From Cystobasidiomycetes sp. EMM_F5 (taxonomy: Eukaryota), in assembly GCA_051047955.1 (NCBI GenBank), contig JBPGPT010000025.1, positions 124,001-188,000 on the forward strand: a DNA stretch of 64,000 nucleotides. The letters run 5' to 3'. The notes beneath the pieces are model-generated. The model made no database searches. It was not told where the DNA came from and saw nothing but the letters and a program-made list of their open reading frames with translations. This document shows, one piece after another, positions 1 to 64,000 of the stretch (positions within the stretch are counted from its first letter, which is position 1; each line of letters opens with the position of its first letter). A program made the translations under genes and the position numbers.

Positions 1-1447
1 GTCGAGACCTACAAAGTATGCTATAGCATCTGCCCAAATCGCGGGTTGTGAGGCTCGGAGCAACCCGGTCTTGCCTTCCACAATCGTTTCGAGCGGGCCT
101 CCAGAATTGCTAGCTATAATTGGGAGACCGCACCCCATAGCTTCTAGTGGCACGATACCCAAGTGCTCGAGCGAGGGAGTGTAGAGGAGGCATTTTGTGC
201 TTTCGGCTTGCATCAGTGCCACTTTCTGCTTGTTGGACAGATTTGTGAGGAACAGGACCTGGACGTCGCTGCCTAGCGATGTGGTGGAGTGAGACAGACC
301 GCGAACCTTGCAGATGCGTTGCAATTGTTGCAGTGTATCTACGCATGACTGGACACGCTCGTCGTAACCTCCGCCAATAATGAGCCGAGTATTTTCGGGT
401 ATTGCCTTCCTTTCGAGCGCTATCGCAAACGCCTCGATGGCCAAAAGGACATTTTTCTTGGCTTCGAAGCGGTTGATAGATAGTAGAGTGGGTCGATTGC
501 TGCTAGATGATTAGCATGCAGCATCTGGCAAGTTGCTTGCCTGTAATGTGAGCGGTAGCTTACCTTGCCAACTCATCGGCTTCGGCCGTGATGCCAAAAC
601 TCTTTGCATCGATACCGGGGTACACGATTTGTAGCTGGCGATGTACTTGCGGAAAGACCGATTTGAACATTGTAGCAGTAAAGTTGGAATTGACCAGGAT
701 ACGGTCAGCCTGTGCTGTTGCGCAGCGTTGTATGTTAGTTTGGCGTAAACGCAGCTGCATGACATCACCCCACAAGTCGTAGCCTCCTCGAGCGCGTCCA
801 CTGGCACACGGTATGCCATCCTCAGTAGGCTCCTTCGCCCTTGCCCCACCACGCCGCCGTCAAAGCCGCTGCGACCCGGCGAGAGGAGGAGATCCGGAAA
901 GTGGCAGTAAAAGACGACGCGGGTACGAGTAAACCATCGCAGGAGGGGAATGCACGCGGAAAGCTGGTCGACAACGTAAATGTCGGGCGGGGCAAAGCTT
1001 GCGGAGAACCAAGTCCTGTAGAGGAGGGTAAATGTGAGGTGGAGCTGCCGGAGGATGGCCAGCACGATATGGAAGCGGCCTCGGAGGGAGACTGGGAGAG
1101 CGTTGCCCAGGACCGTCACGCTCAGCGTTCCTGCGGTCAGATTGGGAGTAAATCAGCTGGCTTGCATACTCTTTCGCAACTTGGCTCACCGTCGTTGGTC
1201 TCCTCGAAACACCTCGACGGATCCCAATGGGACGTGTAGATGTCGACAGCATGCCCTAGATCCTGCAGACTGCACGCAGCATCGACGACGAGCCGCTCAG
1301 CTCCGCCTGGAGAATATGATAATCAGGAAATGGCCAGCAAGAACTCAGCAATGAGCCAGCTGAATATCCTTGGAAAGCTGCGACCAACGCACCGATACCC
1401 AGGTCGGGGTGGATCCAGCCTACTCGGAGCGGTCGCAGCTCCGACAT
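1..1447 (-). CDS. ALG2: Alpha-1,3/1,6-mannosyltransferase Alg2 (GT4), multi-exon, 3' end runs off the window
   Basis: Spliced translation gives [29 protein letters not shown]..., [49 protein letters not shown]. These are Alg2 signature segments, joined by GT-AG introns. Confidence 0.95.
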
Positions 1448-2208
1448 GGCTGGGGTATTAGGGCTGGAGCTGGTCGAAGAATGCATATAGCCCGTGACGA
1501 AACTGACATCGTTTGATTAGGCGACTGACTGCTGATGCCCGCTGTGGAAGCCGACTGGCTGACTATTCCCCACGCTTGTCGAATTGCTGCTCGTCCTCAC
1601 TGCCATGCCAATCTTGGTCGCAACTAACGTCTCAATATTGACAATCCCCGCAAAGGCTCGCTCTCGACAGACGTGCGATGTCAAAGCGTTGTGACTGATT
1701 CGGCATCTGAGCTCTTCATTGTTTAACGCTCGAGCTAGCCCGATATCGATGGACTGCTCTAAACAATGCCAGTGGAAATGCTGCTACAGCCCGGTAATCC
1801 GACACAGAAGCATGCCGCAAGTCGGCAACTACAACTCGCCAGTTGGGATCCTACCGAGCGATATCAAAGTTCAGGAAGCTCTGTCTCTGGGACAACCGAG
1901 GTGACAATTACAGGATCCCCCTGCCTCTGTCCATTACAGGCAGACTTCCCCCAGCTCCAGATTGTCTAGCCCTGCTGTCCTCTAGTCTTGTACGTATAGA
2001 AGAAAGATCCACGCTGCGTTGTCGTCGTAAATATGGCCCTCATCGATCTATCTGCGGATGCAAAATATATTGAATGACTATTACCAGGACATTCTTTAGC
2101 TCAAGACGACTGAAGAATCCTCGATGAACCATCAATTCAACGAGGCCAGCTGGCCGTACATGGGATAGCCTGCGCTCCAACGCAAATCAGAGCCAGCAAA
2201 CTGCGACA

Positions 2209-3736
2209 ATGGTGCCCTGGCGAGCGAGGATATCGATAAAGCACGTTGGGCTGGCGAGCCTCACTGTGCTTTTGACGCTCATCACCATCACAATGCACAT
2301 CTCGAGGACTCATCGTACAGAGGGTACGCCGCTCTACAAGTCAGCGTCAGCCGTCGTCTTTGCGGAACTCTTCAAACTGGTTGCATCTCTGGTCTTGTCG
2401 CTCGGCGAGTGCAGGCAGCACATCGAGCAGGGCAATGCATCAGCTTCGAGCATAGAAATGCGCAGACTCCTTCCCAACGACTCATTGGCAAGCGGGAGCG
2501 CAGAGAATGGTGGAAACGACCGCCGAAACAACGTCACTATCAACCTCGACCGATCTGAAGTTAACAACGAAATCGACCATGATGCTGCCCCATCGACGGG
2601 AAGCACTACGTTCCTTCGCCTTGTCCGTCAGATCTATCGGGAAACCTTCTCCTCCGACTGGTACATGGTCGCTCTTCCTGCCTTTCTATTCACCTGCCAG
2701 GGGAATCTAGCATACTACGCCAGCAGTAACCTAAGCGTGCCCATCTTTCAGGTCTCCTACCAATTGAAGGTAATGTCGTGTATTCTAAGGCATTTCTCCT
2801 GGACTGCTTGCCTAAGCCTCACACTTTCATCAGATCCCAATAACCGCAATATGTTCTGTGCTCATGTTGCAGAGGCAACTGTCAAAGACGCAGTGGTTCT
2901 CCATCGTCATGCTGGCTTCGGCCGTAGCACTCATTCAATGGGCCGACGGGCCTACGTCTACAGGAAAGGAAGCAGATCATACCGATATGAACCCTGTGGC
3001 AGGCTTTGCCGCAGTCTGTCTAGCGTGTCTTTCGAGCGGTTTCTCTAGCGTATTCTTCGAGCGGCAGCTCAAGCGTAATACGTCCACTGCGTCCCATAAC
3101 AGCACTTCGAAACTGCCAGCTCCCGGAATCTGGATCAGAAATGTACAATTATCCCTCTTTTCGCTCTTCTTTGGTAGTATCATCTACGTCTTCACGTCGC
3201 TCGACTCCCTCGGCGACATCTGCAAGGGCTTTACGCCCCTCGTCTGGATCGTTGTTGCACTCAGCGCCACCGCAGGATTAACGGCGGCCGTCGTCATGAA
3301 GTATGCAGACAATATCGCAAAAGCTTTTGCAGCGAGCTGCTCCATCATTTTGGGGTTTGCGCTCAGTATACCCATATTCCAATATACGGTAAAGCCGGGC
3401 GTCCTACTCGGGAGCGCGGCCGTCATCTGGGCTACCGTTTTATTTAGTGAGCCGCGTGACAGCTGGTTCATACCCTACATTCAGACTGATGTATACTACT
3501 ACGCGAATCACGTAGCCACTTCGTCCCTTCCCGCACAATATTCGCCCGCCAATGACACAGCTGCTGAGCCTTCGAAGGAGGAACACAGTTCATTACCGCC
3601 TTCACGACTATCGGAGTCGTCGATGCATCATCAGACTATACTGCTACGGCCTGAACCACGTCTCAGTGACTTTGCAGGCCTATCTGCAGACGGAGCTCGA
3701 AGGAGAAGCAGCTATGCAATCGCGATGGTCAGTTGA
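2209..3736 (+). CDS. Nucleotide-sugar transporter, SLC35A/Gms1-like (probable UDP-galactose transporter); one intron 2770-2833
   Basis: Motifs AVVFAELFKL, ALPAFLFTCQGNLAYYASSNL, FQVSYQLK|IPITA, CLSSGFSSVFFERQLK, IWIRNVQLSLFS and VMKYADNIAKAFA are typical of the UDP-Gal/CMP-sialic acid transporter family. Several hydrophobic helices are present. Confidence 0.9.
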
Positions 3737-4147
3737 CGAGCCATAGCGATGTATGGAGAGTCAGTACCGGTACGACAGGTGGGAATTACGACATAGATTA
3801 TGACATAGAGCGTCAGGGAACAACGAGAGCTTTCCGCATCTCATGTAGCAAATTGCGTTGTTATTGCCTGCGCGGCGAAGAGCCGTAATGCTAAAGCTGA
3901 ATTTATGCGATATGGCACATATATACGTGGCTTGCGATTGGATGCACATCATTACAGCGCGAATGGCTCTAGATTTCCCCGACTCGCTCGATGTTCTCGT
4001 GGTCGCGCTATGCTTGTCTTCGTAGCATGGTCGTTACTTCTGGTACTGCACCCTTTCGATGTCTAATCAACTGATAGTACACGGCAGCCGCCTATGCAAC
4101 CCTTTTCCCGATATCTGTCTCCACCCTCTCCCGGCGATGGAACATCC

Positions 4148-5448
4148 TCATTGCACAGTAATACCGTTCCATGCTCCCGCGGAGAAGGCCATGCCATTAT
4201 ACCGAAATTCTCCAAATACTTCAGAAGGCTGACCTTGGATGATGGAAGGAACAGCCACTTGCTGCACGAGAGGCGGAGAAACCGCGTAAGATTTGAGTCT
4301 GCCTTCCTGCACCATGTATGTGGTCACCGTGAGATCGATGGGGACTTGCAGGTTATTGGAGACCTCTTCGATAATCTTTGGCAGCGCGCTTTTGCGGATG
4401 ATGTAGCCTGCAAAGCTACAAACGGTGAGGCTAGGATCAGCCGCCGGGAAAGCAGTTCCGTTATGGAATGGGCTTACCCCACGGAAGTCCGCACGCGACT
4501 CACGAGCTCGCGGTCGTTGCGTTGATTTCCATCACTCCACCACTCCAACATGTTCAGCTGGCTGAGCATCAGGATATCCCAATCTTCTGGAACGATCCTC
4601 CACACCTCCTCCATGATTCTTCCTGCGTTGACGTTTATCTGCGAAGCGAAACAATAAGCCCCCTGCAATGCCAGGACCGCATGAGCATGCCCCACATCAA
4701 CATCGTCCTCTAGTACTAGGACACGCTCGTAGCCCTTGCGCACTGCGTCTTGCCAACTTTATAGAAGGCGTTAGACACTGAAACTCTCCACATTGCACAC
4801 CTGATGCAAGCGCACTTACATGCTCAAGTGACCCAAGAGGCAGGCCAAGGCGTATTTTGGTCGAATGCGATATCTTCGTCTGTGGTGTCGGGCTGCAAGA
4901 TGGTCATTGGCCGTTAATGATGCATCCATAGGCAGGGTACGTTTGCTTTCGCCGTCATGTTCGTCCGAGATGGAAGACGAGAATGCGTTGCGATACGTTT
5001 GGTTGAAGCTCTCTGACTTGATGTCAGGACCCCAGTGTGCAGTAAAGTCGATGCCGCCGTACTGCAGCATTTTCGTCATTTCCCGCAGACGGTCTGCGCT
5101 TGCTGTTAAGACCTAGAATGCGAAGGAGGTACGGCTAAGTGAGTATACTGTCGTTGAGACCGATGCCGCGAGGACATTCAGCGTACGTAAACATGCGATG
5201 CCCCGAATGTCTCTCGCTTCGGAGGCCGAGTAGACAGAGCAAGGAGCTTCTCCAGCGATATGTCGGGGACAGCTTGCTTGATAGTCGCTGCATTCGGCCA
5301 GGCGAGCAACAGCATGCCTGTGAGTGAAGGTGGGAAACCATTCGGATACTGTCCAGAATCACTGAATTTACAGACACGCACCGACCAGACATGCTGCTGC
5401 AGCTACAATCCTGACTACAGCCGGCTGCTGGCTCTTGAGCTGCAGCAT
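4148..5448 (-). CDS. GT25-like glycosyltransferase, paralogue 1 (type II membrane protein, about 6 exons)
   Basis: Reconstructed as MLQLKSQQPAVVRIVAAACLVG|MLLLAW...FGASHVY|VLTASADRLREMTKML...YALACLLGH...VLVLEDDVD...WDILML...FAGYIIRKSALPKII...PIDL...YNGMAFSAGAWNGITVQ*. C-x-x-x-H, LEDD, AY-x-x-x-x-x-x-x-K-I-I and PID match GT25 (LgtB/COLGALT) motifs. Confidence 0.8.
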
Positions 5449-5956
5449 GACTACAGGTTGCGAGCTCCTTGATCGTCAGGCACTGACTGCCCGTCAGCTG
5501 TGCCCTGTGGCCATGTCAGAGGTTGGACATCCAAATGCAGGTTGTTCGATAGAACGCTGTAGCTTTATACTCGGTGATTGTATTACACGCTGCGCCTCAA
5601 TGCCTGCTCGCTCAGGAAAAGCTTCCTTCCGTTTCAGGCTAAAGGCCAGTCCCGCATTATACTTCCTTCCGCAACGAGATCCGGAAGCAACCAGCAGCCA
5701 AATCCGTTCACTCTCGCCAAGCTGCCCTGGTATGCCGAGAACCTGACAGCGACTGATCAAATATCGCAGCTGCAATGAGCTAGCTCTGACATGACAAAAT
5801 TCTCGCTTTCCTTCTAGCTGGAGGCCGCAGTGCTTTTCGCCTCCAAACTCTGCAGGATCCTGTAACTCCGGCGTTCATGTACATATCGATGTTCACCTGG
5901 CTCTGGCCGACCAAGTAGTACAATCCAGCCTCCAGCCTCATTATCGCTCCAAGAGT

Positions 5957-7221
5957 ATGCTCGAAAGGCGAGTCGCCGTTTGGGCGAAGGTGTCGGCCGG
6001 CCTAGTCTGCACGTGTGGTAAGACGAATCTCCGCAAACCGTGTAAAGACCGCTAATGATGGCGTCTGCTGATGCAAAGGGCTCATACTACTCACAAATCC
6101 CTACTCACCGTCGGAACTATCGCGAGCAGCAGTTTCGTCCACTAGTCGCTATTGGCAGCGCGCGAGCCGCCAAACTGGAACTCAGCTCGGAGTTTCCCAT
6201 ACATATGTCTTGACAGCGTCACAAGCACGGCTGAATGAGGCCACAACGATGCTCAATTACGCTGGTATCGACTTTACTCCCATCTGGGGTCCCGACGTTT
6301 GGTCCCAGGCCTTCAACGAGACGTATCGCAGCGTCTTTCCGGACAAGGGTGATCTCGCCGAAATCGTGCACTGGAAGAAGCGGGATGCAGAAGAGGTAGA
6401 AAAAGCAGAGGATGCACAAGCGCGCCTGGCTGGCGATGGGAATCCTGTGGAAAGTCTGGCCGCAGTAAGCAGTCGAGAGCAACATTCAAAGCTGTTCAAG
6501 CGGAAATATACTCTTCGGTACCGATACGCGCTGGCTTGCCTACTCGGTCACCGAGCAGTGTACGCCGGTTCTCTTATTTTGAGACTGTATTCTGGCTGAC
6601 TCGCTTTGAGGCTCGGCCAGCTGGGAAGACGCGCTTCGAAACAATTACGATCGGGTTTTAGTACTTGAGGATGATGTTGACGTAAGTCTTCGAATAAAGA
6701 ATGCAGCACAGGCCCACTGATCGATCTGATTCACTTTCCGACAGCTGAGCTTCAGCATAGGACCAGTCATGGATGAAGTCTGGCAACAGATTCCCGACGA
6801 CTGGGATTTGATCACTCTTGGCTTCGCAAGGGACCGCCATTGGTGGGATGACAAAGAGCCGCAAAAGCGTCAAGTTGTCGGGCGAATGGCCAAGACTTGG
6901 GGGTAAGGTAGCTTCATTTCGACTGCAACGCGTTCTCTAATGCTTGCACTTGCAAGAACGTTGGCATATATCGTTCGCGCAAGCACGTTGCCCAAGATAC
7001 TGCAAGCCACCGCCGAGAACTTGCAAGATCCGGTTGACTTGACCATTACTTGGAAAATGCCAGAGGCTCTGAAGATAAAGCTGTATGGGGTGTGGCCTCT
7101 GCAAGCGCAGCAGCTTCCCGTACAGTCCATCATTCAGAATCAACCTACAGACGCCGTCGCAGAATTTGGCTACAATGGGCTGGCATTTGCATCTGGCGCG
7201 TGGAAAAGCGTCACGCCTTGA
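5957..7221 (+). CDS. GT25-like glycosyltransferase, paralogue 2 (5 exons)
   Basis: MLERRVAVWAKVSAGLVCTCG|LILLTNP...LGVSHTYVLTASQARLNEATTML...YALACLLGHRAV|WEDA...VLVLEDDVD|...WDLITLG...TLAYIVRASTLPKIL...PVDL...FGYNGLAFASGAWKSVTP*. Confidence 0.8.
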
Positions 7222-7704
7222 TAGATTGTCACCCTTCTGCGTCCCTGCAGTATGGATTGGAAGTGGTGCAGAATAAGGGTTAGTCTTGGCGGTTATGTCA
7301 ATGCATAGGTCCTCAGCTCAACAGCTCGTTCGATATGACCCGTAAGGTAGTAAAATAATGACACGCTGAAGTTCAGCTTTCACGATAAGAATAGGCTATT
7401 AGTGCAGAGATGTATCGGGTAGCGCAATAATTGTCTACTAATAACCCGCTGCGTGTGCGATCTCTCTTGTGCGTGCTCCGTAGTGTCAGTGGACGTGCTC
7501 CGGTCTATCGCATCGTTTCGTCCCAATATTAGACCTATGAAATTTGCTTCCTTACTGGCTGATCAAAAGCTAGGGACCGACCCCATCAAAAGTTGCCGAC
7601 GCCTGCTTGTACGTGTACGTGGGGGCTTGATCCAGTCTTGTCTATACTGCGCATACTCGTTGTGCCGTCAGTGCACATTGCGAGTATCGTCCGTGGGTCT
7701 CCAC

Positions 7705-8943
7705 ATGAAGGAGTTCCGCTCAAAAACCCCTTGGGGCAGCGGCAAGGTCACGTTGGCGGCGTGTGGCTCCGTCTTTGGTGGGGATGAACATTGATTATTG
7801 CGCCGCTATTGGGGCCCAGCTGAGCAAGGAATGTTTCCAGCAATGCTGCTCATCTTGACAACCCATAACCAAAGATTCGTGTTGCGGGAAGACGGCGAGG
7901 CTTCGATTGCGCCTTTGGCAGACATCAGCGCAACGAGGAACCCGCTCGGCGCATCACACGCATACGTTCTCACTGCCAATGAGCTCCGACTGAAAGAAAT
8001 GACGACAATGCTCGACTATGCCGGAATCGAATTCACTCCACACCTGGGACCCAATGTATGGTCCGGAGAATTCAATGAAACCTACCACAAAGTGTTTCCG
8101 GACAGCAGCGACGATGACTTCATCTATTACGACGGGAGGAGAGATTTGTCGCACGTTGAACGCGATCCATCTTCACAACAAAGAAGAAGTATACCTCAGC
8201 ACGATAAACGAGCCTACAGGCGGCGATTTCGCTATGCCCTCGCATGTCTGCTTGGACACCGCGGCATGTAAGCTTGAGCACCGCTAGTCGTAATTTCTGG
8301 CTGAGACATACCGGTTCTAGTTGGCAGGATGCTCTTGCCCGGCAACATGACTCAATTCTAGTGTTCGAAGACGACATTGATGTGAGTATAAGCGAGGCCT
8401 TGCTGTCGATACCGTTACCCCTTCGCGCTCTGACAAGAAGTTAATAACGCCAGATCAACGTCAACATCGCCAGAATCATGGAGGATGTTTGGCAGCGAAT
8501 ACCCGACGACTGGGATCTTCTCTTGTTAGGACACGATCGGATGCGGCACTGGTGGGGCGACGAGGAGCCACAGGAGTTCGACCTCTTTGGGCGTCTTGAC
8601 AATACGTATGGGTAAGGCATCGCTTTTTATGTGTTTCCACAACCTTTGCTGACCATTGTGCGACTCTTCGTTTAGCATGTTTGCCTACTTCGTACGCGGC
8701 CGCGCGCTGCCTTCATTATTGCAAGGAACGTCCGAAAAAATGTCTGATCCCATCGATCAAACGGTTACATGGGATATGGCACTCGAAAAGAAAATCGTCA
8801 TGTATGGCGCATGGCCAGTATTGGCATATCAGCTGCCCGTGCCATCATTGATCCAGGACAGATTGACGGACACTGCGGGAGGGTTCGGATACAACGGCAT
8901 GGCGTTCTCGTCTGGAGCTTGGAACCGAGTTACTGTGAGCTGA
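7705..8943 (+). CDS. GT25-like glycosyltransferase, paralogue 3 (5 exons)
   Basis: MKEFRSKTPWGSGKVTLAACGSVFA|MLLILTT...LGASHAYVLTANELRLKEMTTML...YALACLLGHRG|...ILVFEDDID|...WDLLLLG...MFAYFVRGRALPSLL...PIDQ...FGYNGMAFSSGAWNRVTVS*. Confidence 0.8.
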
Positions 8944-10086
8944 AACAAGTGGGACATCACCTACGAGGTAAAGTCGCAGTCATGAGTGAAGTAAGTAGTA
9001 GATCAGTAGTAGTGGCATTTTCGTTATGTATACGTCTGTCGCCTGCGGGATCAAGAGGCATAAAGAGCATTCCTACCATTATATGTACACAGTATGGCTT
9101 CAAGGGTATCTGCGTGCAAAGGGAGGCAGCAACAGAATGCCGCAGATTGCGCAGTGTTCAGTATACCGAGCGCTGAGTTGCATCTCGGGTGGCTCCGTCT
9201 TTCTGCTTTAGTTACTGCTTCGATCCCCTCACCTTCGAGCGCACGGGCCTCCGGTGACGTCAGTGTAAGAAATTGCCATAGACGAATCCATGTCGAGAAC
9301 GACGAGTGTAATTGACAACAGCGAGTGGACGTCTGCTGAAAGCCGATGCAACATCAGTCAGCCAAAGCAATATCAGCCGGATGCAACATGAGCTTCGGTT
9401 ACCAAAGCGCATCAGCTACCGCCTCCGCGGATCCGTAGTATCTGTTTCGCTACAACGCCTGCTGTGTTGCAGGTAATGTCCGCAAAGTTATCAGATACAT
9501 TGGCTTTTTTCTTTGATTTTATATGTGGTGTATGGGCCGGTTGAGCAGCCGAGTGAGGAGTAAGAGATCATGTGCTGGTTGAGCAGCAGCGATATGGGAG
9601 CCGTATTGATGTTGAACTATACGGGAAGCGGCAGGAACATGGAAGGCGCCGTAAGATAGGAACGTAGGTGCGGAATTTCGGTGAGGGCAGGGAGGGCAGG
9701 AACATTCGATGTTGGACATACAGCGCTACTGATGTTGATGAACCATACAGTCCATGGAGGCTTGATAGCGTGGTTCAATAGATGTCTGTAAAGAATGTCT
9801 CAAGTTAAGAGTAAAGGGTTGCGAGAAAGCTCTTCAGGGCTGCTGCTCCTGAAAAGGGGGATGTCAAGGGACGTCGGTGAAAATGATGACTGGGAGGAGG
9901 TATTGAGGTTGGAAGAGACGGGGTAACGGCCTCGAGAGCTAGACATTGTTACGAGATATGTGCGTACATGAGTCGGTGTCTTCCTCGAAGGGTCTTCAGA
10001 CGTGGAGGCGGACAAGCCTCAGCCTAGAGGACATAGGTGGAGATGAGAGGGTGAGCTGGGATGGTAGTTGTGCGACTGCAGTCCAT

Positions 10087-12159
10087 TCACTGCTGTGGAG
10101 GTCCGCCACGACCTCTTCCTCCTCTACCTCGACCACGTTCGCCTCCTCGATAGCCACCCCGTATGCTCTGACCGGCTGGCGCTTCTGCGAATTGCATCAT
10201 TCGCTGTGTAGGAGGCAGGACGGGTGCGTTCTGCTGGTATGAGGGTGGTGCTGGCCTGCTGTTGCCATGTTGCACACCATTGCCCTGGGCAGGCTGATTC
10301 GACCGTTGTGGGTTTGTTTGCTGACTTCCACCTTGTTGCACTGACGATTGTTGAATATGGGGCGGAGCAGGTCCTGCCGTTGGCGTGGGGTTGTCCAGGC
10401 CGGGTGCAACATACAATGACCGATCAAAAGTTTCAGGAATGGGGGCAATTTCGGTGCCCAGCTCTTGTTCGATCTTATACAGATTGAAGCGATCCTCGTA
10501 GGTAATGAGGTTAATGGCTAGACCGAGATGCCCATACCGTCCAGAACGACCGATACGATGCAAGTAGGTCTCTGCATTCTTGGGAAAATCAAAATTGATG
10601 ACGACGTTGACGGCTTGAATGTCGATACCACGGGTTAAGAGATCGGAACAGACGAGGTTGCGGCACACTCCGCTGCGAAAGTCGTGGAAGACGCGGTTAC
10701 GGTGCGCTTGAAGCATCTTTGCATGCGAGTAGAAGCAAGAGTAGCCGAGCTCTGTGATCTTCTTGGCCAGTAACTCCACTCGATTAGTGGAGTTGCAGAA
10801 GATAATAGACTGGTTGATCTGGAGCTATAGATGCCCGTACAAATCAGCGAAGTGCACTTTTATTGGTATCGATCAGAGAGCACAGACCTTTGAAAACAGG
10901 GTGTTCAGGCAATGAACTTTGGATTTTTCTTCGAGGAATGCGTAATATTGCGTGACACCGCGGAGAGTAAGCTCGTCCATTAGATTTATCTCGTACGGCT
11001 TGACAAGGTGTTTGTCCTACGGAGAAACAATACATTAATCTAGAGTGATCGGCTCTGCGCCGCCGCCGAACTGACCTTGAAGTCCTTTACAATGAGCGGA
11101 AAGGTAGCGGAGAAGAGCATGAGTTGACGTTCTTTGGGCAGGAAAGCGAGGAGCTGTTCAATAACAATGGTGAATTCGGGAGATAAGAGTTTATCGGCTT
11201 CGTCCATGACAAACATGGAGCAGCTGGACAGGTCTGCAATGCCTTTACCAGCTAGATCGAGTATTCGACCCGGTGTTCCCACCAGGATTTGCACGGGTTG
11301 CGAGAGACGTAAAATGTCATCTCTCAAAGTTGTTCCGCCTGTTGTAACCATGACTTCCGCTCCAACATGCTTGCCGAGCGTTTTGCAGACTTGCGATGTT
11401 TGTAACGCTAATTCTCTGGTAGGGACGAGTAGTAACGCTTGGATCTTGTTGATCTTGGGATTGACTTTTTCGAGGGTAGGAATGACGAAAGCTGCAGTTT
11501 TACCAGTACCCTGCAAGTCCGAGGTACGTATCATTAACGGTGCCGTTAGCATAACACATAAAGGGCGACATGTCTGTCTGCGTACATTCTTTGCGCGTGC
11601 TAAGATGTCTCGCCCTGCCAGTGCAATAGGGATAGCTTCCTCTTGTATGGGCGACGGACGTTCGAACTTTGCGGTAGGATGTGAGCATCTACTGACAAGG
11701 CCTTTTCGGCATTGCGTGTCCGACACTCACTCCAGTTTCAAAAATGCCCATCAGTAGTTCCTGTTTTTGCATGTCAGTCCAGTCCAAACCAGACAGACTG
11801 TTATATCTCAAGCAGCGTTGGATCTACTCACTCTCTTCAAGAAGTAGTCTTCGAAGTCGTTTCCCTTGGTCTTTGTCACATCCTGCAGGGTAAAGGTCCC
11901 ATCGATCAGTTGCCTGTCGAGGGGCCGGAATCGCAACTGACTTCTGTCTGCGGCCGGTTATCTTTTGGCGGGAGGCTGAGGTTGTTTTTCCAGTCTTGCT
12001 GGCTGTATATATGGCATATTTATGGGCGACACCGTTTAAAAGGGTCAGATTGGCCAATACTCTCCCACCCGCAGCCTGGGCCCAGCCGCACCTCGGTCCA
12101 GCACTGCTCGTGCTCGCTGTCGCTCCAGAGTGCTGCTGCGACGCTATTGCGGCGGCCAT
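10087..12159 (-). CDS. DHH1: DEAD-box RNA helicase Dhh1/DDX6, multi-exon
   Basis: [60 protein letters not shown], and a Q-rich/RGG C-terminal tail. Confidence 0.97.
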
Positions 12160-12666
12160 ATCGTTTCTTTTCGTCTTTTCAAAGACCTTTCAAATTGGAC
12201 GGCCAGGACCGTACGAGCGGTGATTGACGCAGAGTAATGCAAGGCTGAGATGCGATATAAAGGTTACTCGACGTTTAGATGAGGCACCTGTTGCTTTATC
12301 GTCAGACAATAGCCAGACGAGGTCTCAATCCAGACAAGGGGACAGACGGCGAAGCGATGGTCGCGGTGTTGAGTGGGGTGCTCGTTGCCTGAATGTATCG
12401 TGTGAGGCTGGCAGCTTATCCCAAGGGTGGGTTTGTGTCCTAATTGGCCGGTTGGTTGGGTTGCAAGATGATGGTGACCGTCAAATGCCAAACTACGCAA
12501 AAGTCTAGCTTGATTCGAGTTTCATATTGGATTCCGTTTGGCTGGTTATGTCTACAGTCTATCTAGCTAATCGATACAGGGTGGTGCGCACTGAATAAAT
12601 CATCATTGTCCGTTCGATTTGGTCGTTTAAAAGTGGAGATACTTCTCAGTATACCAGCCGCATCCC

Positions 12667-14256
12667 TCACCCGCCAGCTCGCCGTATACTCGCTCGCAAG
12701 ACTTGTCGGTTCTCGTCGTAGCGCTCTCTTCTGAATTCATCAAACTCCACCTCACTCCTCTGCCAGGCACCAGGTCGAGCCCGCCGAAGACTGGCAACAG
12801 CCTGCATCTCCGTCACTCCTTCAGGTCGACGTATAACGACACGGTCGTCCAGCCAGTCGTAGGCTTCCATGTCTTCCTGACTCGCCAAAAAGGGCACGTT
12901 GCAGATGATACCCGCAGATACGCTCGAACTCGCCTTGTCAATGTGATACGCCTTGTCGGCAAATGCCGGTACGAGGATGTCGTTCTCCCGAAGCGTCGAA
13001 TAGAAGTCGGGATACATGGCCTCGCTCCGTCTTTCAACGACATGCCTCAACAGCTTTGGCGTAACGACATCGCCATGGTCTTGACCAAGCAACGTCAGGA
13101 TGAAACGATCGTCTGATGAAACCAACGGAAGTAGTTCTGTTGCATCGCCGTTGAGAGAGTAGCCAAATATCTCTGGGTTGACTGCAAGCAGACGACCAAA
13201 GTCAGCGGAAAGGCTACAATCATTCCATCACAGGTTCACGCACACATAATCTCCTGTTCCAGATCTCGAAAGACGCCTGCGTAATCTCTGCGGTGCGCTT
13301 CTATGTTTCCTTGAATGATTGCCCTCGAGAGGCGAGGCTTTTCATGCAGTACTAATGGCGACGACGTAGAAGACAGCGGAAAGATGGGTGCAATAAAGTC
13401 AATGTCGACGTTTGAGAAAGGCCACGTTTCGAGATCCGTCGAGCCTGGCTCAAAGCCGAGCGCCTGGAGGATAGCACCAAAAATGTGAGGAGAGAGAACG
13501 TATATGTCAAGGGCATCTCTCTCTGCCAAGTCGGCCATAAGGTTGTAAATATTCATGAGGTTGAATGCTTCGTGCACAAGGCATCCAATCCTAAACTTGT
13601 GTCTACGCTTGTCCCAAATGTCGAGCAGCTGCTGGCCCTGCCGTTCTAAAGTGTACTCGCACGAAGCGAGAATGACCAGGTCCAGCCTGGCATCTGCATC
13701 AGACTCGTCTGCGAGCCGAGTAGGCAGATCATCCCATGGCAGAACGGTGCCATTGTAGAATGAGTCCGAGATTTCTTCGAAACCCCACCTCCAGCCATTC
13801 CTGAATAGCTGAATGTTGGCTTCGGGGATTTCTGAGAGCGTATACAGGACTGCTCCCAGGACTGTTAAACGAAGAACAATCTATTAGTCCTGAAAGTTTC
13901 CGGTAGCGAAACATCCGCTTACCCTCATCGTGCACACCCCAGTACTCTGACACTGCCACGTTAAAGCCAGCAGTGGGGGGAGACGCGACCCACGTCCCGT
14001 TTGTAGAGCTTTGTATTGTTTCATGCGATGCCACAACGGGCCATTGGGCATGTTTGGGGGATTGCCCAGTCCGATTCGGCTCGTTCAACAATTCCCACGC
14101 TTGCATAGGATGATTTGGCGTCTTTACGAGCATCGAAGTACAGAGAATGGTCGTCACGACAGCCAGCGCCGCTAGACCCCTTCCCACGTCCGACCAAGGC
14201 GGACTGCACCAGCTCCAGTCGTGCTCGTCGCGACCGTACATGACATGATCTCGCAT
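12667..14256 (-). CDS. Uncharacterised type II membrane protein, probable GT-B-fold glycosyltransferase (about 3 exons)
   Basis: N-terminal TM (LAALAVVTTILCTSMLV), then VSEYWGVHDE|V..., LDLVILASCE, CLVHE, VLSPHI, IIQGNIEAHRRDY, DILVPAFADKAYHIDKASSSVSAGIICNVPFLA. The last segment resembles the C-terminal nucleotide-binding region of GT-B enzymes. The family is inferred. Confidence 0.55.
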
Positions 14257-14539
14257 CTCAGCTCGCTGCGAACTGATATTGGACGTCGTCAGAAAGTCAG
14301 CAGCTCAGCTTCAGCTTCGTCAGTCCACGGCTTTGCGAGAAGTTGTTTACAAGACCGATCAGGGGTTTGAAAGGGTCCGTGCCTGAAAAGAAAAATAAAC
14401 GAAGGTTATTTACCAAGGCATGGACAGATTTGTCGAAGATTTGCTGGGATCTCTTCACACAACGCTGTCAAGCTTCGCCTGCCTTCAAATCACGCTTCCG
14501 CAATGACCTTGTCGGACATCGGCTCAACTTAGCCCTCAA

Positions 14540-16558
14540 CTACGCTTCGTCCATCTCGTCGTCATCATCGTCTGGTCCGTTCTGCTCAATCTCGGCAGCC
14601 AGCTCGCGCTCTCTTTCTCTTGCATCAGCGGCCTTGCTCAGCTCGCGTTGATGAGTGTTGGCAGGAAATCGCATGGCCTTGAGCGAGTCAGGTCCCGTCA
14701 GCGAGTCATTCAGGCGTAAATCGTGAACAGGAGACGCACCTTGATGCTCTCGTTGTGCAGTTGCAAGCAGAAGCCAATCCTCTGATGAAAGGCCTTTTGA
14801 GGCTCATTGGTGGCGTAAATATCTGCTACGTCCTTGGACTTCATGAAGCCCTTTTCATGTTCGAGAGAGGCTTCTATCACGCCGTCGCGAATGGCTTTTG
14901 CACACACATACTCTGCCTCCTCCTCGCCTTCGAGATGGAGCTTTTTACAAATCTCTTGTAGGGGAATCCGTGAGTAGGCCAGCGAAAGTGATCGCAAGGC
15001 CGTCTTGATAACGTTATGACGCAGTCGAAGGATGAGTGTGTATGTGCCATCAGCTGAAAACCGCTTCTGATGGCTTGACAGAGCTGTAGTGAATGCCGAC
15101 AGATCGCCAACTCGGACAGCTGCACAAACGGGGCATAAATCAACAACATGCGTAATGACGTTGTCAGCTAAGGAAAAGCATACCCTGTACAATCTGTAGG
15201 TAGGGTTGAAGAGCCTTCTTGAGGACTGGCTGGCGGAAGACAGCCCGATCTGGTATATCACCCATTAGGAGCTCGACGGTAATGAAGAGTTTGTAGACCT
15301 GTTGGAGGCGCAGGCAGGTGTATCAGTCCGCTTGCACTATTGTAGTGATTTAGTGATTACGTTACAGGACTGACCGTCTGCAAAAACCCTGGCGCGACTT
15401 TGGCATTGGGCGCACGACGAATGGCTTGTTGCAAATGGGTATGCGCTTCCGTGTAGTTCAGCTGGATGGCCCGGATTCTACCGACGTAATACAACCAGCG
15501 AGCCAATTGCGGGTTGCCCGCTCCGTCTGGAAACTGCGTCTTGGCAATGAGCTTGTCGGCCTGGTCATACAGGTTGTAGGCAAAGTAGTTGCGCAGAAGA
15601 AGGTTGAGAACCGTGGCCTGCAAGTCGTCGTCGTGTCGCAATGCGGCAACGCGCTGGACTGCCAAAAGTTGGCTAGAAGTGTTAAATGTAGAGTGTTAGG
15701 CTGCAGACGTCCCTAGTCTCGTGTGGGAATCCGTGACTTACGGTCTGATACTGGAAAGCGTTGATGGCCCTCCCACAGACTCGTGCAGTCTGCTGTACTG
15801 AAAGTAGACTCTGGCAGCTAGCTGGTCCATCGTACGTCTGTTGAGTCTGCCAATCCGGCTGACGGTAGCATCGGCAAGTTCCAAGCTCTGCATACCATCA
15901 GACCGTCAGTCACCCCGAAAGACAGACTTCACTACGCGACTACCTTTTGAGACTGCTTTGAATCGTGCAGGTAGAGTATGACGAGGTAGGTAATGTAAAT
16001 GTCGATTTCCGGAATGAAGGCGTCGTCTACTTTTTGCCCATCCACGCCAGGAGTGGCATTGCGTGTAGCCGCTGAGCTTGAGGCTGTCGCTGGCTTCTCC
16101 TTTGCAGAAGCAGACGTCTCCCCGTCCAGCTGCATGTCGCTGGCGGTGCCTTCCAGATATCCGAGCAGAAACGCACGCTGCTGGTCTCCTGATGGATTTA
16201 AAGCGAGTATTGAATCACAGATTGATTTAAACGTCGTTAGGATGCTTCATTCCGTCTGATAAAGTCGTCCCAGCCCCCCACCCTTTGGAAACGCCGTATC
16301 GACGATATCGCGCAAAGACGAGGCGTCCAGCCGGGCCCTCACGCTGGCAGTCGTCCGTATGACTTTGGTAGTGAGACGTGGCTCGAGGAGGCTGACGGCT
16401 GAGCGCAGCAGTGTCAGATTGTGGGCGACATCAGTCTGGACGGTGTTGACGATATTGCTGGCATCGGGCGTCGAGGTAGGCGATGTGCTGGATGCTGGAG
16501 CGTCCTTTCCATCCGACGGTGCAGCTTTCGCATCCTTTGCAGTCTTTTCGCTTGCCAT
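14540..16558 (-). CDS. RPN3: 26S proteasome lid subunit Rpn3/PSMD3, multi-exon
   Basis: [80 protein letters not shown]. Confidence 0.96.
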
Positions 16559-16773
16559 TGCTGTGTTGTTGCAAGTAAGAAACGCAACTCGATGACGCGG
16601 CAGAAACCAAAGGTTGTCTTTCATCCGATTAGGAGAGCTTCAATGGGAACTGACAAGCAACTGATTATCCACATTGATTACGCTGATGCTAAGACTAATG
16701 ATATACGCTCAAACTACGCTGACGGCCGAATAACCCCGCTCTATCTATCTACCTAACCTTGGCTACCCTCCCA

Positions 16774-17397
16774 TCACAGCCGCGCCGCCCGACGGTACTG
16801 CCGGTTCTGTTGCATGGCCCTCATGTTGTCTGTGATGTCGTTTTCAGATACTTTGGGGTGTCGTGCAGCGTGCTCCGCAGCCTTTTGCGCAGCTCGCCTT
16901 TGACGGGCAGCGTAAACGGGGACGGCCGAGTTGGCGCAGGACGCTGAGTGATGCGGAGGTAGGTGTCAGCCCTGATTGTCACTGCTTCTTGCATGCTTCG
17001 GATCAAATAGCCTTACCAGGACCACTAGTCATGCTACCGGCTGCAGTGGTACCAGTGGTAACAGTCGTGTACACGCACTGTGTCGCTGAGTTGAACCCGT
17101 AACCACAAGTAATGGAAGTGCTCGTCGACGAAACGAGTGTTGGAGCTCTTCTGTAATCATCGATTGGGCATGTATAGCTGCTTGCGGTACTGTTAATTAC
17201 GTTTCAATGATCAGCAAGACTGGTGTCATGAGTGAGTTGTCAACTTACGTGGACTGCGGCGTAGCGGGTGGCATGGCCGCTGTCGTCGTAGTTGTAAATT
17301 GCCCAAATGCTCTCTTTTCGTGCCAGTACGGCTGCGCTGCTGATGCAACACAGGCCGCTAGGGAAAGAAGTGCAAAGAGGTTCACTGCGTAATGCAT
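16774..17397 (-). CDS. Small secreted Thr/Cys-containing protein (3 exons)
   Basis: Signal peptide MHYAVNLFALLSLAACVASA, KR site, Thr-rich stretch, 4-Cys module CPIDD...TCGY...QCVY...SCANSA, basic tail ending RRAARL*. Canonical splice sites keep the frame. Confidence 0.7.
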
Positions 17398-18248
17398 GTT
17401 TGATGTATGTGGTCGGGATGTAGGATGCTGCAGAAAATTAAGCCAGGTTGCTGACGAAGTAGACGAAGCAAAGAAGACAAGAGCAGGACGGAAGGCGGCA
17501 TATTCGTCTCGACTTTTAAAACCGCTCTCCGATGGTAGTAGGACCAGAGAATCAGCATCGCGCCTCGTGCTACCGCGCAATGCTAATTTTTGCGGAAGCA
17601 CACAGCATTATTTCAGAAGTGCGGCCTACTCCGCGCACTGTAATACGGTGTTGAAGCCTTCAAGACTTTTAAATGCCCGCATTGCAGTTCTATAAGGACT
17701 GGCTTACCACTACCGTACCGGAAAACAAAGTAGACCCACTTCTATGTTGTCGGATCTTCCGCCGTGTACCTGACTCTGTTAAGGCTGGACGATCTCATTG
17801 AAATTTTCGGAATGCGCGCTCCCAGCCTATGAGAAGTGAGCTTCCTGGAGGGCTAAGCCAGTCACTCACCTTTGCCACGGCTGGCGGCGTTGTCGATGGT
17901 GGATGGTTTGCATTTGTACGCATGTTGATGACCAATTGCAGTTTGAATAAACCCCATTGTACAGCTGACTATCGGTAGATCCTGTCTCTGAGGTCGTTCG
18001 CTTCGTTGGAGTTAGCAACGTGCATTAGCCAAACTCTGAAGGCAGCAACAGCGGTGCTTTGCGAGTTTATGACCAGCTCCCCCAACATTGCAAACGCGTT
18101 GTTTTTGTGGTGATTCCCCTGTGCGATGGGTAGTGTAGTGAGAAGCGACACCATGCCCTGTATTAACAGAGTTCTGCATCTCCCTGACGACTCTCATGTC
18201 GGGCTTCGACTAAAACGGTATACGAAAGGGTTACGCTACTTGACGTAT

Positions 18249-20091
18249 TCATGCCATTTTCTCCCACGTAATATCGCCTTGGCGATGACTCAGATTGGCA
18301 CTCCACTCACATGCTTGCTCGAGTGTGAGTTGCTTGTTGTCACTGAGCGCGAACGCAAAGGTATTGCCAGAGTCTTCGCCATCGAACAGAAGCTGGCATG
18401 TGCCTTCACGTTAGCGAAACTGGAGATGAGGATCTGTATCCACCGACTAACACTTGGAGGCAGGTCTTTCCAGGGCGTGTCTGTTTCGGGTGATGACACG
18501 ACGCAGTGCATCTCGCCCCAGTATACATCACCGCTAGTCCGCCATAGGTGGTAGTATGATACAATCACTCTGCGGTCCTCCACGCAGACAGTCAAGTCGG
18601 GCACCCTGTCGTTACGATGAGTCCCGACCGCTTCTGCCTTGCGGTAGACGCTCATGTCTCGCTGTATAGCCAGCGGGAGCTTGTCTATCGGAGTATTGTA
18701 TTTGAATACGTGCATTCTGCCACTCGACGGATGCGTGTATACACCGCACAGCTGACTGATGTCAAGCTTTGGTGGTCTGTTTTGATCTGTTGATGGAAAT
18801 GACGCGGGTCCTATGTTGTAGCGGTATGGATGATCTTTACGGAGTCTGAAGATCAGCCATCAGTTCAAAGTCATGTTATCAATATCGACAGGTCACAGTG
18901 CTGACCTGGTCGCCCAATCAATGCTGCTTATATCAAAGTGCAATTCCATGGCCCTGAGCCCAACCAGCCATCCAAGTGTCCCTCCCACACGTTCGACGTT
19001 GGTAAGTATGGTGATTCCAAAGTCGCTACCGGGTGACCAAACTGTGAATGCGCCAGCACCCGGCATATCGCCTTCATGGCAGCATACGTCTATTCCGCTG
19101 TAGGACAAACAGTCAGGTCATGCTTGTGTCTGCTCACGTAAAACCATACCGCAATGTGAATCGCTGAACCCCGAGACCATATGTCGGTGCAGAGAACTCG
19201 CAGTATGCTGCTACTCCTCTCTCGCCTATGAAAGCGCCTTGTATGCGTGAGAGGGTCTGTGCGGTGACGATCTTGCTGAACGCATCGTGGCTGATGCAGG
19301 GATCAGTGTGGGGAGGCGCATTGCGAGAAAGCCGTAGCAAGAAGCTGAGCCATTTTGCCATGTCGCCTGCGGAAGAATGGATACCTCCCGCATAGCCGCA
19401 CGGGTTCTCGGCGGCCAAACTCGTTTGCACCGATGTAAACCAGTGCACAATGCCGTCCTGCGTCGCAACTGCACCGGGTACTTGTCTATCCGCATTCAGC
19501 GATGGGTCAAAGCTCGTCGACGCCATGCTCAACTTGTCGAAGACGTTTTTCCGGAAGAAGGTCTCGATGTCGTCTCCGCTAAGACGGCCGATGATGAAGC
19601 AGAGGATAGCGAAAGGCTCGTTCTGATAGTTGAAGTCACGAAGCAGATCTCCGGTAAATCTGATGGACGCAAAGTTTTCGCACATGTCGGTCAACTTCAG
19701 TGAGGTAGGCTGGAGGTCAAAAGCTCTATTGAAGGTCATCAGCAGTCATGCATCGATATGGTGGCTGACTTGGAACTCACAAAGGCTGCTTGCCAATGAC
19801 GTGACATAACAAGTCTTGAACTTGTATGGTACTTTCCGTATGCTTGTTGAGCATGGAAAACTCGGGCAGTATGGGTTTGACGGTGTCATCCCATCTCACC
19901 TTGCCTTGATCTACGAGCATGCCCATGCCGATAGCGATGAACAGTTTCGTATTCGAGCATACCTGGTATACAGTGTCGACTTTACCGGCGCCAAAGGCCA
20001 GACATGTCCCGTCTGCCAAGCTGACGGTGACAGCGGGGACGCTGTATTGTTTGCTGAGCGTTTCGACGTAGGCTACCAAGTTGGGATCCAT
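18249..20091 (-). CDS. Beta-lactamase/AmpC-like serine hydrolase (penicillin-binding fold), paralogue 1, multi-exon
   Basis: SxxK (CSNTKLF), LVDQGKVRWDD, DLLCH, YxN (FNYQNEPF), AGGIHSSAGDMAKWL, HxG (CHEGDMPG). No signal peptide. Last exon ends WEKMA*. Confidence 0.85.
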
Positions 20092-20730
20092 TGTGTCAGT
20101 AGGGTCGCACAGAGGGAGGTCCAGACATCAGTGTGTTATGGCTGAACGTGGACCGTAGCCGACGACTTCGGCAACTTCAACAACGTCAAGCGAGCTGCCT
20201 CGACTGTCGAACATCATCTGGCAGCGTTAACTTGAGTTGCAGCGTCTCTCTCGAGGCTTGTATTGGCTTGCCAAGCCTCCGTCAGTCCAGTTGTCAGGTC
20301 AGATTGGCGATATGTGGGAGCCAGTCTGGTCTGGTCTGTATCTTTCCCGCCGAGCGAGAGAGCTTCTCTTCATGCAGCACAGTCGCAGTATCTATTTCAT
20401 CAGATTCTTTGCATGCATTCTATCGCTTTGGAGCTGACCCTCTGCTGACTGTGATGGCTAATGAACACCAAACCTGACCTGCGACGAGCTGACCACAGAC
20501 TACGCTGCCGATATACATACAGACTGACTGCAGCGCATGCTCATAATGGCTTCGTGTAATACCATCAACGCAGTAGCGCGGGAAGAATAGTCCATGCTGC
20601 TTTTACGGCGCAAGATGGCGCAATACTATACAACAGGACTGCAACAGATATGACGCAATGAAGAAAGAAGGCTGCTTGCTGAGCTGCTGCTATCCTCCTT
20701 CTTGTCTCCCCATTTTCAGCAACTCGCAAA

Positions 20731-22434
20731 ATGCGCATAAGCCTCTTCTCCGCAACAGCCCTTCTGGCTGTAGTCAATCTATCTGAAGCTCGTGTACTGC
20801 AGCACAGGCAGTCCAACATCACTTCTACGGGCAACAGTACTACTTCCAATGGCAGCAATAGCTCGGTTATCAATATCGATGATAATCCCGTTGGTGCCTT
20901 GAATACCGCCGCCTGGGCTATCATAGTCAGTCAAGCTGTTTCACCCTGTCAACACTCGCGCTAAAGTACAAACAGTATACCTACCCGCTTGCCATCTTTG
21001 CGAACGTAGTTGGTGGAATCTTGCGCACTAATACCGTCAATACTTTGGCTAATCAGCTATATCTGGCGTCACCGGTGAGCGGAAGAGCTTGATTGCAGCT
21101 TCCTAGCGCGGAATAACTAGATTTACCTCAACAGGACGTTACTGGAGTTATCAAGCCAAACGTAGACGTGCTATACTCTCGCATCGCAGTTGATCTTTCA
21201 GCAGGCGACTTGGTACTGACTATCCCGTCAGTTCCCTCGAATCGATATGCCGTCTGGCCCTTATATGATCCCTACGGCAATGTCATTGTAGAATTGGGAA
21301 CAGTCAACAACAGCACCGCAGGTGACTATCTAATCCATCTTGACCGCACAGGAACTGCTCCATTCGGTCTGGTCAATGTGACAAATAGCACGTCCCCCTA
21401 CAAAGGCATAATCAACACATATTCAGTCTACAACACTGGCCTGGTCCGCTTTGCGGTTCTGACAAATTCTACCGAGGACATCGACCAAATCCACGCACTT
21501 CAGAACGTTACAAGATTGCAGGTCGTACCACGAAATGGTACAACAAATACCACAAGCTTGCCTTCTTTGACGTCCGTCACAAACGGATCGTTCCTGGGCA
21601 TAGCATCGCCTGCTCAGCAGCTTGCCTTTGCTGCTCAGATTGTCCAGTATGCGCCTCCACCCGTCTCTGCAGAACGGTCTCGAGTGTACAGCAACATTGC
21701 TGCTGCTGGTGTGCAAAATGGCACCTTCGTCGCATCCAACAGCGTCAACTACACTGCCGCAGCTGCTATAGCCAATGCATCGATTCTAGCGGATATCTCT
21801 GCCCCGTCACACCAGCGGCCACAGGGAAACAATTGGACCCTCCCTATTCCTTCGTACCAAGGCTACTTTGGAACACATTGTGAGTTCTCGAACTTTGTAC
21901 AGATAGACGGGACGGAGGGTATACTGACAGGTTTTCGCAGACGCCTCCGCTGCGTATGTCGCGCTGTATGGGTATCAACAGCAGACGGTCAAGCAGACTC
22001 TGTATCCCGGATACAACAGTCTAGGTTATACTACAATCTTCAATCTTCCAGCTAACACATCGGTACTCGTCACTTTCAGCGGCAAGCCACCGGTACTCTA
22101 CCCTGGATTCTGGTCGTTAAGCGTCTACGGCTCCGACCAACAGCTAGTTCGCAATAGCCTGTACAGGTTCAAGGTTGGTTCAGCAAGCAACCAGCTGGTA
22201 TATCGCAATGGACGGTCCATCTACGGCGCCAACGCTAGCGTTTCTGATAACGGACCCTTCGACATTCTCATTCAGCCCGCCAATCTCCCACCGCCTGCCA
22301 ATTGGACTTCCAACTGGTTGCCAGGCGACGTCACATTCTCATGGCTGCTAAGGTGGTACATTGGATCAGATAACATTACGAATGGTGCTTACGTATATCC
22401 GCAAGTTCGCCAAATTCCTGCAATCTTGGCTTAG
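20731..22434 (+). CDS. Secreted DUF1254 + DUF1214 domain protein (4 exons)
   Basis: Signal peptide MRISLFSATALLAVVNLSEA. VIKPNVDVLYSRIAVDLS...RYAVWPLYDPYGN is DUF1254-like. GFWSLSVYGSDQQLVRN...NWLPG..FSWLLRWY is DUF1214-like. Many N-x-S/T sequons. Confidence 0.85.
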
Positions 22435-22598
22435 TGCAGAGGGTCTGTGCATAGTTTGCTGGAAACCTACAACAAACAAGCATAATATTTAGTGCTACAA
22501 GTGTGAACGTATAACGTAAAGATTGCAGAGCCTAGATGATAGCTTCATGTGTGCCTTGCTAGATGCAGTAAAGAGACGCTATCCATAGCAATGACTGT

Positions 22599-24461
22599 CT
22601 ATTCAATTTTCGTCCAGGTTATGCAGCCTTGACCATCAATTAGATTGGCGCACCAGCCAAATGCCATCTCGAGCTTGACGGAGCCTGCACATCGAGAGAA
22701 TGCGAAAGTATCGCCTGACTCCTGACCGCCGTACATCACCTGTATACATAGGAAAAGTTCAAATGCATTAATTAAGCTGGGTTGCCGAGCACACGTATCG
22801 GACTTACATGTCTGGGCAGACACTTCCAAGGCTCTGCCGCATTCAGTCCCGGCAGCACCCAATGTACCTCGGCCCAGTAGGTATCGCCTGCCGCAGCCCA
22901 GAGATTATAGCAAGACCTGATGAGGGTCTGTTCCTCAAAGCAAGCAGTCAACAGCGGCACAACGTCTGAGCGCGGACTGCCAGCCATGTCTGCGGTGCGA
23001 AAATGGGTGACAACGGATAGGATGTCCCTTGGCAATTGGTCGCTTGGCGTGTTTGAAGGGAAGATGTGCATGCGCACACCACCCGGATTCCGATATACAC
23101 CACACACGGTCTGCAAGCTCAGCGAAGGATCATGAGGCAAGATGAGGGCGGGGTAGATTGCAGGATCCATATCTAGTCGTGATTTACGATGCTGTAGAAA
23201 CCTGCGGACTCGTGCTTAGTCTCGAAGCTACGGTCAGCACGTTCAGCCGCACCGATTGTTCCAGTCTATGGGGGTCAGACCAAAATGAAGCTCGAAAGCC
23301 TTTAGAGCAATCATCCATCCAATCGTTCCGCCAACTCTCTGAAAGTTTGTTAGGACGGTTATCCCAAAGTCGCGGCCGGGAGACCACATTGTACAGGATC
23401 CCGCGCCAGGCAACCCGCCCTCGTGTCCGCACAAGTCTATACCGCTGAAAACTGACAATCAGCGAGTAGGTTCTTGTGAGCTTGTTGGAGCGCACCAGAG
23501 TGTAAAGCGTTGTACTGCCATTGCATAAGTAGCAGCGGAGAACTCAGGATACGACGAGCGACCTTTCGGAACAACGAAGACTGTCTGTAAGGTGGACAGG
23601 GTCTGTGCGGTAATGATTTCCGCAAAAGTGTCTCCAGTCAAGTCTGGATCCATAGGCAAACGTTCTCCGCGCGAGAGGCGCAATAGATACGAGATCCATT
23701 TCGACATGTCGCCCGTCGTCGATGTAAGGCCGCCAGATGCGGCGAAAGGGTTGTCGGATTGGAGACCAGATAAGTACGGCTTGAACCAGTGAACATCTCC
23801 GCCAGGAAGCGAGACTGCGCCTTGTATTTGCTCTCTAAGGTTATTTGACGGATCGAATGAGGTACATGACATGCCCAGTCTGTTAAATACGCGAGAGCGA
23901 AAGAAGTCTTCGAGGCTTTGCCCCGATATGCGATGAATGATGACAGATGCGAGCGCGAACGGCTCGTTCTGATAGTCGAAGCCTTGATGTATTTCGCCAT
24001 GAAATCTCGTAATTGCGAAATTATCCAAGATGTCTGACGTCCCCAGCGTCAAAGGAAGCAGATAGAACGCTCTGTCGACGGATTTACAGAAGGTGGAAGG
24101 GATTCTCAGTCTGCGAAAGGGAGATTGCGGATTGTGACCATGCGCACAGAGGTTGGCTACCAATGACATGGCTGAAGAGATCTCGAACACGGATAGAGCT
24201 TTCGGTGTGCTTGTTCTGCATACGAAACTCGGGCAAGATGGACACGATGCGGTCGTCCCAGCTCAGCTTGCCCTCGTCGACGAGAAGGCCAACACCGACG
24301 GGGATGAAGAGCTTGGTGTTTGATCCAACGGGAAAGACAGAGTCAGCCGTCACTCGAGCTCCAAAGGTCTGGGATGTCCCGTTAGCCAGGCTGATTGCCA
24401 TTGCCTGCACGCCATGTTTCCCAGCGAGGTGCTGCGCATAGGCAGACAGAGCTGGGTCCAT
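22599..24461 (-). CDS. Beta-lactamase/AmpC-like serine hydrolase, paralogue 2, multi-exon
   Basis: GSNTKLF, LVDEGKLSWDD, DLFSH, FDYQNEPF, SGGLTSTTGDMSKWI, CGHEGGLPG. Same exon layout as paralogue 1; ends WTKIE*. Confidence 0.85.
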
Positions 24462-25334
24462 GAAGACGACAGCCAGGCGATATAGAGGCGCTGGACACTC
24501 TCAGCACATTATCAGCTGATTCCTGTTGACGGCATGTTGCAGTCTTGCGCAGCCTTGCACGGCTCAAACTGTTCCAACTTCAATGCAATCTGATGGGCGC
24601 TCGAGCTGACCGAGTGCTTACAACTGATGGGCTAATGCGCTTTCGAGACTCCAACACACCCTACAGTCGATAAAGACGAGCTTCGTTCTCTCACACGCTC
24701 TGCGTCGAACACGGGCTGCCTTCAAGGTCTCATCTCCCTCAGCTGCAGCTTGACAACCTTGTGGTCACCTCAACATACGGCGCTGAGGCTGCCCGTACCA
24801 CCATAGAAACGGTGTGTGATTGGGAGGATGCGCTCCGCCTTTCTATGATGCAATGCACGTAACCACATCGTGCTATTTATAGACCCATTGCGTCCTGAAT
24901 GATGTCCCGCATCCTATGACAGCCTACGACAGCGACGCGGAAGCTGTTCCGCTCCTTCCCCGAGTGCGAGCCGACAGCTTGACACATCTGACTGGCTGTT
25001 CGAAATATCCAGCGCGTCATATAGTCATTCTCTGAAACATCCGCCTCGTGGTGACCCAATTTACCGCAGTGGTGCAAAATTCGGCATTGAGATGAGCTGA
25101 ATATAACATCCCGGTCAGCGTTATGAACGCATAGAGAAGCCTTCCTCTGACGTCGTTGCGGACTGTTACCTATGACGCGGTGGGGTGGATAGACGGTGTA
25201 CGCGTTCCAAAATTGCTTATATACCAGTCCTGCTCCTCCCTCCTTTGCCTTTTTTTCCTCAGCAGCATACACGAAAGCTACAGCTCCTACCAACCTCTCC
25301 ACTCCTCTTCTCATAGCTCATCTACAGCGTCACA

Positions 25335-26455
25335 ATGCTGTCTATCCGCATCTACACCATCTTTGCCCTTGTGGCACACACGCTCGCCGCACCTGTTCTC
25401 ATTGAACGACAAGGTGCTGGTGTCGGTCAGGTGAGTCGACTCCATTGTCACTCGCCCGATCACACACCATTAAACCTAACCACACTTGCTTCTTTCTCAG
25501 GGATGCAACGCGATCTTTTCGGATACCGATACCTCTACTGGACAAGTAGTCAAGCAAGCTGGTGCATGGGCAGCTACGAAAGGTCTAGCTCGTCGCCAAG
25601 GCGCGGGCGTTGGAGGTGTGTCCCAGACGCGCGAATGTCTCTCAATCCTTGCTGATTCGGAAAATTTGTCCTACAGCCGGATGCGATGCCATCTTCTCCG
25701 ACACAGACACGTCTACCGGTCAAGGCGTAAAGCAAGCTGGTGCATATATTGCATCGGTGAGTTGTCTTTTTCTGGGATCAATTTTGTGGAGACACATATC
25801 TGACCGCTTGATGTGGGGTTTCAGAAAGGTGTAAAGCGACAGCTTGACAAGATGGGAGCAGGAGTCGGGTACGTTGTATCCACTCTGCCTGGTGGTCAGA
25901 CCGCTGGCCAGGAAGTTACCGATCAGACGGGAACTGTTGATGGGTATGTTTCGGGTTCAGACTTACCAACGTCACTAGCTAAGCTAGTTCATGTGGTGTA
26001 CAGCAACGGTACCGAAGGTTCTGCAAAGCTGGGCGAAGCTGTCGGACAAGCAGAACTTGATATCGGAAATGGCGTTACCGAAACAGCCTTCGGAACGACA
26101 TCAGGAAATGGGGGCCCTTCCAAGCGACAGCTAGACAAGATGGGGGCCGGCGTTGGATACGTTGTCTCTGCTGCACCAGGTGGACAGACTGCAGGACAGG
26201 AAATCACCGACCAGACGAGTACTATTGATGGCAACGCGACCAACGGCTCTGCCATGCTGGGAGAGGCAGTAGGCGACTTCGAGCTGAATGTGAGTGCTAA
26301 CTAGCAACGTTTGCTTCGTGCGCGCCTAACGATTCTGTCACTCGCAGGCCGGCAATGCAGTCACAGAAACTGCCTTTGGCACTACCTCTAACGGAGGCGG
26401 CAACACTGGCGGAGGCAACCCGCCACCCGCTGGTCCAGGACACCACCGCGAATAG
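25335..26455 (+). CDS. Secreted repeat precursor with Kex2-type dibasic sites (KEP-like), 6 exons
   Basis: Signal peptide, then two QGAGVGxGCxAIFSDTDTSTGQxVKQAGA units and two QLDKMGAGVGYVVS...TETAFGTTS units, separated by ER/RR/KR/KR. All five introns are GT-AG and keep the frame. Confidence 0.85.
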
Positions 26456-26803
26456 ATGAACGTAGAAGAGCAATGAGGAGACGGAGTGGAGAGCAAACTA
26501 TGAAAGAAACGTGAACTTAAGTGCAAGACGCGCAGAGTAATGACTAAATATCTAATGAATTACGCAATACGTACAAACAGCACGTCAGTGTAGTGCTCTG
26601 TAGCATTAGTACGTGCAGCCACAAGCATAATGATTATCTTCACATGATCCTTCTGCATGCCACTTGTTTATTATTTACGCGTACCTGGACGCGTATACTT
26701 TTGGACGAGGCCAGCTCCTAATCGCTCCCTACGATGAGTACACCACCATGACCCACGCACCGTAGCAGTCACTGCAGTCAGACCCTGCATCCGCATTACA
26801 ACC

Positions 26804-27741
26804 ATGGATCCAGACCCCCCTCGACGGCCATCAGACCTCTTTCGTCACAAATCATGGCATCCACCGCCGTCACGGAGGAGACGGACACGAGAGGTGCTCG
26901 AGGATATAACGTGGATTGTGAATGAGGATAGGAATGGGAATGGGAATGGAGGCCAGCAGTGGAGGCAGCTGAGCGACGAGCCTGGGATACTCGAACTCGA
27001 AGTGTCGGCAAGGAATACGATCCAAAACATTCAAAGAGACGAGCAGGGTCGCAGAATGAGAAACAGCACATACGAGGTGTGTGTTGATATTTTCATGACG
27101 GGATCATGGCACTAATGTCCATTTAAAAGGGCCCGATACCGCTGCGGCTGAATGTAAACAACAACAGACATATACCAGAAGACAGCGAGAATAGAAGAGA
27201 ACGGACAATTATCCCGCTGCCCGCTCTACGACTACCTCTCCCAGATCGAGCTATTTCCTCCACCCTACCCGCATCTTCTTCGCCCGCATCCAGTCCTGTC
27301 CGCAGCCAGTTCACTGGCTCTGCCCTGCTCGGCGTTCCAAGCGGGCCATTTATCGCTGCTGCGCCTCTTGCTCGCTCTCGTAGTGCTGGAAGTGTGCTGC
27401 CGTATTCAATACTATCGACATCTGAAGCATCGACCAGTCGCGTTCGAGGTGAATGCAGACGAGCGAGTACTTCATCCACATCGTCGTCGATTCAATCGAT
27501 GCGCGGTCCGGCCATGCTGAGGAGGACGCCGAGTAGTAGCAGTCTGGGGAGTGTTGCAGGAGACGAGTCGATGGCGTCCGTCCCATCTGCTTCGTCGGAG
27601 GTTGCGCACGAAAGACGGCCGAGTCGTGGCACGTCGTTACCGCTTGATGGGAGTAACGACGAACAGATCAGACTGCGAGGAAAGCGATTGCGCAGTCCTG
27701 AGGAGGAGGACGATCCGCAGGTGAAGGAGGAGGGAGAGTAG
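26804..27741 (+). CDS. Hypothetical Ser/Arg-rich, probably disordered protein (intron about 27077-27129)
   Basis: ORFs 26804-27115 and 27394-27741 join in frame through a GT..AG intron. Basic RLRGKRLR motif near the C-terminus. No recognisable domain. Confidence 0.5.
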
Positions 27742-28061
27742 AGGTGCCATCCTCGCCGTTATCGACACATTGACGCATTCACTGCTCCACTCCTGTTGAC
27801 CCAATCTTTTCCGTTTCTTCCCGCTCGTTTTCTAGCTTCAAGCGCGCCTTTGCGTCTTTTACCTACCGCCCATCTCGTCTCGTCGGTGTTGTTATGCATA
27901 GCCAGTCGTTGTCGTTGTTCTATTGCAATCCATCGTTCATCGGGCATTCTCGGATATGTGTTCCCCCGGGTCTCTCGATCTGTGCTGCCTCTGATTTGAC
28001 ATCGGAGTGGCTCTTTTTTCTTTCAAGTCATTACAAACGATATCCTGACAATCCAGCAAAC

Positions 28062-30933
28062 ATGTCGGCACCTGCAATGCTCGGAAGGCAGGCTGCGACG
28101 ACGCTGCGTGAGTGCAGAGTATGGAATATGGCCAGTCTGGGGGGCTGCAGGCTGCGAGAATGGGCGATATCCAATTAAACTCAGCCCGTCCATGCCATAT
28201 CCGCACCCTGGACTGGCTCACACTGACCCTATCGTACGCTATCCTGACTGCCTCGCTCTCCGCTCTCCTCCAGGCCGCCCGTTTGCAAGAAACATCTCGA
28301 GCACACCCCGTAGAAGTCGGGTAATTGCCAGCCAGCCTCTAAGGGCAAAGGAAGCGCCAGTGGGTGTTGGAAGTGAAGGATGTGCGAGTGGGTATTGCGA
28401 CTAATGCCCTCCGACGCCGGTTTTCCCAGGCCATCATCACTGGCAAGTATCCCATCATCGACCACGAGTACGATGCAGTCGTCGTAGGAGCCGGTGGAGC
28501 GGGGCTTCGAGCTGCGTTTGGACTGGCAGAGGCAGGTTTAAACACGGCGTGCATCACTAAACTATTCCCGACGCGGTCGCACACCGTCGCCGCACAGGGT
28601 GGTGTCAATGCCGCACTCGGAAATATGACAGAGGTGGGGACGATACTCTTCCTTGCATGGTGCCGATCAACTGACTATGTGCTTGGCTTTCACAGGACGA
28701 CGTGAGTTCATAGACGCGCTGTAAATCCTATCAAGTACTGATTGCAATTGGCGATGGCTACCTCGATGCACAGTGGCGTGAGTGAAGAAGAACGCAATCT
28801 ACATGACTCGCATACTGACAGTCATGGCTTCACAGGGTGGCATATGTGTGCGTCTGTCTTACTCGAAGGCTTCGCTTACGTGAGCTCATAATCCTTCTTC
28901 ATCGCAGACGATACCATCAAGGGTTCCGACTGGCTCGGAGATCAAGATGCGATCCACTACATGTGCAGAGAAGCGCCAAAGTATGGCATGATCAACTCTT
29001 GTACGAGTCTCTGTCCATGCTGATATCCGTTGACATTACTATAGCTCCGTTATTGAACTCGAACACTTTGGCGTACCCTTCTCCCGCACAAAGGAAGGCA
29101 AGATCTACCAACGCGCGTTCGGTGGACAGTCTCTCAAGTACGGCAAGGGTGGTCAGGCGTACAGATGCGCCGCTGCCGCCGATCGCACCGGACACGCCAT
29201 CCTGCATACGCTATACGGTCAATCCCTACGACACAACACAAACTTCTTCATCGAATACTTTGCCCTTGATCTCATCATGAATGACAAGGGAGAGTGTGTG
29301 GGCGTGACGGCATACAACCAGGAAGACGGAACGTTGCATCGATTCAGATCTCACAAGACTGTCCTCGCTACGGGTGGATACGGCCGAGCCTACTTTTCAT
29401 GCACTTCTGCACACACTTGTACGGGTGATGGTAACGCAATGGTCGCTCGTGCCGGTCTGCCACTCCAAGATTTGGAATTCGTACAGTTCCACCCGACAGG
29501 TATCTACGGCGCCGGATGCTTGATTACCGAAGGTTCGCGAGGAGAAGGCGGATACCTGGTGCGTTACACTTCAGTCATGACTTACACACTTCAAATCGTG
29601 CTGACATCTGCCTTCACAATCAGCTCAATGGCGAGGGCGAGAGGTTTATGGAGCGATACGCACCAACCGCAAAGGACCTGGCTTCACGGGACGTCGTCTC
29701 TCGATCTATGACTGTCGAGATCAGAGAGGGCCGTGGTGTCGGTCCAGAGAAGGATCACATCTACCTCCAGCTATCACACTTGCCACCAGAAGTACTACAC
29801 GAGCGTCTCCCCGGTATCTCTGAAACCGCGGCCACCTTTGCCGGTGTCGATGTGACAAAGGACCCGATTCCAGGTAGGATGGCATTTGTCTATTTGACAG
29901 TAGTAAAGACAAGCTGACGCTAGCTCTCTGCTCTCAGTTCTGCCGACTGTCCACTACAACATGGTATGTAACGCGATGCACCCTTCTGTACTGTAACTCA
30001 TGTTTTGACTGCTCGCAGGGCGGTATTCCAACCAAATACACTGGTGAAGTCATCACTACCGGACCAGATGGCAAGGACAAGGTCGTTCCGGGTCTATACG
30101 CCGCTGGAGAAGCTGCCTGTGTCTCAGTACACGGAGCGAACCGACTTGGCGCCAACTCGCTGCTCGATATTGTCGTCTTTGGCCGTGCATGCGCTCACCA
30201 CATTGCGGAAACTACCGACAAGGGCAAGCCACACGAAAAACTTGCCGAGGACGCCGGCATGGACGGTATTGAGCGCTTGGACAAGATCAGACAGTCGAAC
30301 GGACCAAAGCATACTTCCGAGATCAGATTGGCAATGCAAAAGGTCATGCAGTCGGATGCCGCCGTCTTTAGGACACAGTCATCGCTGGAGGAAGGTTGCC
30401 AGAAGATTGACAATGTCATGAAGTCTTGGCCAGAGCTTGGTATCCGCGACCGAAGCATGATCTGGTATGTCTCTTTCAACAAGTTTACAACAGAGACAAA
30501 AGACTGATTTGTACTTCGACATCAACAGGAACTCTGATCTTGTCGAGGCTGCCGAACTGCAAAATCTGATGACCAATGCCGCTCAGACCATGTACTCTGC
30601 CGAAGCCCGCAAGGAATCCAGAGGTGCACACGCCCGTGAGGACTTCAGCGAGGTATGTCGATGTGCTTGGTGTGACTCGCATCTGACAAGACTAACTTTT
30701 ACCGTTGTTGTCACCCTGCAGCGCGATGACGAGAAGTGGATGAAACACACCTTGTCGTGGCAGAAGAACCTGTCCGACCCAGTCAAGTTGACATACCGCG
30801 AGGTTATTGGTCACACCCTGGACGAGAATGAGGCCAAAGCTGTACCTCCCGCCAAGCGGTGAGTTGATGCGTATAAGGTGTGATCATGTGGAGTCACTGA
30901 CGTTCGCCTTACCGACTCTACAGTGTATACTAA
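28062..30933 (+). CDS. SDH1: Succinate dehydrogenase flavoprotein subunit, many exons including microexons
   Basis: [26 protein letters not shown] (covalent-FAD His), [35 protein letters not shown], ends PPAKRVY*. Confidence 0.98.
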
Positions 30934-31458
30934 ACTGCGCCGTCGTCAAAACCACTCAGATTGCCAAGGAGCAGCTTGTCGGCTACTGGACTAACGCGGA
31001 CTTTTCGATAAAAGCAGTGTATACCAAGACTTGATCTTCGCAGCTGTTCACCGCCCCGTGGCGAAGCTGTTGACGCATACACCTCAATGTATCTGTACCT
31101 GTCTAGACCACTGCAACATTCTTCATCATGAATTTCCCGAGTGCCCAATGCTTGGACGGTTTAGCCGAGCCCGAAGGCGGGCCAGCGAGCCCTTCCCCAC
31201 CATGACTTACCACTAGAGTAAAGCTTTGACCTTTCAATCTGCGAACCTACTTGTACAGCATCCATTCCGCATTCTGTTGCGCTGCCGGGGCAGCTGTTGT
31301 GGTGCAGATCTGACATGATGACCGACCGTCTAACCAGATCAAACCCATCGATATACCGTCTAACTGCCGATGTGTTAATGCCTCCAGTAAGCCTCTTAGT
31401 GCTCCTTGACTCTTCACCTTCTCAGTCAGCTGCGCAGATTGAGCCACTACTTCGTAAA

Positions 31459-33075
31459 ATGGATGTTGACGAACTCAACGGATACGAAGACTATACGTCT
31501 ATCGAACATCTGGAGCGCCATGAGGACGTCGACTTACTTTATCAGAAGGCCGCATTGTGCTGCCCACCGTACGCCATGAACTATAAAGCCATTGTGGCTG
31601 GACGCATGCAACACGCAAATGACGTGGTACAGGTCTGTAAGTCAGACTCCTATACACTTGACACACTTTCGGAAGCCTTATTGAGTGCCCATACAGATTC
31701 GTATGACGGAGAGCTGGACGACTGTTTGCGACTGGAGAGCACACTGCTGCATTGGGACGGAACACCAATGCTAGTCATTGCTGGCCAACGGGTCGACGGC
31801 GACGAGACGATGGACGAGCTGACAGCTGTCATTGAGCGGACGCTTACTTCCAGCGTGCTGCCAGACGGAACTGTGCCTGGACATCCTTATCTTCGTTTGT
31901 TGCCCGGGCTGCCTTTGCTGGCCTCTATGGACGTACATGCCGACGCAGCTTCAAAAGGAGGATCGATGCCTCAGCAGCGACTTGATGCAATTCTCAAGCA
32001 CATCGGGTTGCGTAAATATGTACTGCACAACAATACCTCACCTCTTCTTCTCAATACGCTTCTCGCGAGGTACGACTTCGGCAACTTACAAGCCGTCACA
32101 TATACGTGTGATCTCGTACTACGCGGTCCGAAGCTGGGTCTCGGAGCAAATGCAGCGTGGGATGTCCCAGCTTACTTTCGCGTACTGAAAATATGCAAAG
32201 AGCGCAACATTCCTTTTCTGTCTATACACGGTTCCTTTCAGGGATTTGACAAGATGGTCCTCGCTGAACTAGAAGGCTGGAGCGAGACGATGCTGCGTGG
32301 CGTAGCCACTAAAGCAGAGCAAGCGCGAGCACAGAAGATGATTAGATTCGGCATGGCTATGCCAATACAGTGGGCTGCGCGTGTATACGGTGCCGCATCT
32401 GGGGTTTCTGGAGACAGCCTCCGGTTGCACATGCACACGCTGCTAGCAAATGAAGGTATTCTGCCTGAATCTTCCAAATACAGACCTAGCGACGACTGGA
32501 CGGCATTCGCTCTCAAGGGATTCGACGATTATGCGGAGATCACGCCGGCGCGAGCCGGGAGTCGATTGCATTCCGTCGCCATCAATGCAGACTGCCCGTA
32601 CTGTAATACTGTTGGCGATCTGAGCGGATGCACCGTGGATCATGCTCAGATAGGGGAGAAGACCACCATCGTCGAAGTAATCAATTTGGAGCAGGTCGAT
32701 AATGGGGATTGGAAAGTCACGCTCGGGGCATGGGCCGACATGCCAACATCAAATCACTTTGTGGTTGCTTATGCGGATCAGCAAGCCACACTCGATGCAG
32801 ACTGGGCAGCAGTCCGGAGTGCTCGAATGGCTAGAGAGGCAGGACCTTATGTACTTGTCGATGACACGATCAAGGAGGAATGGCAAAAGTACACGCGCAT
32901 CATGCTGAAATTGCTCGAGCCTGCTACTGAGCGAGAGGGAGACTTCCCGGAGTATCAGAGACCGTCTCTCCACAAGACAATCGAAAATCTCAAGCAGGGA
33001 AATATGACAAAGCTGTGTGCAGATTGGAAGAAGTCAAGTAGCCTAGCTACAACACCACCACATCTCGCGGAGTGA
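31459..33075 (+). CDS. Intronless uncharacterised protein (about 538 aa from ATG 31459); possible remote nucleoside-hydrolase/XopQ-like fold
   Basis: Long uninterrupted ORF (open from 31297) with globular composition. Segments HTDSYDGELDDCLRL and GANAAWDVPAYFRVLKICKERNIPFLSI are present. Start codon uncertain. Confidence 0.7.
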   Translation: MDVDELNGYEDYTSIEHLERHEDVDLLYQKAALCCPPYAMNYKAIVAGRMQHANDVVQVCKSDSYTLDTLSEALLSAHTDSYDGELDDCLRLESTLLHWDGTPMLVIAGQRVDGDETMDELTAVIERTLTSSVLPDGTVPGHPYLRLLPGLPLLASMDVHADAASKGGSMPQQRLDAILKHIGLRKYVLHNNTSPLLLNTLLARYDFGNLQAVTYTCDLVLRGPKLGLGANAAWDVPAYFRVLKICKERNIPFLSIHGSFQGFDKMVLAELEGWSETMLRGVATKAEQARAQKMIRFGMAMPIQWAARVYGAASGVSGDSLRLHMHTLLANEGILPESSKYRPSDDWTAFALKGFDDYAEITPARAGSRLHSVAINADCPYCNTVGDLSGCTVDHAQIGEKTTIVEVINLEQVDNGDWKVTLGAWADMPTSNHFVVAYADQQATLDADWAAVRSARMAREAGPYVLVDDTIKEEWQKYTRIMLKLLEPATEREGDFPEYQRPSLHKTIENLKQGNMTKLCADWKKSSSLATTPPHLAE

Positions 33076-33195
33076 GGGAAAGTGAACTGCCTAGTGGTGA
33101 AACAGCCTGCTTAGAATAAACGAGAAAGAGACTTCCCGAGTCTGAATGAATGTGAACTAGAGGTAATCTTGAAAATCCAAATCGTGTCCGACCAC

Positions 33196-34766
33196 TTAGT
33201 GTGCCTTGAGGTATGCCTGACCGACACTGTTAAGCGCCCCATTCGTAACCATGAGACCCTTATCCGCTGCTCCTTCGAACAAGCCAAAGAGAGCATATCG
33301 CTCAATACCCGTCTGGTTATTCCTGATTATATGATCAGCTGCAATGGCGAGTACATGCGGTCAAAGTATAGCTCACATCCACGGAACAACACTGTTGATG
33401 AATGTCACTTGCTGAGCTGCAGTCCCGGATCCACGAAACTCGGTCAGCCAGATCTTGCGCGGTGAAAACGTCTTGATGGCGTCGCTCAGATAGCCCGTAA
33501 AGTAGCCGAGATTCGTAGCCGAGTCGTACTGCATGGAGACAAGGATGAATATGCTGGTTGTTGACGTGAATTGAGACAATGTTGACTTACCCAGTGCTGC
33601 ATTGCAGATAACAACGAAAGCGAGGAAAGCGCCAGAATGACTGACAGTCAGTATGCACAAAGGTGAACACTGTGAATGAGATTACGCCTACCATAGCAAC
33701 AGCATCAACAGTGCAGCCGGTACACTGGTTGAGGAAATTCTTGAGAAACGTGACGCCCATAGGTGCTCCTCCATTCCTGATAGTCCACTCTGTTAGATGT
33801 CCCTACGCTCTTAAAGGAGGAAAGGACTCACGTCACTGCTGGCGAGACGAGTTTGAGTTTGCCTGCCCATGGTTGCATGTAGGTCCTCCACCCGTCTACG
33901 CACTGCTGCACCGTCATCTCTGCTTGGCCTTGGAGATCTGGTTCGTTGAATCCTCTGAGGAGTGACCGAGGAGAGGAGAGAAGGGTCGACAATGGAAGGC
34001 AGAAGGGAGAACGAGGGAGGTGTGGGAGGAATGACAACGGATGCGGGGGATGACCACGAAGAAGGCGACCATGACAAGGGGAAAGACAAGATGAACACGA
34101 AGAATGCGGTCATAACAATGAAAGACGGCAGACGACCACGAAGAAGGCGGACATGACAGGGGAGAAGGAGAAAAGGACATCGGAGGTTAGAATTCAGCAT
34201 TGTCTCTATTGAAATCTCCCTCCGCCCACTCACAGCAGATGAGTCGCCCCTGCCTTTATCGCTGCCTGCACACTCGCATTCCACGTCCTCACGAGGTCTG
34301 GTTTGTTTGCCCCCCACATCATCGGCACGTAGGCCACGCCGTTCTGTATTGTCCCTCCTGGTGTCTGTCCCCAGTTGTACGTCCATGATATGTTGTTTCC
34401 CAGAAGGTGCACGTAGGCTGCCGTGTTGTAGGATATACCCTTCTTGTTGGGAGTGACAGAGAGGGATGCTGCGGAGGCTGTAAAGACTGCGTGCGGGGAT
34501 GATGAGGAGGATGTGACTTTGACTACTGATGGGGATTTTGGGGTCTTTGAAACAATCAAGTTAGAGAATGACTGCGCCTGAGCGTCGACACCACTCACAA
34601 AGAGCACACCGCTTCCCCGCTTTGGATGGGAGCGGGCTGCGTCGACCGCTGCTCCACAGAGTGCGAGTGCGAGAACGAGGGTGGGGCTGTGAGTGGATAT
34701 CAGCGAATGCTCTGATCCCGTGTCAGCGTGTCAGTTGTCAGCCTCGGCCCACCTGTGGAGAAGCAT
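33196..34766 (-). CDS. Secreted GH128 (Asl1-like) beta-1,3-glucanase, multi-exon
   Basis: Signal peptide MLLHS|PTLVLALALCGAAVDA, SWTYNW, YVPMMWG, LL|GFNEPD (acid/base Glu), LVSPAV, AM|HW|YD, IWLTEF (nucleophile Glu), ERYALF. Confidence 0.9.
34051..34170. repeat. Degenerate 41-bp tandem repeat, about 3 copies, inside a GH128 intron
   Basis: tgaccacgaagaaggcgaccatgacaaggggaaagacaaga / tgaacacgaagaatgcggtcataacaatgaaagacggcaga / cgaccacgaagaaggcggacatgacagggggag, starting at 34051, 34092 and 34133. Confidence 0.7.
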
Positions 34767-34940
34767 GATGCAAGTCAGCGGGTTAGTGGATGGATGGAAG
34801 GAAGGAAAGAGAGAGAGACTCTTGATTAACGTTCTGTTGTTAATGTCAGTCATTGCTGCCATGTCGACCATTAGTCTTTCCGGAATGTGTTTGGCATGCG
34901 AGTACTGTATTATAAGTCATGTTTGGAGTGATTAGACGTG

Positions 34941-34982
34941 ATTGTAATGAGCATTGTAATGGATACTATCGGCATTGTAATG
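34941..34982. promoter_or_regulatory. Three copies of ATTGTAATG in the divergent GH128/SEC24 intergenic region
   Basis: Exact 9-mer at 34941, 34953 and 34974. A regulatory role is only inferred from position. Confidence 0.3.
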
Positions 34983-35118
34983 GACATTGACTAATTGTAC
35001 CATCTTCAAGCTCTTTCCTGTCCAACATTCTAATCGCACCTTGAATTCGCGTCAATTGGATTACAACCACAAGTCCACGCTGACCATTACAACACCGCAG
35101 TGACACTCACTCCCTCAC

Positions 35119-38100
35119 ATGGCCGCCAACCTGCCCCCGGGATGGAGTGCTCGCTTCGACCCGCAGATGGGCAGACACGTATTTGAGCGCAAGTTTGGCG
35201 GGCGAGTATTCAATAATGAATGATATGCTGACAATGTCTTTTGATTTCGTATACAGACGCCCAGTCAGGACACTCCCAATTGGAACCGCCGTCGTACCAT
35301 TCAGGCGTCAATGGACCCGTCGAGGGTGGAGGAAATGCGAGTGGTCCAGCTTCAAACGGGCAACGGGCATTCTCCCCGGCCAACAATGGCGGTAACAGTG
35401 GACAACCTCAACCCCCGACCAGTCCGCAGTCTGCCATCCAGCTCGGAGCGTCCTCAGGGAGGCCGGCAAGGAGGCAGTATGCTCAGAATCAGACGGCAGC
35501 GTACGGCTACGACGAGCAGGGGGCTCTCGATCCAAACTACAGTATAAACGGTATGCAGGGGCAGAACGGGCAGCAGGGTTACCCGCAACAAACCCAACAG
35601 CCGCAGTTCTTTGCGCCGGGACTCGCGGGAGATCACCAGCAGCAGCAACAGCCATACTATGGACAGCAACAGCAACCTCAACAACCCGTCATTGGACCCG
35701 GTGGACCAGTCCATGCGAGATCATACTCGCAGCAGCAGGCGTACGGCCAGCAGCAACCCGCCTACCCAAGCCAGGGCGGATACCAGCAGCCAGCCGTACA
35801 AGGCATGACGAATCAGTTTGCACAGATGGGCGTCCAGCCAAGGCATGTGCAGACGGCAAACTTGATTGGATACCAGCTCGATCCACGCGGTCTAGAAGCA
35901 CCTCCTCCAGAGATCAGACTGCCGGCGGGGGTGAGTAGTGTCGCTCAACCCACCCACGCGTGTATACATTGACAGTCTTGCTCTGCAGGCATCATTCAGC
36001 AACTCTCCCAAAATCAACGCCCACTACTCTTTTCAGCGTAGTACCCTCAACGCCGTTCCAGCCAACGACAGTATCCTACGCAAGTCCAAAATTCCACTAG
36101 CCCTCGTCGTAACGCCGTACCGGAGCATCAAGGCCGACGAGGAGGAAGAGCATGCGGTGCCTGTAGTGACAGACACCGTCATTGCCCGATGTCGGCGCTG
36201 CAGAACATACATCAATCCCTACGTTACTTTTCTCGAAAACGGGAATCGATGGAAATGCTGCATGTGCAATCTGTCGAATGAAGTCCCGCAACTGTTTGAC
36301 TGGGATCAAGCGACAAACACTCAAGCAGACAGATGGCAGAGGGCAGAACTCAATCATGCAGTCGTCGATTTCGTAGCTCCGACAGAGTACATGGTCAGGC
36401 CTCCTCAGGCATTGGTATACGTCTTCCTCATCGACGTGTCGCACGCTGCTGTGCAGTCGGGTGAGTGCAAACTATCTTATCGGTAGTATGCTCGATGACT
36501 GATGCAGACATGGAATCTATAAATCTCGCAGGCATGGTCGCGACCGCGGCGAGAACAATCCTGGAATCCCTGGATCGTATACCGAATGAGGACAACAGGA
36601 CGCGAGTGTCATTGATTGCCGTAGATTCAAACTTACACTTCTTCTTCATGCCGGTGAGCTGCAGTCTGACCCATCATTTCGCCATCACAAATTGACATGC
36701 TCTCATTTTCACAGCCCGGCACCAAAGCTCCTACGATGCTTGTCGTTGGTGATTTGGAAGATGTCTTCTTGCCGAAACCCGCAGACCTTCTCGTCAATCT
36801 CTCTGAATCCCGCCCGGCACTGGAGAGTTTGCTAGGTGGCCTGTCAGACATGTTTAAGGACAATCACAACGTCGGAAATGCAATGAGTTCTGCCTTACAG
36901 GCTTCCTACAAGCTCATTGTGAGTTGGTTCCGCCAGAGGATTCGTACAAGTCCATGGGCTGAGCGGTGATTGCGTTTGGCAGTCTTCTATAGGAGGAAAA
37001 GTTGTCGTCCTGTCTGCCAGCCTGCCGAATTTAGGACCAGGAGCGCTCAAGAACCGCGAAGATCCAAAGATGTTTGGAACGGCAAAAGAGTCTTCCCTCT
37101 TACAGACTGCGTCGAGTTTTTACAAGAGTCTGGCAATCGACTGCTCTCGCTCGCAAATCTCCGTCGACATGTGGTTATTTGCGTCGCAGTACACCGATGT
37201 CGCGACGCTCAGCTCGCTTCCTCGCTATACCGGCGGTCAGACGTACTTCTATCCTGCCTTTACGGCCGCACGAACAGAGGACGCTCTCAAGTTTGCGCAC
37301 GAGTTTGGGGAAGTCCTTTCACACCCTATCGCCCTCGAAGCAGTCATGCGCATCCGTACGTCTAGAGGACTCAAGTTGCAAGCCTTCCATGGCAACTTTT
37401 TTGTTCGCTCGACCGATCTCTTGGCTCTACCTGCCGTTCCTATCGACCAGAGCTACGTCATTGAGCTGGCTATCGAGGATCCCCTCTCTCAGCCATTTGT
37501 GGTATTGCAGACGGCAGTCCTCAATACGTCTGCCAGCGGAGCACGAATGATTCGCGTCATTACGACTGCCCTTCCAGTGACGTCGAGCATGTCGGAAATC
37601 TACTCTTCGGCAGACCAGATTGCCATTTCGACAGTGTTGGCAAACAAGGCTGTTGAGCGGTCAATGCAGGCAAAGATGGAGGATGCGCGAGATGCAGTGA
37701 CGAATAAAGTGATTGATATTCTCGGAACGTACAAGGCGCAAATGACAGCTTCTGCTTCAGGAGCCTCTCCACAACTTGTCATTTGCGACAACTTGAAGTA
37801 TCTACCCCTACTCATGCTCGGGCTGCTCAAGCATGTGGGATTACGACAGAGCACGCAGATCCCGTCAGATCTTCGTGCTTATGCCATGGCACTCCTTACG
37901 ACTCTGCCCAGTCAGCTTCTGATACCCTACATCCACCCGACCTTCTACAGTCTCCACAGCATGCCCAAGGAATGCGGCGTGGTTGGAGATCACGGTGTCC
38001 TACTCCCTCCTCCACTCAACCTGACGTCGGAACGACTGGAACGACATGGGCTATACTTGATTGAAGACGGGCAAAATATGTTTTTGTGGCTCGGACGTGC

Positions 38101-38410
38101 GGCGGTGAATGCACTCGTGCACGACGCGTTCGACCTCAACTCGTACGATGAGGTGCGGACGGGCAAGATGACACTCCCTACGCTCGACAATAGCTTTTCG
38201 CAGCGCATCAATGCGATGATTGGCAAGATTCGGGAAATGAGACGATCGCCATACTATCCGCACCTGTACCTCGTCAAGGAGGATGGCGAGCCTGCACTCC
38301 GGCAGTGGGCACTCTCTGCGCTCATCGAAGATCGGACGGATGGGTTGCCCAGCTACAGAGAATGGCTGGAGACGCTCAGGAATAAGGTCAACTCTGGGTC
38401 GTTCAGTTAG
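35119..38410 (+). CDS. SEC24: COPII coat subunit Sec24 with N-terminal WW-like and Q/P-rich region
   Basis: [12 protein letters not shown]...WKCCMC zinc finger, [44 protein letters not shown], and a gelsolin-like C-terminus LIEDR. Confidence 0.97.
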
Positions 38411-38744
38411 GCTAGGAGGTTGAGTTGCGATGAATGGAGAAAAGGGGAACGCCACGAAAGCTTGACGAAGCGGGAGTAGGAACGATAAACGATGCCAATC
38501 TTGTAGTCAGATTATGGTCTAGACGTAGTCTCAAGCCAACAGATGCCGAGATGCGATGGGATGAAATGTCAGAGGTTGAAGGTGTTTGCGATGCGGTGGA
38601 ATATCAAAACAACGACATTCTTACTGACGTAGAGTGCATTCATACTGCACTGACTGCGCATGCGCATTGTGCATTTACTACTTTGTCTTTCGTAGGTCTC
38701 CCTGTCTCTTTCTGTCTGCCGCGTCTTCACGGATTGCCGTGACG

Positions 38745-39325
38745 ATGTATGCAAATACGACGACGTTTGCGACTACTGCTGCGGATATTGCAGCGCTCGT
38801 CATGTTCCTTTCTGCAGTGCGTGCCATACCATATCAGCGGGATGAACGTGGGGGTCTTTCCAGGACATGCCCCACTCGCCTCCCCAGACGTATTTGAGCG
38901 ACGCAAAGTAGGTCGCAATAGGCCCAACGACCATGAGGACGGTGAAGACTCCGAGCTTGACGAGGGCTGCCTCTTCGAAACCACCTCGGATGGGAATGCT
39001 GCGAGTCAGTTAGTTGAAATGCCAGTCAGCCAAGTGAGCCAGCGGTCAGCTATCAGCACTCGATGGACGGACATTTGCGCATCCTTGGATTGCATAGTCG
39101 ACGTTGAAATTGACATGTTTGGTTGTCGCGGAGGAAAGGTGCTTTTATAATCCGAGAAAGAAAGAAAGAAGTGGGTTGCTTTTCAAACGACTCGAGGACG
39201 GAAACAAGGAAATGAGCAAGTACAATGTCGCAATGGACAATGATGATGGGCAAGCTGCTCGGAATGCTGAAAAGCCAGGATGGTGTTGGAAAATGCAACT
39301 CATATCAGCCTTGGAACTCGTTTAA
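38745..39325 (+). CDS. Possible small spliced hypothetical gene
   Basis: Short ORFs with an acidic coding-like segment (DHEDGEDSELDE) and plausible GT/AG sites. The structure was not resolved. Confidence 0.2.
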
Positions 39326-39375
39326 ATGATAAACTGACTGCAAACACTGACAACGAGCACTGATAATCACTCATT

Positions 39376-42155
39376 ATGACCTCCGACAATGACTACGCTT
39401 CCCTCTCCCGTCGCATGTCTGGACTTGCACTCCCAGACCGCGTCATGCTCGAACACCCCTTGGACGTCGAGGCAATGTACGATTTCCACGGCCAGGCAAG
39501 CTACGGCGAGCTGTCTTATGCTAAGGGGGACAGGCTGCGGGTCTACTGCGAGGATATGGGCGCCGGGTGGTCGCTGGCGATGCTGCTGGGCGAGGATGGG
39601 CTGAATGAGCGGGCAACCACGCCGGGCCACGCTGGAATAACCAGGGGACTGATTGCGCAGGGCTTCTACAGAGTGGGCGATAATCTGGTACACGCTTATT
39701 GTAGGCCGCTGCTACTGACGAGATTGCCGCTACAGCCATGTTTAGTCGCAGCAACGCCACTCCTTTACGCGCAGACTGGCAGCATTCAACAGGCGAGCGA
39801 GGATGGCTCGTTAGAACCACCCGGAGACTCGCAAAGCACATCAACTACCGCGACCGTACAACTAATGGAGTCGCTCTCAGAAACCACGGATATCAAACAC
39901 GTGACTGATAGCACCGATTCTATGAGTAGCGCTGAAACATCAATCGCTGTCCTCACACCATCATTATCGAAGGAAAGCTCCAACACTCCGCCCCTTCGAC
40001 CACGTCAAGTGTCCTCGTCTATCCTCCTCAAACAGCAACAGACGAGAAAGGATGCGGTGGAGACATTCTTGACGACGCCGACTCTTGTCGCAGCCGCTCG
40101 ACCTCGAAGGCCAGGAGCACAGTTCTCTATGCCACCAACAGGGCCAACATATTACGTCGAAGATGGGAAATGGGTATGCCAGCATGAGGGCATCTACAAA
40201 GTTGCCATACCCAATTACGAGACGCGATCCAATCAAGGAGCAGGCGAGCATACCGTCTTTGAAGTCACGTCCATCTTCTCTACCTGTCCGAGTACTCATA
40301 CAACAAGCACGGGCGACAAAGTAGCACTGCACGATTCTGGTTCAGAGAAAGCTTCTTCCGACAAAACTCCTACCGAACAATCTGCCACCAGTATGACATG
40401 CGCAGTGTACCGCCGATACACGCACTTTGCACATCTGCACCTCATTTTGCATGCCATGTTTCCATTGATTATCATCCCAGACTTACCGACACCAAAAGTC
40501 ACTGGCAGGTTTGGCAAGGACTTCTTGGATGGCAGAAGGAGAGATCTCGAACGCTGGTTGCGACGCGTCATCAGACATTCTCTTGCCAGAGAGTCGCAGA
40601 TTCTTCGAGATTTTTTGACAGTGCAAGACGATCAGGTAGCTTGGCTGTCTTCTTCTGCACTGTATTTGAAGCATGCTGACTGATGGTGATTTGGGGCAGC
40701 ACTTTGAGCAGGGACTTTACATGTACGGCGTAAAGCTACTTACTGACCCGGCAGACACTTTCTTTCGTCATGTTGAGCACGACGCAGATTATTTCGATGA
40801 ACAGCAGTTGCTGGACGATACAAACGAAGAATTTGAGCGCGCATCGAGGCACTTCAGTGCGATTGAGAAAGGTGGTGGTATTGAAGCTATGCTGCGAGAT
40901 GTAGGAAAGTACAGAATGGGCGTACGAGGTTAGTTGCCTTGTACACAACGAAAATCGCGTCACTAATCTTGTCCTGATGCATGCTCGCAGATGCTGGTCT
41001 CGGTCTAAAGGAACTATCACATTCTCTGCTTCGTCACGCTTCTGGACTAGCGCAGTCATCTGAAATTCCAGCACATGTCGACGCGGCTAGAGAGCCTTCC
41101 GATCCTACAGCTCGAGCGCGGCACAGAGCACACACGTATGGCTTGTCTAACAGCCAGGGCGCGTTATGCTGGCGCAATGATTGTGAAGAGTGTATGCGCA
41201 TCACACTAGCATGCACAAAAACGGCAGAGAGCCTCAGTGTCGTTGCGAACCTCTACGAAGCTAATGTATGTCTCGCAATGCTATTCCAGAAATTCGAGGG
41301 TACGCGGCTGACGTTCGAGATGGTTAGGCAAAGACGGTACTTCTGCCTCCGCAAGAGTTGCTTGTTGAGCTGTCGCAGCCGCATAAGCGATACAAGGTAA
41401 GCTTGACTGTTGTACACGGACTAGATGTTTCAGCTGTAACATTTGCGCTGTTCTGCAGAAGCTTTTGTCGACACAGCATACCGCGCAAACCAAACTGGCT
41501 GCGGCCATCCAAATGCGCGAGGACGGAGAGGTAGGCTGGGGCTTTGTGACGCGTACATCACTTGGCTATACCGCTGACGGCAACATCTTAGCTGTTCGAC
41601 AACGATATTCTCAGCAAATGCGAGACTGTACTAAATGCCGTGTCGAGTGAGCTATCGCACATTCACGAGGAGAGGGCTTTCGACATGAAAATCCTGTACA
41701 CCAATTTTCTGGATGGACAGATTGCATTCCACGAGCATGCATTATCCCAGCTGCGAACGGCACGGTCTAGCTTCTCGCCTCCGATTTACGAAAAGTTGGG
41801 CAAGACGCCGACACGAATGCCATCTCTGCTCGAGAAAGCAGCTTGCGCGCCGTCTGCTGCCCCCTCGCCTCTCTCAGAACCGAGCGGTTTCGGCTTGCCA
41901 TCCACTTCGACTTCGTCCTCTTTGATGAGCTTGCAATCATTCTCCGCGCTTGGCAATGTCCTTGCTACTGCAGCGGGTTCGCTATGGGGATGGCGTAGTG
42001 CATCGTCCGCCATTGCTGCACAAGACCGTGGTGGCGGTGTCGCCGAGGAAGGAGATTCTATGATTGGTAGTCCTAGCATGGCAATGTCGCGCTTCGTGCA
42101 GTTTCTGGACTGGACAGTCAACGCTCGCGGCGAGGATCGAAAGCATCTGCAGTGA
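39376..42155 (+). CDS. SH3-PX-BAR sorting nexin (SNX9/18/33-like), multi-exon
   Basis: SH3: AMYDFHGQASYGELSYAKGD...GW...GLIAQGFY. PX: VYRRYTHFAHLH...IIPDLP...RRRDLERWL. Helical BAR-like C-terminus ELSHIHEER...FLDGQIAFHE. Confidence 0.85.
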
Positions 42156-42291
42156 GCAGGAGACGAGCGTGGCGATTTTGTACATGCTATGCTTATATAC
42201 ATCAACACGGACATGCTAGCGATGACTGAGTCTCGATGCTACACTTGTAACTGCTTCAACTCCGTAATGCATACTATCTATACTGGACTTG

Positions 42292-45200
42292 TTACTCTGA
42301 TATAGCGCGCATCGAGCGCGGCCGAGGAGCTGAACGTAAAGGTAACTCAACGATAGGTCGCTTATCGCGATTTTCAGGGGTTCCTGCGCGTGACGTTTCT
42401 CCTAAAGCTGGATTGAGGGTTTGGTCGATGGATGCCTTATCTCGCTTGGGTTCTCGCTTGCGTCGTTGAGTAGCTGTTGAATCGAAGTCGTAATCATAAT
42501 AGGGAATGCCCTGCTGCGCCAAATTCCTTTTATGTAAGACGGCTGCCAAATGCGCCTTGGACTTCGCGTCCTGCGCTTCCAAAAAGAAGGTATCGGTTGC
42601 CCTGTATTCTATGCCGATTGGTGTTTTGTGCTTAAAGCCTGTCGCGATGTTGACAGAAGGAAGGTCAACTTCCGCTTCCATGGGTCGACCATCCCGGAAA
42701 AGCGTGCCTCCAGATGATGACAAAGTATCGTCGATTTCTTGCGAAATACCATGCGGGATCGGATCTGGTTGAGATGGGGTGACGCAGTCCATGTTGACTT
42801 CCTTGCGAAGAACTCTATCAATATCGACTGCGGAGAAGAAGGCGCAAGACTGATGAGAAGGAGTCAGTTCCTACGTTTTTCAGCGAAGGCAATCCACAAC
42901 CCACTTGTGGAAGAGACTCCATTTTCAAACGATAGCTGAAGATTGCCCGGGTCCAGAGATTACTTATTTGTAACGCTAGCGCGGCGCGATACTTGTCTTC
43001 GTCTTTGACCAGGTAGCGGATCTCGTCGTGTACGGACAGCATGAATCGAGCACCAATGTCAAACTGCAATGCAATCATTCAATTTATTTCGCAAGGAGTC
43101 TGAAGGATCGTTATCTCACTCGTTGACAGAGGTACTCCATGGACACAATCAGCAAGTGCAGGTAGTCGACACCGCTGCTTTGCACGACCCAGTTGATTCG
43201 GGATGGCATGAAATCCTCGCCAGCTGCAGATTTCTCCGTGGCAGGCAGATTGTCTTTCGCCAAAGCGGACGTGACGCCGCAGCCAAGAGCTGGTGTCCGC
43301 GGATTGCCGGCCATTGCTACCTCCTCGAGGACGTTGAAGACGTGACTCTCTGTACCGCCGTACCAGAATTTGCCATTTGCTCTCTCAAAGGATTCCGAGG
43401 ACGCGTTTTTGGCCCTGTAGTTCCGCAGTCCTTTCGTAGCTGCGTACAGCTTCTGTGCTTGCTCTGTAGCGTCCTTTTTGGACAATTTTGGATTGGCTTG
43501 CATCAATAGCTGGACAGCATGCTTGACTCCCGCTCCATAAATACGCGAGTAGTTGAAGACTTTGGCTTTATCTCTGCTGATGCCAAGTATGGAGGCGGTC
43601 TTCGAATGTAGGTCTGTCCCGGCAGATTTGGTGCCTTCCAGCGTCATCCAGCCAATAGCAGTTGCTCCATGTAGACCAAACTGCGCATCTCCCATGACAC
43701 AACAGATCCAGAGCTCCTCGGAGTCAACGTCAGCACCGACTATGGAATAACCTTCCGGAGCCCTGATCATTGCCTTGAGTTCGGATCCTAGACGGTTCTT
43801 CTTGGCGTTCGAGGCTGCAAGCCATGTACTCTCGACAGCTCGACGTGTAACTGTACCCATCGTTACCACCTGCGGTAAGATCAAACCGTGTTGCGTGTCT
43901 GACTTGACGGGGAATCCTCGATCATGAGATCCATCCTGCCAGACAACGAGCTGATTTAAGACACGTTCTCTTGCGCTGATCCAGTAGCTGCATTGCGCGT
44001 TCATATCAAGAGCTGCCGAAGCTGCTGGGTACTCGCTACTCAATATGCCTTCGTCGAACGCGGCTATGAAGCTTTTGGATAGCGGACTTCCGACATTGGC
44101 ATCCGCTCCATCCTTATGAGGCAGCTTGAAGTATACATGTTCATAGTCGTTGCTGAAGGAGTGATCCGCGTCATGAGTGAATTCCACAGGTACTGACACA
44201 CTCTCGTTCTCTTCATTCTTGCGGGCGAGGTTCGATAGATGCACGCGGTAGACCCAGCCATGCTGACGCGAGTAGAACAGAGGATGTCCCTGCCATCGAA
44301 GGCGCAGAAGCAGAGGCGCGGCTTTAGATCGTATGGAAAGGTTTAAACCGTCTTCCCCACGACGAGGTCTTGCCATGTCCCAGTACCACTGGGGCCAAAT
44401 TGCATCTGCAGCACTATACGCCGACGTTCGCGCGTCGCCAGACTCTGACGCTTCGCCCGAAGCAGCGGTCTTTGCAACAGGCGGTTGTTCGATATTTTCG
44501 ATTGATGGCATGTCTGTTACGACAGCATCAGCTCTTGTGGACGTAGAAAAGGTACGCTTGTCATTGTGAGTGTCTCCTTGATGTGACAGCCTCGATATGG
44601 CAATGACGGCTCCGTTGGCTATCTCTTCCTCACTCGGAGCAGTTGTATCCATTTCCTCCTCCCCAACCGACATATCTAGCTTCGCGTTATCCGTAAGTGC
44701 AGGATCGTCCGACTGCAAGAGTTGGTCTGCTGTGGGGCGAGGATTTGGCATGCCAGACCAATCTAGCTGCGACAACCACGGGTCACTTTTTCTGTCTTCC
44801 AATGATGTTGAGAGCACTTGTTCGGCGATTTCCAGTACTCCCCGCAGAAGGTCGCTCTCCAATATCGCTCCACTCGTTATGCCAACTGTACTCACTTCCA
44901 TATCGTAAGCCATTTTGCACAGGTCTAGATGCTCTGCAGAGATGACGCCCTCATCGAAGAGCTTGCCGCCTTTGATATTGAAAAGGCTTCTCTGAGGGGA
45001 CGTTGTCAAGCAGAAGTGTCGATACCCCTTCCGACTTGGAGTAATTTTGACCTCCCTTTCGAAATTCACCTTGGCCACCTTGGCTTCGGTACGCGGCACT
45101 GCTACGCACCATCCGTGGTCACTGCTGTACTGCATCGGGAACCCGTGTGCCTTCAATTTAATGAGCATAGGCATGATCTGATCCCAGCCTTCTCGAGTGA

Positions 45201-46870
45201 TTCGATCGGTGTTCTGAGTCCTAAAGCGACGATACCATTCAGGTATCTGCTCGGCCTCGTTCGCTATGTTTTCCTCTTGTAAGATATTACCTTCTGGCGT
45301 TTGCGATACGTCGCTTGTCTGTTGAGCCAAGGAAGCTTGTGCCCCATCTTTACCAGCTTCGATAGACTGCAGTAAAGCCTTAGCGCTGGCGGACGACTCG
45401 CTCGGCAAATTTCGAGCTTTCTTCAGTGTCCAATCCAGCTGCGACAGCCAGGGATCCGTTTCATGCAAGAACTTGTCGGGCTGCTGCGGATCTTTGAGAA
45501 ACATGTTGCGTCTTGCTTCTTCCGCAAGATCGTGCAGTTCCTTTTCGACCTGGCTTGTTAGTTTATTGTAGAGCCCTTCCGCGCGCTCCAGGAACTGCTT
45601 CCATGATTCGTCGACGGGCAGGAATGAGTTGCCCATGTGAAGTACGCCAGCGAAACTGACGGGATTTGGACAAGCTTGTAAGAAGGCTGGAAGGACGGCC
45701 TTGAAGACCTTGTGTGTGACGAGCACGTCATTTGAGCAATAATTCATCAAATCTTGATAGCTATCAAGAATCTCGTTCCGATCTTCCGAAGCAAAATAGT
45801 CGCGGACGCTCTTGTCGACGTCAATGTCGCAGTGCAGCTTTGCTACGTCGGCGAGCGAGTTCATCGAACTGAGATCTTCCCATCGCTTCTGCTCGCGCAG
45901 TTCTGCCGCTCTGACAGGCAATCCATCCTTCTCTGCGGCCGCCAGTTGTAGGGCCAGCTTCTCCTTTTTCCGCTTTCGATGCATCATCCAGGGAGCCCGC
46001 TGGTGCGATGATAAGCCGGTGATTGCCATGTGAAGTGACATGGTATCGAGAAATCTATTCTGCGTGCGTTTAATGTTGTACTCGTGCAGTAGCCTGGCTC
46101 TGTCGTATCCTACATTGTGCCCGACGATGACGGTGGGTGTCTCTCCGGGCATTGGAATGAGCTGGACCATGTCGCTTGTTTCGCCCAAGAGCCAGGGTGA
46201 TGTCCAGCTGTACCATGCTTTGCTCGACGCTGCGACAGCCATGACGGCGTACGGAGAGATCTTGTACATTGTCTCCACGTCAAAGACGATTGCTTCGTCT
46301 GGAGGAAAGTCGACTGGCTCGAAGGATCCGTCGGAGTTGTAGCGCGTCCAGCCAGACGACTGATGCCACGTATACGGCATCTGGGGGAGGTCAATCTGAG
46401 CGAGATTCTGTGCGATTTGCAGATACGGCGCCGAAGTGGCCAGCCCGAGGTTTGTAAAGTGGTCATGGATATTCTCGCCCTGCATCCTGGGCAGGGTAAA
46501 GTCTTTTGCCTCTATGACTGGACTCTCCTTCTGCGCGAGGCCATTGGAAGCGAGATGGGCTTTGGCTATCCGTACAGCTTCTGGATCCAGCGGAGGGAAG
46601 CTCGTATTGCCAAAGACCTGGGCGTGCATTCTGGGTGACAAGAGCTGCACTCCGGCGTCGTTACGGACGACTAGAGTGAATAATAATCAGCTCTAATGAT
46701 GATTTAAAAGCTCGTTGCCCACCTCGTAGACCGTCCTGGTTGCCATCTTGAAACGGCGAAGCGGAGGATTGGACAGTCGCAGCGAATTCGCGCAAGCCCA
46801 GTCTGGCACGTCGTAGGCTCGTATGGCACAGAAAGCGTAGCGCAATTTCTACTCGGCGCAGTGTTGGCAT
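42292..46870 (-). CDS. MIP1: Mitochondrial DNA polymerase gamma
   Basis: Exo I VFDVET, Exo [13 protein letters not shown], Exo III YCSNDV; Pol [11 protein letters not shown], Pol [14 protein letters not shown], Pol C SVHDEIRY. Arg-rich N-terminal presequence. Confidence 0.97.
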
Positions 46871-47005
46871 TCATGCAGTTGGTGGTGTCGAAACGAAAGA
46901 CGGCAAGGAAATGGGCGTGGAATGGCCTTTTAGACCACGATACTGTAGCATTGCATTGCGTTGTACTTGCATAATGTACAACGACATGTACTCCCTCGCG
47001 CCTCG

Positions 47006-47922
47006 TCAGACCACCACAATCAGAAACAAGAGGATACTCAGCACAGCAATCAGGATGAGAATCGTCCAACTGCTGCCGCTGCGAGCATTGTCGCGGACAA
47101 ACTGACGCATCCTCTGGTTTGCCCGGTCCAGCCGGCCCTGAGATCTGTCGACTCCGCTCTCGAGGTCGTCTAGTAGCCCCACTTGGTCCAGTATCTCTCG
47201 GCCCATCGTCCCTGCCTGGGCCTTGAGCGTGGTGACTGTGGACGAGATGCCATCGAGTAGCCTGTCTTGATTCTCTACCAGGACTTGCTGCTGCTGGGCT
47301 GCGTATGCTCGGTGGAGATCTGTGTGTTTGTCATTGTCATTGTCGTCGACGTCGTCTTGGCCCAAGCCTGATTTGGTGTCGTTGATGGACGAGGGCGGGT
47401 AGGCTGTTGGTGGTTGTCGACGGGGCTATTCCTACAAAGTCAGTGTACTATGTGCATCGAGAGAATGGCGGCGCACTCTGGACTCTGTCTGCGGGTCCAC
47501 CGTCGCTCTGCGCATGTACTGCGAGATGGTCAGCGGGTGTGTAGGATGACAGAGTGCAAGCCTATCCATACATCGACTTGGCCTGCGTCAAAGCATCAGC
47601 CTGGCGTCGTTATCCCACAATCACATCGCAACCCACCCCGAACTCTTTCGACAAACTCTCTCCGGCTGGCCAGCTCATTGTGCCCTACGCCATACCTCGG
47701 GTCTCTGGCTACCACGTCTACGCTCTGCTCGAGCTCGTCGACGTCTGCCTGGAGTGCCAGCAGCGTTCCTTTGAGCTCGTCCCTGCTCCACCGCAGCTCG
47801 ACGGACTGGGCGTGCGACGAGCGAGGCAGCGTCTTTTCAATCCTTACGAGCGAGTCGTGCAGCGCGGATGCCGTCTGAAGAGAAGTCTCTACCTCCTTCC
47901 TGACGAGCGAGTACGGGTCCAT
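47006..47922 (-). CDS. TLG1: Qc-SNARE syntaxin-6/Tlg1
   Basis: MDPYSLVRKEV...DVDELEQSV...ELASRREFV (syntaxin-6 N domain), QDRLLDGIS...EILDQVGLLDDL SNARE motif, C-terminal TM. Confidence 0.9.
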
Positions 47923-48113
47923 TTGGATATTGGAAGGTATTGGATACTATTGGATGGGGAATGGCTAGCTGGCATTTATCGTTACTCTCTCATCATTATT
48001 GCGAGTGTCCTGTTCTCGTATCATCAGGATCATTGTTGCATTTTAGTTAGTCGGAGAGAAAGAGCAGAGCTGTTTGCTGTTTGGAATTGCGACAACTTGA
48101 TGAACTAACAAAC

Positions 48114-50765
48114 ATGGCTCACTCTGCAGCGATGGACATGTTTACTGATAACGATGATAATGATAACGATGGCCTGCCGTGGAAGGCGAACGAGCTTGAT
48201 GCGATTAGGTCTCGCAGGCCAGACGGGCAATTGCTGTTTGATAGGCTGCTCGAGCTGGCTGGCGTCGACGGTGAGCGAGTAACGACGACGTGCAAGATAT
48301 CTTTTTGATCTGACGGACTCGCGCAGCCTCGCTCTATCCGCCGGAAGACTACGCTGGCCTCCGACGACTGCTAAGTCACATTTACGACGGCGAGCACTTT
48401 GACGCCCTCAAGAAGGACTGCCTCGTATACTATTTGCTGCACGAGTACGGAGACTCGCGACATGCTGCATTTGCACGAAAGAAGCGGATCGTGCGGGCAT
48501 GTTTCCAAAGAACTGATGTATCGTCATGCTGACCGTTGGGAACGTGGATATCCACAGCCAAAGGCATTCGTAAAGGCCATAGACGGCTACTGGTCGTTGG
48601 ATCACGACGAATGCGAAGAGGGACTCAAGCAGCTAGTAGCGCCAGGCGTCGAGCCAAATGTACGTGTCGAATGACGTTGGAGTCGATGTGCCATGCATAC
48701 TCATTCACACCCCACCCTCCAGTTTGTTTGCGCAATCCTGGCGCAGATTTCCACGCTGCCCGATAGGAAAGAGCGCGCTAGTCTCATAGCCAACTTTGTC
48801 ACATTCGCAGACATATCATCTCCCCTCAACTACAACGATTCTCTCCTCGTAGCAGACGCCCTTCTAGACGCGTCAAACGTCACTGAAGCCATGGTGTGGT
48901 ATCGTCGACTGGCTGCCGAAAATTCCGCGCAAGATGAGACAAGTATAGTAAGGCAGACAATGGCAAGACTTTGCGAACGTTGCTTCACTTGTGAGCGTGT
49001 TTGTCTCTGCGCGCGATAAGTTGGTGTCACTGACAAATCCAACAGCGTCTCCCCCGCTTGAAAACGCATTGCACAAACTCCTCTCGTTCCCGTTCACCCC
49101 GATCGAAGAGTCTGCGATCCTGGAATGGGCAGAGACTGCAGTAAAGCCTACATCATCCTACTCTAGCAAGATTGCTCCGCGTGTTAACGAGTGGTGCACC
49201 AGTCGCATGGTCGCTCTTGGCCGGTACGCCTGTAATACTGACGCATTGAGCTTCTTTACCCTGCTGACGGTCTCCCACACGACAGCTACGTGGAAGCCAT
49301 TGCCCTCCTGTCATCGTCACTACCGACCTTGCGATCGCTCGGGGATGCTCATCGCAAAGCGACAGACAGCATTGCATCCCTGACATTGGCGCTTCCGCCT
49401 GTACTGCGGTCGGCTCTGGATGTTTCGCTAGCTGCACCGACTTCCAACGGACCAGATTCAGCCTCCTATGCAGCCGTCGCGCGCAAAGATGCTACTACCA
49501 AGGACAAGGAAGCCGTGTCTGGTGCCATTGCACAAGTGTCGTGGCTCCCGAAACCGGCAGGGCTCAGCGTCAGACCCGCTAGCACTCTAGCTCAAGCGCA
49601 AGCTGACGATGCGGCTCGAGCTGAAGCTGTAGCCGGTGGACCACCGCTCTCACGAGCTCTCCATCTGCCCCTTTCAGCAAGCGGTCTTCTCCGAGCAGAC
49701 AAGGGTCGAGCAGTCGCAAGCCAAGGTGCGAAGCGAGATGCGAGAATGGACGTTCTCAATGCCCTCCGTAAGGGAAGTACCAACGACACTGCCGGCAATC
49801 CCCGCAAAAGCAGCCTCATCGCTGAAGGTCTGAATGGTGCCAGGCGATCAGGCAGCCCATTCACAGCTGCCTCTCCCTCTTCTGTCCGCGTTCTTCCACC
49901 GACTGCACGGATCAACTCGCCGTTCTCGGTCGCCCTACCGTCTTCTAGCACAAAATCGACGATGCAACAGGGTACCGGCACAACGACCGTTCGAGGCTTT
50001 GGCGGAGGTGCGCGTCATCTGCCAACACCCACGCGACTTGACTTTACGGAGCAATTGCGCAAGCATGCCTCAAACAGGCAAACTGCCCTCGCTTATCGTG
50101 ACGATGTACCGAAGCTCACGCCCGCCCCGTCAGGTTCAGCTCGTAAAGCTGGACGGGCCAAGGTTGCAGACCAAAGGGCGGAGAACGAGGAAGGTAACGA
50201 TGCAAGACAAGCTCAACCAGATGAAAGAGGTCACGAGCCGTCCCGCTCACACCAGCGTAGTCTACCTCCTGGAGCTTTCTTACACTCTGACGAGGAATCT
50301 GATGATGATCAAGCACAAGAGCGACAACAGAATAACGACAACAACGAGATGGCCGAAGAAGGTGGACCAGCGAGATCTACGCGTGAAGGGGCCAGGCAAC
50401 AGTCTTCCATCCCTCCAAATCAGGATCGAGGTAGTAAGAAGGGCGGAAGTAGGACATCGTCTCAGCGTGAACCACCACCTCCTCCTGCACCCACGCCGAG
50501 CAAGAAGGGTCGCAAGGCAAAGGTGGACGGTAGTCGAGAAGCGTCTAGGCCGGCGGCATCGAAAAGTCGCAGTTCAAACATGCTGACTACATCGACACCT
50601 GCCAAGGCTACGAGAAGGAGCACGCGACTGGCGAGTGTCGCCCTCGACGAGGAGGACGAGAACGAGGATGACGACGAGGATGAAAGTATGGTTGAGGATT
50701 CGATGATTGGACGTGGTGGGCGGACTGTCGCGCAGACTCAGACGCTGCGACGGCGGCGGGCGTAG
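48114..50765 (+). CDS. ELYS-like nuclear pore assembly protein with long disordered tail, multi-exon
   Basis: LLFDRLLELAGV|...LYPP...LKKDCLVYYLL...IDGYWSLDH matches the fungal ELYS-like domain. S/R/K-rich tail with RRSTRL. Confidence 0.75.
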
Positions 50766-50902
50766 TGAATGCGAGCCATGCCACGACGGTAATGTCAGTC
50801 GTTGCATGCCAAGATCTGTTCGTAGTCCCGTTATGAATCGCATTTGCTTTGTCCATTTCTGACCGTTCTTGGCAACCACCCCAACGAGCACCCTGCCAGA
50901 CG

Positions 50903-51972
50903 ATGCCGCCCATTGTCGAGCGTATAGCCCGAGCGCTGCGCCTTGGACGCTGGAAGTACTTTCGTGGATGTGAGCTCCGAGCTGCGAGGTTGTCGATATC
51001 TGAAGGCTGAATTGACGGTGCATACGGCCAGACGACCTCGAAGGTGATTGTTTAATACGAAGCCAGCATCATGATAACTCGCTGAAGCTGCCCGTCCTGC
51101 CAGGAAACCGCTACTTTGAGCTTCCGCATCCTCTGAGTGCGAACGAAAGCAAGATGTGCTGAAGCTGACGATGCTGACCATGTCTTTGGTGGTGCTGACC
51201 AGACCCCGGCGCAGTCAAGCGGACCGTAGACTACCGCGTCAAGCGAGAGTGGAGCGAGTATGGCTCGCACAGTATGCCCGTGGGTGCGAATGTCGAGCTC
51301 GCCGTTTTGATTTGGCTGACATCCCCCGCAATATGCAGATACAGTGGTCTACGTGGCTCCGGCAGACACGGCAGGACGCTCCGACGATGCAAGAGCTCCA
51401 GAAGGACGCTTTCCGACAGGCAAAGTTGAAGGAAGACGTCGTCGAGCTGGAAAGGGCTTACCAGCAGGAAAGGGCTACATTACTGGCTGAGCAACAGCGT
51501 ACGAATCGAATAGAACCGCCGCGGTCGGATGAGTCGTCTGCGACCAATGATGGCAAGGCGCAAGCGTATCCTTCGTCTGCGCAGCCGGCAGTCGTCCCCA
51601 CATCTTCTGCCGAAACGGGTCATCCTTACGATCAGGAAGCTGGAGCGAGCATACCCAAAACGACCGATGATGGTGGTCTCTACACTGGCTACGGACAGAG
51701 TACAACGGAAAGAAAGCAAACGGTGGCTGCCCTGGACGTCGCCGCTGACAGAAATATGGGCAAGGCCAGCAAGGAAGCGCAGCTCAGGGAGGGCGTAGCA
51801 AAGAGAGGTGAGCAGTTGCCTCTTTTCGTGCATCGTAAATCGTCCTCATATCATGCGTTTTCTAGCATCCGCATCTGACACGCATCAAACCCAAAAACCG
51901 GATGCTCCGGCGATTCCTACTGGCAATGACTATGCTCCCGAAGCGTGGAAGCCTGTATCACGTCGTCGGTGA
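50903..51972 (+). CDS. Complex I assembly factor NDUFAF2/mimitin-like (NDUFA12 family), several small exons
   Basis: Spliced ...KYFRG|YDLEG|NRYFELPHPL|...KRTVDY...P|IQWSTWLRQTRQDAPTMQEL...YAPEAWKPVSRRR*. Confidence 0.8.
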
Positions 51973-52670
51973 TGCTCGTGATGCTTTGTCGTACCAGTGG
52001 GAAGTATGTACATGCGTGTACACTGTATTAGACGTGCGGCGTACTCGAAGGTACTGCGGGGACAGCGAGACCGTAGCAAACAGTATTCCACGCTCGACTG
52101 GCCTGCCTCATACCAATTTTCTATTGATGACGAGCCACAACACCCGTCCATATGAGCTCTGCTATAGGTCTGGCTAAGGTCTCCACCCAAACAACCTACA
52201 CAATTCGCGCGTCCAACATCGTGCTCATTCCCCGTCGTCTCGCCCCTCAATCTACCTGACCATGCTTCGAGAGAGTCCTACGTGAGGCCGTGTATGGATA
52301 ATCGAGTCAACATCCCCGACATCCAGTGTTGCGGACGAGTCTAGATGCCAATGAAGGGGTATTTCTGTAGGCGACTTGACAGGAATTGTAGTTCCCAGTG
52401 TATCGTACAGACGTACGCCGTGATGATGCTGTGCAAAATAATTAATGAGCCCTGCCGCAGCTTGAATACGCTCAAAAGTACACCCTTTACGCGTTCCCTG
52501 ACCCGGTCCGAGCCGAGGGTGGCTGACAAATCACCTACCTGCGTCGGCCCGACATGTTACCGAGGGGAAGATTTCTGACAATTGCATCATTCTTCAAGGC
52601 AATAAGTGGAGAGCTTGCAACAGTCGCAGCCTGCCTTTCATTCAACATATCGTACATTCAGTCAGTCACA

Positions 52671-54087
52671 ATGACCCGCAACCTATCCCTCGTCTTCAAG
52701 AAGGTGCCCAAGGGTGAGCACTGGGTGATTGTGAAGAGATCTGCAAGTTGTTATGGACACTGATTCGGTACGCTCCGTTCATTCAGGCGAACCCGTCATA
52801 GGAGAGACGTTTGCTATTGAGGATAGGCCTATCGACCTCGACCAGGAGCTCGAGAAGGGAAGCTTACTCGTCAAGGTATGTTTCCGAACTCATACATTGC
52901 AATCAACAAGCTGAGGGGTATGACTTGCGTACGCAGAACAAGTACATCAGCGCAGATCCTTACATGCGCGGGAGATTGAGGGATCCGTCGGTCAAGAGCT
53001 ATGCCCCAGCATACCAGCTCAACGAGCCTATGGATTCTCGCGGTGTGGCAGAGGTCATCAAATCTGCCAACGACAACTTTAAGAAAGGCCAACTCATCTC
53101 TGTCCCTGGCAAGATCGCAGAATACGTAGTTGTACCAGAGGCCAACGCGAAAACAGCTCGCATCATTAATCCATCCTCCAAAGTCGATCTTGGCCATCAA
53201 ATTGGCGCATTGGGAATGCCCGGTTTGACAGCGTGTGAGCAGACTCGAGTCAAAAGCTGCTTGACATACGGCTAACGCGCTGGACAGACTCCTCCTTGTA
53301 CGAAATCGGGCATCCCAAAAAGGGCGAAGTCATTTGGGTGTCGGCTGCCAGTGGAGCAGTGGGGCAGATTGTGTGTCAGCTCGCCAAACACGAGGGCTTG
53401 ACGGTCATTGCTAGCGTTGGCGACGACCGCAAAGTGGAGTTTATGAAGAACGAGTTGGGAATTGAGCACACCTTCAATTACAAGAAGCAAGACACGAACG
53501 AGGCATTGAAGAAATTTGCGCCGGAAGGTATTGATATCTTCTACGATGTGAGACTTACGAGTATTCGTCGGTAGTATGTGTAGCTGATCTCGTTTTCTGT
53601 CGAAGAATGTCGGCGGCGAACAGCTTGAGATCGCCATTGACCACCTGAACAACGAAGGGCGGATAAGTAAGTGTTCAATGTTAAGTCGTGTCTGTCTGGA
53701 CATCTCGCTGAGACGTATGTTTCACCCCCAGTTGCGTGTGGTGCTATAAGTCAGTACAATCTGTCGCCAGAAAAGCGGTATGGCGTCAAGAACATGTTCA
53801 ACTTTGTCTCCAAGAGGCTACTCATGAAGGGCTTCATCGTAGGTGCACAGATTTTTCATCCTGACATTGAAGCTGAGTGATTTTCGTTCGGTCAGGTTGG
53901 AGACAAAGATTTCGCACCCAAGTATTACGCGGATCACCAAAAGAATGTTGGGAAATGGCTCGAGGAAGGCAGCTTCAAGGCCAAGCTACACGTGGAGGAG
54001 GGGATTGAGCGTGCCGGCGAAGCCATCATGACTCTGTTCTCGAAAGACGAGAGCAACTTCGGTAAAGTAGTTATCAAGGTCAATTAA
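52671..54087 (+). CDS. Zinc-independent NADP-dependent MDR oxidoreductase (PTGR1/LTB4DH-like), multi-exon
   Basis: YISADPYMRGR, ALGMPGLTA, VSAASGAVGQIVCQLAK, GIDIFYD|NVGGE, CGAISQYN, NFGKVVIKV. Confidence 0.92.
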
Positions 54088-54311
54088 TCGTTGAAGTTAG
54101 TTTCGCATGCCTGTTAGTTTGAGTAGCAAATGAGTTATTCGCAAATTTGCAAGAGCACCCGCTGTTCGTGTATGGCTGTCCTTACTGTATCCGACGCCAC
54201 TCTCGGCATCCGTACAATTGTCGTGTGTCTTGAAATGTGAGCTGACGAGTACTACTGATCTACTAATCATTGCTGAAGACTCGCTGACCGTCTCCAATTA
54301 CCCGAAAAGTA

Positions 54312-56286
54312 ATGAAGTGGCTTCTATTGACCGCACTGGCAGCAGCCGGGCATATCGTAAACGGCGCTACAATCCAAGACTACTCACAGTCGAACCAGTA
54401 CCCTTTCCTGTCGAAGCACGATCGTCTAGGGCCCGCAAGCGATGATATCCTCTACAGCCTCTTCGAAAGCGAACACCATCCCGGCTATGCGATGCGTTAC
54501 GTCCGCAACGATGGCTTCTGCGACTCGCCGGATGTTAAGTCTTGGAGTGGTTACCTCGACACGGACGAAGATACGCACATGTTCTTTGTCTTTTTCGAAT
54601 CACGCAGCAAGCCAAAAGAGGACGATGTCATTCTGTGGTTTACCGGTAATCTTCGTTTCGCCCGCTGTATATGAGATATTCGAGGCTGACGCTTCAAATC
54701 AGGTGGACCTGGATGCTCTAGCAGTCTAGCCCTGTTCATGGAGAATGGCCCGTAAGACTTGTCCTGTCCGGCTTAGGTACTCGAAGAACAGGCTGATTAT
54801 CGTAATAGATGTCAAATCGTGGAAGAAGGGCCTGTCAATGGAACAGCGCAAACCAAAGTCAATCCCTATAGCTGGAATAACAATGCAAATCTAATTTTCC
54901 TTGACCAGCCGTGAGTCGATTCGCCGACGAACATCGGGCTCGCTGATAGTTAACACAATGTTTGAGCAGTATTGGTGTCGGCTTCTCTTACGCAGACCAT
55001 CACAAGCACGTTGGTACAACGGAGAAGTACGAAGCATTGTTCCGTATAGGTGCCACGGCCGGCTAAGATATCCAAACAGAGCCGCCAAAGATGTTGACAA
55101 ATTCGTTCGCATGTTTTTCGAAACGTTCGCCGATTTGAAAGGTCGACGATTCCACCTGGCCGGCGAGTCTTACGCTGGGCGTTATCTGCCACTGTTCGGT
55201 GTCGAAATTGCAGATGGCAATCGCAAAGCGGTAATCGGCGGACACACTCCAGTCAATCTTGTTTCCGTTTTAATCGGAAATGGGCTCGTCGACGATATCA
55301 CCACGATTCCTACGTATTACGATCAAGCCTGTACCCGCATCAAGGGAGCACCAAACACACCAGTACTCGACGCTAAAACCTGCACAACAATGCAAAGTAT
55401 GGTAAGTGTACATTCGCACAGTAGTATCGGTCAGAGCGCGTTTGACCCACGTATGTACAGGTACCACGGTGTACAAACTGGCTCAAGAGGGCATGTGTTG
55501 ATAACCACGACCCCATTCTATGTCAGCAGGCGCATGATTGGTGTGACAGTCAATTCATGTGGCCATATTTTGCAGCGAAATGGAATCCATACAACGTGAA
55601 TCATTCATGTCCATCGCTCGAGGTCGACCTATGTTATTCAGCTTCGACGAGAATCAAGTATCTGCTGGATGATGCCGGCATGCGGAAGAAGTTGGGTGTG
55701 TCACCCGACTTTCCGGAGTTCGTCGAGTGCTCGCGCGATGTCGCACGGAGGTTCGGTAGAAGAGCGGACGAAACGCCGCTGATTGGCACCTACGTGAGCA
55801 TAATCCAGAGGCAACCTCCCCTGCTGTGCTGAGCCAGCTGTGACACAGTACTTTGTTGCGGCATTATTGGAGAGGGGTGTCGATATACGTGAGCGGGAAA
55901 TGTGGAGACCTGTTGACCTTGGCGAAGTTATACTAATCTCCACCATGGGAAAGTGATTTACAATGGCATCCTCGATTTTATCTGCAATTCTTTCTCCAAC
56001 GCGGTCTGGCTAGACAACTTGGTATGGACTGGAGCAGAGCATTACAGGGCATCCAACACGAAGCCTTGGATCTTGAAGAATGGAGAGGCCGCTGGAGAGC
56101 TGAAATCTGCCAAAAGCGCAGCCGGTGCAACCCTGAGTGAGCCTGAATGCTTAATTTGCGGGCTAACGAGCTGATACATGCCTGTCAGCTTTTCTCCGGA
56201 TTGACGGGGCCGGCCACATGGTTCCTTACGACCAACCGAAGGCTGCGTTGGAGATGTTACAGTCTCACCTTGTGGGCGGGTTCTAA
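54312..56286 (+). CDS. Serine carboxypeptidase S10 (carboxypeptidase Y-like), secreted or vacuolar, multi-exon
   Basis: Signal peptide, [31 protein letters not shown] (catalytic Ser), [10 protein letters not shown] (Asp), [11 protein letters not shown] (His). Confidence 0.93.
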
Positions 56287-56461
56287 AACTAGCCTGTATT
56301 TTCCTATACCATCATGATGTGGCAAATCGACGCTCAGGCCGCGTCTACGCAAGAGTATGTGAAAGCGAGGTTGAAGGCCCATATTCTGGCATAGTAGCAA
56401 CGATACGATGGCTGCGGTTGATACGCGGTTCACATGGCTACAAGTAAAGCTACAGATCGCA

Positions 56462-59400
56462 TCAGCCTTTCAAAGTTTCGGCAAACGCAGTGGCATCGTT
56501 GTTCTGGCTGTACTCGTTGTCCGCATCATCCAACTCCTGCAAGCTGTCCAGCAACTGCTTCTGCGTCAGGGCTTTGTTGGGATCCTTCTTCTTGTCAGCC
56601 GATGCTTCGCCATCGCCTAGAGTAAAGAGATCCATGACGTTTTCAGTGTCCATGGAGCCGAGTTCTGTATTCTGCTGGTTCACAACTGAGCTTGCTATAT
56701 TGAGCTTGAAGCGCTGCAATCCCATGATCTTCTCTTCCAATGTACCGCGGGCAATAAGTCGATATACATTGACCACACGCTTTTGGCCCAGGCGATGTGC
56801 ACGATCCATAGCTTGCAGATCTTTCATTGGGTTCCAGTCGTGCTCAACGAAAATTACGGTATCTGCGCCTGTAAGGTTGAGTCCCAGACCGCCGACTTGG
56901 GTCGTGAGCAGCAAACAATCAATCGACGGGTCCGCGTTGAATTTTTGCACGATGCCGTGACGCTGATGCGGGGGAGTTGAGCCATCGAGTCGCATGTACG
57001 ACACGCTAGGGAGGTGTTTTGCGAACAAAGTAGTGGCGATAAGATCCATCATTGACTTCATCTGACAGAATATCAGCGCGCGATGAGGAACTACTGCGGA
57101 CTCCGCTGTATTTGCTGCTTCATCTGCTCCAATGCCACAGTCTTGCAACAATTGTCTAGTTATAGTCAATCAGCATAAGTACGTGAGTGTGCTCCCTACT
57201 TGTCACTCACTTGAGTGCTACCAATTTTGGGGCTTGTTCAATTGCATGTATGCGACTGGGATCCAGCAAATCGTGCTTGACCAAAATTCTGTGCTGGGAC
57301 GGATTGTCTGGTTCCAGCACCAAGGTTGGATGGTTGATCAGCTTGCGCAGATACTGCAAGGCCTGGAATGTGTTGCTATCAATCTTCCCAGAACGAGCTT
57401 TGCTGGTGCCAGATGCTGATTGATCTGGGTCGATGGAAGAACGCTGATCGTATGCTTCGTACAGATCTGTTTGCAGCGGTGATAATTCGCAGTAATAATC
57501 CTGAATGATCTTTGGTGGCAAGTCATCCAGCACGTCCTCCTTGAGCCTGCGAAGCAAGAACGGTAAGACCTGTTTGTGCAATGCCTCGAGAGCTAGAGCG
57601 CCTGCGGAAATTATCAGCGGGCTTGCCTCACCAGTATCGCGCTTTTTGACGCACCAGCCTCCTGCTCCCTCGATGAGCTCCGCGCATCGCGGCTTTGCTG
57701 TATGGGTTTACTAAAACGGCGATTGAATGCCTCTTCCGTCCCGAGGAAGCCAGGCATGAGAAAATCGAAAAGTGACCAGAGTTCTAGAACGTTGTTTTGG
57801 ATAGGTGTACCGGACAGGATCAGACGGTGAACAGCGCGCAGACGTTTGACTGCTTGCGACAGCTTCGTCTTGTGGTTCTTGATGATGTGACCTTCATCGA
57901 GCACGCAATACAGCCACTGGAATTTTGAGAGTATATCGATGTCGTTGCGAACGACATCGTAGGAAGTAATGATTATATCGAATTTGTTCAGGCTGGACGC
58001 GATTTCAATCCGGTTGTATCGGTCTCCAGCATAAACCACGCTTTTGAGGTTACCGGCGTACGTTGCTATCTCTTGCCGCCAGTGGCCTGTCAATGTCGGA
58101 GGGCAAACGACCAAAGTTGGGAGATGTACAGTATCAGGCGACTTGGTTTCGAGGTATCGCTGAGAGCGCTCATATGTCTTGCTTGCGATGATGCATATTG
58201 TCTGCAGTGTTTTTCCCAGTCCCATATCGTCGCATAGTATACCATGTAACTGATATTTGGCAAGGAAAGCCAGCCAAGACACGCCTTCCCTTTGGTATTT
58301 TCGTAAAGTGATGGAAATTTTGATCGGCAATTCGTACTGGACGACTCTACTGCCATCGAGCAGTTGTACAAGAAACTCCCGTTCGTCCGCCCTTTTCCGC
58401 ATCATATCTGCGGAGAATCCCGGTGGGTCCGGCAAACCAGCTTCAAGAGGAACAAGCTTCACGAGCGAGGCAAATGTATTTGTCGCGAGAAGTCGAATAT
58501 CGTCCTCGGGATCGGTCATGCGTCCCAAAAGCGGCACGATGAGAAAGATGACATAAGGCAGGATTTTCAACTCCATGCGGTCCACCAGACCTTTCGGAGT
58601 GCAGTCACAGTCAGCATAGAGTGTCTCTGTTGTATATGGGCACGTACGTGTGATAACTTCGACAGCCCCGCGTCGACGATTCAAGGAAAGAGGATCTGCC
58701 ACAAGGGGCACAATGTCTTTGATGACGCTTTGGAAGCCAGCCTCTGGCATGCAGTCGCAAAGCACAGAATAGGTGTTGGCTGCCACATGACGAACAAGTG
58801 CGAAAGAGCTCTGAATTGCTACCACAAGATGAGGTAGAAGCTGGCCGACTGTGGCTTGTGCAGATGCACTCAGCAACGGTGTGATTGCGCCTACGACTGT
58901 TAGACAGTCGAGCACCTCTTGCCCGCTCACGTCATCCCCGTTGAATGTTGCATCCGCTAATGATGCATTCGACCCCTGCAACCGCTGCACCAGTGCCTCG
59001 CTCATGGCATCAAGCAATTTCGGCACACGGAGGAACACCTCATCGCCATATGTCGCACATACACGAGCCAAGGCAATTTTAGCACCCCGAGGAATCAAGC
59101 GAGCTTTCGAGATTACGGCATTGTCGTTATCCTGTGTAGCACGCTGAGCCGCCGCTTTGTTCTGCTTGATGCGTTTAGTACTTGGTGCGGCAGCTGATGC
59201 ATCTTGGGAAAGTTCGAAAATAGTTTGTGGAGTCGACTTGTGCGCGGCAAAAAGCGGTGTCAGCGTTGTGTCTTGGCATAAGAAAGCGCATAGATTCTTG
59301 ATGATCTTGTCAGACGGGTTCACTTTGCTGCTTTGGGCATCTGGTCGATTGCACAATTCGATGAAGTCTGACAAGCTGTGAGCTGCGCGGGTTTGTAAGT

Positions 59401-62400
59401 CAATATTGGCTTCGAATTTGACCCCGTTCATGAGGCTTCGAATGAGAGGATTCATTTTCGCGGGGAGATGTTGCAGAGCGACGGAAGCAGCGGCTAGTGC
59501 GGAGAAGACTTGCGTGTCCATGGCCTCCTGCATGTTTTTCATGTACACCACCTCTGTCCGAATTTTTGTCGCCAACTCCTCCAGGATGGGCAATGCGACT
59601 GAACGTTGCTTCGCACCTACCAAGGGTATCAGAGCCGGGTAATGCTGGTCGATAAGCGTAATCGCGTGATCTAGGCTGAACTCGTGCTCCGAAGCCGACG
59701 CGATTGCAGGAATTTGCGCAGCGGGCACTTTGCCTTTGTTCTTGAAAATGTTCAGCAAGTGCTGACAGTGATCCAAAATCTGGCTGAGCAGGCCCGATGT
59801 TTCGGAGTAAGCAGTCGCTGCGTTGAGCTCAAGGGCGTTGACGATTATCGGAGCCAGGCGCTGGACCAACGGAGAAGTGGTAGGCAACGGCAAAGCCGCT
59901 GTTGCATGGGCACTCCATTCCTGTATGAGGATGCACGCAAAGGATATCTGATGGCTGGATGATGACGTTAAATAAGCACCAAACAATTCACCAAGATTGC
60001 CTTCGTGTAGCTCGGCTGGCCAGTGTGCGAACAGACTTCCCAGAGCTTCGGCTGCCGCCAGACGACCGCGAAGTGTCTCCTCGATAGTGATCAGGCCTAA
60101 GTCCTGGGTAGTTATCGGTTTATCCACGTTATATACTCCCGTAGCGCTGCGATCGAATTCAGAAGGCTTCCAGAAGTGGCTTGTGTTTAGAGCTTGGCCT
60201 GGAGATGTCATCAGGATGTCGAACCATCCGTACAGGAGTGGCAAAGTTAGACTCCGCAATTTTGCAATGCCCTCGGTCGTTTTTGACAACAATCGGATTA
60301 TTGTATACCAAGCAGTCAGAGTGGCCACTCTCGTTTCCGTCTGCTGTTCGACTATGAGGTTTTGATATAATAGTCGAAGAAGGCGAACGTCGATCCAGGG
60401 CGAAGATGTGTCAGATGATATCGATAAGAACACTTGTAGGACCGAAACCACCGCGAGCCTGACTGATGAGATCGTGTGTCGAAAGAAGGGGAACAATATC
60501 GGAACAAAGCGAACCAGACCATGACTGTACATTGAACGAAGATCAGCCTTGAGCATATCAGAAGAACCAGCATGTCAACAGCGTACCCAGGATCCCCATT
60601 GTTCAGCAAATTTAGTACCCGTTCGTGACGAATCAATGAACCTAGGAGATCCATGACTGAACCTACTGAGCTGGAAAGATCGTCTTTCAGGTCAGACAGA
60701 CAAGTCCAGATTGCTTGCAGCAAGACTAGAATGCTGTCATCGCTTTCCGAGGCAACGACTTGGTTGGACAAGGGTAACAGAGCGGCTGCAGCGACCCCTC
60801 GAACATCGTCATCGCTATCTGACAGACCAGTTGTACACGCAGCCAATACGTCTGCCAGCCTCTCGCTCCACAATCTGCGAGGTGACGAGGCATTGGCGAC
60901 TGTCCTTTCGGATTTCGCACTTGCTCGAAAAAGATCTTCTCGAACCGCCACTAGGTATTTCAGACCTAACAGCCCTGCATGCCTGACCTCCCAGAAATAT
61001 GGTTGCCGCCCGGTACGCTGCTCAGCCAGCCTGATCTTCTGGATTTCCAGTTGTGAGATCATTTCGATTGAGATTCGGAGAACAACGTCCGTGACGCTGT
61101 CGGGTGTGTGAAGAAGGAGTGTAGCGAGTGTCTGAGAAGCTGTCTCGCGAACGGGCGCCATGACCTGATCGCCGATAAAGTCTCCGAAGCGATCCAGCGC
61201 GAATACAGTGAGTAAAGAGGATGCAAGACCTGAACACCACGTAGCGTGCGCTGTTGCGTTCTGCATCTGAGATTGTCCGGCAGTCATCCCGCCAGATACG
61301 CCCTGTAGCTTGAGCAGCTCGCGCAGCCCCAATGCGGCACCATGCCGCTTCTCCCACGCTGCATCCAGCAAGTCGCTTTGCAGTGCTCGTACAATTGTCG
61401 TGAATGGCCACTCACCGGCTGGAGGCATCCAGCTTGATTCGACTGCATCTATTGTGTCGTCTCTGACTTCGTCGCCGTTGACGGGCTCCGTCTTGACTTT
61501 TGACCCTCGGTATGATATCGTTACGATGTCTGATATGTTACCGCCGGTAGTGATACGAGTCTCATCAGTGCCTTTGGATGGAGGAAATCCAGATTCTGTC
61601 TCCTCTTTCTTGACGGTAGTCGAGGAGGATGGGACAGGAGACGGTGAGTGGCTAGTGATGCTGCTCGAGGAAGCCAACGCTTCCGTCTTGCGAATTTTCG
61701 TTGGAGGCAGCACAGGTGGAGTCGGACTGGCTGAAGACGAGCCGTTTAGACCAGCAACTCCAGCTTTTCGCTTGCGCTTCAAGGCAGCTCTTTCACGGGC
61801 ACTCAGGCCGGCCATTTCTTCCTCCTTTGCAGCCTCTGCTCGTTTTGCTTGGGCTTCTGCCGCAGCTGCTGCTTGCGCACCTTCTGCAAGCTCTGCCTCT
61901 ACGTCGACACCGAGATTTGCATTGTCGGCTCCCGGCACAGACAATCCGAGCGACTTGACAATATCTCTTGTTGCGTCTTTACCAGACGAGCCATCTACGT
62001 CGCCTCGAAACTCATTCCCGGTCGACGCCAGTAGGGATTGTTGGTGTAGGAGGATTTCTGTCAGATTGAATGCAGACAGAGCATTATCTGCTGGGAGGTC
62101 AGGATCGCCGTGTATACCATCCTGGGAATGATTGGTGATTGGTTGCCATACTCCGGCTGCTCTCGATATGCATTCTACTGCCGTCGCAGCTGCGCTTCTC
62201 GTTTCCCATGTACTGCTGTGGAGGTAGGGCAGGACCCGCACGAGGAGGTTGACGACCTCCTCCCACTCGCCCTCCAGACCGCGGTATATCTGCGATGCCC
62301 CACTGCCAGTCTGGGATGCCTCTGCCGCAGCGTCTTGGATGCTAAACTCGTCCTTTGCCCCGACTTTCCTCGACGACGACGACGACGCGGGCAGCTGATG

Positions 62401-62615
62401 CCTGATGGACGAGCTGCCTCCGGACGAGTGAGTGGACGCTCTCGCTACACGCTGTCCTGCGATAGCTCCGAGCTGCCTGGCTGCCGTCGTTCGAACGAGC
62501 GGTGTCGAGCCAGTGCTCAGCAGGAGCAGCAGCCGGTCGAGCCTGCCCAGTTGATCATCAGCCTCTCAGCCATAGTCCAAGTCAGTGATCAGTCATTAGC
62601 AGACCTCGTAGTCAT
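56462..62615 (-). CDS. MOT1: TBP-associated Swi2/Snf2 ATPase Mot1/BTAF1
   Basis: MTTR|LDRLLLLL..GST...AARQLG, WETRSAA, DRFGDFIGDQVMAPVRET, LCDDMGLGKTLQT, LDEGH, SGTPIQNN, QAMDRAHRLGQ. Confidence 0.97.
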
Positions 62616-62892
62616 CGTTTCAGCGCTGTGGTCAGTTGGTAGAGATCCAACGATGGATGGCCAGTAAACGGCACATTCATCCTCGGAAACGGTCTGTAGG
62701 AATGGGCTGAAAGTTGGCTGATATGCTTACGAGCAGTGTAGGATGAAGTTAAACCTCGCCGCGTAGCCGTAGCTGTGATTCCTGGCTGTTTCCAATCTAC
62801 GATTTCAAACTTCGATGACGGAGTTTCAAGTCGGATATTAACTGCTTCTTTCTTTCCTTTCTCCAATCCAATTAAAGTATTCCATTACAAAC

Positions 62893-63666
62893 ATGGCTGT
62901 CTCGTTAATACTCCCATGCCGCTCTGCTGTACTCGGCGCATCCCGCAGAGCAGTCCATACTCAATTACGCCAGAGTATGGGGCAGCCATCGAGGACGACG
63001 CTGGAAGGCTGTCAAAGATGCACCTTCTCGACTGGACGGGCAGTGTTGGCAGACACGACACTCTCAAACAAGAAGGAGGCAGACAAGGTCACCGCGCCGT
63101 CCCAGGTCGGGCGCGATGGCTTGTTTGAATGAAGGATATTGGCTGATTGGAGTTGATATTGTATACAGGCCGATGACCCTTGGGCAATCCCGATGCAGCA
63201 CTCTGGAACCTTGCCAGACGATATTCCAGTATCGCACATCCAGGGAGATACCGGGCATCCAGAAGGGCGAGACCTGAACGAGCCAACAGAGACGATGAGG
63301 TCGCGCTTGGTCTACCAGAGCCGGAAGCGGGGCATACTCGAGATGGAGATGCTCCTGTCCACATTCATCGACTCTGGCAAGCTAAAAAATATGTCGAGGG
63401 AGGATATGCAGCAGTACGATAGGCTCCTGACTCTCCCAGACTGGACAATCTACTACTGGATCATCGGCAAGAAGGAGATTCCCGAAGATGTAGAGTGGAA
63501 AGACTCGAAGATTATACGTAGGTGCAGCGATTCACGCAATTCTCCTGTCACTGATACGAGTCACTCTGGTCCAGGCGAACTGACAAAACACGCAGCCAAC
63601 GAAGGCAAAGTCGTCAGAAAGATGCCAGAGATTCAATCATATGGCATTAAGGGAGCGTCATCGTAG
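62893..63666 (+). CDS. SDH5: Succinate dehydrogenase assembly factor 2 (Sdh5/SDHAF2), 3 exons
   Basis: Mitochondrial-type N-terminus; RSRLVYQSRKRGILEMEMLLSTF and YDRLLTLPDWTIYYW are Sdh5 signatures. Confidence 0.93.
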
Positions 63667-64000
63667 CATCTACAGTGCTTGTAACAATAAGAAAGCCCAT
63701 GCGCAGAGGCTACCGTTCGCAAGCAAGCCGATGTTTGTACAGTCTCGATGCACAATATCTGCCGGATCCGATTTTCAGGATTCTAATCTCCAGCAACTTG
63801 CTCCTCCACGACCTCTTACACCACGTTGATTCGTCTCTCATAGCACTGCTTCCCGCGCACAACTTGTTTCGTTAGTCAATGCCCAATTCTGCAGCGTGAC
63901 TCTCTTAACGCGTACAAAATTCTTTAGAGCACCAGACTCCGCGGCAGTACGCTAGTGTTGGCAGTGCAGCAGGGTACAGCCAGAGTGATGAGGGTGGTCT

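Follow-up and report, generated by a model that had tools for sequence, protein, structure and literature searches.

We observed five intact glycosylation genes in an unbroken series at the start of the window, i.e. the whole 64,000-nt stretch that was analysed (contig JBPGPT010000025.1 of GCA_051047955.1, Cystobasidiomycetes sp. EMM_F5, positions 124,001-188,000, forward strand). The first-pass annotation had described five consecutive genes at 1..8943, and the spliced gene models together with the Pfam matches confirmed this arrangement (Table 1). The GT4 model comprises five exons with 393 codons of open frame inside the window, and its C-terminus lies just to the left of it. In the models of the transporter and of GT25-A, GT25-B and GT25-C, every intron was GT-AG and there were no internal stops; with open frames of this kind, pseudogene status could be ruled out. 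A further match, that of P0009, was false and derived from a repeat. A k-mer comparison of the four upstream regions of the cluster genes revealed no common motif above background: none of the 7-mers was common to all four (0.4 expected), and 17 of the 6-mers were (10 expected), a count reached by 5% of random sets.

Table 1. Genes and spacers at the start of the window, as given by the gene models (positions are those of the window)
Feature	Position	Strand	Length	Details
GT4 gene, read as ALG2	1447 to beyond base 1	-		exons 1447-1393, 1306-1190, 1130-774, 714-564, 502-beyond base 1; PF00534 87.8 bits
Head-to-head spacer, ALG2/transporter	1448..2208		761 bp	
SLC35A nucleotide-sugar transporter	2209..3736	+	487 aa	2 exons, intron 2770-2833; PF04142 166.8 bits
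GT25-A	4148..5448	-	326 aa	6 exons; hydrophobic segment residues 10-28; PF01755 44.9 bits (P0013)
Head-to-head spacer, GT25-A/GT25-B	5449..5956		508 bp	
GT25-B	5957..7221	+	341 aa	5 exons; hydrophobic segment residues 6-24; PF01755 39.4 bits (P0014)
GT25-C	7705..8943	+	328 aa	5 exons; hydrophobic segment residues 15-33; PF01755 31.7 bits (P0010)

The transporter had been assigned to the SLC35A family, and this assignment held: PF04142 and TIGR00803 both scored above cut-off, E-K, K148 and K297 were kept, and the mouse SLC35A1 structure was matched at E 5e-39. As to whether it was the sole housekeeping copy, a point on which the first-pass annotation had made its proposal depend, a profile search found six SLC35A loci in the genome, with canonical UGT1-like copies on C232 and C178. 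In a 26-row tree, the cluster transporter fell outside the canonical UGT1-like clade and within a second basidiomycete clade (support 100/99). The C1 row was left out of this tree; it was unreliable in a larger one, whose careful search did not finish. With a branch length of 0.84 (in comparison to 0.22 for the C206 paralogue), the cluster transporter is, judged by its sequence, evolving fast. No close orthologue was present among the best 120 of 492 matches, and a literature search at the record level found no description of the second clade. When the long ORFs beside the other five SLC35A copies were inspected by eye, no glycosyltransferase was seen.

When the substrate pockets were compared with those of human SLC35A2, the cluster transporter kept E75, K78, Q125, Y130, K148, T152, S213, N235 and K297; the sugar pocket was complete (four of four residues), and the nucleobase pocket retained three of its four. 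In the middle pocket, three of the five residues that the human protein uses for UDP-Gal were lost (N126, Q129 and Q278, replaced by Gly, Ala and Ser). One of these losses is unique to the cluster copy (1 of 31 rows); the C206 copy, which is conserved, and six environmental relatives likewise have other residues at N126 and Q129. Combined mutants of human SLC35A2 had reduced activity (PMC8411240); if the yeast protein behaves in the same way, its three losses would weaken UDP-Gal transport. With these residues gone and the transporter in the second clade, the label 'UDP-Gal-type' given earlier could not be upheld. A CMP-sugar transporter of the SLC35A1 type was ruled out, as the cytosine-selecting position (214) carries Ser in place of Tyr and no match to a CMP-sugar synthetase (PF02348) was found in the genome, which may be incomplete. 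Genes for GalE, UDP-xylose synthase and GMD are present in the genome, and a search for UDP-Galf mutase gave no match to PF03275, a model that may miss the fungal mutase.

The three enzymes had been called GT25-like, with a profile search and structure prediction proposed as checks; both were run and both agree with GT25. All three spliced database proteins (P0010, P0013 and P0014) passed the curated PF01755 cut-off of 24 bits. In unspliced form, only one of nine single-exon pieces matched this family, at E 0.039. A protein atlas search with the GT25 proteins gave PF01755 at 0.95 as its first matches, and the best sequence match of the paralogues was COLGALT1 (E 5e-9). The predicted structure of GT25-C (pLDDT 72.9) was closest to the GT25 domain of COLGALT1 (PDB 9evj; Z 21.0, rmsd 3.2 over 204 residues), and Foldseek matched it to solved GT25 domains at E 2e-13. 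The ten best structural matches (Z 15.7-21.0) all belonged to COLGALT1, mimivirus R655 or a bacterial beta-1,4-galactosyltransferase, and the next fold scored 13.8. Because the alignment behind this model included GT25 rows, the fold match is not fully independent of the sequence; for the paralogues, the model predicts a GT-A fold that most resembles the solved GT25 domains.

In the alignment, the equivalents of COLGALT1 R354, G377, C412, E435-D436-D437 and D522 were kept in all four paralogues of the genome, which thus have both the EDD metal motif and the catalytic Asp (D522); residue roles are taken from PMC12987934 and PMC12003778, in which the sugar gave no density at the GT25 site. The uracil pocket retains G377 and C412 and has three replacements (L348 by Ala, G408 by Tyr and G411 by Ala). 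Since this pocket is remodelled, even the nucleotide of the GT25 donor is one that we infer. The type II anchors described earlier were recovered as one predicted N-terminal hydrophobic segment in each of the four paralogues (mean hydropathy 1.80-2.46); these segments sit in predicted first exons of our own models, which are absent from the source annotation. One N-glycosylation sequon is common to all four, which fits a luminal domain. A collagen galactosyltransferase was rejected as a reading, the proteins having a single domain of 326-341 aa in which the K470/Y494/W495 cleft is not kept as a set.

The fourth paralogue (GT25-D) lies 66 kb away on the same contig, which carries all four members of the subfamily, and is the nearest paralogue of GT25-B (56% identical). 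Between paralogue pairs, synonymous sites were saturated (pS 0.71-0.87), pN was lower (0.28-0.40) and there were no stops, which points to old copies under selection; by these sequence measures, the paralogues form a small, old subfamily. Outside this genome, only about three genes of the subfamily were found among 1.84 billion proteins. Among longer proteins, none of 4,531 candidates was a homologue of one GT25-B exon. With patterns that catch close relatives only, two GT25 exon alignments gave 134 and 113 matches in metagenomes, and scans of viral and of prokaryote sequences gave 13 and 76; none of the matches was confirmed. A literature search at the record level found no fungal GT25 with an assigned activity. 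Many further glycan genes are present on the same contig, which, like the fourth paralogue, the first-pass annotation had missed; the cluster lies at one end of a 107-kb stretch with about 19 such genes, drawn from 10 families.

On the other side of the transporter is the GT4 gene, which, from its motifs, we tentatively take to be ALG2; the analysis itself shows only GT4 and a single copy (one match in the genome). ALG2 acts at the cytosolic side of the ER with GDP-mannose as donor and is not known to need a luminal one. A five-gene unit, in which ALG2 and a canonical UDP-Gal transporter would join the enzymes in galactosylating N-glycans, could draw on the head-to-head arrangement of ALG2 and the transporter, and on the low number of transporters expected to be flanked by transferases on both sides (0.004-0.014). 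However, ALG2 is single-copy and has no known need of a luminal donor, and the transporter does not belong to the canonical clade; we consider such a unit very improbable. The inclusion of ALG2 in the unit was therefore dropped; it is most likely a bystander of the transporter/GT25 array.

What is seen, then, is that three intact, long-diverged GT25 genes adjoin an extra, fast-evolving SLC35A copy with an altered pocket. From this we propose, at about even confidence, an accessory module without ALG2, in which a donor-supply transporter serves GT25 transferases acting on a surface glycan. The enzymes would act in the Golgi lumen as inverting transferases that depend on Mn2+, and each would add one sugar in beta linkage at a different position of an acceptor that may be a secreted polysaccharide, a wall glycoprotein or a glycolipid. 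The adjoining transporter would bring in their UDP-sugar against UMP, on top of the housekeeping UGT1-like copies. For the donor, our leading guess is UDP-galactose, to which we give about half of the module reading, while UDP-xylose, UDP-glucose or UDP-HexNAc share the rest. The fourth paralogue, which has no adjoining transporter, counts against the module, as do the five other SLC35A copies that could supply the donor, the lack of a common upstream motif and the fact that the arrangement is known from a single genome.

The same genes could be neighbours by chance: a local GT25 duplication series would draw on the general Golgi pool, and ALG2 and the extra SLC35A copy would simply happen to lie next to it on a contig with locally expanded glycan families. 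We regard this as a serious possibility, short of even. As well as all four members of the GT25 subfamily, the contig carries four of the five copies of family X (which has no Pfam match) and the two closest copies of family Y, indicating that local duplication is common here, and the lone GT25-D fits this too. Most glycosyltransferase loci are dispersed (on this contig, GT32 has 1 of 12 matches, GT8 0 of 4 and GT90 0 of 8). Since the genome has about 14 transporter loci and many transferase loci, some adjacency is likely; on assumed counts, 0.4-0.9 transporters are expected beside any glycosyltransferase. Only two of the adjacencies are independent, since GT25-A, GT25-B and GT25-C belong to a single series of duplications. 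Against chance, an SLC35A gene beside a GT25 locus is expected only 0.006 times (for a pairing chosen after the fact), and among the SLC35A copies it is the neighbour of the array that has the unique change in the pocket and the long branch. Set against chance, the adjacency of the transporter and the GT25 array is suggestive and not decisive. It is also conceivable, though improbable, that the transporter is impaired or has a regulatory role (e.g. as a heterodimer partner of another SLC35A) and supplies nothing specific; the three middle-pocket losses, the long branch and the missing close orthologue would agree with this, but the 487-aa frame is open, the sugar and nucleobase pockets are largely kept, and two of the losses recur in the conserved C206 copy and the environmental relatives.

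The accessory module could be carried further. The transporter and enzymes may have shifted together to a donor new for SLC35A and fungal GT25 (both nucleotide pockets being remodelled), with the module as the end of a 107-kb clustered capsule/exopolysaccharide locus and the GT25 subfamily possibly from outside fungi; we think this unlikely. For this class, the available part of PMC8355462 gives only wall monosaccharides as known and a GXM-like polymer as predicted. If the linkage is functional, a single assay of the transporter would reveal which donor the three orphan enzymes use, and the change at Q278 would offer a natural variant on which to test the three-pocket model of SLC35A selectivity.

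The C-terminal GT25 domain of COLGALT1/GLT25D1 is the closest known counterpart of the GT25 enzymes in sequence, structure and the retained residues; in contrast to it, the yeast enzymes lack the N-terminal second domain and the collagen-binding set, have a single membrane anchor and a remodelled uracil pocket, and have lost R351. LgtB and Lic2A are bacterial GT25 beta-1,4-galactosyltransferases; the bacterial enzymes act on LOS and are not known to have a secretory anchor. Those of known structure (PDB 8xc8, 8xkd) share PF01755 and the fold (Z 15.7-17.0) at about 17% identity. The longer GT25 of the same genome (C1, L011) shares PF01755, an N-terminal anchor and a comparable distance between EDD and the next strand, but differs in its length (>700 codons), its introns, its low score with the subfamily profile (39 bits) and the lack of an adjoining transporter. 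Like Cryptococcus Ugt1 and human SLC35A2, the cluster transporter belongs to SLC35A, and it retains the sugar pocket and the greater part of the nucleobase pocket; its middle pocket differs, and it sits in a clade apart from the canonical basidiomycete copies (Ugt1 itself not being a tree row). Loss of Ugt1 gave GXMGal-deficient, attenuated cells, according to the available part of PMC12493134. A nucleotide-sugar transporter gene beside a pathway gene is described in the available part of PMC9939772, in which Aspergillus glfB/ugtA adjoins ugmA; in that case the neighbouring gene produces the donor and the two genes stay linked from species to species, whereas at the yeast locus, known from one genome, the partners are transferases.

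We observed that window 1-8943 carries five genes in unbroken succession, and these gene models confirmed the first-pass annotation, which had described five consecutive glycosylation-type genes there. The source genome (18.3 Mb, 253 contigs; the window is G000:C168:124001-188000) contains introns, and the database proteins that match genes of the window carry the source label Cystobasidiomycetes. Open models with GT-AG introns were obtained for the transporter (487 aa), GT25-A (326 aa), GT25-B (341 aa), GT25-C (328 aa) and the GT4 gene, whose 3' end lies just left of the window. Three spliced proteins in the source annotation (P0010, P0014 and P0032) have inner introns that match these models; a fourth, P0013, has a two-residue difference at one inner intron. 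As all four source proteins begin further downstream than our models, the first exons and anchors of the GT25 models should be regarded as predictions. The first intron is in phase 1 in all four GT25 paralogues (the fourth, GT25-D, lies elsewhere on the same contig, C168), and the first exons of GT25-B and GT25-D are of equal length and similar sequence.

All three spliced GT25 proteins passed the PF01755 cut-off, while their single exons barely touch Pfam. The closest solved relative by profile was the COLGALT1 GT25 domain (E 5e-9), which Foldseek also ranked first for the GT25 structure model (pLDDT 72.9, from an alignment holding 11 outside GT25 rows); this domain was likewise the best match in VIA-align, with 204 residues superposed (Z 21.0, rmsd 3.2). 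Taking the COLGALT1 functional residues as described in PMC12987934 and PMC12003778, the alignments read as conserved in all four paralogues at R354, G377, C412, the EDD motif and the catalytic D522. Each paralogue has a single N-terminal hydrophobic segment in its predicted first exon, consistent with the membrane anchors proposed earlier, and one N-glycosylation sequon is common to them.

The paralogues share 41-56% identity (pS 0.71-0.87, pN 0.28-0.40) and four intron positions, which marks them as old duplicates under selection. GT25-B is the nearest paralogue of GT25-D, and the genome has one further GT25, longer and distant, on contig C1. A one-exon profile run against 1.84 billion proteins gave nine matches: four from this genome, four environmental fragments (two of which may derive from one gene) and one false match. 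The subfamily is thus rare. Two distinct environmental members, P0007 and P0017, have two contigs listed each, the longest being 3,493 bases for both; this hints at, but does not prove, tandem copies in some other organism. With a full-length subfamily profile, 5,365 candidates 145-531 residues long yielded 12 distant GT25 proteins. These environmental proteins (P0019-P0030) score up to 62 bits, against 39 bits for the genome's own C1 GT25 (L011), but since they were picked by that same search, this is only a lead on the subfamily's origin. Literature searches, in a collection with few subscription journals, listed no paper that gives an activity for a fungal GT25 or describes a cluster of this kind; supplementary CAZyme tables may list the subfamily.

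A PF04142 search placed six SLC35A loci on contigs C232, C168, C79, C1, C206 and C178, with a weak match on C35 set aside because it resembles a different family. The window transporter, in a tree of 26 rows, groups with a Mixia protein, six environmental proteins and the C206 and C79 copies (support 100/99), apart from a clade of C232, C178 and the remaining basidiomycete rows; its branch is 0.84 long versus 0.22 for C206, and a 68-row quick tree agrees on its placement. Compared with the three-pocket model in PMC8411240, the transporter conserves E75, K78, N235, Q125, Y130, K148, T152, S213 and K297, and has Ser at G239, as is usual among fungal copies. N126, Q129 and Q278 are replaced by Gly, Ala and Ser. 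The first two changes are common to C206 and six relatives; at position 278, 30 of 31 rows and all three of the genome's canonical copies have Gln, and only the window transporter has Ser. The same paper links the beta-phosphate with Q129 and Q278, and reports single mutants as active and combined ones as reduced. Given the placement, the pocket changes and the five other loci, this is neither the housekeeping copy nor a canonical UDP-Gal transporter, and the earlier 'UDP-Gal-type' label is not supported. Homology predicts cargo poorly in this family (PMC5773217).

The second basidiomycete SLC35A clade (100/99) takes in loci L006 and L003, the window gene, the database protein P0050 and environmental proteins. 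N126 and Q129 are missing from most of its members, and we found no characterised member in it.

We propose, as the likeliest reading and with about even confidence, that three luminal GT25 enzymes, inverting and Mn2+-dependent, would attach beta-linked residues to a surface glycan, with the extra transporter bringing in the UDP-sugar they use. The proposal builds on fold, motifs, selection and pocket changes, all of them shown here; the location, the donor, the acceptor and the transporter-enzyme link are what we infer. The genome has genes for GalE, GMD and UDP-xylose synthase. Chance adjacency of transporter and GT25 genes is a possible, less likely alternative. With about 6,300 genes (source numbering) and about 14 transporter loci, an SLC35A gene is expected to adjoin a GT25 locus 0.006 times; if 100-200 transferases are assumed, the expected number of cases in which a transporter adjoins one is 0.4-0.9. 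No adjoining transferase was seen among long ORFs judged by eye at the other five SLC35A copies, no transporter adjoins GT25-D, and the upstream regions have no common motif. The galactosylation module suggested earlier is supported in part: the GT25 identity and the SLC35A family stand.

The GT4 gene (GT4 by Pfam, one match in the genome), which we take to be ALG2, was treated as a bystander. ALG2 acts in the cytosol with GDP-mannose.

Besides GT25-D, the contig region C168:31-138 kb holds GT8, GT61, GT32 and GT43 genes and a further, weak match to GT8 (E 0.002). Two GT-B-like genes lie there as well, with two genes that are presumably CAP64-like and a type II family, unclassified, in four copies. 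Finding seven Pfam families among about 38 genes has P 2e-4 assuming 200 transferases; corrected for the 171 comparable stretches it is 0.03 (range 0.0004-0.33), the limits of the stretch having been set after inspection. C168 holds, as lower bounds, 1 of 12 GT32 matches, 1 of 4 GT43 loci, the one GT61, 0 of 4 GT8 and 0 of 8 GT90, four of these families having been picked because already seen there; genome-wide, most transferase loci of the counted families lie off C168. No such loci were seen by eye at C168:138-218 kb. The stretch C168:31-68 kb is a stronger cluster candidate than the transporter/GT25 set.

Loci L038, L037, L018 and L019 (C168:31-68 kb) are dense in glycan genes: GT25-D, the GT8, GT61, GT43 and GT32 genes, the two presumably CAP64-like genes and all four members of the unclassified type II family lie here, with an AA14 LPMO. 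The source protein P0157 joins the window's GT-B-like gene to the helicase gene, probably an annotation error. The two genes beside the DUF1254 gene are, by their look, what we take to be beta-lactamase-fold serine hydrolases. At C188:677-684 kb, five NAD-dependent epimerase/reductase matches lie in tandem.

Features in and around the five-gene set and on the wider contig
Feature	Position	Strand	Remarks
PX/Vps5 gene			flank of five-gene set
DEAD-box helicase gene			flank of five-gene set
SLC35A transporter	window 2209-3736	+	
GT25-A	window 4148-5448	-	
GT25-B	window 5957-7221	+	
GT25-C	window 7705-8943	+	
GT25-D	C168:58.2-59.4 kb (L013:1492-2694)	-	fourth paralogue; 319 aa, intact, introns as in GT25-B
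GT-B-like gene	window 12667-14256	-	type II membrane protein, no Pfam match; atlas look-alikes GT4/GT-B 0.96
Second GT-B-like copy	L036:569-1940	-	type II membrane protein, no Pfam match; atlas look-alikes GT4/GT-B
DUF1254 gene	window 21117-22052	+	between two similar genes at 18293-19745 (-) and 23462-24262 (-)
Large secreted-looking protein	L017:1-5226	-	carries a PIG-L deacetylase domain together with numerous DUF7402 repeats
Weak GT8-like type II gene	L017:7097-8020	+	adjoins PIG-L/DUF7402 protein gene

No CMP-sugar synthetase match was found in the genome. SLC35A1 has Ala at both the Q129 and Q278 positions, where the window transporter has Ala and Ser, and its cytosine-selecting Tyr is not present in the window transporter. 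In comparison to COLGALT1, the uracil-surrounding L348, G408 and G411 are Ala, Tyr and Ala in the GT25 paralogues, R351 is absent and the collagen cleft is not conserved. Further literature consulted was PMC12493134, PMC9939772, PMC8355462, PMC10422843, PMC8092308, PMC9472816, PMC12269835 and PMC8192872. The transporter/GT25 set is a variant form within known families.
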